Shown piece after piece: positions 1-53,756 of a DNA stretch of 53,756 nt. The notes beneath the pieces are model-generated. The model was not told the origin of the DNA. It ran no database searches and was given only the letters and a program-made list of their open reading frames with translations. Origin of the DNA: Symploca sp. SIO2C1 (GTDB lineage: Bacteria > Cyanobacteriota > Cyanobacteriia > Cyanobacteriales > Coleofasciculaceae); assembly GCA_010692635.1 (NCBI GenBank), contig JAAHGL010000014.1:1-53756 (forward strand). The letters run 5' to 3'. Each line of letters opens with the position of its first letter. The stretch's first letter is position 1. The translations under genes were made by a program, and so were the position numbers.

Positions 1-441
1 TCGAAGTGATGAGAAAATCTTTCAATCCCATATCAATCCCGATAGTTTTATCAGGATTGACATTGGGTTTAATGTTAGGGACAGTATGGTCTTGAAGGCT
101 GAAAGTTATGTAGTAACCATCAGCTTTTATGGAAATAATAGCTGTCTTCACTTTAAACCCATCTGGGATGTCCCGATGTTTGATGAACTTGATAACACCT
201 ATTTTAGGTAAAAGCACTTTGTTCCTTTGAATGCAACCCTCTTTCATCTGAGGAAAACAGAAGGAACGATAACGCCCTTTCCCTTTAAATCTAGGTTTTC
301 CTAGTCTTTTGCCGTTAACGTCAGATTTAAACCATCTATCGAAAGCAAACTTCACCCTTTTGATGCAGTCTTGAAGCACTTGAGAATGAATTCCCTTGTA
401 CTCTGGGAACATCTTCTTGCTATTGGTCAAGTCTCGCTTTT
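1..441 (-). mobile_element. tnpB: IS200/IS605-family TnpB (OrfB) fragment. N-terminal ~55 aa are missing and the C-terminal part runs off the window start.
   Basis: Minus-strand translation gives ...MFPEYKGIHSQVLQDCIKRVKFAFDRWFKS..GKPRFKGKGRYRSFCFPQ...IGIDMGLKDFLITS. These are characteristic TnpB/OrfB blocks (the EY.WLKEV..Q.LQQ..R.D.AFKNFF-like and GIDLGLK motifs). The reading frame is closed by a stop just upstream of the first Met. Confidence 0.6.
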
Positions 442-493
442 GTTAAATACCGCAAGAAAGCAATTACCCAACCAATACTTGAAAGATTGAGAG

Positions 494-786
494 AAATAAC
501 ACAGGAATTATCTGGCAAGTAGGGAGTAGTCGTACTAGAGTTTAATGGTGAAAGCGACCACGTTCACTTGCTATTTGAGTTCTATCCTCAAATGCAGTTG
601 TCAAAATTTGTTAACAGCCTTAAAACCGTAACCAGTCGATTAATTAGGAAACAATTCGAGGATAAACTTCCTGTTGCCCACAGAAGAAGGCACGTTTTTT
701 GGAACGAGTCTTATTTCATCGCTTCGTGTTGTGGGGTAACCGTTGATGTTCTCAAAAAGTATGTTGAAAACCAAGGGAAGGCTTAA
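494..786 (+). pseudogene. tnpA: IS200-family TnpA (HuH/Y1 transposase) C-terminal fragment, with the 5' end missing.
   Basis: ...FNGESDHVHLLFEFYPQMQLSKFVNSLKTVTSRLIRKQF...HVFWNESYFIASCCGVTVDVLKKYVENQ matches the HuH (HVHLL) and C-terminal region of IS200 TnpA. The frame opens directly after a stop, and the N-terminal ~55 aa are not encoded. Confidence 0.6.
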
Positions 787-1004
787 CTTTTCGCTCTACC
801 TACTTTCATTTTGCCCGCCATTCATCCTGTCTCCAAGCCTACGGCTATGGAGCGGGGCTTCTGGCGGTTGATGCTAATATATCTTGCTACTTACATTTCT
901 TAATTGTTAACATAAAATTATGTAAAAAAATATTGACATTATTGTTAATATGCTAGTCGAGTGCAACTAATCCTCAACAAAATAAATATAGGAAATAGCT
1001 TGCT

Positions 1005-2354
1005 ATGTCAAATGAGACAAAAACCCAGTCTCCTCATCACGTAGTAATAGTTGGTGGTGGATTTGGTGGACTTTATGCAGCCCAAGCACTAAGAAAAGCA
1101 CCAGTTAAAGTCACGCTTATTGATAAACGAAACTTTCATCTGTTTCAGCCTTTGCTTTATCAAGTTGCTACTGGCAAATTATCTCCTGGAGACATTTCCT
1201 CACCGTTGCGAGGGATACTCAGTCCCAATAAAAATACCAAAGTGCTGATGGGAGAAGTAACTGGTATAGACTCCAAACAACAGAAAATTCAACTGCACGA
1301 TGAAGAACTAAGTTATGATACCCTAATTGTTGCTACTGGGGTTAGCCATCATTACTTTGGCAATGACCAATGGGCACAGAAAGCTCCTGGCTTGAAAACG
1401 ATAGAAGATGCCCTAGAAATGCGGCGTCGTATTTTTTCAGCTTTTGAAGCGGCAGAAAAAGAAACTGACCCTGAAAAACGGCGTGCCTGGTTAACTTTTG
1501 TTTTGGTAGGAGGTGGACCAACAGGGGTAGAATTAGCAGGGTCACTAGCAGAACTAGCTTACCGTGCCCTCAAAGAAGATTTCCGTAATATCGACACCTC
1601 AGAAACCAAAATCTTGCTTTTAGAAGGGATGGATAGGATTTTGCCCCCTTATACCCTTGAATTATCAGCAAAAGCCAAAGCCTCACTAGAGTATTTGGGA
1701 GTCATGGTACAGACTGGCACTCTAGTTACCAATATTGAGGATAACTTGGTTACCATGCGTCGAGGTGAGCAAATTGAACAAATTTCAGCACAAACAATCC
1801 TTTGGGCAGCTGGAATGAAAGCATCTGGCATGGGAGCAGTGCTGGCAGAATCTACTGGTGTAGAACTTGACCGTGCAGGACGAGTAATAGTAGAGCCTGA
1901 TTTGAGTGTAACAGGACATCCGAATATTTTTGCGATCGGTGATTTGGCAAATTTTCCCCACCAATACGAAAATGGCAAATCCTTACCGGGAGTTGCACCA
2001 GTGGCAATGCAGCAAGGAAGCTATGTCGCACGTTTACTTAAGAAGCGACTACAGGAGAAGACTTTACCTTCCTTCCACTACAATGACTACGGCAGTTTGG
2101 CGGTAATTGGACGGAATGCAGCAGTAGCAGACTTGGGCTTTGTTAAGTTTGCTGGTTTTCCTGCTTGGCTGGCATGGGTTTTTATTCACATTTTATTTTT
2201 GATTGAATTTGATAATAAACTGTTGGTGATGATTCAGTGGGGCTGGGATTATTTAAGTCGCCAAGGTGGAGCTCGTCTAATTACAAATCAAAGCCGACAG
2301 CCACCTAAGGCAGTGGAAGAAGAAGAGAATCATCAAACACCAGTCAAGGTGTAA
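1005..2354 (+). CDS. ndbA: Type II NADH dehydrogenase (NDH-2, pyridine nucleotide-disulfide oxidoreductase).
   Basis: N-terminal FAD fold HVVIVGGGFGGLYAA. Second dinucleotide motif FVLVGGGPTGVELAG. C-terminal amphipathic/membrane tail. 449 aa. Confidence 0.8.
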   Translation: MSNETKTQSPHHVVIVGGGFGGLYAAQALRKAPVKVTLIDKRNFHLFQPLLYQVATGKLSPGDISSPLRGILSPNKNTKVLMGEVTGIDSKQQKIQLHDEELSYDTLIVATGVSHHYFGNDQWAQKAPGLKTIEDALEMRRRIFSAFEAAEKETDPEKRRAWLTFVLVGGGPTGVELAGSLAELAYRALKEDFRNIDTSETKILLLEGMDRILPPYTLELSAKAKASLEYLGVMVQTGTLVTNIEDNLVTMRRGEQIEQISAQTILWAAGMKASGMGAVLAESTGVELDRAGRVIVEPDLSVTGHPNIFAIGDLANFPHQYENGKSLPGVAPVAMQQGSYVARLLKKRLQEKTLPSFHYNDYGSLAVIGRNAAVADLGFVKFAGFPAWLAWVFIHILFLIEFDNKLLVMIQWGWDYLSRQGGARLITNQSRQPPKAVEEEENHQTPVKV

Positions 2355-2481
2355 TATCATATCCGGTTGAATAACCTGAAGGTGGGCACTGTAGATCCAA
2401 AATAGTGTCTCTCCTATGTCTGCTCTCTAGAGCAGCGATAAAACTGTAGTACTAACGCTTTCCTTTAAGAGTGCAACTACT

Positions 2482-4383
2482 ATGAGAATTTTGCTAATCG
2501 AAGATGATCACGAGCTCCGTATTAGCCTTGGCGATGCTTTAGCTAAACAAAATTACATTATTGATATAGCTGGGGATAGTCAAGAGGCTTTACACTTCCT
2601 AGATACTTTTCGCTATGATTTGCTGCTATTAGATATTGTGCTGCCTGGGGTTGATGGCATTACCTTCTGTAGGCAATTGCGCTCCCGTGGCTTCAAGATG
2701 CTGATTTTATTACTAACTGGCAGAGATGCTACTACTGATAAAGCCAAAGGTTTAGATGCAGGAGCCGACGACTACTTAATCAAACCCTTTGATTTGCAAG
2801 AGTTACTAGCTCGGATTCGTGCCTTACTCAGACGAATAAATTATCCCCTCCTCTCAACCCTAGAATGGGGTGAATTATCTCTAATACCCAGTAATAATGA
2901 GGTTACCTATCGCGATCAATCTTTAGATCTTACCCCAACAGAATATCATCTATTAGAGCTATTTCTTCGTAACAGTGATCGGATATTTGGCTACGATGAT
3001 CTGATCCAACACCTGTGGTTTTTTGAAACTCCTCCTACTGAAAACACTATCAGATCTCATATTAGAGGGTTGCGAAATAAGCTAAAAGCAGCGGGAGCTG
3101 GACGTGATTTAATTGAGACTATTTACGGTTTGGGTTATCGACTTAAGCAGGGAGAGAAAGCTGGAGATATAGGGGAGACAAAGATACAAAGATACCAGAA
3201 AAATATCCCCAACCTCCAGTCATTTTCTAACAGGGAACAACAAACCTTAGCAGCACTGCGACGCAGTTGGGAACATTTCAAAGACAGTGTTTTTGAGGAT
3301 ATAGCATTCTTGGAGGAGATTGCTATGAATGTAGAAAGATTGCAAACCAGTTTTCTTCGTTCACGAGCCATCAGAACAGTTCATAATCTGGTGGGATTAT
3401 TGGGGAGTTTGCGTTTGGCTGAAGCTACCAAGATTTGCCGTGAAATTGAAAATTTGTTCCTAACTAAGACACCTCTAAACTCAGAGCAGGTATTGCGGTT
3501 TGAGGAACTTTTAGCTACATTACCTCAGGTATTGGATCCACAGTCTTCCACAATTTTTGCTCCAAGGGAGCCATCTTCAATAGAAATACAAGGAAAGCGT
3601 CCTTTAGTATTAATCATTGATGATGATACAGAGCTCACTCAACAGTTACATAAACTAGGGAATGATTGGGGAATTCAGGTAGAGGAAGCCTCCAGCTTAT
3701 CCGTTGGTAGAGAAGAAATTGAACGTATTGATCCGGATCTAATTATTTTAGACTTGATCTTTCCCAACGAAATTGAAGATGGTTTAACGTTCTTAGCCGA
3801 ATTAAGTATCCTGAAACCTTCTATACCTGTCTTAGTACTAACAGTGCGTGGGGAGTTGAGCGATCGCCTACAAGCTTCAAGAGCAGAAGCTGTTGCTTTT
3901 TTGCATAAACCTTTTTCCCTAGAACAAATTCTGATAATGGTTTATCAAACTCTGCAACAATCTGGCTCCATGTCAGGGAAAATATTGGTAGTGGATGATG
4001 ACCCTACATTTCTCTCTTTGTTGCGGGATAGATTGGAGTCAAAAGAACTCCAAATCACTACCCTTACTGAGCCCCAACATTTCTGGGAAACTTTAGAAAC
4101 AGTATCACCAGATCTACTGATTTTGGATCTGATCATGCCTGATTTAGATGGCATTGAATTGTGCCGCGTAGTACGCAACGATCCTCAGTGGTACGAGCTA
4201 CCCATTCTATTTCTTACAGGTTATTCCAATCGAGGGAATATGCAACGATTGGTTGCTGCTGGTGCTGATGATTTCATTAGTAAATCAGTATTAGGCTTGG
4301 AACTACAGACTCGTATTTTTAGTCATTTGCAGCGAGTCCGACGGTTGAGACAAATGTCTGGAATTAGGAAAATCAAGTATTAA
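2482..4383 (+). CDS. Multi-domain response regulator with REC, OmpR-type winged helix, HPt-like, REC, REC domains (RcaC-like architecture).
   Basis: Residues 1-120 form a receiver (EDD...LLLLDIVLPGVDG...KPF). Residues 125-225 form an OmpR trans_reg_C domain (LTPTEYHLLELF...TIRSHIRGLRNKL...GLGYRL). Residues ~240-350 are helical with TVHNLVGLLGSLRL, a candidate HPt His. Two C-terminal receivers follow (LVLIIDDD..LIILDLIFP..HKPF and ILVVDDDP..LLILDLIMPDLDG..SKS). Confidence 0.7.
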   Translation: MRILLIEDDHELRISLGDALAKQNYIIDIAGDSQEALHFLDTFRYDLLLLDIVLPGVDGITFCRQLRSRGFKMLILLLTGRDATTDKAKGLDAGADDYLIKPFDLQELLARIRALLRRINYPLLSTLEWGELSLIPSNNEVTYRDQSLDLTPTEYHLLELFLRNSDRIFGYDDLIQHLWFFETPPTENTIRSHIRGLRNKLKAAGAGRDLIETIYGLGYRLKQGEKAGDIGETKIQRYQKNIPNLQSFSNREQQTLAALRRSWEHFKDSVFEDIAFLEEIAMNVERLQTSFLRSRAIRTVHNLVGLLGSLRLAEATKICREIENLFLTKTPLNSEQVLRFEELLATLPQVLDPQSSTIFAPREPSSIEIQGKRPLVLIIDDDTELTQQLHKLGNDWGIQVEEASSLSVGREEIERIDPDLIILDLIFPNEIEDGLTFLAELSILKPSIPVLVLTVRGELSDRLQASRAEAVAFLHKPFSLEQILIMVYQTLQQSGSMSGKILVVDDDPTFLSLLRDRLESKELQITTLTEPQHFWETLETVSPDLLILDLIMPDLDGIELCRVVRNDPQWYELPILFLTGYSNRGNMQRLVAAGADDFISKSVLGLELQTRIFSHLQRVRRLRQMSGIRKIKY

Positions 4384-4392
4384 GGATGAAGT

Positions 4393-6645
4393 ATGAATGG
4401 GAAATTCGCCATGGAGAATGAAGAATTACTAACTGCTCGCCAGTTAACATCCTCTATGCAAATCAATAATTTTGAGGAAAGGTTGCGAAGTATCCTCAAC
4501 ACTACCACTGAGTCAGTAATTTTGGCAGATCTTCAAGGAATCATTCTAGTAGCCAATGAAACTTTTGCTCAAAGATTAGGTAAGAGGATTGATGAAATTA
4601 TCGGTATGTGCATTTACGATCTCTTTCTACCTAAGCTACCCAACTTGAGAAAGGTCAGATTTGATGAGGTTGTGCAAACGCGCTCACCTATCCATTTTGA
4701 AGATAGGTGGAATGGTATACGGCTGGATAACTTGATCTATCCAGTGTTTGATGCTCAGGGAAAAGTTGCCAGATTTGCAGTTTTTTCCCGCGACATAACT
4801 GAGCATCAGCAAGCAGAAGAGTCCCTCAAACAGAGTGAGGAAAAGTTCCATCAGTTTGCAGAACATATCCGAGAATTATTTTGGATGTATGACCCTATTT
4901 TAGGTATTACTAAAAACATTATTAATCACAAACAAGCAGAAGAGGCGGTACGTAAGCTAAATGAAGAGTTGGGGATTACTGTAGCAGAAAGAACCATCTA
5001 CCTAGGGAGTGCCATTGAGAAATTGCAACAAGAGATTGTTAGACGCAAACAGGTGGAAGATGCATTAAGAGCAACTCAAGAACGCTTCCAATACCTTATT
5101 GCCTCCAACCCAGCAATAATCTACTCCTGTCATCCTGATGGCGATTACCCCACCACCTTCGTTAGCGAGAACAGCAAAGATATTTTAGGCTACACTACTC
5201 AAGAATGGTTAGCCGATCCTAAGTTTTGGGTGAACCGGATTCATCCTGAAGATGCTCCTAGAATCTTCGCTAACTTGTCTCCCTTGTTTGAGGAGGGACG
5301 CGATATCCATGAATACCGCTTCTTGCATAAAAATGGCACTTATCGATGGCTACGGGATGAAGCGAAATTGGTGCGAGACGAAGCTGGTTGTCCTTTAGAG
5401 ATGATTGGTTCTATAGTTGATATTAGTCCTCAAAAACACATAGAGCAGGAACTCCAAGCCAGCCAACAGAAATACAAAACCCTATTTGAAATTTTGCCTA
5501 TTGGGGTTTCTATCACCGATAAAGTAGGCAATATCATAGAAGCTAATCCAGCCTCAGAGGAGATTTTAGAAATATTAGGTGTACAGCAGAATCACCTAGT
5601 AGATAGGACAAATAAGGGAGGTAAGGAGACGCGGAGATTGGAAGACAAGGGAAATAAAGTGCTATGTACTAATACAACTCAGTATCAACAACAAATTATT
5701 CGACCTGATGGCAAACCGATAGTAGCTTCAGAGTTTGCCTGTAAAAGAGCCTTAAAAGAAAACAAAACAATTCAAAATGTAGAAATGGGAGTAGTCAAAC
5801 CAGAGCAGGAGACTACTTGGCTAAGTGTAACAGCTGCACCTATTCCCCTTAAAGATTATGGAGTAGCGATCGCCTACGTTGACATCACAGAGCGCAAAAA
5901 AGTAGAACGAATGAAGGATGAGTTTCTGGCGATCGCTAGCCATGAACTCCGTACTCCCCTTACTTCCCTACGGGGTTCCCTCGGATTACTTGCCACTGAA
6001 CGACTCGGCAACCTTACAGAACAAGGTCAACAGCTGTTAGAATTTGCGTTGCTGGACACTGAACGCTTGGTGCGTCTGGTTAACGATATCCTTGACCTTA
6101 AGCGTCTCAAGTTTGGCAAAAACGTTATCACCCCAAGTATTTGTCAGACACTTGAGCTAATTGAGCAAGTGATGCAAGTCATGCAACCCATCGCAGATTA
6201 TGCAGGGGTGAAGCTTTCAGTTGCTCGGATTTCAACTCCCGTGTTGGCAGATCGCGATCGCATCATCCAAGTTTTGACTAACTTGCTGAATAATGCTATT
6301 AAATTCTCCCCTCCAGGTAGTACAGTCTGGCTGAGTGCCGAACCTGGCGAGATACGGGAGACAAGGGAAACATTCCCAATTCCCAATTCCCAATTCCCCA
6401 ACATCTTATTTAAAGTTAAAGATCAAGGAAGAGGGATTCCCTCAGATCAACTCGAAAAAATCTTTGAACCTTTCAGACAGGTAAATGTCTCTGACTCTCC
6501 TCAAAAAGAAGGTACTGGCTTAGGTTTAGCCATTTGTCGCAGTATTGTGCAGCAACACGGGGGACGTATCTGGGTTGAAAGTACCCCCGGAGTTGGTAGT
6601 ATTTTCTACTTTACTCTGGCGATGTCGCCAGAAAAAAGTCTCTAG
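4393..6645 (+). CDS. Multi-PAS sensor histidine kinase (HisKA + HATPase_c).
   Basis: Repeated PAS-like blocks. H-box: FLAIASHELRTPLTSL. N-box: LTNLLNNAIKFS. G-boxes: DQGRGIP and GTGLGLAICRSIV. 750 aa. Confidence 0.85.
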   Translation: MNGKFAMENEELLTARQLTSSMQINNFEERLRSILNTTTESVILADLQGIILVANETFAQRLGKRIDEIIGMCIYDLFLPKLPNLRKVRFDEVVQTRSPIHFEDRWNGIRLDNLIYPVFDAQGKVARFAVFSRDITEHQQAEESLKQSEEKFHQFAEHIRELFWMYDPILGITKNIINHKQAEEAVRKLNEELGITVAERTIYLGSAIEKLQQEIVRRKQVEDALRATQERFQYLIASNPAIIYSCHPDGDYPTTFVSENSKDILGYTTQEWLADPKFWVNRIHPEDAPRIFANLSPLFEEGRDIHEYRFLHKNGTYRWLRDEAKLVRDEAGCPLEMIGSIVDISPQKHIEQELQASQQKYKTLFEILPIGVSITDKVGNIIEANPASEEILEILGVQQNHLVDRTNKGGKETRRLEDKGNKVLCTNTTQYQQQIIRPDGKPIVASEFACKRALKENKTIQNVEMGVVKPEQETTWLSVTAAPIPLKDYGVAIAYVDITERKKVERMKDEFLAIASHELRTPLTSLRGSLGLLATERLGNLTEQGQQLLEFALLDTERLVRLVNDILDLKRLKFGKNVITPSICQTLELIEQVMQVMQPIADYAGVKLSVARISTPVLADRDRIIQVLTNLLNNAIKFSPPGSTVWLSAEPGEIRETRETFPIPNSQFPNILFKVKDQGRGIPSDQLEKIFEPFRQVNVSDSPQKEGTGLGLAICRSIVQQHGGRIWVESTPGVGSIFYFTLAMSPEKSL

Positions 6646-6716
6646 AAATGCTTTAGGCAGTTTCAAGACTAAATCTGTGTTGAGAGAGACAATATTCCTT
6701 GCAAAATTATCTAACC

Positions 6717-7094
6717 ATGACAACTAAAAAAATTTTAATTATTGATGATGAATACCGTATCCGGGAAGTTATTAAGATGAGTTTAGAAATGATGGCAGGA
6801 TGGAAAGTATTAACCGCTAGTTCAGGTAGTGAGGGTTTAGCTATTGCCCAATCACAGCAACCTGACGCTATCCTCTTGGATATGATGATGCCTGATCTTG
6901 ATGGAACTCAAACCTTGGCAAGATTGCAAGCTGATACCACTACTCAGCAGATCCCTGTGCTGTTGCTAACTGCCAAAGCTCAGCCCATTGAACAGAAACA
7001 GCTGAGTGAGGGAGTACGAGCAGTGATGCAGAAACCCTTCGATCCTTTGCAATTGGCTAACCTGATAGCAGAAGCTTTAAGCTGGGCTCTTTAA
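6717..7094 (+). CDS. Single-domain CheY-like response regulator.
   Basis: MTTKKILIIDDE...AILLDMMMPDLDG...LLTAK..QKPF. The ORF track starts at 6699. The ATG at 6717 gives the canonical receiver N-terminus. Confidence 0.75.
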   Translation: MTTKKILIIDDEYRIREVIKMSLEMMAGWKVLTASSGSEGLAIAQSQQPDAILLDMMMPDLDGTQTLARLQADTTTQQIPVLLLTAKAQPIEQKQLSEGVRAVMQKPFDPLQLANLIAEALSWAL

Positions 7095-7258
7095 CTCTGA
7101 CAGCTAAAAGCAAGTAGGCTCTAGCATTGAGCGTTGATAAATAAAAATTCTCTTCAAGTCTCTCGATCTGCACAAGTTCTGCACAATTACCAACTAAGCT
7201 GAGGAGCAATTTGGCAAGTATAGAACTAGATCTCAGGCTTGAGCCTTATAAAAAGTAA

Positions 7259-7759
7259 ATGATTAAAGGAAATATTCTAATTGTTGATGATACTTGGTTA
7301 GACTTGATTGCTTTAACTAGAACCCTAACGACAGAAAGCTATAAAGTTCGGACAGCTGAGAATGGGCAGATAGCATTGAAAATTGCCAAGCTAGACCCTC
7401 CCGAACTGATTTTGCTCAATATTAGTATGCCAGGAATGAATGGCTATCAAGTCTGCCAACACCTCAAAGCTGATGTCCGAACTTGTGAAGTACCAGTGAT
7501 TTTTATCAGCACTCTGAATAATGTGGTGTATAAGGTAAAAGCTTTTGACGTTGGTGGCGTAGACTACATTATCAAGCCATGGTTTGATCAAGAGGTTTGT
7601 GCCCGTATCCAAAATCACCTGAGAATCCACAGACGGAAACAGTTACTCATCAAGCAAAATGCCCTGCTGCGAGAGCAAAATGCCTTGCTAAAAGATGAGA
7701 TACGTAAATTAGAATCTTGGCAAATAAGGAGTTTTTGTATTTCTGCTGACCTAAACTGA
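7259..7759 (+). CDS. Receiver-domain protein with a C-terminal coiled coil. The phospho-acceptor Asp is replaced by Asn (N54).
   Basis: IVDDT acidic pocket and K in IIKPW are present. The D site reads ELILLNISMPGMNG (codon AAT at 7418-7420). Paralogous to the N-terminal receiver of the hybrid kinase at 50286-52157, which reads LLDIKMPQMNG. Confidence 0.7.
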   Translation: MIKGNILIVDDTWLDLIALTRTLTTESYKVRTAENGQIALKIAKLDPPELILLNISMPGMNGYQVCQHLKADVRTCEVPVIFISTLNNVVYKVKAFDVGGVDYIIKPWFDQEVCARIQNHLRIHRRKQLLIKQNALLREQNALLKDEIRKLESWQIRSFCISADLN

Positions 7760-7789
7760 GCACAAGAATACAGGAGTTGAAGAGTTCAG

Positions 7790-7850
7790 GATTGATTAAT
7801 TATCAATTATCAATTATCCATTATCCATTATCCATTAGTAATTGATATTA
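7790..7850. repeat. Tandem heptamer array (AATTATC / CATTATC), STRR-like.
   Basis: gattaattatcaattatcaattatccattatccattatccattag, read directly from the sequence. Confidence 0.6.
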
Positions 7851-8062
7851 GTTATACAAATTGCAGATCCAAGGTATTACTACTCATGTCTTTGGGGGTA
7901 AGCAAATGGTATTTAAATCAATGTAAATTGGTATAAGAATTGTCATTAATTACCAGTTAATCTCGTTAAATGATGCAATGTTTCAATAGTTATTGACCAT
8001 TTTCAATGGAACAATTATCAATTTTCAGAGGACTTACTACTCTATAGTGTTGATTTCCTCTT

Positions 8063-8998
8063 GTGGGGATATCAAGGTTGCAAAAATTTATAATCAAACT
8101 AGTTATGTGCATTACAGGTTACCTAACAGACTTTTCCTTGCCAGAAATTTGTCAGTTGCTTGACAAAGGGCATAAAACTGCTTTGCTGAGGATTTATGCC
8201 TGCCTCCCAACTCCAATATCCTTGAGCAGAGTTCATTATATTTGGGTGTACCACGGCCGCATTGTAGCCATAGCTAAGCGGTTAGATGATCAGGGTTTAG
8301 TTTCACTAATTGTTCAAAGTCGGTGGATCAGCTCTCGTGCCTTCACTAGATTAATTCAACAATGCTCAACTAATCAACCTTTAGGTTCATACCTCAAAAG
8401 TCTAGGTGTGTTGCAAAGCAAACAACTGAAATGGTTATTTCAAGTGCAAGTTTTAAAGTCGATGTGTGCTTTGTTTCAACTCCAAGCAGGTAAATTCCAA
8501 ATCGACTTTAATGTGCCACTACCGACACGAGAAATGACAGGCTTGAGTATACCAACAACAGCGGCGACATTAATCGGGTTACGAGCGCTGACAAATTGGG
8601 ATGCCTTAGTCGATAAATTGCCTGCTCCTGACAGCAGTTTGGTAACTGTTATTTCCAGTAAATACCACTATCGATTAAGTACTCTAGAGTTGCAGATTTG
8701 GAAATATGCCAATGGAAAGACTTCTCTGAGTGCAATCGCCAAGCAGCTAAGACTACCTGTAGAAAAAGTGCAACAGATTGCATTTGAATTGATCGCAGTG
8801 GGTTTAGCAGAAGAAGTCCCCTTACTAATTTCTACTAGAGCTATACCAGTCGCTGAGCCTTTAGGTAGAGGATTGCCCGAAGAAACTTCCAAATCAAACC
8901 TCACTCAATCATTCATACAAAATTTAGTGGGTTTCTTGAGTAGTAAAGTGACAGCTCCCGTCGCTAAATCAAAAATTATAGCGCCGGCTTCTCGCTGA
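8063..8998 (+). CDS. Hypothetical protein with a probable DUF4388-type N-terminus.
   Basis: N-terminal GYLTDFSLPEICQLLDKGHKTALLRI resembles the DUF4388 signature (G.L..F.LPDLLQLL...KTG.L.V). Sits beside receiver genes. Start codon uncertain. Confidence 0.45.
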   Translation: MGISRLQKFIIKLVMCITGYLTDFSLPEICQLLDKGHKTALLRIYACLPTPISLSRVHYIWVYHGRIVAIAKRLDDQGLVSLIVQSRWISSRAFTRLIQQCSTNQPLGSYLKSLGVLQSKQLKWLFQVQVLKSMCALFQLQAGKFQIDFNVPLPTREMTGLSIPTTAATLIGLRALTNWDALVDKLPAPDSSLVTVISSKYHYRLSTLELQIWKYANGKTSLSAIAKQLRLPVEKVQQIAFELIAVGLAEEVPLLISTRAIPVAEPLGRGLPEETSKSNLTQSFIQNLVGFLSSKVTAPVAKSKIIAPASR

Positions 8999-9064
8999 CT
9001 CCCGGTAACCTGTCGGACATTTCACTAGAAGAATGAAGAATTATTTTTCTTGCATTCTAAATTC

Positions 9065-10804
9065 TTAATTCCGCGCAGCGGCACTAGTTACCTCCTGAAT
9101 CTGAGCTTCTGTCAAATACTTGACTAAAATTAGGTTAAATGGATCTTCACTAATTGCCTTAACATAAGGCTCACTCAAGTAAACAGCATATTCTGGTTGA
9201 TTAGCGATGTAGGTCTTAAAGAAAGCTGTACTCAAAGCACTCAGATAAGGCTGAGCAAGCATCGGATCTGGACCAACCAATTCTGGAGGCAATTCAAAGG
9301 CTCCTCCACTTTTTGCTCCCAGGAAAGAAAAATGAGTAGCACCTTCGGTAACTACCAGATATTTGTTGGGGGTGGTGAGCCAGAGAAAGGGGAAAAGTTG
9401 CTCTGGTACTGCTGGTGCAAATGCATCTTGAGTACTAGAAATCATCATCAAGGGAACTTCAATTTCCGACATTCCTTGTCTACCAAAGATGGCACTACTT
9501 AAGGGATTGATTGCAATCACAGCTTTAACCCGTTCGTCTCGCAAACGAGTAGTTGTTTTGGGTAAATCTAGTCCTTGACACTGAAGCAGCAGTGACACAT
9601 TTAAGGATATGCCAGCTTCTGCTTGGGCACATTCGGTAGTAAGATTGGGAAAATTAAGGGTAGCTCCCCCCGCAGCAAGAACAGTATAGCCTCCCAAAGA
9701 TTGACCAATTACTCCCACCGACTGGAGATTTAGTTTCCCGAATCGATTGGGTTCAGTCTGAGCTTTCGCTGAGAGTTCATCGAGTAAATACTTAATATCC
9801 AAAGGTCGGCTGATTAATATTTCTGCTTCTGGAGGATCACCAAAACCAGCAAATAGTCCCTTAATCTTCTGGGTACTTGAACCCGGATGTTCCAGAACTG
9901 CTACTCCAAAACCGTGAGAAACTAAATGTTCCGCTAGATAAGCAAAAGTATGACGGTTTGAGCCTAAGCCGTGGGAAATAATTATAAATTCGGTTAAGCC
10001 TTCCCTTGGAGTAGTAGGCAAGTAGATGTCAAAGGGAACAGGTTCCTCACGTCTAGGATTGGTAAAGGTAAAGCTATTTTTCCGCCACTTCCCAGAGCCA
10101 GTCAGACGTAAATCCGGTAGCGTGGAGAAATCAACAGGCGGCTCGGTTGTAGCTTCAGTTGTTGCCTGCTCTTGAATCTTTGCTAAAAGTAAACTCCCTT
10201 CTTGGAGTGCTAGTGATAGCTGATTGATTACTTGGTTAATCGGTTCTAAGTCAAGCCGGATAGTTTCTAAGGGGAACTGGCGCAGGAAATTGACAATAGT
10301 TAAGCCTTCTGGAGAAGCAGCAGCTTGATTTAAGGAAGCTCGCAAGGCATGGAAGCCATTACGCTCAAAATCTGCTTTGATTATTTGACCCAGCTTCTTG
10401 AGTATGGTTTCTCCGGTTGTTGAGTTACTAAATTTATAGACGACTATGGGACTATAATCAAAGCGTTGGTTGAGCAATTCCCGCAGTTGTGTTAGCTGTT
10501 CTGGTGGTACACGGTTGGCATAAAAAGCAAATTCATTGGTAATTCTACCTTCTTTGGCAAAGATTTCTAGGTCTTCAATGGAAATATAGAATTCTCCAAA
10601 GGGGGAGTACCAGAAGGCAATCCGCTCTGCTCCCAACACAGGAGTAGCGCTAAAAGCGGCAAAAATGCCTAAGCCTAGGGAAAAAGCTAGTTGAGAGCAC
10701 CATCGAAAGAGTCGTCCTCTGTTTTTCTTTGGCTTTTGAGTTTTTATGTGTGGTGGAGACGTCAAGGGGGGAAAGTTGACTTTTGGGGCGCTTACTCTCA
10801 GCAT
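9065..10804 (-). CDS. Secreted alpha/beta hydrolase with a long N-terminal (DUF1400-like) domain.
   Basis: Signal-peptide-like LAFSLGLGIFAAFSATPVLGAE. Nucleophile elbow VIGQSLGGYT. FIIISHGLGSNRH. 579 aa. Confidence 0.65.
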   Translation of the reverse strand: MLRVSAPKVNFPPLTSPPHIKTQKPKKNRGRLFRWCSQLAFSLGLGIFAAFSATPVLGAERIAFWYSPFGEFYISIEDLEIFAKEGRITNEFAFYANRVPPEQLTQLRELLNQRFDYSPIVVYKFSNSTTGETILKKLGQIIKADFERNGFHALRASLNQAAASPEGLTIVNFLRQFPLETIRLDLEPINQVINQLSLALQEGSLLLAKIQEQATTEATTEPPVDFSTLPDLRLTGSGKWRKNSFTFTNPRREEPVPFDIYLPTTPREGLTEFIIISHGLGSNRHTFAYLAEHLVSHGFGVAVLEHPGSSTQKIKGLFAGFGDPPEAEILISRPLDIKYLLDELSAKAQTEPNRFGKLNLQSVGVIGQSLGGYTVLAAGGATLNFPNLTTECAQAEAGISLNVSLLLQCQGLDLPKTTTRLRDERVKAVIAINPLSSAIFGRQGMSEIEVPLMMISSTQDAFAPAVPEQLFPFLWLTTPNKYLVVTEGATHFSFLGAKSGGAFELPPELVGPDPMLAQPYLSALSTAFFKTYIANQPEYAVYLSEPYVKAISEDPFNLILVKYLTEAQIQEVTSAAARN

Positions 10805-11135
10805 TCACAACTCCTAAAAAGGCTCTGATTAAAAGCTAATTTGTTAACGAAATCTTAAAGCTTTAGGGTTTCCCATAGCGCGATCCCCATAGCTAAGACC
10901 AATACAACAGCGCAACTTACCCGTGAGGTGATAGGTTACGGTGCTCAAGAGGATAACACAACCCTAACAATTCTTTTATAGCAATTTGAGGAACTGTCCA
11001 AAAGCAAGGTTGAGAGTATGTTTTCTCAAGATTTAGTACGGGAATCACCAATCAAATCTCCTAGGAGGCTCCATTATTAAGGTAGGATGATTTCGTTTAG
11101 AATAGTCGTTCTGCCGACGATTAGCCTGTTATTGC

Positions 11136-11948
11136 ATGACTTCTGATTCTGCTGAACAATCACCAGTTTCTACTGAACAATCACCGGTTTCCACAGTTTA
11201 CCCCAGTGACACGGCAGTAGATTGTCATATACAAATCCGTCTCAAACGGGAGGGAGAGCAGTTACTATTAATCTTGCCTAAGTCAGCAGAAATGCCTGAT
11301 GAAGCAACTTGGCTTGATCTTTGGCAACAGCTAAAACATCGTCTTAATTCCGGTGAGCGCTTTTGGCAGGAGAACACAATAGTACATTTGATGGCGAATG
11401 ATCAGTTGTTGGATGCACAGAAACTACAAGCCATCGCAGATGCTCTGAGTGAAATCCAGCTAAAACTACACCGGGTTTTTACCAGCCGACGGCAAACAGC
11501 TGTTGCTGCAGCTACTGCGGGTTACTCAGTCGAACAACAAACTATTATTAATTCTCTCCATAAAAACCCTGTTGAATCTACCGAGTTGCTCGCAGAACCT
11601 CTATACTTACAAACGACAGTGCGATCTGGTGTTGAAATTCGCCATCCCGGCACTATTGTTATACTAGGAGATTTAAATCCTGGTGGCACAGTAATCGCTG
11701 CTGAAGATATCTTCATTTGGGGGCGTCTGCGGGGCATTGCTCATGCCGGTGCTAGTGGTAATCGAACTTGTCGGATTATGGCTCTGCAAATGGAGCCAAC
11801 CCAGCTACGGATTGCCGATGCGGTAGCTAGGGCACCAGAAACACCACCATCTCAGTTCTATCCTGAGGTGGCTTATATAACCTCCAATGGCATTCGCATT
11901 GCCAGAGCCCTTGATTTCTCTAAGACCAACTTTTTGTTGAATTCATGA
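11136..11948 (+). CDS. minC: Septum site-determining protein MinC (cyanobacterial long form).
   Basis: C-terminal MinC beta-helix domain GTIVILGDLNPGGTVIAAEDIFIWGRLRGIAHAG. Directly followed by minD with a 4-bp overlap. The N-terminus carries a 21-bp tandem duplication (EQSPVST x2). Confidence 0.8.
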   Translation: MTSDSAEQSPVSTEQSPVSTVYPSDTAVDCHIQIRLKREGEQLLLILPKSAEMPDEATWLDLWQQLKHRLNSGERFWQENTIVHLMANDQLLDAQKLQAIADALSEIQLKLHRVFTSRRQTAVAAATAGYSVEQQTIINSLHKNPVESTELLAEPLYLQTTVRSGVEIRHPGTIVILGDLNPGGTVIAAEDIFIWGRLRGIAHAGASGNRTCRIMALQMEPTQLRIADAVARAPETPPSQFYPEVAYITSNGIRIARALDFSKTNFLLNS

Positions 11949-12742
11949 GTCGCATTATTGTTATTACCTCCGGCAAAGGAGGGGTAGGGAAAACTACTGT
12001 TACTGCTAATTTAGGTATGGCGATTGCTAAATTAGGTCGCCGAGTTGCTCTAGTGGACGCAGATTTTGGTCTGAGAAACTTGGATTTACTGTTGGGGCTA
12101 GAAAATCGGGTAGTTTATACTGCAGTTGAAGTCCTAGCTGGTCAATGTCGTTTAGAGCAGGCTTTAGTAAAAGACAAGCGACAGGAAGGACTAGTTCTAT
12201 TACCCGCTGCTCAAAGCCGCACCAAAGAAGCAGTTAGTCCTGAGCAAATGAAAAAGCTTCTTGACCTATTAGCGAAGAAATACGAGTACATCATAGTTGA
12301 TTGTCCTGCAGGAATTGAAATGGGCTTCCGCAACGCGATCGCTGCGGCATCAGAAGCTTTAATTGTTACTACCCCAGAAATTGCTGCTGTGCGTGATGCT
12401 GATAGAGTTGTCGGCTTACTAGAAGCCAACAGCATTAAAAAAATTAATCTAATTGTCAACCGCCTGAAACCGTCAATGGTGCAAGCAGATCAGATGATGT
12501 CGGTTCAGGATGTCCAAGAAATTCTCGCTATTCCCCTCATCGGTGTTATTCCCGACGATGAACGGGTTATTATCTCCAGCAACCGGGGTGAACCCCTAGT
12601 AATAGAAGAAAAACTTTCCCTGCCTGGGATAGCAATCAATAACATCGCCCGTCGTCTAGAAGGTGATAAACTTCCCTTCCTCGACTTGATGGCGGAACAC
12701 GACAACTTGATCAATCGCCTCCGTCGTATGTTCCGCAGCTAA
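11945..12742 (+). CDS. minD: Septum site-determining ATPase MinD.
   Basis: Deviant Walker A SGKGGVGKTT. 265 aa. Position in the minCDE cluster. Confidence 0.9.
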   Translation: MSRIIVITSGKGGVGKTTVTANLGMAIAKLGRRVALVDADFGLRNLDLLLGLENRVVYTAVEVLAGQCRLEQALVKDKRQEGLVLLPAAQSRTKEAVSPEQMKKLLDLLAKKYEYIIVDCPAGIEMGFRNAIAAASEALIVTTPEIAAVRDADRVVGLLEANSIKKINLIVNRLKPSMVQADQMMSVQDVQEILAIPLIGVIPDDERVIISSNRGEPLVIEEKLSLPGIAINNIARRLEGDKLPFLDLMAEHDNLINRLRRMFRS

Positions 12743-12853
12743 ATTTTGTCCAGATAAGCAACCTATATTTACCCCAAATTTTATCTTGATCAAAGCAGAC
12801 TAACCAACACCACCAAACAAGAGAATTGATATCAATAACCCCTTACAAGTCCC

Positions 12854-13150
12854 ATGATTAGCGAACTTCTGGAGAGACTTTTTCCCTGGACTAGTGGCAC
12901 TAATAGTCGCAGCCAAGTCAAACAACGCCTCCAACTAGTAATTGCCCATGATCGGACTGACCTTAGCCCGAAAATGATAGAGTCGATGCGCAATGAAATT
13001 TTGGAGGTAGTCTCTCGCTATGTAGAAATTGATACTGAAGAGTTAGAGTTCACCTTAGAGAGTAACCAACGAGCAACAGCATTGATTGCTAATTTACCTA
13101 TCCGACGGGTCAAGAAGGAAGTGCCTTTACCTTCTTTAGATATAGAATAA
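12854..13150 (+). CDS. minE: Cell division topological specificity factor MinE.
   Basis: 98 aa. [10 protein letters not shown]...[17 protein letters not shown] matches the MinE N-terminal amphipathic helix and beta1. Follows minD. Confidence 0.8.
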
Positions 13151-13160
13151 TTGTACTATC

Positions 13161-13195
13161 AAAAAAGCGCCCTCTAGTGAAGGGGGCGCTTTTTT
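13161..13195. terminator. Bidirectional intrinsic terminator shared by minE (+) and psbA (-).
   Basis: aaaaaagcgccctctagtgaagggggcgctttttt. GC-rich hairpin flanked by an A-run and a T-run. Confidence 0.7.
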
Positions 13196-13241
13196 ATATT
13201 CTAGAGACGTGAAATGTTACATCTCTATACCTAGGTCAAAA

Positions 13242-14324
13242 TTAACCATTGATTACTGGAGCTGTTAAAGCAACCGGAGCAGCTTCACCAGCAGCCAAGT
13301 CTAAGGGGAAGTTGTGAGCATTACGCTCGTGCATTACCTCAAATCCTAAGTTAGCGCGGTTGAGAACATCCGCCCAGGTATTAACCACATGACCTTGAGA
13401 ATCCAACACAGACTGGTTGAAGTTAAAGCCATTAAGGTTGAACGCCATAGTGCTGATTCCCAATGCTGTGAACCAGATTCCAACTACTGGCCAAGCTCCT
13501 AAGAAGAAGTGCAACGAACGACTGTTGTTGAACGAAGCATATTGGAAGATTAGGCGACCGAAGTAACCATGAGCTGCCACGATGTTATAGGTTTCAGTTT
13601 CTTGACCGAACTTGTAACCGTAGTTTTGAGACTCGCTTTCGGTGGTTTCACGCACCAGAGAGGAAGTTACCAAAGAACCGTGCATAGCTGAGAACAGGGA
13701 ACCACCAAACACACCTGCTACTCCCAACATGTGGAAGGGGTGCATCAGGATGTTGTGCTCTGCTTGGAACACGAACATGAAGTTGAAGGTGCCACTGATT
13801 CCCAAAGGCATACCATCGGAGAAGCTACCTTGACCGAGGGGGTAAATTAGGAATACAGAGGTAGCTGCAGCTACAGGTGCACTGTAAGCAACACAGATCC
13901 AAGGACGCATTCCCAAACGATAGCTCAGCTCCCACTGACGACCCATCCAGCAGAAAATGCCGATCAGGAAGTGGAAAACGATCAACTGGTAGGGACCACC
14001 GTTGTAGAGCCACTCATCCAAGGAAGCTGCTTCCCAAATGGGGTAAAAGTGCAAGCCAATAGCGTTGGAAGAAGGGACAACCGCACCAGAGATGATGTTG
14101 TTGCCGTAAAGCAGAGAACCTGCTACTGGCTCCCGGATACCATCAATGTCCACGGCGGGAGCAGCGATGAAGGCAATAATGAAGCAAGTGGCGGCCGTTA
14201 GTAAGCAGGGAATCATCAGCACACCAAACCAGCCTACATAGAGGCGGTTATTGGTGGAGGTGATCCAGTTGCAAAACCTTTGCCATGCAGAGCCACCTTC
14301 GCGTCTTTCTAATGTGGTTGTCAT
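13242..14324 (-). CDS. psbA: Photosystem II D1 protein, copy 1 (Q130, D1:1-type).
   Basis: [34 protein letters not shown]... 360 aa. [16 protein letters not shown] gives Gln at position 130. Confidence 0.95.
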
Positions 14325-14860
14325 GTTTTAATGATTACAATCGTTTGTTTTTTATGTTAGCCCGACTTGATGTCAGCTTATACATAATTAGACTTATATT
14401 AATACCTTTCTTCATTTCTGTTCGTAAAGTTATTTAAAGAATTCGATAATTTAGTGTAAGAGGGCTTTTATCGAAAAATTTAGTAATTTGACCACAAAAG
14501 CTAGAAAAACAGCTTTAATTTGTTCTTCAATGCTTCATAACTCAGTTTTTGCTTAATTACGTGGTTTTGGACTCATGTGTTAAGGATTATTTACAATATT
14601 TATGTTAAGAAATGTCAACATAAATTTAGTGTAAGTTAAAAATTTCCAGTTTATACTTAAACAAAATAAACAAAACTTAATTGATTTTGTTTAAATGCTC
14701 CAAAAAACTTCCATAAAATCGCAATCTTATAAGCGTTAGAACGCAGTCTCGATGAAAAAATTTTTCACCACCAGGTGATGAAAGTAGGAGCACTCCTGTT
14801 CCCTATTCCCTACTTTCAAGTCAGGAGGCAGGGGACTCCGAGGCAGGAGCAGTAGGGGCG

Positions 14861-14910
14861 ATTAGCAATTAGCAATTAGCAATTAGCAATTAGCTTTGAG
14901 CGTGTTTCTC
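14861..14910. repeat. TTAGCAA heptamer array (x4-5) followed by the conserved tail tttgagcgtgtttctc.
   Basis: gattagcaattagcaattagcaattagcaattagctttgagcgtgtttctc. The same composite recurs at 22852-22908. Confidence 0.6.
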
Positions 14911-14930
14911 TATTGATGGAAGCCCTGAGA

Positions 14931-15602
14931 TTAACGCTCTATCTCTCGACGAAACCTTCTAATAGCTTCCCCTGCATCAGTTTCGGCCATCAAAATGCAG
15001 CGCTTGAGCAAATCGGGATCTAGTTCAGTGAGTCCAGGTAATTGGCTGCGCTCAACGGGTTCATAATTGCTGTCTTGAAGATGATAGAACTGGAGCAATC
15101 CATCTTCCGAGAACCAAACTTCTGGAACACCTAAAGCTTGATAGCGTTCTAACTTGCTGATGCCACCACTAGTAAAAACCACTTCAATCGACAAATCCGG
15201 GATTGGCTTTACGCTCCCGATGCAGTAAGACTCGTCTGCTTGAGCAGAGACAACTCCTGACTTTTCCTGAGTCATTGAGCGAGTTGGCTGAAAGAATATA
15301 CCTTGTTCCGTAAGAAAAGTTGTCACTAAGTAGCCGATGATACTGGCAAAAATTTCATGTTCACGTCCCGGCATGAGAATCTCGATCGTCCCATCATAGA
15401 AAAATAGGTGTACCCCAGGAGAACCATCAAAACCCTTTTGAATTAACTGAAACTGTTCCCATGTTCCATGATGAACGATTCTTTGATCGGTAGTTTTGTT
15501 CAGTAAGAGGGGCATGGTACTCTCATCTCCGGCTATCCTTACCGGTAATTGTGGCATATCGTTTGCCAGAAAGATTTCACCATAAACCTTTACATAAATC
15601 AA
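14931..15602 (-). CDS. Uma2-family (DUF820) putative endonuclease.
   Basis: ...PDLSIEVVFTSGGISKLERYQALGVPEVWFSED is the typical Uma2 C-terminal block (PD..E..S.....K...Y...GV.EYW). Family is abundant in cyanobacteria. True start may be internal. Confidence 0.55.
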   Translation of the reverse strand: MIYVKVYGEIFLANDMPQLPVRIAGDESTMPLLLNKTTDQRIVHHGTWEQFQLIQKGFDGSPGVHLFFYDGTIEILMPGREHEIFASIIGYLVTTFLTEQGIFFQPTRSMTQEKSGVVSAQADESYCIGSVKPIPDLSIEVVFTSGGISKLERYQALGVPEVWFSEDGLLQFYHLQDSNYEPVERSQLPGLTELDPDLLKRCILMAETDAGEAIRRFRREIER

Positions 15603-15715
15603 TACCAGAACTTTTCCGGAAACGAGTTAAACCCAAATGTAGAGAAAAGGTGTCCAAGAGAACTATCTCTCTTAAATGATTCACATCAAGCAAAATCTTA
15701 ATAAGGATTACCAAA

Positions 15716-16720
15716 ATGTTTGACTATAAAGACCCCACAGAAACTAATTTCCTGGAAAGTCAAGGCGCATTAGATGAATATCGAGCCATTCTGCAAAGCC
15801 AATATCTCAATTCTGCTCGTGTACCCAACTCTTCTTTTACACTTCTAGAAGCTTTTGAAGAACTTGCGGTGGGAACTGTACACTCAATTACAGGTGTTAG
15901 TTGGCTTGCTTTCCCGAAAACAGCTTCTGTTTCCTTTGAAACAATTGATCAACAGAGATTTAGTTGGCAGGATGAATATGTTGAATGGAGAACCGAAAAA
16001 GATGACAGCGGTTCAGTAACCCGAATAACCTTTACGACGGAATTTCCTGAGTATTATGAAGCTCTGGCTGAAGTTAGCTTAGACGCTCTGATTGCTGGTG
16101 TTAAAGAAGTTATCCCTGGTGCTAATCCTACCGTTCAAGAGTTACTAGGAGTAAGTTCAGATCCAATATTTGGTCGTTCTCGGAGATTTCGGAACCATCT
16201 GCCACGAAATCCTTGGAATAATGGAGAAAAAGGAATTCTTTGTTTGACTCAACAGTTTAATACTCTAGGTGCCCTATTTAATCTTTTGGATAAATGTGGT
16301 ATTCCCAACCCTGGAGTTGCACCAGATACCGTATGTAGCATAGTCGGAGGTGCCTGTGGTCCCGGACGCAATTCTGATCCTAGGGTTTGCTCAGCAGCAC
16401 AAACTTTGGTGAGGAATTCTCAAGGTTTGAGCTTGTCGGATCCAGCAGGTATTAACATTGTTGAGCTTCAAGGTGTTTGGCGCATCAATGGCCAACGAAT
16501 AGATATTAATGATTTGACTAACAATCGTAACGTCTGGAGTCTGAGCCGTGGTGGACGACGTGCTGTTCTCAATGTTGTTGATGGCCTGACACTGGATGGC
16601 GAAACGATAACAAGCGGTGCTCAAGTATCGCAAAGCTTATTCGTTGATGCCAAAGTTATCTCAGCACCGGAAACTTCATTACCTGATTGGGCGAAAATTG
16701 GACAGGAGGCTCGCATATGA
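15716..16720 (+). CDS. Hypothetical protein, 334 aa, with a Cys-rich C-terminal half and no signal peptide.
   Basis: Long ORF with an ATGA stop/start overlap to the next gene. Cys cluster: CLTQQ..DKCGIPNPGVAPDTVCSIVGGACGPGRNSDPRVCSAAQ. Confidence 0.55.
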   Translation: MFDYKDPTETNFLESQGALDEYRAILQSQYLNSARVPNSSFTLLEAFEELAVGTVHSITGVSWLAFPKTASVSFETIDQQRFSWQDEYVEWRTEKDDSGSVTRITFTTEFPEYYEALAEVSLDALIAGVKEVIPGANPTVQELLGVSSDPIFGRSRRFRNHLPRNPWNNGEKGILCLTQQFNTLGALFNLLDKCGIPNPGVAPDTVCSIVGGACGPGRNSDPRVCSAAQTLVRNSQGLSLSDPAGINIVELQGVWRINGQRIDINDLTNNRNVWSLSRGGRRAVLNVVDGLTLDGETITSGAQVSQSLFVDAKVISAPETSLPDWAKIGQEARI

Positions 16721-18402
16721 AATTTTCCAAGATTTCTCGCAAAATTGGTTTCCCATGTCTGGTAATTGCACTTTGCTTCTTCCTGATGTTTGGCATAGGA
16801 GAGAAATCTGCATTTGCTCAAACATCTACAGATAGATTATTCGTCCAAAATACCGATAGAAGTCAGGTAAGGAACATAACTGACCAAGAGTTAGCTGAAC
16901 TAGGGGATCCTTTTTTCAATTTAGTGTTGAAGGATCATCCAGATGAAACCAATTTAGCTGAAATCGAACAGTTGCTTCAGCCAGATTCAACCAAACGGGA
17001 AACCTTTGTTGTCAGCGAACGTATTCTCGATGCTAGCCGTCCTCAAAATAGAAGAGCTATATTGACTTTTCAAGGCTCCAACCGAAACAATGGTAACCCT
17101 ATTTTCTTATCTCCTAACGTAATGATATCTGTACCCTTCAACTCCGAAGATTTTTCAGATAATCCAGAGCAGTTAGAGATCTGGGGATGGGATGAGCAGC
17201 GAGGGCGATATAACTACTACCGTCTTGATCGAAATGGCAATAGATTGAGTGAACCAAGACAAGGCACACTAACCTGGAAGTTTCGAGGCAACTCAGTTAA
17301 TGCTGACACCCTATCTGCTGCCAATCGCCAAGGGACTTGTCTACAGTGCCATGTTAACGGCGGGCCGATAATGAAAGAACTCTTTCTGCCTTGGAATAAC
17401 TGGGAATCATTTGAATCAAGCCAATCTTATTTAAGGTTTGAACCACCAATTGGTTGGCCAGTAGTCAGTAATATTCGACTAAAAAATTTGAAAGGTGCAG
17501 AGTTTCTAGAATCAGAAATTATTTCTGCCATCAAACAATTCAATTCTCAAAGAATTGATGAATTGACTAGTGAAGACAGTGGTGTCATCGAAATATCTGA
17601 TACTCAGCGTTTATTGAAGCCTCTGTTCAAAACAACTGAATTCAATATTATTAGCAGTGATACAACCACAAGACTGCATCCATTCACGAGTACTACTGAA
17701 CAACCGACAGATGATTACATCATTCCCAATAGTTTCTTTTTGAATGCAGATCTAATTGCTGGAAGTCGATTAGGAGAACAATTTACAGGAGGTTTCAGAA
17801 TTGATAGCGCTAGAGCATTTGAAGCCAAGGTTAAACCAGAAGAATACGAGCGCTTAGTGAATGAGGCTGGAGTAAAATTAGCAGATCAGCAGCCCGGTGA
17901 TGCTAACTTTGCTTGGTTTGTTCCAGAGCCTAGTTTTATTGATAATAATTTCCTTGACCAACTCATTACCAAAAATATTGTTCCCCGTGAGTTCGTTGCT
18001 GCTGTCTTGGCGATTGATTTAGATAATCCAGTCTTATCTCAAGAGCGACAAAGTCTGTTTGAGCTTGATATTATTCCTAGTCAATTTCAGGTTGAACCAG
18101 TGAATAATTTAATTACACAAACAGTTGCTGCTTTGGAAAGCCTTAATCCGGCAAGTAATTCTCCAGAAGGGGAGTTTTTGGCAATCCTCAAAAGTGAAGA
18201 TCCGGTTGCGCTCCTGAGAAATAAGGTAGACGAATACTTAGAGCGGGAAACGAGTCTGCTAAATGCGGATGATAACACCAGGTTTACCGAACTAACTCGG
18301 CTTTATCAAATAGCTGTCGAGCGAAGACAAGCTGTACTTGCTGATGAAATTCTTGGCGATTTGGATGAAACGAATGGCACTCTCCTTTTACCAGTTCCAT
18401 AA
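16717..18402 (+). CDS. Hypothetical secreted protein with a single CXXCH motif.
   Basis: SD sequence ggagg sits 8 nt upstream of the ATG at 16717. Signal peptide MKFSKISRKIGFPCLVIALCFFLMFGIGEKSAFAQ. Motif GTCLQCHVNGGP. 562 aa. The ORF track start at 16687 overlaps the upstream gene and is less likely. Confidence 0.55.
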   Translation: MKFSKISRKIGFPCLVIALCFFLMFGIGEKSAFAQTSTDRLFVQNTDRSQVRNITDQELAELGDPFFNLVLKDHPDETNLAEIEQLLQPDSTKRETFVVSERILDASRPQNRRAILTFQGSNRNNGNPIFLSPNVMISVPFNSEDFSDNPEQLEIWGWDEQRGRYNYYRLDRNGNRLSEPRQGTLTWKFRGNSVNADTLSAANRQGTCLQCHVNGGPIMKELFLPWNNWESFESSQSYLRFEPPIGWPVVSNIRLKNLKGAEFLESEIISAIKQFNSQRIDELTSEDSGVIEISDTQRLLKPLFKTTEFNIISSDTTTRLHPFTSTTEQPTDDYIIPNSFFLNADLIAGSRLGEQFTGGFRIDSARAFEAKVKPEEYERLVNEAGVKLADQQPGDANFAWFVPEPSFIDNNFLDQLITKNIVPREFVAAVLAIDLDNPVLSQERQSLFELDIIPSQFQVEPVNNLITQTVAALESLNPASNSPEGEFLAILKSEDPVALLRNKVDEYLERETSLLNADDNTRFTELTRLYQIAVERRQAVLADEILGDLDETNGTLLLPVP

Positions 18403-18484
18403 TTGCTAATCTCCTGAATTTTTTTCAGAGCCTTACCTTAATAAGTTGGGTTGAGGCAACAAAACCCAACACTCTAGGATGAGG

Positions 18485-18559
18485 CAGGGCTGTTTCATTC
18501 CTCACGTAAAATCAAGTTATGGGGAATATAGACTTTTCCTAAGAATGAAACAGCCCTGT
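18485..18559. other. Long perfect hairpin: 16-bp stem cagggctgtttcattc with a ~43-nt loop.
   Basis: cagggctgtttcattc...gaatgaaacagccctg, 80 bp downstream of the gene at 16717-18402. Could be a terminator, RNA element or MITE core. Confidence 0.4.
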
Positions 18560-19230
18560 GCCCCCTAAGGGAGTTAGGTCAAAAATTTTGACAAAGCGCT
18601 AAAAGTCTTCTCAATTAAGCAATTGAAAGAAGTGAGGGGTCAGACTTGCCATTATTTTGCTTATTTCTATCGCTTATACCCTAGCAACTTTACGAGGAGT
18701 TTCTTTTCTGCTATACCTAAACCTTACAGTATTGCGCAGCAGCTAGCCCACCATGCTGCGCCAAGAGAATCTGAATGAACGCATCATACTAGGCTCCACC
18801 GGCAGCTATACTCGCAGAATTTCACCTCCTGTTGCGCTAACGCAAATAGGAGAACTTTTGGACTCACGAGACTCTTGTCTGACTAAACCAGCCATTGCTG
18901 CCAACTGCAATTTCATAAAAGCCTTCAAATCTTCTGAACCATACTTAGTTTGTAAAAGCTGCCGCAGTTGCTCTTCGGCTTCTAAAGTTAGGTAGCCAGT
19001 AGTGAGTGCTTGGTGAACAATCTCACGAATTAGAATCATCTTCTACACCCCTGTTAGGTTGATTGAAGCCAGATTCAATCTGGCGGTTATTATACTTATT
19101 TCTCAGTGATTTGACGGTGATTTTATGCAAAAAACCTTTTCTAGTTATAATACTTTACACTTCAGTATTTCAGTTGTATTACTTTACATACACTATAATT
19201 TTAATAAAAATTTAATCTTCTTAATAAATG

Positions 19231-19560
19231 ATTGGTCATTGGTCATTAGTACAAAGCAGGACTTACGCACTCAACTGTCACACTGAGTTAACTCATCCCC
19301 CGGAAGACAGCACGGGGGATTTCGTGTTAGCAAGTTGTTAGTTGTTGGTTGTTTGTACAAAAAACAAAAAACAAACAACCAAGCGGCGGGCGGCTATCCC
19401 TCCCATCCCTAAAGGAGTGGGCTTCCCGCCGCTTTCGGTGAAAGTGTTTGCGAAGCAATACCTTCGGGATGCAATGCTGCTTTTGCTGCTGCCGCACCAT
19501 GCTCCGCAAACACTCGGGTGCGTAAGTCCTACAAAGGACAAATGACCAATGACCAATGAC
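19231..19560. mobile_element. MITE-like element with aggacttacgcac / gtgcgtaagtcct TIRs, embedded in TTGGTCA (STRR2-type) heptamer arrays.
   Basis: Inner TIRs at 19258-19270 and 19518-19530. Outer inverted heptamer runs attggtcattggtcatt and aatgaccaatgaccaatgac. Internal palindromic tract ttgtttgtacaaaaaacaaaaaacaaacaacc. The same TIR family occurs at 46446-46561. Confidence 0.5.
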
Positions 19561-19565
19561 AATTA

Positions 19566-21476
19566 TTAACTGCTAATAGCTGAAAGCTGCTTACGGAAAA
19601 GAGCCTCCCGCACTTGTTGAGCAATTTGGGAACTGGTTAGACCTAAGTCTGCTTTGGATTCATCTGGTTTGGCATGGTCTACTAGTTTATCTGGCACACC
19701 AAAGCGCTTAACAGGAACCAAGATATTGTTGTCTAGTAGTGCTTCAGCTACAGCTGAACCAAAGCCACCCATTAAACAACCTTCCTCTAAGGTCACCACC
19801 TTACCAATCCGCTCTGCTAGAGGTAGAATCAATTCCGTATCTAGGGGTTTAACAAAACGAGCGTTAACCACAGTCGCTTCAATACCATGCTCACTAAGAA
19901 TTTCCGCTACTTGCATGGCAGGGTAAACCATCGTACCATAGCCAAGCAATAACAGGTCGTCACCGTTGCGTAGAATTTCTCCCTTACCGATAGGAAGTGC
20001 TTCCCAGCCTTCCTCCATCAGAGGAACACCATAACCATTACCGCGAGGATACCGCATGGCAATTGGTCCATCACTGTAGTTAACGCCAGTAACGATCATT
20101 TGTTGCAATTCTGCTTCATCTTTGGGAGCCATTACTACCATGTTGGGAATACAGCGCAGATAGGCAATGTCATACATTCCTTGGTGAGTAGGGCCATCAG
20201 CACCGACAATTCCCGCTCTGTCCAAACAGAAAAAGACGGGCAAGTTTTGGATACAAACGTCGTGAATTATTTGATCGTAGGCTCGTTGCAGGAAGGTAGA
20301 GTAAATGGTAGCAACTGGTTGCATCCCCTCACAAGCCAGTCCAGCAGCCAGGGTAACAGCGTGTTGTTCAGCAATACCCACATCAATGTACTGCTTGGGC
20401 AATTTTTCTTGCAGTTTAGTCAAACCTGTCCCAGTGGCCATTGCAGCAGTAATACCGATAATTTTGGGATTGTTTTCGGCAAGTTTTACTAGGGTGTGAG
20501 CAAAGACTTTGGAGTAACCGGGAGGTTTAGGCTTATTGGAAGGTAAAGCCTTACCACTGGCAAGGTCAAAGGGACTTTGAGCATGATATCCGACTTGGTC
20601 TGCTTCTGCGATCGCATATCCCTTACCTTTGGTGGTTACCACATGCACTAGAACTGCTCCCTCATAGGTGTGTGCAGCGTTGAAGGTATTAATCAAATCT
20701 TGTAGATTGTGACCATCTACAGGTCCCATGTAGGTAAAGCCCAGTTCTTCAAATACTGCCCCTACCTTCGGCACTGCCAGACGCTTCATCCCTTCCTTAA
20801 CTCGCTGCAACTCTGGAGATAAAGACTCACCAACAAAGGGAAGACTTTTGAACTGTTCTTCTAAATTATCTGCCAGAAACTGCACTGGTGCACTCAGCCG
20901 CACTTTGTTGAGAGAACGAGAAATAGCACCAACGTTGGGGGAAATCGACATTTCGTTGTCGTTTAGCACCACCAGTAACTTAGTATTGGGTAAATGACCG
21001 GCATGGTTAATGGCTTCCAAAGCCATTCCCCCAGTAAGAGCACCATCTCCAATTACTGCCGCTACTTTGAAGTTCTCTCCTTTGAGGTCCCGTGCTATGG
21101 CCATACCTAGAGCCGAAGAAATACTTGTCGAAGCATGACCCGCACCAAAGTGATCGAACTTGCTCTCACAACGCTTGAGATACCCAGCAACACCATCCTT
21201 TTGCCGCAAAGTATGGAATTGGTGATACCGCCCTGTCAACATTTTATGGGGGTAAGCTTGATGACCGACATCCCAAGTAACTTTATCACGGTCTAGGTCA
21301 AGAGTCTGATACAAGCCGATGGTAAGTTCCACAACACCCAATCCTGGACCCAGGTGACCCCCACTAGTTGCTACAGTTTCCAGATGCTTTTCCCGGATTT
21401 GGCGAGCAATTTGCTCTAGTTGAGGAATTGACAGACCGTGCAACTGATTTGGATGAGTAATTTCACTTATATGCAT
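19566..21476 (-). CDS. dxs: 1-deoxy-D-xylulose-5-phosphate synthase.
   Basis: 636 aa. ThDP motif [13 protein letters not shown]. Transketolase-like pyrimidine and C-terminal domains. Clear Dxs N-terminus [21 protein letters not shown]. Confidence 0.95.
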
Positions 21477-21897
21477 ACCGATCTACTTTTTAAAGTGCTA
21501 CTGGATTGTATTTATCCTGTTGAGGTCTCTAAATCAACCAGAATAGTTTCTTTCTTTACATTATTCGTAGTTGAGGTATGTTCTTGCTAGCTTACTTAGG
21601 GCTTGCTGAACAAGTATGGAAGCTATACCAGACTGTGCTTTCAATGATTTTTTGACCAAGCCTTGTGCAAGGAAATGGTCTATAGAAGCTTATTTTCCTT
21701 GCACTTTGATGGGAAATCTCTGAGTAACCTTGGGGAATGGAAGTGCTCACCCACGAGGATAAATGCTTCATTCCTTCTTACTTGTTACTTTTTACTTGTG
21801 ACTTGTTACTTATTCAGCAAGCCCTACTTAACCTTATCTACCACCTAAAACCTAACACCTATGGCAACCGGAAAATTACGACTTATTCTCCCAAGCC

Positions 21898-22626
21898 CTA
21901 TCTAGTTTTGACAATTTGCTCATCTAACTTATTGACAAGTTCTCCAACTTGGATTGGAGACTCCTGTTCATTAGGGTAGAGTACACCAGTAAAAGCTACG
22001 ACATCATTACGGCGAAAACTGGCCATATCTAGCCGCAAAGGTTGACCTTGCATGTTGACTAACATTGTCATACCAGCTGAGGCATCTGCCAAAGTCTTCA
22101 TCTCAGGCAGAGAAGCATAATTTTCAATCTGTATTCCTCCAAACTCCTCAAGTTTCTCAGCCAGTAAATCAATCACTTGCTCCTGAGCCTGTGGATCATC
22201 CAACTTTTGTAGATTGGTATCAAAGTTGATCTGCTCAGACGGCTCAGGAACATCCCCAGTAAAACCTAACACCACTTGAAAAGTTGCCGGATTGACGAAA
22301 GCAAAGAAATTTTCTGGGTTCAAGTTCCCTGGTGCTAGTTGCTCGGAGAAGGCTTGAAATTGGCTAGCAAGTTGAGAGACTAAGCTTGGGGGCAGTTGCT
22401 GGAAGCCAGGCGGTAAATCTTCTAAAGTCAGGGTTGCTGCCGATGAGGATATTTCTTGAGCAATAATTTGTGAATTGTCTGGGTCCGCTATTCTAGATTG
22501 GACAATCTGCTGTTCTATGGCCGCACGGGCAATGGTTCCACTCAAGATGACACCAGCCAGTAAGGATAAGGTCAATGGGAGTTTTTTGAGCATTTCAGTT
22601 GCAACAGACGAAGGTAGAGAGTTCAA
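21898..22626 (-). CDS. Hypothetical secreted protein.
   Basis: Signal peptide MLKKLPLTLSLLAGVILSGTIARA. The likely start is the internal Met at about 22593. No recognisable domain. Confidence 0.45.
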   Translation of the reverse strand: MNSLPSSVATEMLKKLPLTLSLLAGVILSGTIARAAIEQQIVQSRIADPDNSQIIAQEISSSAATLTLEDLPPGFQQLPPSLVSQLASQFQAFSEQLAPGNLNPENFFAFVNPATFQVVLGFTGDVPEPSEQINFDTNLQKLDDPQAQEQVIDLLAEKLEEFGGIQIENYASLPEMKTLADASAGMTMLVNMQGQPLRLDMASFRRNDVVAFTGVLYPNEQESPIQVGELVNKLDEQIVKTR

Positions 22627-22851
22627 TACGCATTATAGTTAATTTAGAATTTAGAATTTAGTATCAATTAATAGTGAACCCCAGGTGTTGATCAAACAAC
22701 CTGGGGCCCAACATTGCTTTGGGAACTGGGCTATTGGGTATTACGGAGACTCAGTTAAGAGCTCTCCAGGAGCGCTTCCCACCCCCAATTGAATGGGAGA
22801 AACAAGTCTCTTACCTATTGCCAGACTCGGAGACTCGGTGTTTATTCAGAG

Positions 22852-22908
22852 ATTAGCAATTAGCAATTAGCCATTAGCCATTAGCTTTGAGTATGTTTCT
22901 CAAGAGTT
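22852..22908. repeat. TTAGCAA/TTAGCCA heptamer array plus conserved tail tttgagtatgtttctcaag.
   Basis: gattagcaattagcaattagccattagccattagctttgagtatgtttctcaagag. Confidence 0.6.
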
Positions 22909-22976
22909 ACCAGTTATAACTTTTGAGTGCTGAGTGCTCACTATTCAATTCCCAGTGCATAATTATCCTTGAATTT

Positions 22977-23174
22977 TCATTCTTGACTCTTATTCTCTTC
23001 TAGATAGTCAGAGTTTGTTTCATCTCCTTGAGAACTGGTACTATCCTTCGGAGGTCTGTTACCATACCGCCGGTTTCTAGAGAAACGACCTGTATTTTTC
23101 CTTTGACGAAACTTACGAGCATAAGCTTGATTACGCTGCGCCTTTTCCTTTTTGAGATTGCGGCGCTTTGCCAT
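22977..23174 (-). CDS. Small, very basic hypothetical protein (65 aa).
   Basis: MAKRRNLKKEKAQRNQAYARKFRQRKNTGRFSRNRRYGNRPPK... Lys/Arg-rich N-terminus and acidic tail. Possibly nucleic-acid- or ribosome-associated, but not assignable. Confidence 0.35.
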   Translation of the reverse strand: MAKRRNLKKEKAQRNQAYARKFRQRKNTGRFSRNRRYGNRPPKDSTSSQGDETNSDYLEENKSQE

Positions 23175-23743
23175 GTTTACCTCTTGATAACCAACAGTAA
23201 TATCTTACTTGCCTCTTGCCATATATTTAGTTTTGTTTGTCTATCAAGCCAATACTATACTAGGCAAAGAGGCTCAGTAATACTCTACCAACACTGATAC
23301 ATAGCTGTATAGTGAGGTCTTCCTTACCGTACTACATACCGCTCCAATAACACAATAAGGAATTCCTAGTACCACTGCGTGGAATGAAGAATTCAGAATG
23401 AAGAATTCAGAATGCTTATAGAGTAAGGATTCTATCGATCTCAAACTGGTCACTTATTTCCGCCGCGCTGCACTAGTTACTTGCTTGACAGTTTTTTCCC
23501 CACATAATCTAATCGCCAGCAGCTATTTGCTTGTGACAAGGATAGCCGAACTGTATCGGAATTTTACTTCCTCAAAGTTTAGTGGGTATTGACAACCAAG
23601 TATTTTTGGCAGACTTTGATGCAACTTTTCAGATGTTCCAGGTTGATAGGCGCAAAATTTGCTTTTTCAATCACTGACGTTACCGAACTTGCATCCCTAC
23701 CGTCTATTATAGCAGTCGATAAGCAACCGAATTCACAGGCTCT

Positions 23744-24214
23744 ATGGGCTTCTCATCAATGGGTCAAATTTGGCGATTTTTACAAACAGTACTAGGAATC
23801 ATTTTTCGACATCCTGTAACTGGTACAAGCATTGTTCCCATCTTGCCAGATGGGCGAATTGTACTAGTCAAGCGTCGCGATAATGGTAAGTGGGGATTAC
23901 CAGGAGGTATGGTGGACTGGGGTCAAGATATTCCGACAACAGTACGACGAGAGTTGGCAGAAGAAACTGGACTGGAGTTACTAGAGATTCGTAGGTTGGT
24001 TGGAGTTTACTCCTCACCAGATCGCGATCCTAGAATTCATTCTATTTGCGTTCTGGTAGAAGCCGAGGTTCAAGGAACAATGCAAGTACAGGATATTTTA
24101 GAGATCAAGGATGTTCAAGCTTTTGATCCCTCAGCTATTCCTAAGGACGACTTGAGCCACGATCACAAATTTCAGTTACAAGATTATTTCGATGGTAAGA
24201 CAATCGTTGCTTGA
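23744..24214 (+). CDS. NUDIX hydrolase.
   Basis: Nudix box GGMVDWGQDIPTTVRRELAEETGLEL. Confidence 0.8.
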   Translation: MGFSSMGQIWRFLQTVLGIIFRHPVTGTSIVPILPDGRIVLVKRRDNGKWGLPGGMVDWGQDIPTTVRRELAEETGLELLEIRRLVGVYSSPDRDPRIHSICVLVEAEVQGTMQVQDILEIKDVQAFDPSAIPKDDLSHDHKFQLQDYFDGKTIVA

Positions 24215-24316
24215 AGGCTGATGGCAACAAAAGCAGACTGCTTCACAACTATTTTCGTAAGCATCTGGATTGATCTTGCTCTGGACTAATTTAGAAACAA
24301 AATATTGTAATTTAGG

Positions 24317-25132
24317 ATGGATCTACCTCTACGTAATTCTCGAATTAAGTTGCCCTCAGGACAAGTTTTCTGGCGGGAAATCGGTCAAGGACCGATTCTT
24401 ATATTTTTGCATGGTTCTTGGAGCGAGAGCAGTCAATGGTTACCCGTTATTGAACACTTGAGTCAAGATTATCACTGTTTTGCTCTTGATCTATTGGGAT
24501 TTGGTGAATCCGAGCAACCCAAGCTCCACTACTCAATCCAGCTAGAAGTTGAGTGTTTACTCAAATATCTAGAAGCGTTACGCTTATCGCCGGTATATTT
24601 GATTGGTCACTCCCTAGGAGGTTGGATTGCTGCTAGTTACGCTCTACAATATTTGGAGCAAGTTTGTGGTTTGGTTTTAATCGCACCAGAGGGCGTTTTA
24701 CTAGAAGGACAGCAAAAGAGTTGGAGATGGGCACGGTGGTTAGTTGGACGTCCACCAATCGCTTATGGTGTTTTGCGATCGCTCCTTCCCCTCGCCAAAC
24801 TCTTGGGACGCCACAAACCTATTGAGCAAATTCTACAACAACGACAGCAGTTGCTCAGTTCACCCACTGCTTGTCAATTATTGTTCCAACGACGCTCCTC
24901 AGAAATTGAAGCGGAATTACTGCAAGATAAACTCAACTATCTCAAAGTGCCAACCTTGATTTTACAAGGTAGAAAAGATCATCCTGAAGCGATCGCCCGC
25001 TCTCAAATTTATGCTGAAAACAGCCCACAAATAGAGTTACAGATGATTAGTCATGGAGGGCATGACTTACCAGAATCCCTACCAGCTTTAGTCGCTAGGC
25101 ATATTCATGAATTTGTAAAGAATTCTGATTGA
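24317..25132 (+). CDS. Alpha/beta-fold hydrolase.
   Basis: HGSWSES oxyanion region. Nucleophile elbow IGHSLGGWIA. C-terminal HGGHDLP (catalytic His). 271 aa. Confidence 0.8.
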   Translation: MDLPLRNSRIKLPSGQVFWREIGQGPILIFLHGSWSESSQWLPVIEHLSQDYHCFALDLLGFGESEQPKLHYSIQLEVECLLKYLEALRLSPVYLIGHSLGGWIAASYALQYLEQVCGLVLIAPEGVLLEGQQKSWRWARWLVGRPPIAYGVLRSLLPLAKLLGRHKPIEQILQQRQQLLSSPTACQLLFQRRSSEIEAELLQDKLNYLKVPTLILQGRKDHPEAIARSQIYAENSPQIELQMISHGGHDLPESLPALVARHIHEFVKNSD

Positions 25133-25458
25133 AGATGTTCTGAATATCAACGAATCTCTTCAGCACTGAGACAGGAAATTACTCAACGGACAAAGAATCG
25201 ATGCGGATACTGCCCTTGCCTCGATCCATTTTCCCCTGACAGCTTTACAGTCGATCAGATCAAGCAAGGATATTGTTTTTGGTTTCTGCGATTTTTTTTA
25301 TTTGTAGAGAAAATAAATAGGGAATATTAGTTTGGTTTTTTTGAATAAAATGTAATCTTTTCCTTGATATGTATATTAGCATAACCTTGATATCAAATAA
25401 TCCTTTTCAGCCTCTATCAGGTAAGTAAACGACTGTTGGGAAAAGATTCATAATTACT

Positions 25459-27549
25459 ATGTTTAACCAGGACTTGCGAACAGGAGGCTATACTCAAGTC
25501 TCTCATTTACCCAAACCTAATTGGACTAAATTAGCAGATAGAAAAATTAGTCCTTTAATCCTAGGCATCTCAGTTGTAGGATTTTCGATGCTGGATTTGG
25601 GAGTATCTCTTCTACCTCCATCTGGATTATTAAATCAAGAATCTCGCCTTGCTACAGCTCAACCAATTATTCCCGCTGCTGATGGCACTGGCACGATTAT
25701 TACCCCTAATGGAGATGAGTTTAATATCCACGGTGGTACTCCCTCAGGAATAAATTTGTTTCATAGTTTGGAGCAATTTGGGCTAAATTCGGGTCAGATT
25801 GCTAACTTTCTGGCTAATCCTCAGATAAAGAATATTCTGACGCGAGTTGTCGGTGGCGACTCTTCAGTTATTAACGGTTTAATTCAGGTAACTGGTGGCA
25901 ACTCTAACCTCTACTTGATGAACCCAGCCGGGATGATCTTTGGTACTGATGCCAGCTTAAATGTTCCTGGTTCTTTCACTGCGACTACTGCTACTGGTAT
26001 TGGCTTTGGTGGAGATAATTGGTTTAATGCTTTCGGTGATAATGACTACCACAATTTAATTGGTGCCCCCAATAGTTTTGCTTTTGACTTAGCTCAACCA
26101 GGAAGTATTATTAATGCTGGTGAGTTGGCAGTAGCAGCAGGCAAAGATTTAAGTTTAACTGCTGGTAGTGTTATTCATACTGGACAGTTGAGTGCTCCCG
26201 GAGGAAATATTACTGTTGCGGCGGTACCAGGGGAACAGGTAATTCGGATTAGTCAAGAGGGACACCTGCTGAGTTTGGAGGTAGAACCGCCAAGGGATAT
26301 CAATGGACAGGTGTTGCCGATAAGTGCTCTGGATTTACCTTCATTGCTCAATGGCACTGCTGGCAATGTCGAGACTCGATTGGTGGTGCAGCCGGATGGT
26401 ACAGTGCAGCTGGCAGGTTCTGGCTTCCGGGTAGAAAATGGTGATGTGGTAGCTCAGGATGTAACAGCTGGCACGGCGTTGCTGTCGGCTGCTAATAATT
26501 TGACTTTGGTGGAGAGTCAGTTCCAAACTACTGGGAACCTGAGCTTGTTGGCGCAAGATACTGTCTTGATTCGGGATAGTGAGGAAAATCCCTTTTTGGC
26601 TCAAGCGGGAGGATATTTGTACCTTCAAGGTAATCAGGCAATCGATATTCTCGCGTTGAATCATCCCCAGACACCCTTCCAGAGTGGAGGCGAGATGGTA
26701 TTAGTCAGTGATGGTAATATTTCTGGGGATGCTCACTTTAGCAGTGGCGGTAATTTCCTGATGCTCAACTTGGCAGGGGAGCCGGGAAATTTTGTCAGTC
26801 TTTATGACCCTATTATTAGTGTTGATGGAGATGTTGTCTTGGGGAATTACGTAGGTGCGGCACTGAAGGTGGAAGCTACAGGTAGCATCTCTGGTGGCGA
26901 TATCCAAATCACAGAACCGGACACATTGGGATTTATTCCTCCAACAGATCCACATTTCGATATTTTAACTACTAGTCGAGCACTAGTTTTGCAAGCAGGT
27001 AAAACTCAATTGGACAATCAGGCTAATGTTCCTCCCATACAAGTAACGCCAGGAGGAACCTTTTTCCCTGCAATAATTCCCAATTTGCCACCAGGCAGTA
27101 TTCAGGTAGGAAGCATCAGAACCTGGTCCTTTGATGATAATGAACATGGTGGACCTGTGATTTTGCAAGCTGTAGGCGACATTACAGCATCAAACATTTT
27201 TACTCTTTGGCAGGGTACACCGACAGGTAGTGGGAATGGTGGTGATATCACTGTCGATGCTGGTGGCAACATTACGATTAATACCGATGTACTGTCGTTT
27301 ACTGACAATGGTTATGGTGGCAATATTACCATGAATGCTGGGGGCGACATTCTTGTAGATGACATACAATCCATTGGCACTGTCAGAGGTGGCGACATCA
27401 GCTTAACTAGTGGTGGCATCATTGAGACAACGCAGGGTGATCCGGTGACTCCAGGTAATATATTTTCCTGTTCTGGCACTCGTAATAAATGCAATGGTGG
27501 TACTGGTGAGGCTATCCACTGGCAATCTGAGGGCTACGCCAATTTCTGA
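25459..27549 (+). CDS. Filamentous-haemagglutinin N-terminal (TPS) domain protein, i.e. TpsA-like beta-helix exoprotein. No adjacent TpsB.
   Basis: ITPNGDEFNIHGGTPSGINLFHSLEQFGLNSGQIANFLANPQIKNILTRVVGGDSSVINGLIQVTGGNSNLYLMNPAGMIFG is the haemagg_act/TPS domain. Downstream there are beta-helix GG(D/N)I repeats. Confidence 0.7.
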   Translation: MFNQDLRTGGYTQVSHLPKPNWTKLADRKISPLILGISVVGFSMLDLGVSLLPPSGLLNQESRLATAQPIIPAADGTGTIITPNGDEFNIHGGTPSGINLFHSLEQFGLNSGQIANFLANPQIKNILTRVVGGDSSVINGLIQVTGGNSNLYLMNPAGMIFGTDASLNVPGSFTATTATGIGFGGDNWFNAFGDNDYHNLIGAPNSFAFDLAQPGSIINAGELAVAAGKDLSLTAGSVIHTGQLSAPGGNITVAAVPGEQVIRISQEGHLLSLEVEPPRDINGQVLPISALDLPSLLNGTAGNVETRLVVQPDGTVQLAGSGFRVENGDVVAQDVTAGTALLSAANNLTLVESQFQTTGNLSLLAQDTVLIRDSEENPFLAQAGGYLYLQGNQAIDILALNHPQTPFQSGGEMVLVSDGNISGDAHFSSGGNFLMLNLAGEPGNFVSLYDPIISVDGDVVLGNYVGAALKVEATGSISGGDIQITEPDTLGFIPPTDPHFDILTTSRALVLQAGKTQLDNQANVPPIQVTPGGTFFPAIIPNLPPGSIQVGSIRTWSFDDNEHGGPVILQAVGDITASNIFTLWQGTPTGSGNGGDITVDAGGNITINTDVLSFTDNGYGGNITMNAGGDILVDDIQSIGTVRGGDISLTSGGIIETTQGDPVTPGNIFSCSGTRNKCNGGTGEAIHWQSEGYANF

Positions 27550-27799
27550 AGCAGAGGAGCGCAGCAACGAGGAAGGGAATTAATTCGAGAATGTATGTAC
27601 CAATCAAGTACCACAGCGGACTTTCTTCTCCAGGAACACTGATGCTAAACAGTAGAAAAAATAATAGGGATATTACTCCCCAAGCAATTCCCGCATAAAC
27701 CAGATTTTGAGAGGTTAGCAGGGATTGAATACCAAAAGATGACTTTTCTACGGAGCTGCTCATAGTCATTTCACTCTTATCACTATCAATGAAATTCAC
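27512..27799 (-). CDS. Possible small membrane protein (95 aa).
   Basis: Two hydrophobic helices. Convergently overlaps the 3' end of the TpsA-like gene. Weak evidence. Confidence 0.3.
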   Translation of the reverse strand: MNFIDSDKSEMTMSSSVEKSSFGIQSLLTSQNLVYAGIAWGVISLLFFLLFSISVPGEESPLWYLIGTYILELIPFLVAALLCFRNWRSPQIASG

Positions 27800-27889
27800 C
27801 CCAAGCTGATGTACTCAAAGTTATCAGCCAGTAAATATTGCTTCTTACTCTCCAACTACTAGACAAGTGTTTCATCTTCTCTCTTTAGG

Positions 27890-28549
27890 TTATCGCCATA
27901 GTTTACCAAGAGGAGATGATTGCAGCCACTGAATGAACTGAGTTTGGTCATTATCTGGCATATCTTGCAATATATCGTTTACTCCCTCAGCAAAGTTAGT
28001 ACTGCCAAAATATTCTTTCCCTAGACGATGAAGTTCCTGCAGTAGGGTAATCAGATGGTGTTCTTCCCAAGGGGGAACCTGTAAAGTAGTTAATGGATCC
28101 ATTGTGAGCAAGTGATTGACTGCTTCAGAGGAGTCAGCTTGCGGGAAGTGCCATTGCCGAAAGATCTCAGTGATATCTTTTTGGAACAACTTAGCTTGCC
28201 TGCTTCCTAAGAGGTCTTCAACATCTATGAAAACCGTTTGTAGCAGTAAAAGACAAGCTTGGGTGTATGGCAAAACAGTTGAGTCAGGACCAGCTTCCTT
28301 CCCCAGTTGTTCCAGACGGATTTTTCCCCAAACACTGAAGCGATCGGGTTCCTCTAGCAAAACGCATGCCTTACCGCGATTATCAGTGAGATCTCGCCAG
28401 AAAGCTTTTGCTTCTTCTGCTTGTTGGGCACTAAACACGCTAATCAAACGAAAAGTTTGCCCCTGATAACTAAGAATCGGGATTTGCTGCTCCCGCTTTG
28501 GGTGCTGAATGCTAGAGATTTCAACATCCTGCCTTTTGAGAATAAACAT
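27890..28549 (-). CDS. Hypothetical protein (219 aa).
   Basis: Long ORF without recognisable motifs. Confidence 0.5.
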   Translation of the reverse strand: MFILKRQDVEISSIQHPKREQQIPILSYQGQTFRLISVFSAQQAEEAKAFWRDLTDNRGKACVLLEEPDRFSVWGKIRLEQLGKEAGPDSTVLPYTQACLLLLQTVFIDVEDLLGSRQAKLFQKDITEIFRQWHFPQADSSEAVNHLLTMDPLTTLQVPPWEEHHLITLLQELHRLGKEYFGSTNFAEGVNDILQDMPDNDQTQFIQWLQSSPLGKLWR

Positions 28550-29026
28550 AACATTGGCAAATGAGTGCTGACCGGATTGGGGATGGGAATGCTATGGTTG
28601 TAGCTAATACCCAAGTAACTATATCTCTATCCAGAATGCTGGTGTCAGGGTTTCACTGAGCCGCAATAAGCACAAAGCACTAGCTCTTCACTAAATCTCT
28701 GGTTTGGGATGATCGCCTTGAGTCTTACTAGTATTGAGACAAGCATTTGATGATCTTTGGTTTATAGTGTACCTTGAGCGTCAAGAGGTTAGAGTCTGTA
28801 GTTTGCTCAAGTTGATTGTTAGTGGTAGTTGCCTGGTAATGCCAACCACCGATACAATGCTTGATACTATCAGATCACTACTACTTGATGAATCAATGAT
28901 CATATGCTAAATCTTGAGGAATTGTGCGCAGAAGTTAATTTATTTTGCTATTGGGAGGAATGTTGAAGTGCACAACCTTGAGTAATTAACATCTGTTGTA
29001 GTTGTATGTGACTGCTCATTTATTAT

Positions 29027-29099
29027 GCCCTCGTAGCTCAGGGGATAGAGCAAGGGATTTCTAATCCCTTGGCCGTAGGTTCGAATCCTACCGAGGGCG
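29027..29099 (+). tRNA. tRNA-Arg (anticodon UCU).
   Basis: Cloverleaf with acceptor gccctcg/cgagggc, D-arm gctc-aggggata-gagc, anticodon arm aggga-tttctaa-tccct (anticodon TCT), T-arm gtagg-ttcgaat-cctac. No encoded CCA. Confidence 0.9.
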
Positions 29100-29190
29100 T
29101 TATCCCAAAATATACTTTTTTTCGTTCTCCTCTTAATCACGTAGCCTCACCCATTAAGGTGAGACTTCCCCTTCTACTCAAAATACGGTT

Positions 29191-29300
29191 TGATATCATG
29201 TCCGCCTAATCGCTTACAATAAAAACTTCTCCGAGTCCGGTGCGTCTCCGCGTCTGGAGCGTCAGCCTTAATGATAAGTATTCAACCGGACATGATATGA
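29191..29300. repeat. Small palindromic insertion with 14-bp TIRs (tgatatcatgtccg / cggacatgatatga), directly 3' of the tRNA.
   Basis: Inverted termini read directly from the sequence. Internal hairpin gtgcgtctccgcgtctggagcgtcagcc. Confidence 0.35.
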
Positions 29301-29310
29301 GAGTTGTCTA

Positions 29311-29463
29311 CTAGAACACCGATTCACTAACCAAAATTAGATGTAGGGGCGAAGCATTAGGCAAGGGTGTCAACTTAAAGTGAAACCCTTGCCCCACTGT
29401 CCGAATGCTTCGCCCTGAGATATCGATTTTGGCGTAAATATGAATACTGAATCGGTGTTCTAG
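29311..29463. mobile_element. MITE with TIRs ctagaacaccgattca / tgaatcggtgttctag (copy 1).
   Basis: About 150 bp with 16-bp TIRs. Internal gtaggggcgaagc...gcttcgccctga hairpin. Second copy at 46558-46706. Confidence 0.55.
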
Positions 29464-29756
29464 AGCTGCATGCCAAACAAAATCGACAAGATGATCAGTA
29501 TGAGCAACGCTACCGACCATTTCCAGAGTCGGTTAAGTCCTTTGAAAAGACTTGACCATCGTATGTAAAAGGAAATCCAATCTGAATGGAGATCATCACG
29601 GTCAGGTTCATTTACGATCTGTGTACGACCTGAAATTGCCGGACGCTGACGAACAATAATCATAGGCGATTGGTTCCGACCAAGGGAAGGGGCAGTGGCC
29701 AAACGCCCTCGTGCAGGAGGTCGTATCCTAGCTGAACGGCGGGGTAAACGATTCAT
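29460..29756 (-). CDS. Small Arg-rich, C-terminally membrane-anchored ORF, translationally coupled to the haloperoxidase gene.
   Basis: ATGA overlap with the upstream gene's stop at 29753-29756. Its last codons and the stop (TAG) fall inside the MITE terminus ctag at 29460-29463. Confidence 0.4.
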   Translation of the reverse strand: MNRLPRRSARIRPPARGRLATAPSLGRNQSPMIIVRQRPAISGRTQIVNEPDRDDLHSDWISFYIRWSSLFKGLNRLWKWSVALLILIILSILFGMQL

Positions 29757-31642
29757 CGGCGACCAATCCTAATCAAATCACCATCAAAAGTCGGCACGGA
29801 GAGCACGAACGGATCGGTGGAATAGGTCAACGCCTGTTCTTCAAGGATTCCGATCGCGATTTTTTCTCCCATGCGTAAGCTGTCGTAGTAATCGGTGAAG
29901 TAATGAACTCCAGCCATATTGCGGCCAATGGAAATGTTGGCTGCCAGTTTATTTAACTCACCTTCGAGGGTTAGGAATTGACTTGGGGTATAGCTAACGA
30001 GGCAATCAGCAGATACCCCCTCTCCAGCTCCAGGACCGGTCAGATTTGGAGCACGGAAAGCAATCGGAGTATCACCAGTTTCTAATCGCTTGAAGGCAGC
30101 TGCTCCTCCTCGGGTTTTGGCTAAAACTGCGCTGGTGTCGAAGAATGCCTTGAGGATAGTGACACAGGCTCCAGCAACAGTGGCATGTCCTGCACCATAG
30201 GCCGGATGCATGGGTGATCCTTCTGGGAAAGCCATTGGTAGGAAATAAGTTCCTTTTTCCTGACCTGGATCTCTGGGAAGAGCAGCAATAGCACTCAGAG
30301 TACTTTCGAGATCTTTCTTGAAGGCACAAATATCCGACTTGAGCACAGGAGGAATTTTCCCATCAGCAATGTGATTAGAGTTACTCTCTGGAAGACTATT
30401 GCGTCGCACCAGTTCAATTTTAGCTGCTAAAGCTTCTGGCCGTAACCGAATGTGATTATTGAACTTCTGAAAACGAACTGCTTTCAAGCCCCGCGTAGCA
30501 ACTTCGGTCACCAAATTTAAAATGTGCGGTCCGCCGTAAAGAGCAAAACCACCTGCGTTACGCTTTGTCTCAGTTCTTTTTGCCGCTTCTCCCACACCAG
30601 AGAGATGATCAAAGCCTGGGTCAAAGGGTGTCCCCATACCAAGCAGAATGATGCAAGCATTCAAATAGGCTTCGTATAGTGCATCGTAATGTACATAAGT
30701 AGCCAAATCACGGAGAGTTGAGATAAAGCGACGGGGTGGCCGCGTAGGAGGCATTGTGGGAGAACCCTTGGTTGAACCATAGGTTTCTCGGGGGGGTTTC
30801 AAACCGCGCTGAACCTCAACATAGCTCTTCATGCTTACCATATAATCTTTGCCCGGTTCTGCGATCGCCACCTTCTGATCGATTTGCAGTACCCCATAAG
30901 TGATTTTCCCCTCAGCGACGCTACCCCCTCCATTAAGATCGGTATTACCAACTAGCAGGAATTGAGAGAGATACGGACCCACCTCAACACCTGGAGAAGA
31001 ACCTCGGAATACTGTTTGAGCATCCAGTTCACCTTTATCATCAACCTTACGCGGACGACCAGTCTGTTTTTTTACGTAACTGAGGTTATTGAGACGGTTT
31101 AGGGAATTCTTAAGTTCAGGATTGGAGCTATTACATTCAAAGTCATTGAAGGGTTGATCTCGCAGTATGGCAAGCTCGTAGACCTCAGCCATTTCCAAAA
31201 CAAGTTCTGGATTGGTCTTACCACTTGCATTTAACAACGGAGGTGCAGGAGCCATAGTGACAGCCTGGGCATCTGGTCCCTCAAGTTCAAAAACAACTCC
31301 CGCTGTTGGAACTTCCCACTGCCTGATGTCTTCCGGTGCTGGTAGGCAGATCTGTATCACTCCATCTACTACCTCAAACCTGGCTCCATGACGAACTCTA
31401 TCAGAGAACGGATCAATAAAGCCATCATCGATCGCACGACGAAACTCTACAAAATCCTGGGCTTCTTGGAGCAAACCTGTTTCAGGATTATGAGGCAGTC
31501 CTTTTGTAAAGGACATGAAATATTGGCTATCAGCATACCTTTGCTCATCCCTATTTGCTTGGTGGATTGGATGCTGACGACTCCTTGCTAGCTCTGCAGC
31601 TTCAAGACGTACAGCATAAGATTCCTGACGACGATCAGACAT
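29753..31642 (-). CDS. Vanadium-dependent haloperoxidase (bromoperoxidase-like, PAP2 superfamily).
   Basis: Vanadate-site motifs K..RFQKFNNHIRLRP (K...RP), HPAYGAGHAT (P.Y.SGHA variant) and GRNMAGVHYFTD (R...G.H). Overall resemblance to algal and cyanobacterial V-BPOs. 629 aa. Confidence 0.75.
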   Translation of the reverse strand: MSDRRQESYAVRLEAAELARSRQHPIHQANRDEQRYADSQYFMSFTKGLPHNPETGLLQEAQDFVEFRRAIDDGFIDPFSDRVRHGARFEVVDGVIQICLPAPEDIRQWEVPTAGVVFELEGPDAQAVTMAPAPPLLNASGKTNPELVLEMAEVYELAILRDQPFNDFECNSSNPELKNSLNRLNNLSYVKKQTGRPRKVDDKGELDAQTVFRGSSPGVEVGPYLSQFLLVGNTDLNGGGSVAEGKITYGVLQIDQKVAIAEPGKDYMVSMKSYVEVQRGLKPPRETYGSTKGSPTMPPTRPPRRFISTLRDLATYVHYDALYEAYLNACIILLGMGTPFDPGFDHLSGVGEAAKRTETKRNAGGFALYGGPHILNLVTEVATRGLKAVRFQKFNNHIRLRPEALAAKIELVRRNSLPESNSNHIADGKIPPVLKSDICAFKKDLESTLSAIAALPRDPGQEKGTYFLPMAFPEGSPMHPAYGAGHATVAGACVTILKAFFDTSAVLAKTRGGAAAFKRLETGDTPIAFRAPNLTGPGAGEGVSADCLVSYTPSQFLTLEGELNKLAANISIGRNMAGVHYFTDYYDSLRMGEKIAIGILEEQALTYSTDPFVLSVPTFDGDLIRIGRR

Positions 31643-32687
31643 AAGAAACCTCTTGATGAAACAATGCTATTTTCTTGATGAAAAAATTTACGATGTTGTT
31701 TATTGCCCTCTAAATAGCAAAACCAAATTCAACTTCTAATGTGGATTAAATGTAGCTCCATGATATCAAGACTTTCATAAATTGGCTTCAAAAGTGAACA
31801 TTTTTATCTGAAAAAGATCGCACACTTTGAGCATCTAATTCACATTATGCGTAAATTAATTAAATGTCAGCTCTATCTTTGGGTTGACTGTCTCTTCATA
31901 GTAAAGTCTACATTGCGAAGAATTATTAAAATCTCAAAATCTAATGGTTTGAGCACAGTGGTTCTTATGTTAAGCTGTTCCGCATTTAAACTGTGATAAT
32001 TTTATTATCTTTGTTTTTGAGCTTTCGCCTCCATTTGATAATTAACCCTCCTTCATTGTTCTTTTAACAACCCAAGAAATCAGCAATTTCTAGCTGTGTC
32101 CTGCGACTATTCAATAACAATAAAATTATAATTTTTTCTCTAATTTCTCCATCCTCTTCTGTTTTAAGAGCTTTTTGCAGTTTTTCTTTTTGCTTTAGTA
32201 TTGGATGATTTTTGGCTGGTATATTTTCTATTATTTGCTTACTTGTTGATTTTTGTTATACCAATTTAAGTGCGGGACACCTTACCGTATCCAAGATTTA
32301 AATTATAGGAAAAAGCATAATGCTCAAAAATGCTTTGCGAAGTAAATAGAAAAAGTGCTTACAAAACAGGCATCCCTGATATCTATATCATGCAAAGTAT
32401 CGACTTTTGTTGGGTTCCGCTTCTGGTTTGAATCATAAACTATCTGTTAACTCTCTAAAAACGCTGCACCCAACCTACAAGATCTGCGATCACACATAAT
32501 CATGAGGGTGGGCATTCTCGTCAATCTCCAACAACAGCAACACAAGACTTTTCAAGCATCACTAGAGGAGAACTATGGTGAGGTAATGTCGTAATGTCGA
32601 GGTCTAATGACCAAGTTCACCGGGCGGTGGCGAAGAATTTACGAAAAATAGGGAGCAAACCGCCCACTGCTCCAGTGCAACGGCTTG

Positions 32688-33107
32688 TTAGCCACCGTCA
32701 GCTGTCTTGGCGGTAGTACGGAGGGTTTCCCTTTCCATCCACAGACCAATCGCAGGGAACTGAATCCAAAAAGAGAAGTAGAAGAAAGTGAGATACCAGT
32801 AGGGCTTAACAAATCCGATCCCAAGACCTTTGTACCAGCCGAGTAGCAGATAGTCGTAAACGAAAAGCGGAAGCGTTAGATAAAGAGCAAGCCAGCACGA
32901 ATTCGCTAGGTGCCTTCCGTTGCTCCAGTACTTCACCAGCGTGTATCGCGTGACTGGAAAGTACATCACCGTTACGATGAACAGGACTGAAACCTTCGCC
33001 CAGAGATACCACTGCTGGTAGTACTCAGGAAGTCCGATGAGGTAGAACGTGAGCCATGTCACGAAGCTGTATGCTAGCAGTTGAATATGCTTTCGTGCTG
33101 TTGTCAT
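32688..33107 (-). CDS. Hypothetical integral membrane protein (139 aa, ~4 TM helices, Trp/Tyr-rich).
   Basis: Hydrophobic segments YSFVTWLTFYLIGL, VSVLFIVTVMYF, LALYLTLPLFVYDYLLLGW, FFYFSFWIQFPAIGLW. Confidence 0.5.
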   Translation of the reverse strand: MTTARKHIQLLAYSFVTWLTFYLIGLPEYYQQWYLWAKVSVLFIVTVMYFPVTRYTLVKYWSNGRHLANSCWLALYLTLPLFVYDYLLLGWYKGLGIGFVKPYWYLTFFYFSFWIQFPAIGLWMERETLRTTAKTADGG

Positions 33108-33403
33108 TGCGAGGGGTTAATCAGATGTAATGTCTCAGGTGGTCAACTATATAGGGCTTGGGAGAATAAGTAACAAGGAATGAAGTATTTATCTGTACTG
33201 TTTACTACTGTGGTGGAAAAGAAATTGATCTCACGCCCTGATTTTGCACATATTTTTTAAGCTGTTCTATCGTTACATCACCACAGCTAGCTACAAAATA
33301 AAAGCCTCTCCAAAAGACACGTTTGTGATAAGTAGCCGATACTTCAGGTTCAAATTCTCTCCACATTGTCTTAGATGATGTGGATTTTCAATTAGCTATA
33401 AGG

Positions 33404-34705
33404 TTACTCAATTCTAGCTGGGGCATTGGCTTTGAGATAAGCCCCTTGCCCTAAGTGCCGTAGATTTGGATAGCAGCTCCGGTAATGTTCCTCGCTAACG
33501 AACAACCACAGGATGCGAGTGCGACGATTCTGGGGGGGTTGGGGGCAAGGGGCATAACCATCAGTGTAAATGATCAGGCCATCGTAATCGCGGTGTTCAT
33601 CAATATAGGTCACGACTGGCGCAAAATTCGTACCGCCACGTCCCGTTAGTTGGACTTCATGTTTTGCTCGACGGAAGATCATGACGTCGGTGGTAATCTG
33701 AGCATCAAATTGAATGACATCAATCGCAGGTACGCCGTAGTTGAAAAAGCGGTTAATCATCGAAAATCCTTGTTGGAGCTGTTCTGTGCCCATAGAGCCG
33801 CTGACATCGATCGCAAACAATAATCGTGTTGTAAAGTCGCGACGACTTCCCATATAGGTGAACCCATACCGGCGATTAGGCTTCATGCGCGTTAGCCGTC
33901 GCTGTTGGCTGAGGATGGAGGTGCGAAACTTGCGCAAGACAGCCCGATAGTCGAGTTTGGGGTGAAGATTCGCCAGGATATGTTCCCGCAATTTGCCCCC
34001 AATATTGCCCCAGCTGTCATTGGCTTGGGTCGTTTTTACCAACTCATCCAGGCGATCGCTCAACAATTCATCCTGATCCCACTGGTCCGTATTTTCGACC
34101 CCACTCAGGCTTGGGTCAGTATAGACTAAAAGTAGATCGCTGGGGAGATCGCCTGGGGTTGAAATCTCTTCAGATTCTGGTTCAGAAGATTCAGATTCAG
34201 AAGCTGCCGACGCGGGTGCGGTCTCAGCTGTACCCATACCCGCTGTCGTCGCTCCGGATGCTGTCCCTTCTGAGCTGAAGGTTGGTGCGGTGGGTGGTTG
34301 TTGGTCAAGCAGTTGGTGGTAGTAGAACTCGAAGAACTGTTTATCATAGCTGCGATCGCCAAACACATCCCGCGCGCGCGGAAACGGCAGTTCGGTTTGC
34401 AAATATTCCTGTAGCGTCAAATTGCTGGCAGCATAGCTGATGGCTGAATGCGCTTGGCGGCGACTGTAGGGATGTTTGAGGAGAATTCGCAGCGCCTCGA
34501 AACGTAATGTTGCTTCCAAGTGGCGATCGCTCAGCTGCTCGATAAAACCGGGATTGTACTCGATGCAACCCCGCTGAACGCGAATGGTTTGGATGCGGGG
34601 TTCGGGGACTAAAGCGTGACTGGTCCAGGTTGCTAACAACAATGGCTCCACGAGCAGCCACTTTTCAATAATCCGAGCAATGCGCTGACGAGCAAATTTC
34701 CTCAT
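33404..34705 (-). CDS. VWA-domain protein of the DUF2201-like type (putative metallopeptidase-like N-domain + VWA with MIDAS), normally the partner of a MoxR AAA ATPase.
   Basis: MIDAS motif LLFAIDVSGSMG with downstream T and D. N-terminal RIARIIEKWLLVEPLL... helical domain. Its first ~18 codons are duplicated at 40657-40709, coupled to the AAA gene there. Confidence 0.7.
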   Translation of the reverse strand: MRKFARQRIARIIEKWLLVEPLLLATWTSHALVPEPRIQTIRVQRGCIEYNPGFIEQLSDRHLEATLRFEALRILLKHPYSRRQAHSAISYAASNLTLQEYLQTELPFPRARDVFGDRSYDKQFFEFYYHQLLDQQPPTAPTFSSEGTASGATTAGMGTAETAPASAASESESSEPESEEISTPGDLPSDLLLVYTDPSLSGVENTDQWDQDELLSDRLDELVKTTQANDSWGNIGGKLREHILANLHPKLDYRAVLRKFRTSILSQQRRLTRMKPNRRYGFTYMGSRRDFTTRLLFAIDVSGSMGTEQLQQGFSMINRFFNYGVPAIDVIQFDAQITTDVMIFRRAKHEVQLTGRGGTNFAPVVTYIDEHRDYDGLIIYTDGYAPCPQPPQNRRTRILWLFVSEEHYRSCYPNLRHLGQGAYLKANAPARIE

Positions 34706-34843
34706 AGCCAAGGTTCAGGTCGAAGGTCAAACTAATAAATAACAAGTAAGGCGATCTCTGAGAAAGAAAATACTAATGCATCGCGTAGGTCAATCGGCGC
34801 AACAATTTCAATTTGTTCTTTTGGCAAGCCGACTACGGATTTC

Positions 34844-35218
34844 CTAAGCCGTTGGCACGGTGGTATCGACCCACTCAAGAAAAGTTACGGGCAGCCCATC
34901 GGGAGCCCGAATCTGAAAGAGCCGGGCTCCCCAAGAAGTAGACTGTGGCTCAGGTGTATCGATGTTGAGGTTGTGCCGCGTAGCCTCAATGTCATCAACC
35001 TCGATCGCCAGGTGGCAACGGTCGTTGGGAGAGCCAAGATTGAGTGGAGGTCGTTTGCGGCTATTATCTAGGATTTCAAGCCGCATGCCACCCAGGTCGA
35101 ACCTCACCCCACGCGCATTCGGACGATCCCACTGTTCCACCACCGGGAAACCGAGCTGATCGCCATAGAAGGTGATGACAGCATCGAACTGCTCGGTAGC
35201 GATCGCAACGTAACTCAT
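34844..35218 (-). CDS. VOC/glyoxalase-family protein.
   Basis: 124 aa. Paired beta-alpha-beta-beta-beta modules with HLAIEVDDIEAT. ATGA overlap with the upstream LLM gene. Confidence 0.65.
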   Translation of the reverse strand: MSYVAIATEQFDAVITFYGDQLGFPVVEQWDRPNARGVRFDLGGMRLEILDNSRKRPPLNLGSPNDRCHLAIEVDDIEATRHNLNIDTPEPQSTSWGARLFQIRAPDGLPVTFLEWVDTTVPTA

Positions 35219-36333
35219 CGTGCAGCCACGGAGGTCTCCGTAGCCTCCGCTCTCAGTCTCTTTCGGACACGAGGCGCTACGTCTTCGAGCAAAAGGCGAA
35301 GGCTACGCTCCCAGGGCTCGATCTCCTTAGTAGCGTCATAGGAGACAATTGTGAGATAACCAAAACCACCTGTTTGGTCCTGAAGTGATTCAATGCGCTC
35401 GGCTACAGTGTCTGGCGAGCCTACGAGCCAAAGATTGTCGGCAAGATAATCAAGATCGATTGCCGAATCCGGCATATCTGGATCGGTTTTAAGGATGGGT
35501 CCCAGGCCGAGGCCAAGGTAGATTGGCAGCAAAAATTCGCGCCAGCACCTACCCATTGCGCCACCGATCGCAAGTTCCCGTGCTTCTGTATCAGTGGGTG
35601 CTACATAAACATCACGGACAATCCGCCAGTTATCTCGATTGGGCTGTCGGTTGGCTCGCTTGGCACCCTCCACAACCGCGTCCCAATGTTGGGAGGTTAT
35701 GGACAAATCGGGATCCACACTCAGACTGACTGGCAAATACCCCTTCTCACCAGCCAGCTTGTGATTATCAGACCCCGCAGTCAGACCAGCGATAGCGATC
35801 GGCGGATGTGGGGTCTGGTAGGGGGTGAGGTGATAGCCAAGCCCTGGTAGTGTGCTTTCAGGCTTTCCCATCGACCAAAATTCACCCGTGAATCTGCTGG
35901 GACCTTCGGTCCAGAGCCCGGTCATCATCTCCAGTGATTCAAAGGTCATGCGACGATTACGCCCTCCAGCAGCCTTGATGTCGAATAGGTCGCGATCAGA
36001 AGGAAGAGCGCTGATGCCAACACCAAGCTGGTAGCGACCACCCGCCATATGGTCGAGATAGGCAACTCGGTGAGCAAGTTCGACTGGATTGTGATAGGGG
36101 AGTAGATGACCTAGAGGACCGAGGCGAATGTTTTGAGTGCGCAATAGCCCTTGCGCAATCAGCAGATCTGGCGCCGGACAGGGCTCCCATTGAGCAGTAA
36201 AGTGCTCTCCAATCCATGCTTCGTCAAAACCAATCGCGTCCAAGCGTTCGAGTTCTGCTAAATCTGCTTTTTGTCCCTCACGGATTGCAATTTCCGGTGG
36301 GTGGGATGGCATCAACAAGCTACCAAATTTCAT
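35215..36333 (-). CDS. LLM-class (luciferase-like) flavin-dependent oxidoreductase.
   Basis: MKFGSLLMP...DAIGFDEAWIGEHF...GRYQLGVGIS is the typical LLM TIM-barrel N-terminus. 372 aa. Confidence 0.75.
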   Translation of the reverse strand: MKFGSLLMPSHPPEIAIREGQKADLAELERLDAIGFDEAWIGEHFTAQWEPCPAPDLLIAQGLLRTQNIRLGPLGHLLPYHNPVELAHRVAYLDHMAGGRYQLGVGISALPSDRDLFDIKAAGGRNRRMTFESLEMMTGLWTEGPSRFTGEFWSMGKPESTLPGLGYHLTPYQTPHPPIAIAGLTAGSDNHKLAGEKGYLPVSLSVDPDLSITSQHWDAVVEGAKRANRQPNRDNWRIVRDVYVAPTDTEARELAIGGAMGRCWREFLLPIYLGLGLGPILKTDPDMPDSAIDLDYLADNLWLVGSPDTVAERIESLQDQTGGFGYLTIVSYDATKEIEPWERSLRLLLEDVAPRVRKRLRAEATETSVAAR

Positions 36334-36610
36334 GTCAACTTAATTATTGCTAAATGACGTCTAAACTACCGTTTTCTGCATATGATGTGGTATCAGATTA
36401 GGTTATTCAGGAAATATTATGCTAAATTATCACAAACACAACCCAAAATGCTACTCCACAATGATGCATAACCATTGAGCTCTCATTGAGAAAGAAAACA
36501 AATTATAAAAAAACTTAAAGCTATAGAGGCTAAATCTGTGGTTGATTGATTTGTTATGCTACTGCTCAAGCCAATCGAACGAATTCATAAAGAATTCTCT
36601 GGCATTATTA

Positions 36611-36773
36611 TCAATGGATAATTGATAATTGATAATTGATAATTGGTTAATTTGGTCTAAGACCTCTTCAAAAATGCAAGAAAATAAAAAGAAAATATTT
36701 TCCTGATTGTCAATCCTCTTCTTTCAAGGAGAGGTAATTATCCATTATCCATTGTTCATTATTAATTGTTGAA
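36611..36773. mobile_element. MITE with heptamer-repeat TIRs (tcaatggataattgataatt ... aattatccattg), copy A.
   Basis: About 85-90% identical over ~165 bp to the reverse complement of 49595-49770. Core: ggtctaagacctcttca...aaagaaaatattttcct...caatcctcttctttcaaggagaggtaattatcc. Confidence 0.55.
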
Positions 36774-37355
36774 TAATACAAAATTGGGAAGTGATCGCCA
36801 AGAGGCGTTTTTTTCCAGGAAGAAGAGCGGTGTAACGAGATAATCAAAAACAGCTGTTCTCCCGGACTTGATTGGGATAGGTGATCTGGGTCGTTTTAGC
36901 TGGGTTTTAGCAGGTTTGGTGAGAAGTTAATTGAGCCTAGAAAAACCCAACACCAACAGCTCTCACGAGTACCTGAAACGCTTGGAATTCTGACAAGGGA
37001 ATTGCCTACTCACTTGCTCTTCACATTGGCAGCGAATAAAGGTTATTTCTTTTGAGTGTTGGGTTTCACTTCGTTCTACCCAACCTACAGCGAGCGATCG
37101 CACTATCGAGATTTAGAATCTTTATCGATTTGATGAGAATGGTGGTACTGCGACTAACAGAGTAGCGATCGCCCCTGAAAATATCAGCATTTTGAGAAAA
37201 AAATATAGGAATTTTGGTATGGCAATAGGTCGCCTGAGTTCTATTTTTGACTGAATCTGAATATCTCCGATCGCCAAATTATCTTGAATAAGGGAATCAA
37301 GTGGCGATCGTAAAAGCTATCAACAGCTTCAGCTTCGGACTATTGAATCAAACCG

Positions 37356-37889
37356 TCAATTCGTCGGTTTGTACGGGAGTGCTGAATGGTGGAGATTGAT
37401 CAAGAGATTGCCGTCGGCACCACGAATATACCCAAATGTGAACTCTACCTTCACTTCCTTACCAGTCGTTGCATCCGTAAAAAAGTAGTTGCCCATGGCA
37501 ACAGCAGAGTCCGAGTCAGTGAGAATCTCGGCATTTTCAAAGCGAACCGCACTCCATGGCTGCAACGCGAAGCCACTGTCTTCATCAATGATACCGCCAA
37601 CGAAATAGGAGAGCGCTTGGTCCTCAGTGAGGCGAAACTGCTCAGCCGAAGCCTTAGTTGGTTTGAAGAGGACGGTGCCTTCGTCGTAACCGTAGAGCGT
37701 ATCTACGTGATCTGCTGCCAACGCCCGATAGTTGCCTTGATTTAAATAGGCTTTGCCGATCGCAACGATGCCGTCACCCCACACTTTCTGCGCCTGGTTG
37801 ATCTCGGCTTCTGAGATTGGGTGCGCGATTACCGGACCACCCATAAAAAGAACCCCGACCACGCTGGCTGTAAGAGCTCCTTTAATCAT
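37356..37889 (-). CDS. Hypothetical secreted protein (177 aa).
   Basis: Signal peptide MIKGALTASVVGVLFMGGPVIAHP. No recognisable catalytic motif. Confidence 0.5.
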   Translation of the reverse strand: MIKGALTASVVGVLFMGGPVIAHPISEAEINQAQKVWGDGIVAIGKAYLNQGNYRALAADHVDTLYGYDEGTVLFKPTKASAEQFRLTEDQALSYFVGGIIDEDSGFALQPWSAVRFENAEILTDSDSAVAMGNYFFTDATTGKEVKVEFTFGYIRGADGNLLINLHHSALPYKPTN

Positions 37890-38510
37890 AGTAGTTTCTC
37901 CTCTGGTTATTGAAAAACAGGAAAATTGTTAACTCCCCGGATTCAGCAATGCCAGACAGCATACCATAGCACAATGATGCGCTTCAAAGATTATATTCAT
38001 TTGCAATCAGTTGCTCGCATTTTCCTGTAACCAGTCTCTATCAGCAAAAGGGGAAGGAACGCGCCTTAAGCGAGAGGAGGATCGCGCTGCCGAATCCTTT
38101 CTTTATGGGGGATGTCGATCTAGTTGTCGCAATACCTGTCGAAGATTTACGACTCCAGATCGATCTGACGGGGTGACAATTCTGGCTATAATGTACATCT
38201 GATAAGATATTCTGACCGTTTTAACCGATTTTTTAGAGTTGATTCGTAGAAAGAGGGTAACAAAGTACTCATTGTCATTAGTGAGCAATTATTCAGAATA
38301 TAACAATATTTTAGAATACTATACGATACCTCAAAAGTTTATTCAGTAAAGGATTGAGCCCTTGTTGTCACCCCGTCAGCCTCAATAGTCTTTATTTCTA
38401 CCACGAAATCTGCGGAATGTGGGTCTGAAACTGGTGTAATGAAAGGGCTAATTCCCGATCTCTCAAAAGTCGCAGGTAAGGGTCGGTATCGTCACTACCT
38501 TATGCGATTG

Positions 38511-39014
38511 TTATGTCCGTACTTCAATTTTTCTAATATTCAATCTCTCTGTTTCCTCAGGTTTCTCAAAATATTGAGTTATTTTTAAGAAAACTTCTTT
38601 CGTATCAAAGTTAGAACGCTCTGGTTGTTCTTTTTGCCTTTTAGCAATATGTTTCAGGCAAATTTCGTTGCTGGCATCGAGATAAATCATTTCATATGGA
38701 GATTCTACTTCGGCACTTAAATTCTTAAACCAATCTCTTTGTGAAGCGGTATTTGCAGGAAAGTCCATTACTACATTAGTTCCCGTGCGCAAAATATCTT
38801 GGGCCAGGTTTTTTACAAGAGGTCGAATCTGGCGAGAAAATTTGAGATAGTCGTCGAATGATGCAATTTGGTGTGGATAAATTTGAGATAGCCAGGTGTC
38901 CTCAGATAGCAAAACTGTGTTCTTATCTTTCGACAGCTCAATGGACATTGAAGTCTTACCAGCGCCCATCTTGCCGCAGAAAAAAATTAAAGTCCCTTTA
39001 GGTTCCATATACAT
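38511..39014 (-). CDS. P-loop NTPase/kinase-like protein (AAA_33-type).
   Basis: Walker A FFCGKMGAGKTS. Walker-B-like VVMDFP. Small size (167 aa) is typical of zeta-toxin / gluconate-kinase-like kinases. AT-rich relative to its neighbours. Confidence 0.6.
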   Translation of the reverse strand: MYMEPKGTLIFFCGKMGAGKTSMSIELSKDKNTVLLSEDTWLSQIYPHQIASFDDYLKFSRQIRPLVKNLAQDILRTGTNVVMDFPANTASQRDWFKNLSAEVESPYEMIYLDASNEICLKHIAKRQKEQPERSNFDTKEVFLKITQYFEKPEETERLNIRKIEVRT

Positions 39015-39535
39015 CGATTAAGCAGATAACGGTTTGATTCAGCATCAGCTTGAAATCGAATTGCTGTCAAGGGAAATGCGTGTTCCTTCAAGCCAATATC
39101 CGTTATTTTGTTGCTTAACATACTGCTTTATGGGCATGGGTGCTATTGTCATAGGATTAGCAATTACTCACCATTTAACATAGTAGACGATTGCCAGTCA
39201 TGATATTTGCAAGGTAAGGATTCAGGTCTGTGTTTAACTCATCAATCAGCCTGGGTGTACTCGCCGTGAAAAAGTAACGTGGCAAAGGGAATGAACTCAG
39301 AGCGGCGAGTGCGCCCAGGCTCTTTTCCTCTGCATAGGGATTGCCTCACATAATTGATAGGATGATCAGTAGGCTAAAGCCTCGGTTGGCAAGGGTACAA
39401 CCTGGTTGAGTTCAATCATGGCCTCATCTTCGACTCTTGTTCAAGGGATAGGTTCACCTCAACAATGACAGAGATTGCCCCGAGGAGGTTTGAGCCATCA
39501 AGGCGGCTTGAAAAAACTCCATCACTCATCCTGAG

Positions 39536-39716
39536 TTGGCAGCCATTGTTGATGTTGGGCAAAGGCTTCATCAATCAAATCTAAAAAGGCTTGCCCCAAT
39601 GCCTGATTGTTGCCGGATTTCAACTTGACTACTTTTTTGAAGTGACCCCTGAGGTGTGCCAGACATTTCTGTTGTGCTTTGACCGAGTAACCGTTATAGA
39701 CACTGTCGGTACGTGC
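39536..39716 (-). pseudogene. IS66-family-like transposase remnant.
   Basis: Minus-strand translation gives DSVYNGYSVKAQQKCLAHLRGHFKKVVKL..NQALGQAFLDLIDEAF. This fits the IS66 D.Y.GY...Q.C.AH.RR.F block. Short, surrounded by stops. Confidence 0.35.
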
Positions 39717-39725
39717 GTATTGAGC

Positions 39726-40412
39726 TTAACAGGATCGTTTTCGCTGAAGAGCACGAAAACCAAATCCGATCAAACCAAGTAAGCCTGTAACCGATGATGG
39801 TTCAGGAATTGAGTTTGTAGCATCTTGATATACTTCGGATATAAGAACACCATCAATCACAAAGCCATGCAGACCATTAGAAGGATCGCCACTAAAGGTA
39901 AGAGTAGTGCTTTCACTATCTGCAACAAACTGCTCTGTATACTGTAAAAAATTGAGGTCCGCTTGTGTAGAAGGAATATCGTGTAAAAGCGTTTCTGATA
40001 GCAAAGATCCAGTTCCCACAATGTCAAAGTGCCCTAACGCACGCCCTTGCGCGTTAGAAAAATCATGGGCATAAAAAAAGCTGAGTTCGTAAGTTCGACC
40101 AATCTGGGTGTCAAAGCTTTGTGAGAGATTAACGTTTGGTCTAAGTTCCAAACTTTGGTCAAAATCATCTGGATTCGTTGTTCCCGATACACCACTCCAA
40201 AAACTGTTGACTAAATAGACGAAATCATCAGAAATAGACCAGCCAAAACCATCAGGTACGTTTGTCGAATTGTAGGTTGTATAGTTGCCGGAAATATCAA
40301 CTGCCTCAAAGTCACCATTGGAAATTAAGTTGACAGCTTGTGCTGAACCTACCGTACTCAAAACAAGTGCACCAGAGAATGCAGTAGTAGAAAATGCTTT
40401 TGCCAAGAACAT
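39726..40412 (-). CDS. PEP-CTERM sorting-domain protein.
   Basis: Signal peptide MFLAKAFSTTAFSGALVLSTVGSAQA. C-terminal IPEPSSVTGLLGLIGFGFRALQRKRSC is the PEP motif + TM + basic tail. The ORF track start at 40496 is probably too long. Confidence 0.7.
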   Translation of the reverse strand: MFLAKAFSTTAFSGALVLSTVGSAQAVNLISNGDFEAVDISGNYTTYNSTNVPDGFGWSISDDFVYLVNSFWSGVSGTTNPDDFDQSLELRPNVNLSQSFDTQIGRTYELSFFYAHDFSNAQGRALGHFDIVGTGSLLSETLLHDIPSTQADLNFLQYTEQFVADSESTTLTFSGDPSNGLHGFVIDGVLISEVYQDATNSIPEPSSVTGLLGLIGFGFRALQRKRSC

Positions 40413-40631
40413 TAAATTTCTTCCGTACAGGGTTAGATATGGAAATGTTGAGAATAAGCTGAGGTAAGCTTGCGGTGCATGAGCAACGCAGTACAAAATG
40501 TATAAATCCGCAAGGCTTGAACTATTATACTTGAAACGGTTAAAGCCTTGTAGGCTGCGTTTCGTTCCTCAACCCAGCAAACCGCTTGCTGCCGTTGGGT
40601 TTCACTCCGCTCTACCGAACAGTTCGCTGCT

Positions 40632-40709
40632 TCAACCCAGAACCAGGCATTCAGTTAGCAGCCACTTTTCAATAATGCGAGCAATGCGCTGAAGAGTCGA
40701 GATTTTCAT
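40632..40709 (-). pseudogene. Orphaned 5' end of the VWA gene, still start/stop-overlapped (ATGA) with the MoxR gene. It encodes MKISTLQRIARIIEKWLL and then hits a stop inside a repeat.
   Basis: 40657-40696 is near-identical (2 mismatches in 40) to 34653-34692. The ATG at 40709-40707 overlaps the AAA gene's stop TGA. Confidence 0.5.
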
Positions 40710-49868: not shown

Positions 49869-50159
49869 TCAATCAACAAAATCAATTTCCTCTATGGATT
49901 CTTTTGTTTGTTGTAAATGTGCTAGCATTCTAGATTCTCCGATCCATTCATCAAAGTAAAAATTATGTTCTAATTCATCATTATTAAAGCGAGTGATTAA
50001 TTCCTCTGTCGATAATTGATATTTAATTTCCAATTGCTGAAGGCGTTCTTCTGTTTTTTTAATCCCTGCTTTAATACTCTGTAGTCTTTCTGACAAAGCA
50101 CTTTCAATAATTCGTCTGAGAAAATTGGCATCTTTTGACCTGAGTTTGAGTTCAGCCAT
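49869..50159 (-). CDS. Hypothetical small coiled-coil protein (96 aa).
   Basis: An ORF only. Predicted helical and acidic. Lies between the hybrid kinase and the MVP gene. Confidence 0.35.
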   Translation of the reverse strand: MAELKLRSKDANFLRRIIESALSERLQSIKAGIKKTEERLQQLEIKYQLSTEELITRFNNDELEHNFYFDEWIGESRMLAHLQQTKESIEEIDFVD

Positions 50160-50285
50160 TATTTTTTATAGTTTTAAATATTCTTGCTATTATATATAAA
50201 AAATGTTATCAAAAATAAGTGCAAATGCAACTAAAAAAGCATTACAGGGTTGTCAGTTACTTAAAAATAAAGCAAAGTGTGGAGT

Positions 50286-52157
50286 TTATCCTTGTACCTT
50301 ATACAGGGGAAAAGTAGGATAACTAGTATTTACTGGAATTTCCACAATGAATTCTGTTCCCTGCCCTTCAACAGAAAAACAACTGAGTTTACCACGGTGT
50401 CTTTCTACCACAATTTGATAGCTGATAGATAATCCTAAACCAGTACCACTTCCCACCGGCTTCGTAGTAAAAAATGGTTCAAAAATTCTGTGGATAACTT
50501 GCTCATTAATTCCTGGACCGTTGTCTGCAATCCGAATCACAACTTTTTCTAATATTTGTGATGTTTGATGAGGCAATTTTATGCCAGTTTTTTTTGTACT
50601 AATCCAAATTTTAGGATTCAACGATTGTTTTTTGTTTGGCTTTATTGACCATTTGCGATTAACCATTAATTCTGACAAGCTATTTTTAGCAAAGGGAGGC
50701 GCTAGAGCATCTATGGCATTACTCAGCAAATTCATAAAAACCTGATTCAACTCGCTGGCGTAACAACTCACTAGAGGAAGTTGACCGTATTCTTTAATTA
50801 CCTCAATAGAGGAATGGTTGCCCACTGCTCGCAATCTATGTTGTAAAATGAGTAAGGTGTTGTCGATGCCTTCATGAATATCTACAGGTTTGAGAGCTGA
50901 TTCACTCTGTCTAGAAAAGTTTTTTAGGGAGGAAACAATCTCTCGAATGCGCTCAGCTCCCACCTGCATGGAATGGATCAATTTTTGCCAATCTGATACC
51001 AGAAAATCCAACTCAATCTCCTCCGTTAACTCCTCAATTTCTGGTGTCGGATTAGGGTAAGTTTGTTGGTAGAACTGAATTAGGTCAATGAGGTCTTGGA
51101 AATATTTACTAGCAGGATCAAGATTGCCATAAATAAAGCTGATTGGGTTATTAATTTCGTGGGCTACACCTGCAACCATTTGTCCGAGACTAGACATTTT
51201 TTCACTTTGAACAAGTTGAGATTGTGTTCGCTTTAATTCATTTAAAGTGAGTTCTAGTTGAGTTGCCTTGTCTCGCTCTCGTGCTTCTGATTGTCGCAGA
51301 GCTTCCTCAACTTGTTTGCGTTGGGTGATATCTTGCGCCACCCCAAAGAATTTCCTTAGTTGTCCCCATTCATTTAAGATAGGTTCTCCCTTTGCCTCAA
51401 TATAACGGATAGAACCATCAGGTCGTACAATCCGAAAGTCTAATTCACAGGACTTGCTCGTTGGTTTAAAAGGACATTCTGTTAAACTAAGCCAGTGAGT
51501 TAGGGTTTGTTCCATCAACTCTCGGTCATCGGGATGAATTAGCTGGAGGTATTCGATATAAGATGGTTCAGGTTGGCTAAAATCAAGACCAAAAATGCAA
51601 AATAGTTCTTCTGACCAAGTAAATTGCTGGGTGAGTAAATCAAATTCCCAGTTGCCAAAATGAGCAACTCTTTGAGCAGCTAGCAGTTTGGCTTCAGAGC
51701 GACGTAATGCTGTCTCCGCTTGCTGGCGATCGCAAATTTCTTGTTGAAGATGTTTTTTTTGCCTCCGAATGGTTAGTTGATGCTCAATACGAGCTAAAAT
51801 CTCTTGTTCATGAAAGGGTTTAGTAATGTAGTCTGCACCACCCACATCAAAAGCTTTGACTTTGTCCAAAACATCATTAAGAACGCTCAGGAATATCACC
51901 GGAATCTCTCGTGTCTGTTCCGAGGCTTTCAATTCTCGACAGACTTCATAGCCATTCATCTGTGGCATCTTAATGTCGAGCAAAATCAACTCTGGTGGAG
52001 TTGAGTGTACTACCTTCAATGCTAGCAAGCCGTTAATTGCCCTCTTTACCTGATATCCGTATTTTGTGAGTATTTTAGATAAAAGGCGTAGGTTTTCTGG
52101 TATATCATCAACAATGAGAATTGTGCCTTTAGTAGCTGACTTTTGATTGCTATTCAT
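50286..52157 (-). CDS. Hybrid response-regulator/histidine kinase (N-terminal REC, coiled coil, PAS, HisKA, HATPase_c).
   Basis: Receiver IVDDIP...LILLDIKMPQMNG...ITKPF. PAS block. H-box VAGVAHEINNPISFIYGNL. N/G boxes NLLSNAIDAL, DNGPGI, GTGLGLSISYQIV. Confidence 0.85.
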   Translation of the reverse strand: MNSNQKSATKGTILIVDDIPENLRLLSKILTKYGYQVKRAINGLLALKVVHSTPPELILLDIKMPQMNGYEVCRELKASEQTREIPVIFLSVLNDVLDKVKAFDVGGADYITKPFHEQEILARIEHQLTIRRQKKHLQQEICDRQQAETALRRSEAKLLAAQRVAHFGNWEFDLLTQQFTWSEELFCIFGLDFSQPEPSYIEYLQLIHPDDRELMEQTLTHWLSLTECPFKPTSKSCELDFRIVRPDGSIRYIEAKGEPILNEWGQLRKFFGVAQDITQRKQVEEALRQSEARERDKATQLELTLNELKRTQSQLVQSEKMSSLGQMVAGVAHEINNPISFIYGNLDPASKYFQDLIDLIQFYQQTYPNPTPEIEELTEEIELDFLVSDWQKLIHSMQVGAERIREIVSSLKNFSRQSESALKPVDIHEGIDNTLLILQHRLRAVGNHSSIEVIKEYGQLPLVSCYASELNQVFMNLLSNAIDALAPPFAKNSLSELMVNRKWSIKPNKKQSLNPKIWISTKKTGIKLPHQTSQILEKVVIRIADNGPGINEQVIHRIFEPFFTTKPVGSGTGLGLSISYQIVVERHRGKLSCFSVEGQGTEFIVEIPVNTSYPTFPLYKVQG

Positions 52158-52524
52158 TGCCCAACTGGTTTTGTTCTATCTGCCACCTTGTTAAAGCGAT
52201 AGTTAAAGATATAGTGGTTTGTTACTTGGTTGAATACGCTTCATATCCTTCTTGTCTTCAAACCAAAATTGTTTACTATAGCCGAATAAAAATTGCTCTA
52301 TAATACACCCCAGGAAGTTCAAGTATCTTGCCTAATATAACTTGTTCATAACTATTGCTTACAGGCATTTTACTTGTTGCAATGCAGAATTTGACCTAAT
52401 ACTGCTCTGGTTTTGTCTTATCAACTAAGAATTGGGTTTCAGGAAATGGTCAACAGAGTGAAATTTCTGTCAAGTAAATGCTGTTTGTTATCCTTCCCGT
52501 ACTGAGTTATATTCACAGCAAAGG

Positions 52525-52557
52525 CAAAAAAAAGCGCCCTCCTTTAAAGGAGGGCGC
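52525..52557 (-). terminator. Intrinsic terminator downstream of psbA copy 2.
   Basis: On the minus strand: agcgccctcctttaaaggagggcgct followed by a T8 run. Confidence 0.65.
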
Positions 52558-52617
52558 TGAAAGTTAGTAAGAATCAAAAGATTGAATTAATACTTGTGTA
52601 TTCAACCTTAGTTACTC

Positions 52618-53700
52618 TTAACCATTGATTACAGGAGCGGTTAGTGCAACTGGAGCTGCTTCACCTGCTGCCAAATCTAAGGGGAAGTTGTGAGCATTAC
52701 GCTCGTGCATTACTTCAAATCCTAAGTTGGCGCGGTTGAGCACATCTGCCCAGGTTCCTACTACTCGTCCTTGTGAATCAATTACACTCTGGTTGAAGTT
52801 GAATCCATTCAGGTTGAACGCCATGGTGCTGATTCCCAATGCTGTGAACCAGATACCGATTACTGGCCATGCACCTAAGAAGAAGTGCAAGGAACGGCTG
52901 TTGTTGAATGAAGCATATTGGAAGATCAAACGACCGAAGTAGCCATGAGCTGCCACGATGTTGTAGGTTTCTTCCTCTTGTCCAAACTTGTAGCCGTAGT
53001 TCTGAGACTCACTCTCTGTAGTTTCACGAACCAAAGAAGAGGTTACCAAAGAACCGTGCATTGCACTGAACAGTGAACCACCGAATACACCTGCTACTCC
53101 CAACATGTGGAAGGGGTGCATTAGGATGTTGTGCTCTGCTTGGAACACGAACATGAAGTTGAAGGTTCCGCTGATACCCAAAGGCATTCCGTCGGAGAAG
53201 CTACCTTGACCGAGAGGGTAGATTAAGAATACGGAGGTAGCTGCGGCTACAGGAGCACTGTAAGCAACACAGATCCAAGGACGCATTCCTAAGCGATAGC
53301 TGAGTTCCCACTGACGACCCATGTAGGAGAAGATACCAACGAGGAAGTGGAAAACAACTAGTTGGTAGGGACCACCGTTGTAGAGCCACTCATCCAAGGA
53401 AGCAGCTTCCCAGATGGGATAGAAGTGCAAGCCAATGGCGTTAGAAGAAGGAACAACAGCACCGGAGATGATGTTGTTGCCATAAAGCAAGGAGCCAGCA
53501 ACAGGCTCACGGATGCCATCAATGTCCACAGGAGGAGCAGCGATGAAGGCAATGATGAAGCAAGTGGTAGCAGTGAGTAAGCAAGGGATCATCAATACAC
53601 CGAACCAGCCGACATAAATGCGGTTGTTGGTGGAGGTGATCCAATTGCAGAACTGCTGCCAAACAGAAGCGCTTTCGCGTTGCTGTAGGGTAGTAGTCAT
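52618..53700 (-). CDS. psbA: Photosystem II D1 protein, copy 2 (Q130).
   Basis: [34 protein letters not shown]... 360 aa. About 95% aa identity to copy 1. MGRQWELS gives Gln130. Confidence 0.95.
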
Positions 53701-53756
53701 GTTGGGTATGATAACTTAATGAATTTTCAAGGTGCAGCAGACATTTGTGTGTCTGA

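Follow-up and report, generated by a model that had tools for sequence, protein, structure and literature searches.

An aspartate-less receiver with a predicted C-terminal leucine zipper, encoded beside an RcaC-like relay in Symploca sp. SIO2C1

Pseudo-receivers represent several percent of receiver domains, and on/off switching of the bacterial ones is largely unknown (PMC12632262). In aspartate-less receivers (ALRs), the acceptor residue is most commonly replaced by Glu (26%) or Asn (16%) (PMC4395418). Loss of the second acidic residue is frequent as well, and many pseudo-receivers are dimers independently of phosphorylation (PMC4395418; PMC12632262). The 166-aa protein considered here shares with this class the recognition by PF00072, the absence of the acceptor Asp and its replacement by Glu or Asn. 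Like most ALRs it retained the T/S, Y/F and K residues; in one clade of its orthologues the second acidic residue was changed to Asn, as is common, and phosphorylation-free dimerisation would be expected. In contrast to the class, it is a single-domain protein with a short predicted zipper and no effector domain, and its acceptor position varies (Asn or Glu) inside one young, narrowly distributed and repeatedly lost orthogroup. ALRs being already known as a class, the protein is a real but fairly ordinary addition to it.

Its best relative of solved structure was PleD of Caulobacter crescentus (REC1, E 8e-20), whose second receiver is a dimerisation adaptor without phospho-acceptor (PMC12632262). 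In PleD REC1 the residue aligned with N54 is the acceptor Asp, and in the Asp-less REC2 an Asn stood directly opposite N54; the sequence as such was closer to REC1 than to REC2. The PleD adaptor is, however, embedded in a REC-REC-GGDEF enzyme, whereas the 166-aa protein stands alone, has no GGDEF domain and bears a predicted zipper of its own; as a PleD-type adaptor it has in common only the Asn at the acceptor position.

In FrzS of Myxococcus xanthus, the pseudo-receiver precedes a coiled coil for which dimerisation is predicted, and the protein recruits SgmX independently of phosphorylation (PMC1974792, PMC9811614, PMC12632262). Here the likeness is architectural, consisting of a pseudo-receiver plus a coiled coil: FrzS displays an Ala at the acceptor position and an extensive coiled-coil domain, against a helix of ~56 residues here, with ~5 heptads and a predicted zipper of about 33-45 residues. 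The acceptor Asp is also replaced in RitR of Streptococcus pneumoniae (Asn) and in plant PRR/TOC1 (Glu), both active independently of phosphorylation (PMC4395418, PMC5965902, PMC12632262). These carry DNA-binding or CCT outputs, RitR being redox-switched by a linker Cys, and neither is composed of a zipper only. In WspR / WpsR, the stalk mediates oligomerisation; WspR, however, has an acceptor Asp and a GGDEF output, whereas the 166-aa protein stops after the helix.

Receiver fold, acceptor position and C-terminal helix

The window, i.e. the whole stretch of 53,756 nucleotides analysed from Symploca sp. SIO2C1, encodes the protein on its + strand. The relevant features of the gene are as follows.

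7259..7759, + strand: pseudo-receiver gene, 166 aa plus stop, a REC fold that continues into a C-terminal helix (ORF, Pfam, AF2)
7286..7291, + strand: GAT GAT, acidic metal-binding pair D10 D11, retained here but GAT AAT (D-N) in the Glu clade
7418..7420, + strand: AAT codon of Asn54 at the phospho-acceptor position, read directly; L008 also has AAT, whereas L001 and L007 have GAG (Glu)
7508..7510, + strand: Ser84, the conserved T/S position, invariant across the orthogroup
7565..7576, + strand: Y103-I-I-K106, aromatic switch residue and conserved Lys (orthogroup alignment)
7625..7723, + strand: predicted leucine zipper, residues 123-155, with I123, L130, L137, L144 and L151 at d and K127, N134, N141 and I148 at a (heptad scoring)

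The product matched Pfam PF00072 Response_reg over residues 6-117 (E 5.7e-24) with 84.9 bits for a cut-off of 30.2. Its AF2 model (pLDDT 95.9) displayed the (beta-alpha)5 fold of receivers, composed of five strand-helix units, and beyond it one unbroken helix spanning residues 110-165. Foldseek related the model to RpaA, PleD, RR468 and PhoB with a probability of 1.00 and rmsd of 0.8-1.7 A, while comparison with the receiver plus stalk of WspR/WpsR gave TMq 0.79-0.82 across 146-151 columns. NCBIfam returned solely sub-threshold matches to PleD, RpaB and PhoB receivers and no specific curated family. A Pfam match to Rab_bind (E 0.0024, below cut-off) was discarded as coiled-coil noise.

Four receiver motifs could be recognised, namely IVDDT (D10 D11), ELILLNISMPGMNG (N54), VIFIS (S84) and DYIIKPW (Y103, K106). 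Residues S84, Y103 and K106, which link the pocket with the alpha4-beta5-alpha5 face, were invariant in the orthogroup. The original prediction of an Asn in place of the phospho-acceptor Asp, within a pocket keeping its acidic residues (IVDDT) and conserved Lys (IIKPW), was borne out: the codon at 7418-7420 is AAT, and D10, D11 and K106 are present together with S84. Where canonical receivers display Asp, Asn54 was found in the window and in L008, and Glu in L001 and L007, the orthologues of the Glu clade also displaying D-N at the acidic pair. By comparison, a census drawn from the profile search revealed Asp in 405 of 420 related REC domains, and all 80 nearest non-orthologous metagenomic receivers carried it. 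A sequencing error at codon 54, evoked at the outset, was ruled out by L008, an independently assembled Caldora sp. MAG in which AAT was found again. Given these frequencies and this recurrence, the absence of Asp at position 54 is due neither to chance nor to error. The 166-aa protein is a true pseudo-receiver or ALR, having the receiver fold and missing the acceptor Asp, and in annotations the product of 7259-7759 should not count as a phosphorylatable response regulator.

The C-terminal coiled coil anticipated from the sequence was recovered as the single modelled helix 110-165 with leucine-zipper heptads. Heptad analysis placed five Ile/Leu in succession at its d positions; 23 out of 33 residues of the zipper region were invariant over the four lineages of the orthogroup (dN/dS 0.16-0.26), including N134 and N141 at a positions, which were invariant across the orthogroup. 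Leu/Ile at five d positions and two invariant Asn at a suggest that the extension forms a short parallel leucine zipper. Judging from the heptads, the protein would dimerise with itself constitutively and resemble the receiver and stalk of WspR-, PleD- or REC-kinase-type proteins, without the output domain. All its nearest relatives were receivers located at the N-terminus of dimeric output proteins, namely kinases, cyclases or PP2C. The double-Asn zipper motif occurred in no other ORF of the 53.7-kb window, and a heterodimer partner with a matching double-Asn zipper was sought among these ORFs and rejected.

Genomic cluster and upstream direct repeat

The surroundings of the gene comprise the following features.

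2482..4383, + strand: RcaC-like regulator composed of REC, winged HTH, HPt, REC and REC (Pfam), with the acceptor Asp in all three RECs; syntenic
4393..6645, + strand: histidine kinase with PAS, HisKA and HATPase domains, in which Pfam detected no GAF domain
6717..7094, + strand: CheY-like single-domain receiver with intact active site, in RcaF-like position (Pfam, alignment)
7137..7213, + strand: conserved non-coding block around the direct repeat, kept in L009 and L011, both without the gene (blastn, alignment)
7168..7185, + strand: direct repeat CTGCACA-AGTT-CTGCACA of 11-bp period, a candidate OmpR-class (RcaC-like) operator 74 nt upstream of the ATG
7214..7841, + strand: presence/absence segment holding the pseudo-receiver gene; L009 and L011 have about 130 bp in its place
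8105..8998, + strand: PatA_N (DUF4388/PATAN) protein with a weak wHTH match, directly downstream, conserved start ATG 8105 (Pfam, alignment)

Pfam assignments of the upstream neighbours (a REC-wHTH-HPt-REC-REC regulator, a PAS histidine kinase and a single-domain REC) agreed with those initially proposed. So did the suggested tie of the pseudo-receiver to this cluster, as the order RcaC-like regulator, PAS kinase, CheY-like gene, pseudo-receiver and PatA_N protein was kept in all four lineages having the gene. The CheY-like gene was assigned the conserved start MTTKK at 6717 rather than TTG at 6699. No terminator-like site was found on the + strand between the pseudo-receiver and PatA_N genes.

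The chromatic-acclimation relay RcaE-RcaF-RcaC offers a parallel for this context alone: kinase, single-domain receiver and REC-wHTH-HPt-REC regulator are encoded together here as well, and the direct repeat at 7168-7185 resembles the L box of RcaC, which reads TTGCACA-N4-TTGCACA. In contrast to the Rca relay, the kinase at 4393-6645 is PAS-only, without GAF/cyanobacteriochrome domain according to Pfam, the RcaC-like regulator has an additional third REC, and the cluster is not flanked by phycobiliprotein genes. The Rca system itself is not known to include a pseudo-receiver.

CTGCACA-N4-CTGCACA had its sole exact match in the 53.7 kb at this site. L001, L007 and L008 displayed the repeat at the identical 74-nt spacing, and L009 and L011 had a version with one mismatch. 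The repeat was absent from L092 and L093, which retained PatA_N; expression of the latter therefore does not need the repeat. RcaC binds L-boxes (PMC8256508). The conserved direct repeat looks like an OmpR-class operator and is considered here as a candidate, this reading resting partly on its likeness to the L box. Since the gene lies behind such a repeat, the pseudo-receiver may be an output of the relay, beyond a mere modulator.

Orthologues and losses

The orthogroup comprised four lineages represented by nine assemblies, none of which displayed Asp at the acceptor position. Besides the window, it included the Caldora MAG (L008, AAT) and seven assemblies carrying GAG (Glu) with a D-N acidic pair. 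Orthologues bearing Asp, which would have spoken against the original prediction, were not encountered (acceptors Asn, Asn, Glu and Glu). Asn as the conserved residue of the orthogroup was ruled out by the Glu of the sister clade: AAT alternates with GAG, two steps apart, and the Glu clade is without the second acidic residue too (GAT AAT). Loss of Asp is a stable trait of the orthogroup and no error or private mutation.

An exhaustive profile search among 1.84 billion representatives yielded no additional orthologues, its list being dominated by multi-REC proteins; more than 5,200 cluster representatives matched the REC subfamily of the pseudo-receiver at E<1e-30. A metagenome scan likewise revealed no more orthologues, only paralogues with 44-59% identity, all displaying Asp.

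At least four related lineages lacked the gene but possessed both the relay and PatA_N. While L009 and L011 displayed the short replacement listed above, a larger stretch was missing from L092 and L093, repeat included. No gene remnant was detected in the empty sites by tblastn at E up to 100. In rooted NDH-2 and PatA_N trees the Glu clade was basal and the Asn clade fell among lineages without the gene. These trees and the differing deletion structures disfavour a recent insertion, the latter pointing to several losses. Having been lost in several sister lineages, the pseudo-receiver is a dispensable, accessory component.

Possible roles

The best explanation, to which a probability of roughly 0.55 is given as a whole, is that the pseudo-receiver at 7259-7759 no longer joins in phosphotransfer and would be a dispensable and probably dimeric adaptor or decoy, independent of phosphorylation and linked to the relay encoded beside it. 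In its favour, Asp is missing from every orthologue, the loops forming the phosphorylation pocket have drifted between the clades (counts below), and the beta-sheet core, helix alpha3 and above all the C-terminal extension are conserved under purifying selection. It probably works via partner binding rather than by being phosphorylated, and its activity would be set by abundance. Transcription is probably controlled by the RcaC-like regulator encoded 2.9 kb upstream, possibly together with that of the downstream PatA_N gene. The protein would act by protein-protein contacts inside the relay: unable to be phosphorylated, it could compete for the PAS kinase or the HPt domain, or it could serve the PatA_N protein as an adaptor. 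A role as decoy or modulator, as proposed originally, is a plausible hypothesis. Some observations weigh against the explanation: PatA_N persists without the repeat in L092 and L093, selection on the gene is relaxed, the losses are repeated, and helix alpha1, the usual kinase-docking face, was invariant at only six of 13 positions, a value that does not speak for tight co-evolution with a kinase.

A more specific and far more tentative version is a feedback element. The active RcaC-like regulator would bind the repeat and induce a zipper-dimerised, non-phosphorylatable receiver look-alike, which would titrate the PAS kinase/HPt (an 'anti-response-regulator') or couple the relay to PatA_N. As only docking and dimerisation would matter, the acceptor could drift freely (Asp to Asn, Asp to Glu), and the module could easily be gained or lost between sister species. 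The locus is a small tractable case, composed of a stand-alone receiver with a predicted zipper, a candidate operator and natural Asn/Glu variants, and sister lineages are natural knock-outs keeping the remainder of the relay; these properties render the decoy-versus-adaptor question directly testable.

Decay is an unlikely alternative, in which a REC-output gene would have been duplicated and cut down to its receiver plus linker, leaving a functionless gene heading for loss. It would account for the lack of an output domain, present in all nearest relatives, for the loss in at least four related lineages through different deletions, and for the drift of the active-site loops, where nine of 20 positions were invariant versus 17 of 20 in the adjacent CheY-like gene over the same four lineages. 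Selection was also relaxed relative to the neighbours (dN/dS 0.31-0.47 versus 0.09-0.29), and dN/dS reached about 1.06 between the window and L008, a value standing on just 3.5 synonymous differences (CI 0.38-4.4). Against decay, the frame was intact in all four lineages, with exactly 166 codons and no indels at dS about 0.4-0.5, and start, stop and upstream spacing were conserved. Between clades, dN/dS was 0.31 (95% CI 0.19-0.50), significantly below 1, a value reached by 0 to 0.1% of bootstraps. Purifying selection was apparent in the beta-sheet core, in helix alpha3 and above all in the C-terminal alpha5 extension; dN/dS was 0.40-0.56 in the REC core, whereas the tail, at 0.16-0.26, was as constrained as the neighbouring genes. 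The pseudo-receiver gene is maintained by selection.

The adaptor or decoy favoured here would be tied to the adjacent cluster; the original prediction had also considered a cognate kinase encoded 43 kb away.

50286..52157, - strand: REC-PAS-HisKA-HATPase kinase, its N-terminal REC 51% identical to the pseudo-receiver

That this REC is paralogous held true (51% identity over 159 aa, E 7e-47, with Asp at the aligned position), but a close or cognate relationship fared less well. The kinase REC ranked 28 by distance among 115 compared receivers, metagenomic receivers reached 53-59% identity, above its 51%, and its position as sister of the orthogroup in an NJ tree obtained a bootstrap of 14%, so that an origin of the pseudo-receiver by duplication of this REC is no more than possible. 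It is improbable that the protein is a dedicated partner or decoy of this kinase, forming a heterodimer with its receiver and linker helix or competing for its phosphodonor. Such a role would agree with the NJ grouping, with an identity that includes the linker and with the REC-helix architecture common to both proteins. The abundance of the REC subfamily noted above nevertheless argues against it, as do the distance between the genes, whereas synteny of the RcaC-like cluster is conserved, and the kinase linker, which is without Asn at the matching a positions and thus does not share the double-Asn register found in no other ORF of the window.

A switchable sensor with another input, be it phosphorylation elsewhere, binding of a ligand by the remodelled pocket or a redox reaction of C114/C160 (as in the Cys-dependent RitR), is equally improbable: aspartate-less receivers with alternative inputs are on record (PMC4395418, PMC12632262), the pocket-coupling S84, Y103 and K106 are all invariant, and both C114 and C160 are shared by the whole orthogroup (C114 being Leu, Thr or Glu in paralogues), but the Asn and Glu clades have strongly divergent pocket loops (ISMPGMN versus INLPERN, TLNN versus DLKT/ALKT, KPWF versus KPCR), which speaks against conservation of a ligand site, position 54 has no conserved Ser, Thr or Asp next to it (S56 being Asn elsewhere), and C114 and C160 occupy heptad positions b and f, off the zipper interface.

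A receiver without its acceptor aspartate

The pseudo-receiver was 100 % identical to an NCBI entry named Symploca sp. SIO2C1, the genome being a MAG. Its features were as follows.

7259-7759, plus strand: pseudo-receiver ORF, 166 residues
7418-7420, plus strand: codon 54, AAT (Asn54), read directly

The Pfam receiver domain covered residues 6-117 (E 5.7e-24; 84.9 bits against a cut-off of 30.2) and, together with the AAT codon, bore out the original observation of an Asn replacing the phospho-acceptor Asp. D10 and D11 (IVDDT), S84 (VIFIS), Y103 and K106 (DYIIKPW) were kept, the acidic pocket and conserved Lys being present as claimed. The AlphaFold2 model, built from an alignment of 35 sequences, displayed a (beta-alpha)5 fold (pLDDT 95.9) whose fifth helix was continuous from residue 110 to 165; this unbroken helix and its Leu/Ile heptads agreed with the predicted C-terminal coiled coil. 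The model superposed on the ordinary receivers RpaA, PleD, RR468 and PhoB, and matched the WspR/WpsR receiver-plus-stalk with the long helix included (TMq 0.79-0.82, 146-151 columns). PleD was the best solved-structure relative: the query aligned with its true receiver and with its second, Asp-less adaptor receiver, which displays an Asn exactly opposite N54.

In the best heptad register, d positions were occupied by I123, L130, L137, L144 and L151, and a positions by K127, N134, N141 and I148, N134 and N141 being invariant. Asn at a positions of a Leu zipper is the classic mark of a parallel, in-register dimer, as in GCN4-type zippers, and the tail may thus dimerise in the same manner. Each of the nearest sequence relatives was a receiver at the N-terminus of a dimeric output protein (REC-PAS-kinase, REC-kinase, REC-(PAS)-nucleotide cyclase or REC-PP2C phosphatase), so the pseudo-receiver looks like their receiver-plus-signalling-helix module with the output removed. 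In two related receivers, P0004 and P0022, the tail was Cys-rich and conserved (LLPxCxxC...HGICPxC); it looks like a small zinc-binding output module attached to the same receiver subfamily.

Only two close relatives were found in a search of 5.8 billion proteins, P0002 (74 % identity; seven identical copies, each on a contig of a different assembly) and P0003 (69 %; one contig). Both are 166 aa long and display Glu at the acceptor site (LILLEINLPERNG), with IVDNT as acidic pair. A fourth lineage, a Caldora sp. MAG (locus L008), came from a genome scan that used the downstream gene as anchor; its pseudo-receiver is 92.8 % identical and also carries AAT. A sequencing error at codon 54 was excluded by this independent assembly, and none of the orthologues displayed Asp. 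Asn was nevertheless not conserved throughout the orthogroup, being found in the window and L008, as against Glu in P0002 and P0003. Asp was present in all 80 nearest receivers of the metagenome collection (44-59 % identity) and in 405 of the 420 receiver domains of proteins from an exhaustive profile search. Since two positions separate AAT from GAG, with only GAT (Asp) and AAG (Lys) as one-step intermediates, the simplest history would be an Asp-bearing ancestor and independent loss of the residue in two clades.

The window protein closely fits the pattern of aspartate-less receivers, a recognised and common class. Most often their Asp is replaced by Glu (26 %) or Asn (16 %). Only 29 % have an acidic second residue in the acidic pair, and T/S, Y/F and K are in most cases retained at their positions (PMC4395418). 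Many need no phosphorylation to dimerise; in FrzS a pseudo-receiver is joined to a coiled coil that dimerises, and one receiver of PleD is an Asp-less adaptor (PMC12632262). What is particular to the window protein is modest: its stand-alone receiver-plus-zipper architecture, acceptor-residue turnover inside one young, narrowly distributed orthogroup, and a candidate operator together with natural loss variants of the gene.

The proposed paralogy with the N-terminal receiver of the REC-PAS-HisKA-HATPase hybrid kinase (50286-52157, minus strand) held for the receiver subfamily as a whole and may not be specific. The two domains share 51 % identity over 159 residues, with Asp at the aligned site of the kinase; some metagenomic receivers were closer (53-59 %), and at E<1e-30 the very large subfamily exceeds 5,200 cluster representatives. 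In order of distance the kinase receiver came 28th of 115, and it was neighbour-joining (NJ) sister of the orthogroup in 14 % of bootstraps. Its linker displayed no double-Asn register, and this zipper motif was found in none of the other ORFs of the window. A special functional tie between the two proteins is possible but unsupported.

Selection, presence and absence of the gene

The pocket-forming loops were the least conserved parts of the pseudo-receiver across the four lineages, with 9 of 20 positions invariant, compared with 17 of 20 for the same loops and lineages in the adjacent CheY-like gene. Differences comprised DDT vs DNT, NISMPGMN vs EINLPERN, STLNN vs SDLKT/SALKT and KPWF vs KPCR. 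Conservation was highest in the strands, in helix alpha3 (9/10 invariant) and in the C-terminal helix (23/33, residues 123-155).

Nei-Gojobori dN/dS estimates
Pseudo-receiver, window vs L001 (Glu clade): 0.31 (bootstrap 95 % CI 0.19-0.50)
Pseudo-receiver, residues 111-166: 0.17-0.25
Pseudo-receiver, residues 123-166: 0.16-0.26
Pseudo-receiver, receiver core: 0.40-0.56
CheY-like gene: 0.09-0.18
PatA_N gene: 0.12-0.28
RcaC-like gene: 0.15-0.29

The reading frame was exactly 166 codons in every lineage at a synonymous divergence of ~0.4-0.5; with these dN/dS values, this shows that selection maintains the gene. Judged from the same comparisons, constraint is weaker than in the neighbours and falls on fold and tail, not on the catalytic pocket. 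The closest pair, window and L008, gave a dN/dS of ~1.06 (CI 0.38-4.4) from only 3.5 synonymous differences. Its dS was 0.033 for the pseudo-receiver (7259-7756 vs 7185-7682 in L008) and four- to five-fold higher in flanking genes (0.13-0.15); recent recombination of the segment is possible, the sites being too few to interpret.

Among acceptor-site mimics, Asn is normally 'off' and Glu sometimes 'on'. As both are tolerated here, the pocket state seemingly no longer matters for function. The pseudo-receiver very probably acts independently of phosphorylation (probability about 0.9).

In four related lineages the relay lies beside PatA_N and the pseudo-receiver is absent.

Lineages without the pseudo-receiver
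Caldora sp. SIO3E6 (L009)
Symploca sp. SIO1C2 (L011)
JGI metagenome contig (L092)
Symploca sp. SIO2G7 (L093)

A fifth, Symploca sp. SIO2E6 (L010), displayed PatA_N without an upstream receiver gene on a short contig. In L009 and L011 the flanks were conserved (window 7137-7213 and 7842-8104), with ~130 bp in place of the ~630 bp holding the gene; the direct repeat described below was kept with one mismatch, ~416 nt upstream of PatA_N. It was missing too from L092 and L093. No pseudo-receiver remnant was detectable in the spacers of lineages lacking the gene. In small NJ trees rooted on Allocoleopsis franciscana, the Glu clade branched first (NDH-2 nodes 99-100 % bootstrap, PatA_N 81 %) and the Asn clade was placed among the pseudo-receiver-less lineages. 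Most simply, the gene would be ancestral and would have been lost independently at least twice, probably three times, recombination being possible. Such repeated losses show the gene to be dispensable. In Allocoleopsis franciscana (CP003630; L095 6532-9894) NDH-2 directly adjoins PatA_N, with no two-component genes between them (window counterpart 1005-8998), so the whole relay cassette was apparently inserted in the Symploca/Caldora lineage.

Heptanucleotide tandem arrays were seen in the window (7798-7837, AATTATC x5.7), L011 (~6960-7220, GCTGAGG-like x~40) and L093 (8640-8710, TTGACTG-like). They lie in the CheY-like/PatA_N spacer, the site of presence and absence, and may promote repeated deletions of the segment.

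Neighbouring relay and candidate operator

Pfam architectures of the three upstream genes were as originally described; they are listed with the conserved block and repeat that follow them.

2482-4383, plus strand: RcaC-like regulator, REC-wHTH-HPt-REC-REC
4393-6645: PAS histidine kinase
6717-7094: CheY-like single-domain receiver
7137-7213: conserved non-coding block containing the repeat
7168-7185: direct repeat CTGCACA-AGTT-CTGCACA, 11-bp period, 74 nt before the pseudo-receiver ATG

The order NDH-2, RcaC-like, PAS kinase, CheY-like, pseudo-receiver, PatA_N (DUF4388/PATAN) was conserved in all four gene-bearing lineages. The acceptor Asp was present in all three receivers of the RcaC-like regulator; RcaC itself has one fewer. 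Since the kinase has PAS and no GAF domain by Pfam, the relay can be called Rca-like in architecture, not a proven system of chromatic acclimation. The ORF starts set mechanically, GTG 8063 (PatA_N) and TTG 6699 (CheY-like), are probably wrong, orthologues starting at ATG 8105 (MCITGYL) and ATG 6717 (MTTKK).

TGCACA-N5-TGCACA matched exactly once in the 53.7-kb window (chance expectation ~0.002, our estimate), and the repeat occurred once per locus with the same 74-nt spacing in L001, L007 (also Glu clade) and L008. Operators of OmpR-class winged-helix regulators are usually direct repeats one helical turn apart. Likeness to the RcaC L box, which we take to be TTGCACA-N4-TTGCACA, serves as a lead rather than a test. 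Binding of RcaC to 'L-boxes' of the promoters it targets is documented (PMC8256508). No terminator-like site was found on the plus strand between pseudo-receiver and PatA_N, so their co-transcription is possible.

In the proposed mechanism, the zipper would probably hold the phosphorylation-independent pseudo-receiver as a constitutive dimer. Tentatively, the RcaC-like regulator might set its dosage by controlling transcription from the candidate operator at the repeat-bearing promoter. The protein could then make contacts inside the relay, either competing, as a non-phosphorylatable receiver, for the kinase or HPt domain or adapting the relay towards the PatA_N protein, any single partner being unlikely. 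At L094 (5456-9879) a 61 %-identical PatA_N homologue adjoins a second PatA_N, a Ras-like small GTPase and a Roadblock/LC7 protein; this MglA/MglB-like pair hints that this PatA_N family works with polarity or motility GTPases.

Other genes in the window

Housekeeping genes (52618-53700, minus strand; 11136-12742, plus strand) confirmed a cyanobacterial chromosomal context. MinC was identified by Pfam MinC_C (E 6e-32); by eye, the ORF after it resembles MinD and another PsbA/D1. The 880-aa ORF at 46771-49413 (minus strand) is a full-length Major Vault Protein homologue with Pfam Vault, Vault_2/3/4 and MVP_shoulder domains (E 7e-65 and 2e-54). Vault proteins occur mainly in eukaryotes, and this cyanobacterial copy merits separate study.

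Follow-up and report, generated by a model that had tools for sequence, protein, structure and literature searches.

A conserved small gene overlapping the end of a vanadium-dependent haloperoxidase gene in Symploca sp. SIO2C1 encodes a candidate membrane partner

In Symploca sp. SIO2C1, the gene for a vanadium-dependent haloperoxidase (V-HPO) runs directly into a 98-aa open reading frame that is very probably a real gene, kept by selection and linked to the V-HPO. The locus lies in a stretch of 53,756 nucleotides that was analysed as a whole (the window), and is best explained as a self-contained two-gene module. The full statement, in which the small protein (the partner) is coupled to the enzyme and tethers it to a membrane, is offered tentatively, at a little under an even chance. 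The partner family appears to be undescribed and unnamed: no Pfam or NCBIfam model matched it, and nothing relevant on a small, transmembrane or tail-anchored V-HPO-associated protein was found in the literature. The features of the locus are these:

29026..29100, plus strand: tRNA-Arg(TCT) gene, convergent with the V-HPO operon (ARAGORN; Rfam RF00005, 72 bits)
29193..29298, no strand: second small inverted-repeat element, between the MITE and the tRNA gene (arms 31 nt, 71% complementary)
29311..29463, no strand: MITE-like element, 153 nt (inverted repeats and second copy)
29460..29756, minus strand: partner gene, 98 aa (ORF list and ATGA overlap with the V-HPO stop)
29753..31642, minus strand: V-HPO ORF, 629 aa (ORF list)
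29767..29770, minus strand: AGGA Shine-Dalgarno-like element of the partner gene, 10 nt upstream of its ATG
31643..31807, minus strand: conserved 5' region of the V-HPO operon (blastn against related loci)
31808..32640, minus strand: AT-rich intergenic DNA, the rest of what was first read as a leader (GC, ORF, Rfam and homology)
32652..32673, minus strand: terminator-like hairpin and T-run (consensus scan only)

The original prediction placed both reading frames correctly and saw the overlap between them: the partner ATG occupies 29756-29754 and the V-HPO TGA 29755-29753. The tRNA-Arg(TCT) gene marks the downstream edge of the operon; at the other end, the terminator-like hairpin directly follows an upstream 139-aa membrane-protein ORF (32688-33107), which implies a separate promoter for the V-HPO operon. 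Among the related loci, no neighbours other than the V-HPO and its partner are conserved, except on a near-identical Caldora contig.

The enzyme part of the locus is ordinary, and NCBI annotates it as a V-HPO already: its entry 'vanadium-dependent haloperoxidase [Symploca sp. SIO2C1]' (MAG) matches the 629-aa product at 100% identity. Judged from its sequence, it is almost certainly a V-HPO of the Corallina/Acaryochloris bromoperoxidase type. The PF01569 (PAP2) model search proposed as a check of this identity gave no match at all (E<=10). Indeed, no Pfam-A or NCBIfam family came up in hmmscan even at E<=10, so homology to solved PDB structures carries the assignment; precomputed tables list PF22778 (VCPO_2nd) for the protein and its relatives, and never PF01569. 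With phmmer, the best PDB match is 5lpc_A (E 2.6e-130), followed by 1qhb_A (E 4.2e-117) and 1up8 (~1e-115), with further matches to 8vgx, 1qi9 and 5aa6. The large N-terminal domain, predicted to be like that of algal bromoperoxidases, is part of this relationship: homology to the Corallina officinalis and C. pilulifera bromoperoxidases (1QHB, 1UP8), eukaryotic red-algal enzymes by contrast, is full-length and includes the N-terminal part (query 3-504 to chain 10-503, E ~1e-115; the 1qhb_A alignment covers query 3-504 and more).

The three vanadate motif blocks expected of the protein are present (K393...R401-P402; P480-x-Y-x-A484-G485-H486-A; R574...G578-x-H580). The predicted vanadate-site residues are K393, R401, H479, A484-G485-H486, R574 and H580, the last being the vanadium ligand; the catalytic set is the same in the Corallina enzymes. 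The closest solved structure is AmVHPO from Acaryochloris marina MBIC11017 (PDB 5LPC; mutants 8Q20-8Q22), whose vanadate-site motifs are identical, with Ala replacing the Corallina Ser. K393, R401-P402, A484-G485-H486, R574 and H580 each align with the matching AmVHPO residues, and the misalignment of catalytic residues that had been named as grounds for doubt is thus absent. The second shell is of the bromoperoxidase type. R390 corresponds to AmVHPO R425 and to CpVBPO R397, just as K393 corresponds to AmVHPO K428 (phmmer alignment and PMC11871015), and H479 stands where chloroperoxidase has Phe. In AmVHPO, replacement of R425 by Ser confers chlorination (PMC11871015); R390, as the equivalent of R425, is the second-shell halide-specificity residue, and a bromoperoxidase is therefore predicted.

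Like AmVHPO, the window enzyme has no signal peptide, as is the case for characterised cyanobacterial V-HPOs (PMC11312541). It differs in belonging to another paralogue group: the crystallised A. marina protein ends ...GGSIQI, whereas a second A. marina V-HPO (locus L017), 73% identical to the window enzyme, ends ...RIGRR and carries a coupled partner. The window protein is mildly acidic (pI 6.0, net charge -6.4). At least 6,979 database proteins match it at E<=1e-20; the earlier description of V-HPOs as sporadic in cyanobacteria was overstated for marine filamentous taxa.

The coupled, Arg-rich, tail-anchored small ORF was rightly singled out at the start; it proves to be a conserved gene, and of all parts of the locus it is the one of most interest. 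An ATGA-coupled partner lies directly after the V-HPO stop in 49 of 83 related loci, those of Acaryochloris marina and of purple sulfur bacteria included, and annotation has called the gene in L081-L083. Three members of the family retrieved independently from databases also have a V-HPO immediately upstream, with the 4-nt overlap. Every member with examinable context directly follows a V-HPO, in cyanobacteria and Chromatiaceae, in neighbourhoods that are otherwise unrelated. Selection has acted on the protein: dN/dS is 0.16-0.48, which indicates purifying selection; across 42 loci, R16, G17 and R18 are specified by 6, 3 and 6 different codons, and the ATG is invariant in all 42. Nearly invariant residues are M1, R6, P14, R16, G17, R18 and A20 (alignment A2). 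The family is compact and stands alone, with 75 cluster representatives in an exhaustive search (an indexed search gave only 21 homologues), nearly all matching from residue 1 and none fused to another domain. The window's own copy is absent from the protein collection; therefore, gene callers skipped it.

The V-HPO can persist without the partner, because 16 related loci have none and 7 have a decayed one (Moorena, Okeania, Dapis, Trichodesmium and others); the partner-less lineages keep apparently intact V-HPOs. The Shine-Dalgarno-like AGGA of the partner gene derives from the AGG codon for Arg in the R-I-G-R-R at the V-HPO C-terminus. Most partner-bearing loci have AGGA at this position, the remainder CGGA or AGAA, and partner-less loci have AGAA, CGGA, CAGA or CGCA; this is a correlation between loci that are phylogenetically non-independent. 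A comparison for V-HPO columns conserved only in the presence of the partner singled out one column, P283 to Q, as a weak candidate; the lineages concerned may have a common ancestry.

The partner has the layout first proposed for it, an Arg-rich N-terminus and one C-terminal helix. The N-terminal motif MNRLPRRSARIRPPARGRLA is followed by a second patch (IIVRQRPA), a juxtamembrane box (NRLWKW) and a TM helix at ~80-98. The protein contains 14 Arg and has a pI of 12; its N-terminus is highly charged and non-hydrophobic, with a net charge of +10.5 over residues 1-45. Hydropathy over 19 residues reaches its maximum, 2.37, from residue 80 of 98, and AF2 gives low confidence for residues 1-57 and one helix at 58-97 (pLDDT 83-96). 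With one C-terminal TM helix and no N-terminal signal peptide, both predicted, it classes as tail-anchored; by the positive-inside rule, the charge of the first 45 residues suggests that the N-terminus is cytoplasmic. The great majority of family members share this architecture, in which an Arg/Pro-rich motif at the disordered N-terminus (RLPRRPxRIxPPLRGRxAA) is joined through a variable spacer to a transmembrane helix at the C-terminus. The spacer differs greatly in length between members, which measure 75-208 aa in total, and one member (L026/P0128) carries the whole N-terminal module twice on a single anchor.

Of the roles considered for the partner, that of a membrane tether is the most likely, at somewhat less than an even chance. 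For the partner we infer translational coupling, a cytoplasmic N-terminus, direct contact with the V-HPO and the tethering itself. That is, the V-HPO would be a cytoplasmic enzyme without a signal peptide, using H2O2 to oxidise bromide or iodide to the hypohalous acid; the partner would be translated by termination-reinitiation at the ATGA overlap, and hence alongside the V-HPO; its C-terminal helix would sit in the membrane, while a variable disordered spacer would present the conserved Arg/Pro-rich linear motif to the cytoplasm; this motif would bind the mildly acidic V-HPO oligomer and dock it at the thylakoid or plasma membrane, on the cytoplasmic side; HOBr would thus arise beside the membrane, near a source of H2O2, lipophilic substrates or an exit route, and not in the cytoplasm at large. 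The opposite charges of the partner N-terminus (+10.5) and the V-HPO (-6.4) count in favour of the tether. The varying spacer length and the duplicated N-terminal module fit a tether that is flexible and can bind an oligomeric enzyme at several points; AmVHPO is a dodecamer (PMC11871015). Against it count the loci that keep the V-HPO without a partner, the activity of homologous enzymes on their own in vitro, the yield of just one weak column (P283) in the comparison above, and two members, L012 and L016, in which a clearly hydrophobic C-terminus is missing. The family as a whole might consist of dedicated tail-anchored docking subunits that recruit a soluble oligomeric bromoperoxidase to the membrane, a generalisation that likewise has somewhat less than an even chance.

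A partial precedent for such an arrangement is found in tail-anchored subunits that keep soluble redox enzymes at a membrane, such as the [NiFe]-hydrogenase small subunit, which has a membrane anchor at its C-terminus and, at its N-terminus, a twin-arginine signal through which its partner is exported with it. The likeness, on general knowledge, lies in a small co-expressed polypeptide with a C-terminal TM anchor and an N-terminal Arg motif beside a signal-less enzyme. The V-HPO partner differs in having neither an h-region after the RR nor a folded domain or cofactor site, and Pfam and NCBIfam scans detected no homology. A Tat signal was considered for it and set aside: its RR (residues 6-7) is followed by SARIRPPARGRLATAPSLGRNQ, with five more Arg and no hydrophobic h-region. 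Hitch-hiking export of the enzyme by way of this motif is rejected on the same ground. For the Corallina bromoperoxidases, we know of no coupled small membrane protein.

A second perspective supposes that the partner serves the V-HPO specifically and does so without tethering it, as a factor for vanadate capture and handover, as a chaperone of oligomer assembly, or as an inactivating or regulatory protein that limits HOBr damage in the cytoplasm. The strict linkage and the coupling apply here too; the invariant R-G-R and R-R are chemically suited to oxyanions such as vanadate or phosphate, and the cofactor of the V-HPO is scarce in seawater. It is nonetheless unlikely. A membrane anchor or a variable spacer is not obviously needed for cofactor loading, and lineages that lack the partner keep V-HPOs that look intact. 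Moreover, recombinant homologues load vanadate and are active without any partner (PMC11871015). In vitro, both the AmVHPO paralogue that was crystallised and the Corallina enzymes work with no partner present (PMC11871015); the partner is therefore not needed for catalysis.

Alternatively, the partner might merely share the transcript and do something unrelated to the V-HPO, as a stress protein of the ElaB/YqjD kind or as a small membrane toxin or peptide. The E. coli proteins ElaB and YqjD are tail-anchored and stress-related, with basic N-termini that bind ribosomes, and a tail anchor with a disordered, Arg-rich N-terminus resembles such ribosome- or nucleic-acid-binding proteins. This is distinctly improbable: all members whose context can be examined come directly after a V-HPO, in neighbourhoods that are otherwise unrelated; a generic stress protein should have many more than the 75 representatives found by exhaustive search; and ElaB-type families in Pfam and NCBIfam gave no match.

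A different emphasis would place the interest of the locus in its flanks, with a partner C-terminus made by a MITE insertion and a complex leader, riboswitch or sRNA locus within the 1 kb upstream. The element is real and abuts the stop codon. It is bounded by 29-nt terminal inverted repeats (arms 83% complementary), and a second copy at 46558-46707 aligns with it in two blocks (92% and 86% identity). CTAG bounds both ends of both copies, and could be either the element's own end or a CTAG/TA target-site duplication; the terminal 20 nt are found also in locus L052. Folded as RNA, it reaches -75.2 kcal/mol (z = -10.4), with the partner stop codon inside the outer stem. Short and non-coding, with terminal inverted repeats and multiple copies, it classes as a MITE, and it resembles cyanobacterial MITEs in being a 153-nt, ORF-free, intergenic inverted-repeat element with at least two copies in the window and a very stable hairpin; one difference is that its empty site in relatives differs by ~44 nt. 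At this site, the Caldora relative L067 has ~44 nt with a short hairpin instead, so that the insertion is associated with the loss of ~44 nt present in the closest relative. The insertion did not redefine the C-terminus, as had been proposed: four MITE-free relatives end the partner with the same ...GGxATGCxGCTC TAG, and both the stop and the length of 98 aa are therefore ancestral. The small inverted-repeat element at 29193-29298 has short matches (24-35 nt) in Okeania and Symploca loci L050, L052 and L056.

The upstream half of this reading fares no better. The region 31643-32640 does lack any ORF >60 aa (31808-32640 any >49 aa) and is AT-rich, with GC at ~30-32% over 31650-32400, but it is not unusually long: it is the fourth of five stretches of at least 1 kb without ORFs >=100 aa in the window, and long gaps are not conserved at V-HPO loci, where the median is 395 nt and only 6 of 57 reach at least 800 nt. 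The AAGAGG Shine-Dalgarno of the V-HPO lies at 31654-31649, 6 nt before the ATG. By blastn, the 165 nt before the V-HPO ATG are 90% identical to those of L081/L082/L083 and share a 69-nt core with L001/L062, and they are all that is conserved with the closest full-length relative; beyond these 165 nt, no homology was found in the related loci fetched. The conserved segment, 31643-31807, probably holds the promoter and 5' UTR. A permissive Rfam cmscan (E<=1) of 28500-33500 returned the tRNA and one sub-threshold chance match inside it, and promoter-like sites in 28900-32800 are not enriched (6, against 6.8 expected from shuffles); the complex promoter, leader or sRNA once suggested for the 1-kb region thus finds no support. 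At 32067-32222, what may be the decayed remains of a helix-turn-helix coding sequence, conceivably of a transposase, gives sub-threshold Pfam matches (HTH_24, E 0.009; HTH_23, E 0.12) and no tblastn support in plasmids or related loci. With the stop and the length shared by MITE-free relatives, and long gaps common in the window, the combined account of the flanks has very little probability left.

That the 98-aa ORF is no gene at all, being a conserved RNA or DNA element (a terminator or 3' UTR) or a frameshifted C-terminal extension of the V-HPO, could draw on the skipped window copy and the short list from the indexed search, and is scarcely credible given a dN/dS well below 1, invariant residues reached through 3-6 codons and a start codon constant in 42/42 loci. 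The frameshift fusion in particular is rejected: the partner frame has a stop 5 codons before the ATG in the window, and another in L003; there is no slippery heptamer; the ATG is invariant. Database searches with the V-HPO and with the partner found no natural fusion of the two.

The V-HPO, the MITE and the upstream region hold no more than routine interest. Marine cyanobacterial vanadium bromoperoxidases are thought to drive the emission of bromoform and organobromines, and are widely used as biocatalysts. A dedicated membrane-anchored partner would have escaped notice, since gene prediction often skips it and there is no model of the family. Its presence makes the location of the enzyme in the cell, self-protection against HOBr and the native substrates open to experiment, and Acaryochloris marina carries the pair; co-expression of the partner is suggested for work on native V-HPO function. 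If the tethering account is true, the native V-HPOs of cyanobacteria and purple sulfur bacteria would be membrane-associated two-component systems, and all biochemical and biocatalytic studies to date would have used a V-HPO stripped of its physiological partner.

The window is one contig, 53,756 bp long, from a metagenome-assembled genome (MAG) with the label Symploca sp. SIO2C1. The V-HPO gene and the short ORF behind it lie where the original prediction placed them, and the ATGA overlap is present: the ATG of the 98-aa ORF (29756-29754), here called the partner, overlaps the enzyme's TGA (29755-29753).

29753..31642, minus strand: V-HPO, 629 aa (ORF call)
29460..29756, minus strand: partner, 98 aa (ORF call)

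The enzyme itself is already known, and ordinary. An NCBI protein with 100% identity to its product already bears the name ‘vanadium-dependent haloperoxidase’, and the family it belongs to is large: among 8,000 candidates scored, at least 6,979 match at E<=1e-20. A phmmer search of all PDB chains matches vanadium bromoperoxidases only; the best-scoring are those of Acaryochloris marina (AmVHPO, 5LPC, E 2.6e-130) and Corallina officinalis (1QHB, 4e-117), C. pilulifera 1UP8 also matches, and Ascophyllum 1QI9 is more distant. Homology runs the full length, bearing out the large N-terminal domain proposed by likeness to algal bromoperoxidases. The assignment had been staked on the catalytic residues, and the three active-site blocks align with the solved enzymes residue for residue:

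G385-LKAVRFQKFNNHIRLRPE: block 1, with K393 and R401
P477-MHPAYGAGHA: block 2, with H479, A484, G485 and H486
I572-GRNMAGVHY: block 3, with R574 and the vanadium ligand H580

The check proposed through PF01569 fails for a technical reason, as hmmscan against Pfam and NCBIfam returns no family for the enzyme even at E<=10. PF22778 (VCPO_2nd) is listed in precomputed tables, ‘weak’ or ‘faint’ for some relatives; this clade appears to be poorly covered by curated HMMs. PDB chain numbering of the AmVHPO alignment is offset by a 27-residue tag; after correction, R390 corresponds exactly to AmVHPO R425, a second-shell halide-specificity residue, and K393 to K428, the active-site lysine (PMC11871015). 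Wild-type AmVHPO, with Arg, brominates and chlorinates little; R425S gains chlorination (PMC11871015). Because R390 is the counterpart of R425, whose Arg form brominates, the window enzyme is predicted to brominate and iodinate, not to chlorinate.

The partner is a different matter. When its 98-aa product is searched by tblastn against 80 fetched V-HPO loci, matches lie immediately behind the enzyme gene's stop in one locus after another, and a systematic scan counts 49 distinct loci in which an ORF begins 1 nt ahead of that stop codon (ATGA). The closest partners are in a Caldora contig (L067, 90% identity) and in locus L081 (protein P0122, 85%); others, likewise ATGA-coupled, occur in Leptolyngbya, Xenococcus, Pleurocapsa, Phormidesmis, A. 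marina MBIC11017 (L017) and five purple-sulfur gammaproteobacterial loci (L053, L057, L060, L063 and L075). The same 4-nt overlap is present in L081-L083, where gene calls are independent, and in three independently retrieved database members. No other conserved neighbours of V-HPO were found among the related loci; by this comparison it is the gene pair that stays together through rearrangement and horizontal transfer. Pairwise dN/dS among five orthologues of the partner is 0.16-0.48 (0.26 for V-HPO against Caldora). Across 42 loci the partner ATG is invariant, while R16 is encoded by six kinds of codon, G17 by three and R18 by six. Low dN/dS, together with varied codons for invariant residues, shows that selection acts on the protein rather than on some RNA or DNA element. 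The window's partner is absent from the protein collection searched and thus evidently was not called as a gene.

None of 34 family members has a credible match in Pfam, nor has the window partner any in Pfam or NCBIfam. An indexed search yields 21 family proteins, all unnamed or ‘hypothetical’; an exhaustive HMM search of 1.84 billion representatives yields 75 matches (51-207 aa), nearly all aligned from residue 1 and none (0/75) fused to another domain. Full-text literature searches return nothing relevant on a small, transmembrane or tail-anchored V-HPO-associated protein, and a genome-neighbourhood study of bacterial V-HPOs mentions no such small protein (PMC11312541). The mini-ORF is thus a genuine finding: it belongs to a previously undescribed family of small proteins dedicated to this well-studied enzyme.

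The alignment of 34 sequences, whose total lengths range from 75 to 208 aa, divides the partner into four parts:

Part 1: near-invariant N-terminal motif, M-N/S-R-L-P-R-R-P-x-R-I/V-x-P-P-L-R-G-R-x-A-A
Part 2: second patch, V-V-R-Q-R-P-P
Part 3: spacer, very variable in length and composition
Part 4: juxtamembrane R-P-W-K-W box, then a hydrophobic helix ending 2-6 residues before the stop

In the window partner (pI 12) the N-terminal 45 residues carry a net charge of +10.5; V-HPO has pI 6.0 and net charge -6.4. AF2, given a 20-sequence alignment, assigns residues 1-57 a pLDDT of 51-62 and no more than a short helix (15-21), and models 58-97 as a single long helix at 83-96; so modelled, the partner consists of a tail anchor bearing a disordered linear motif. 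In two members of 207-208 aa (L026, 5893-6519; P0128, L087:582-1205) the complete N-terminal module, RLPRxxxRxxPPLRGR plus a FAPVASVRRP patch, is tandemly duplicated before one transmembrane helix. Because they are duplicated whole, the N-terminal ~40 residues stand out as an independent functional unit.

Mapped on a distance clustering of V-HPOs, the partner is present in most of the cyanobacterial clade and in the Chromatiaceae clade, and absent from alphaproteobacterial clades (58-61% identical). It is missing from Moorena, Okeania, Dapis, Trichodesmium, two other ‘Symploca’ MAGs, Spirulina, Mastigocoleus and Richelia. Repeated loss is indicated, since several partner-less loci (L008, L014, L051, L055, L056) still have the ATGA ahead of sequence riddled with stops, or have a decayed ORF. 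In most partner-bearing loci an Arg codon of the V-HPO C-terminal R-I-G-R-R is AGG, creating AGGA 10 nt before the partner ATG; in partner-less loci it is mostly AGA, CGG or others. This fits AGGA as the partner's Shine-Dalgarno, though these loci are not phylogenetically independent.

One way to understand the partner is as a flexibly tethered docking peptide on the cytoplasmic side, whose basic motif would dock V-HPO at the membrane. This reading is favoured, tentatively, because it accommodates probable translational coupling, strict V-HPO linkage, a conserved disordered basic motif, a variable-length spacer, a tail anchor and an oligomeric enzyme without signal peptide: AmVHPO is a dodecamer (PMC11871015), and characterised cyanobacterial V-HPOs have no signal peptides (PMC11312541). 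A second perspective supposes another V-HPO-specific role, in vanadate hand-over, assembly or inhibition; it shares the linkage and is rather unlikely, though a serious candidate. Catalysis in vitro is possible without the partner (PMC11871015), and some lineages keep the enzyme without it. The only candidate for a partner-dependent V-HPO position from a comparative scan is P283, which is Q in partner-less lineages that may share ancestry. A role unrelated to V-HPO is improbable given the linkage.

The MITE and the proposed leader on either side of the pair are unremarkable, and the inferences drawn from them are unsupported.

27890-28549, minus strand: DUF7469 / Npun_F0813-family protein (E 4e-114), downstream of the tRNA
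29193-29298: second small inverted-repeat element, 31-nt arms, between MITE and tRNA-Arg
29311-29463: MITE, 153 nt, CTAG at both ends, 29-nt terminal inverted repeats
32067-32222, minus strand: open stretch IPAKNHPILKQKEKLQKALKTEEDGEIREKIIILLLLNSRRTQLEIADFLGC*, resembling the N-terminal helix-turn-helix of a transposase or regulator
32673-32652: terminator-like hairpin following the upstream 139-aa ORF

The ~1-kb region upstream of V-HPO does lack ORFs >60 aa, and its GC is 30-32%, but a special leader is not borne out. It ranks fourth of five window stretches of at least 1 kb free of ORFs >=100 aa; at 57 V-HPO loci the upstream gap has a median of 395 nt and reaches 800 nt or more in six. Conservation with the closest full-length relative is confined to 31643-31807 (90% over 165 nt), a 69-nt core is common to the window and L001/L062, Rfam gives no match in the region, and promoter-like sites are not enriched across 28900-32800. 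As the terminator-like hairpin comes after the 139-aa ORF, the operon probably has its own promoter inside the conserved 165 nt; the rest looks like lineage-specific filler. Stretch 32067-32222, with sub-threshold Pfam matches only (HTH_24, E 0.009) and no BLAST support, is possibly a decayed helix-turn-helix coding remnant.

The MITE is real; it did not redefine the partner's C-terminus, as had been proposed. Four MITE-free relatives (L067, L081, L062 and L001) end identically, ...ATGC(A/G)GCTC TAG after 98 codons, and for this reason the stop codon and C-terminus are ancestral. The element appears to have landed on or beside CTAG, replacing ~44 nt that hold a short hairpin in Caldora. Its RNA hairpin (-75 kcal/mol, z = -10.4) takes the partner stop codon into the basal stem, and it may now be a putative 3' stabiliser or terminator. 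The second inverted-repeat element has short matches in Okeania and Symploca loci. The stop-to-tRNA spacer, ~330 nt here versus ~960 nt in the Caldora relative, is therefore a hot spot of small insertions and deletions. The DUF7469 region is syntenic only with Caldora contig L067 (97% nucleotide identity over 1.3 kb), and thus the window lineage is much closer to the ‘Caldora’ MAG than to other ‘Symploca’ MAGs, whose V-HPOs are ~70% identical and have no partner.

Repeats are found elsewhere in the window. A second MITE copy (46558-46707) abuts another repeat (43201-43315 and 46446-46560, 79-93% identity), which suggests that small mobile elements are nested or clustered there. Heptanucleotide tandem repeats (ATTATCC, ATTATCA and AATTAGC types) lie at 7777-7861, 14846-14924, 22837-22901, 36607-36778 and 49595-49786, some mutually inverted (36678-36773 versus 49595-49690: 96-nt arms, 94% complementarity). 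A 300-nt direct repeat (13229-13528 and 52605-52904, 85% identity) has copies 39 kb apart. A 40-nt repeat (34653-34692 and 40657-40696, 95% identity), one copy of which is near the 5' end of a DUF2201/VWA-like metallopeptidase-type gene (33404-34711, minus), may be the sign of a paralogous gene pair.

A. marina MBIC11017 (NC_009925.1, 1176626-1186482) has a second V-HPO paralogue, of 626 aa and 73% identical to the window enzyme, followed by a coupled 93-aa partner (L017:5878-6159). The crystallised AmVHPO (5LPC) is a different paralogue from this partner-bearing one. Because it encodes both paralogue and coupled partner, this model strain would suit experimental work on the partner.
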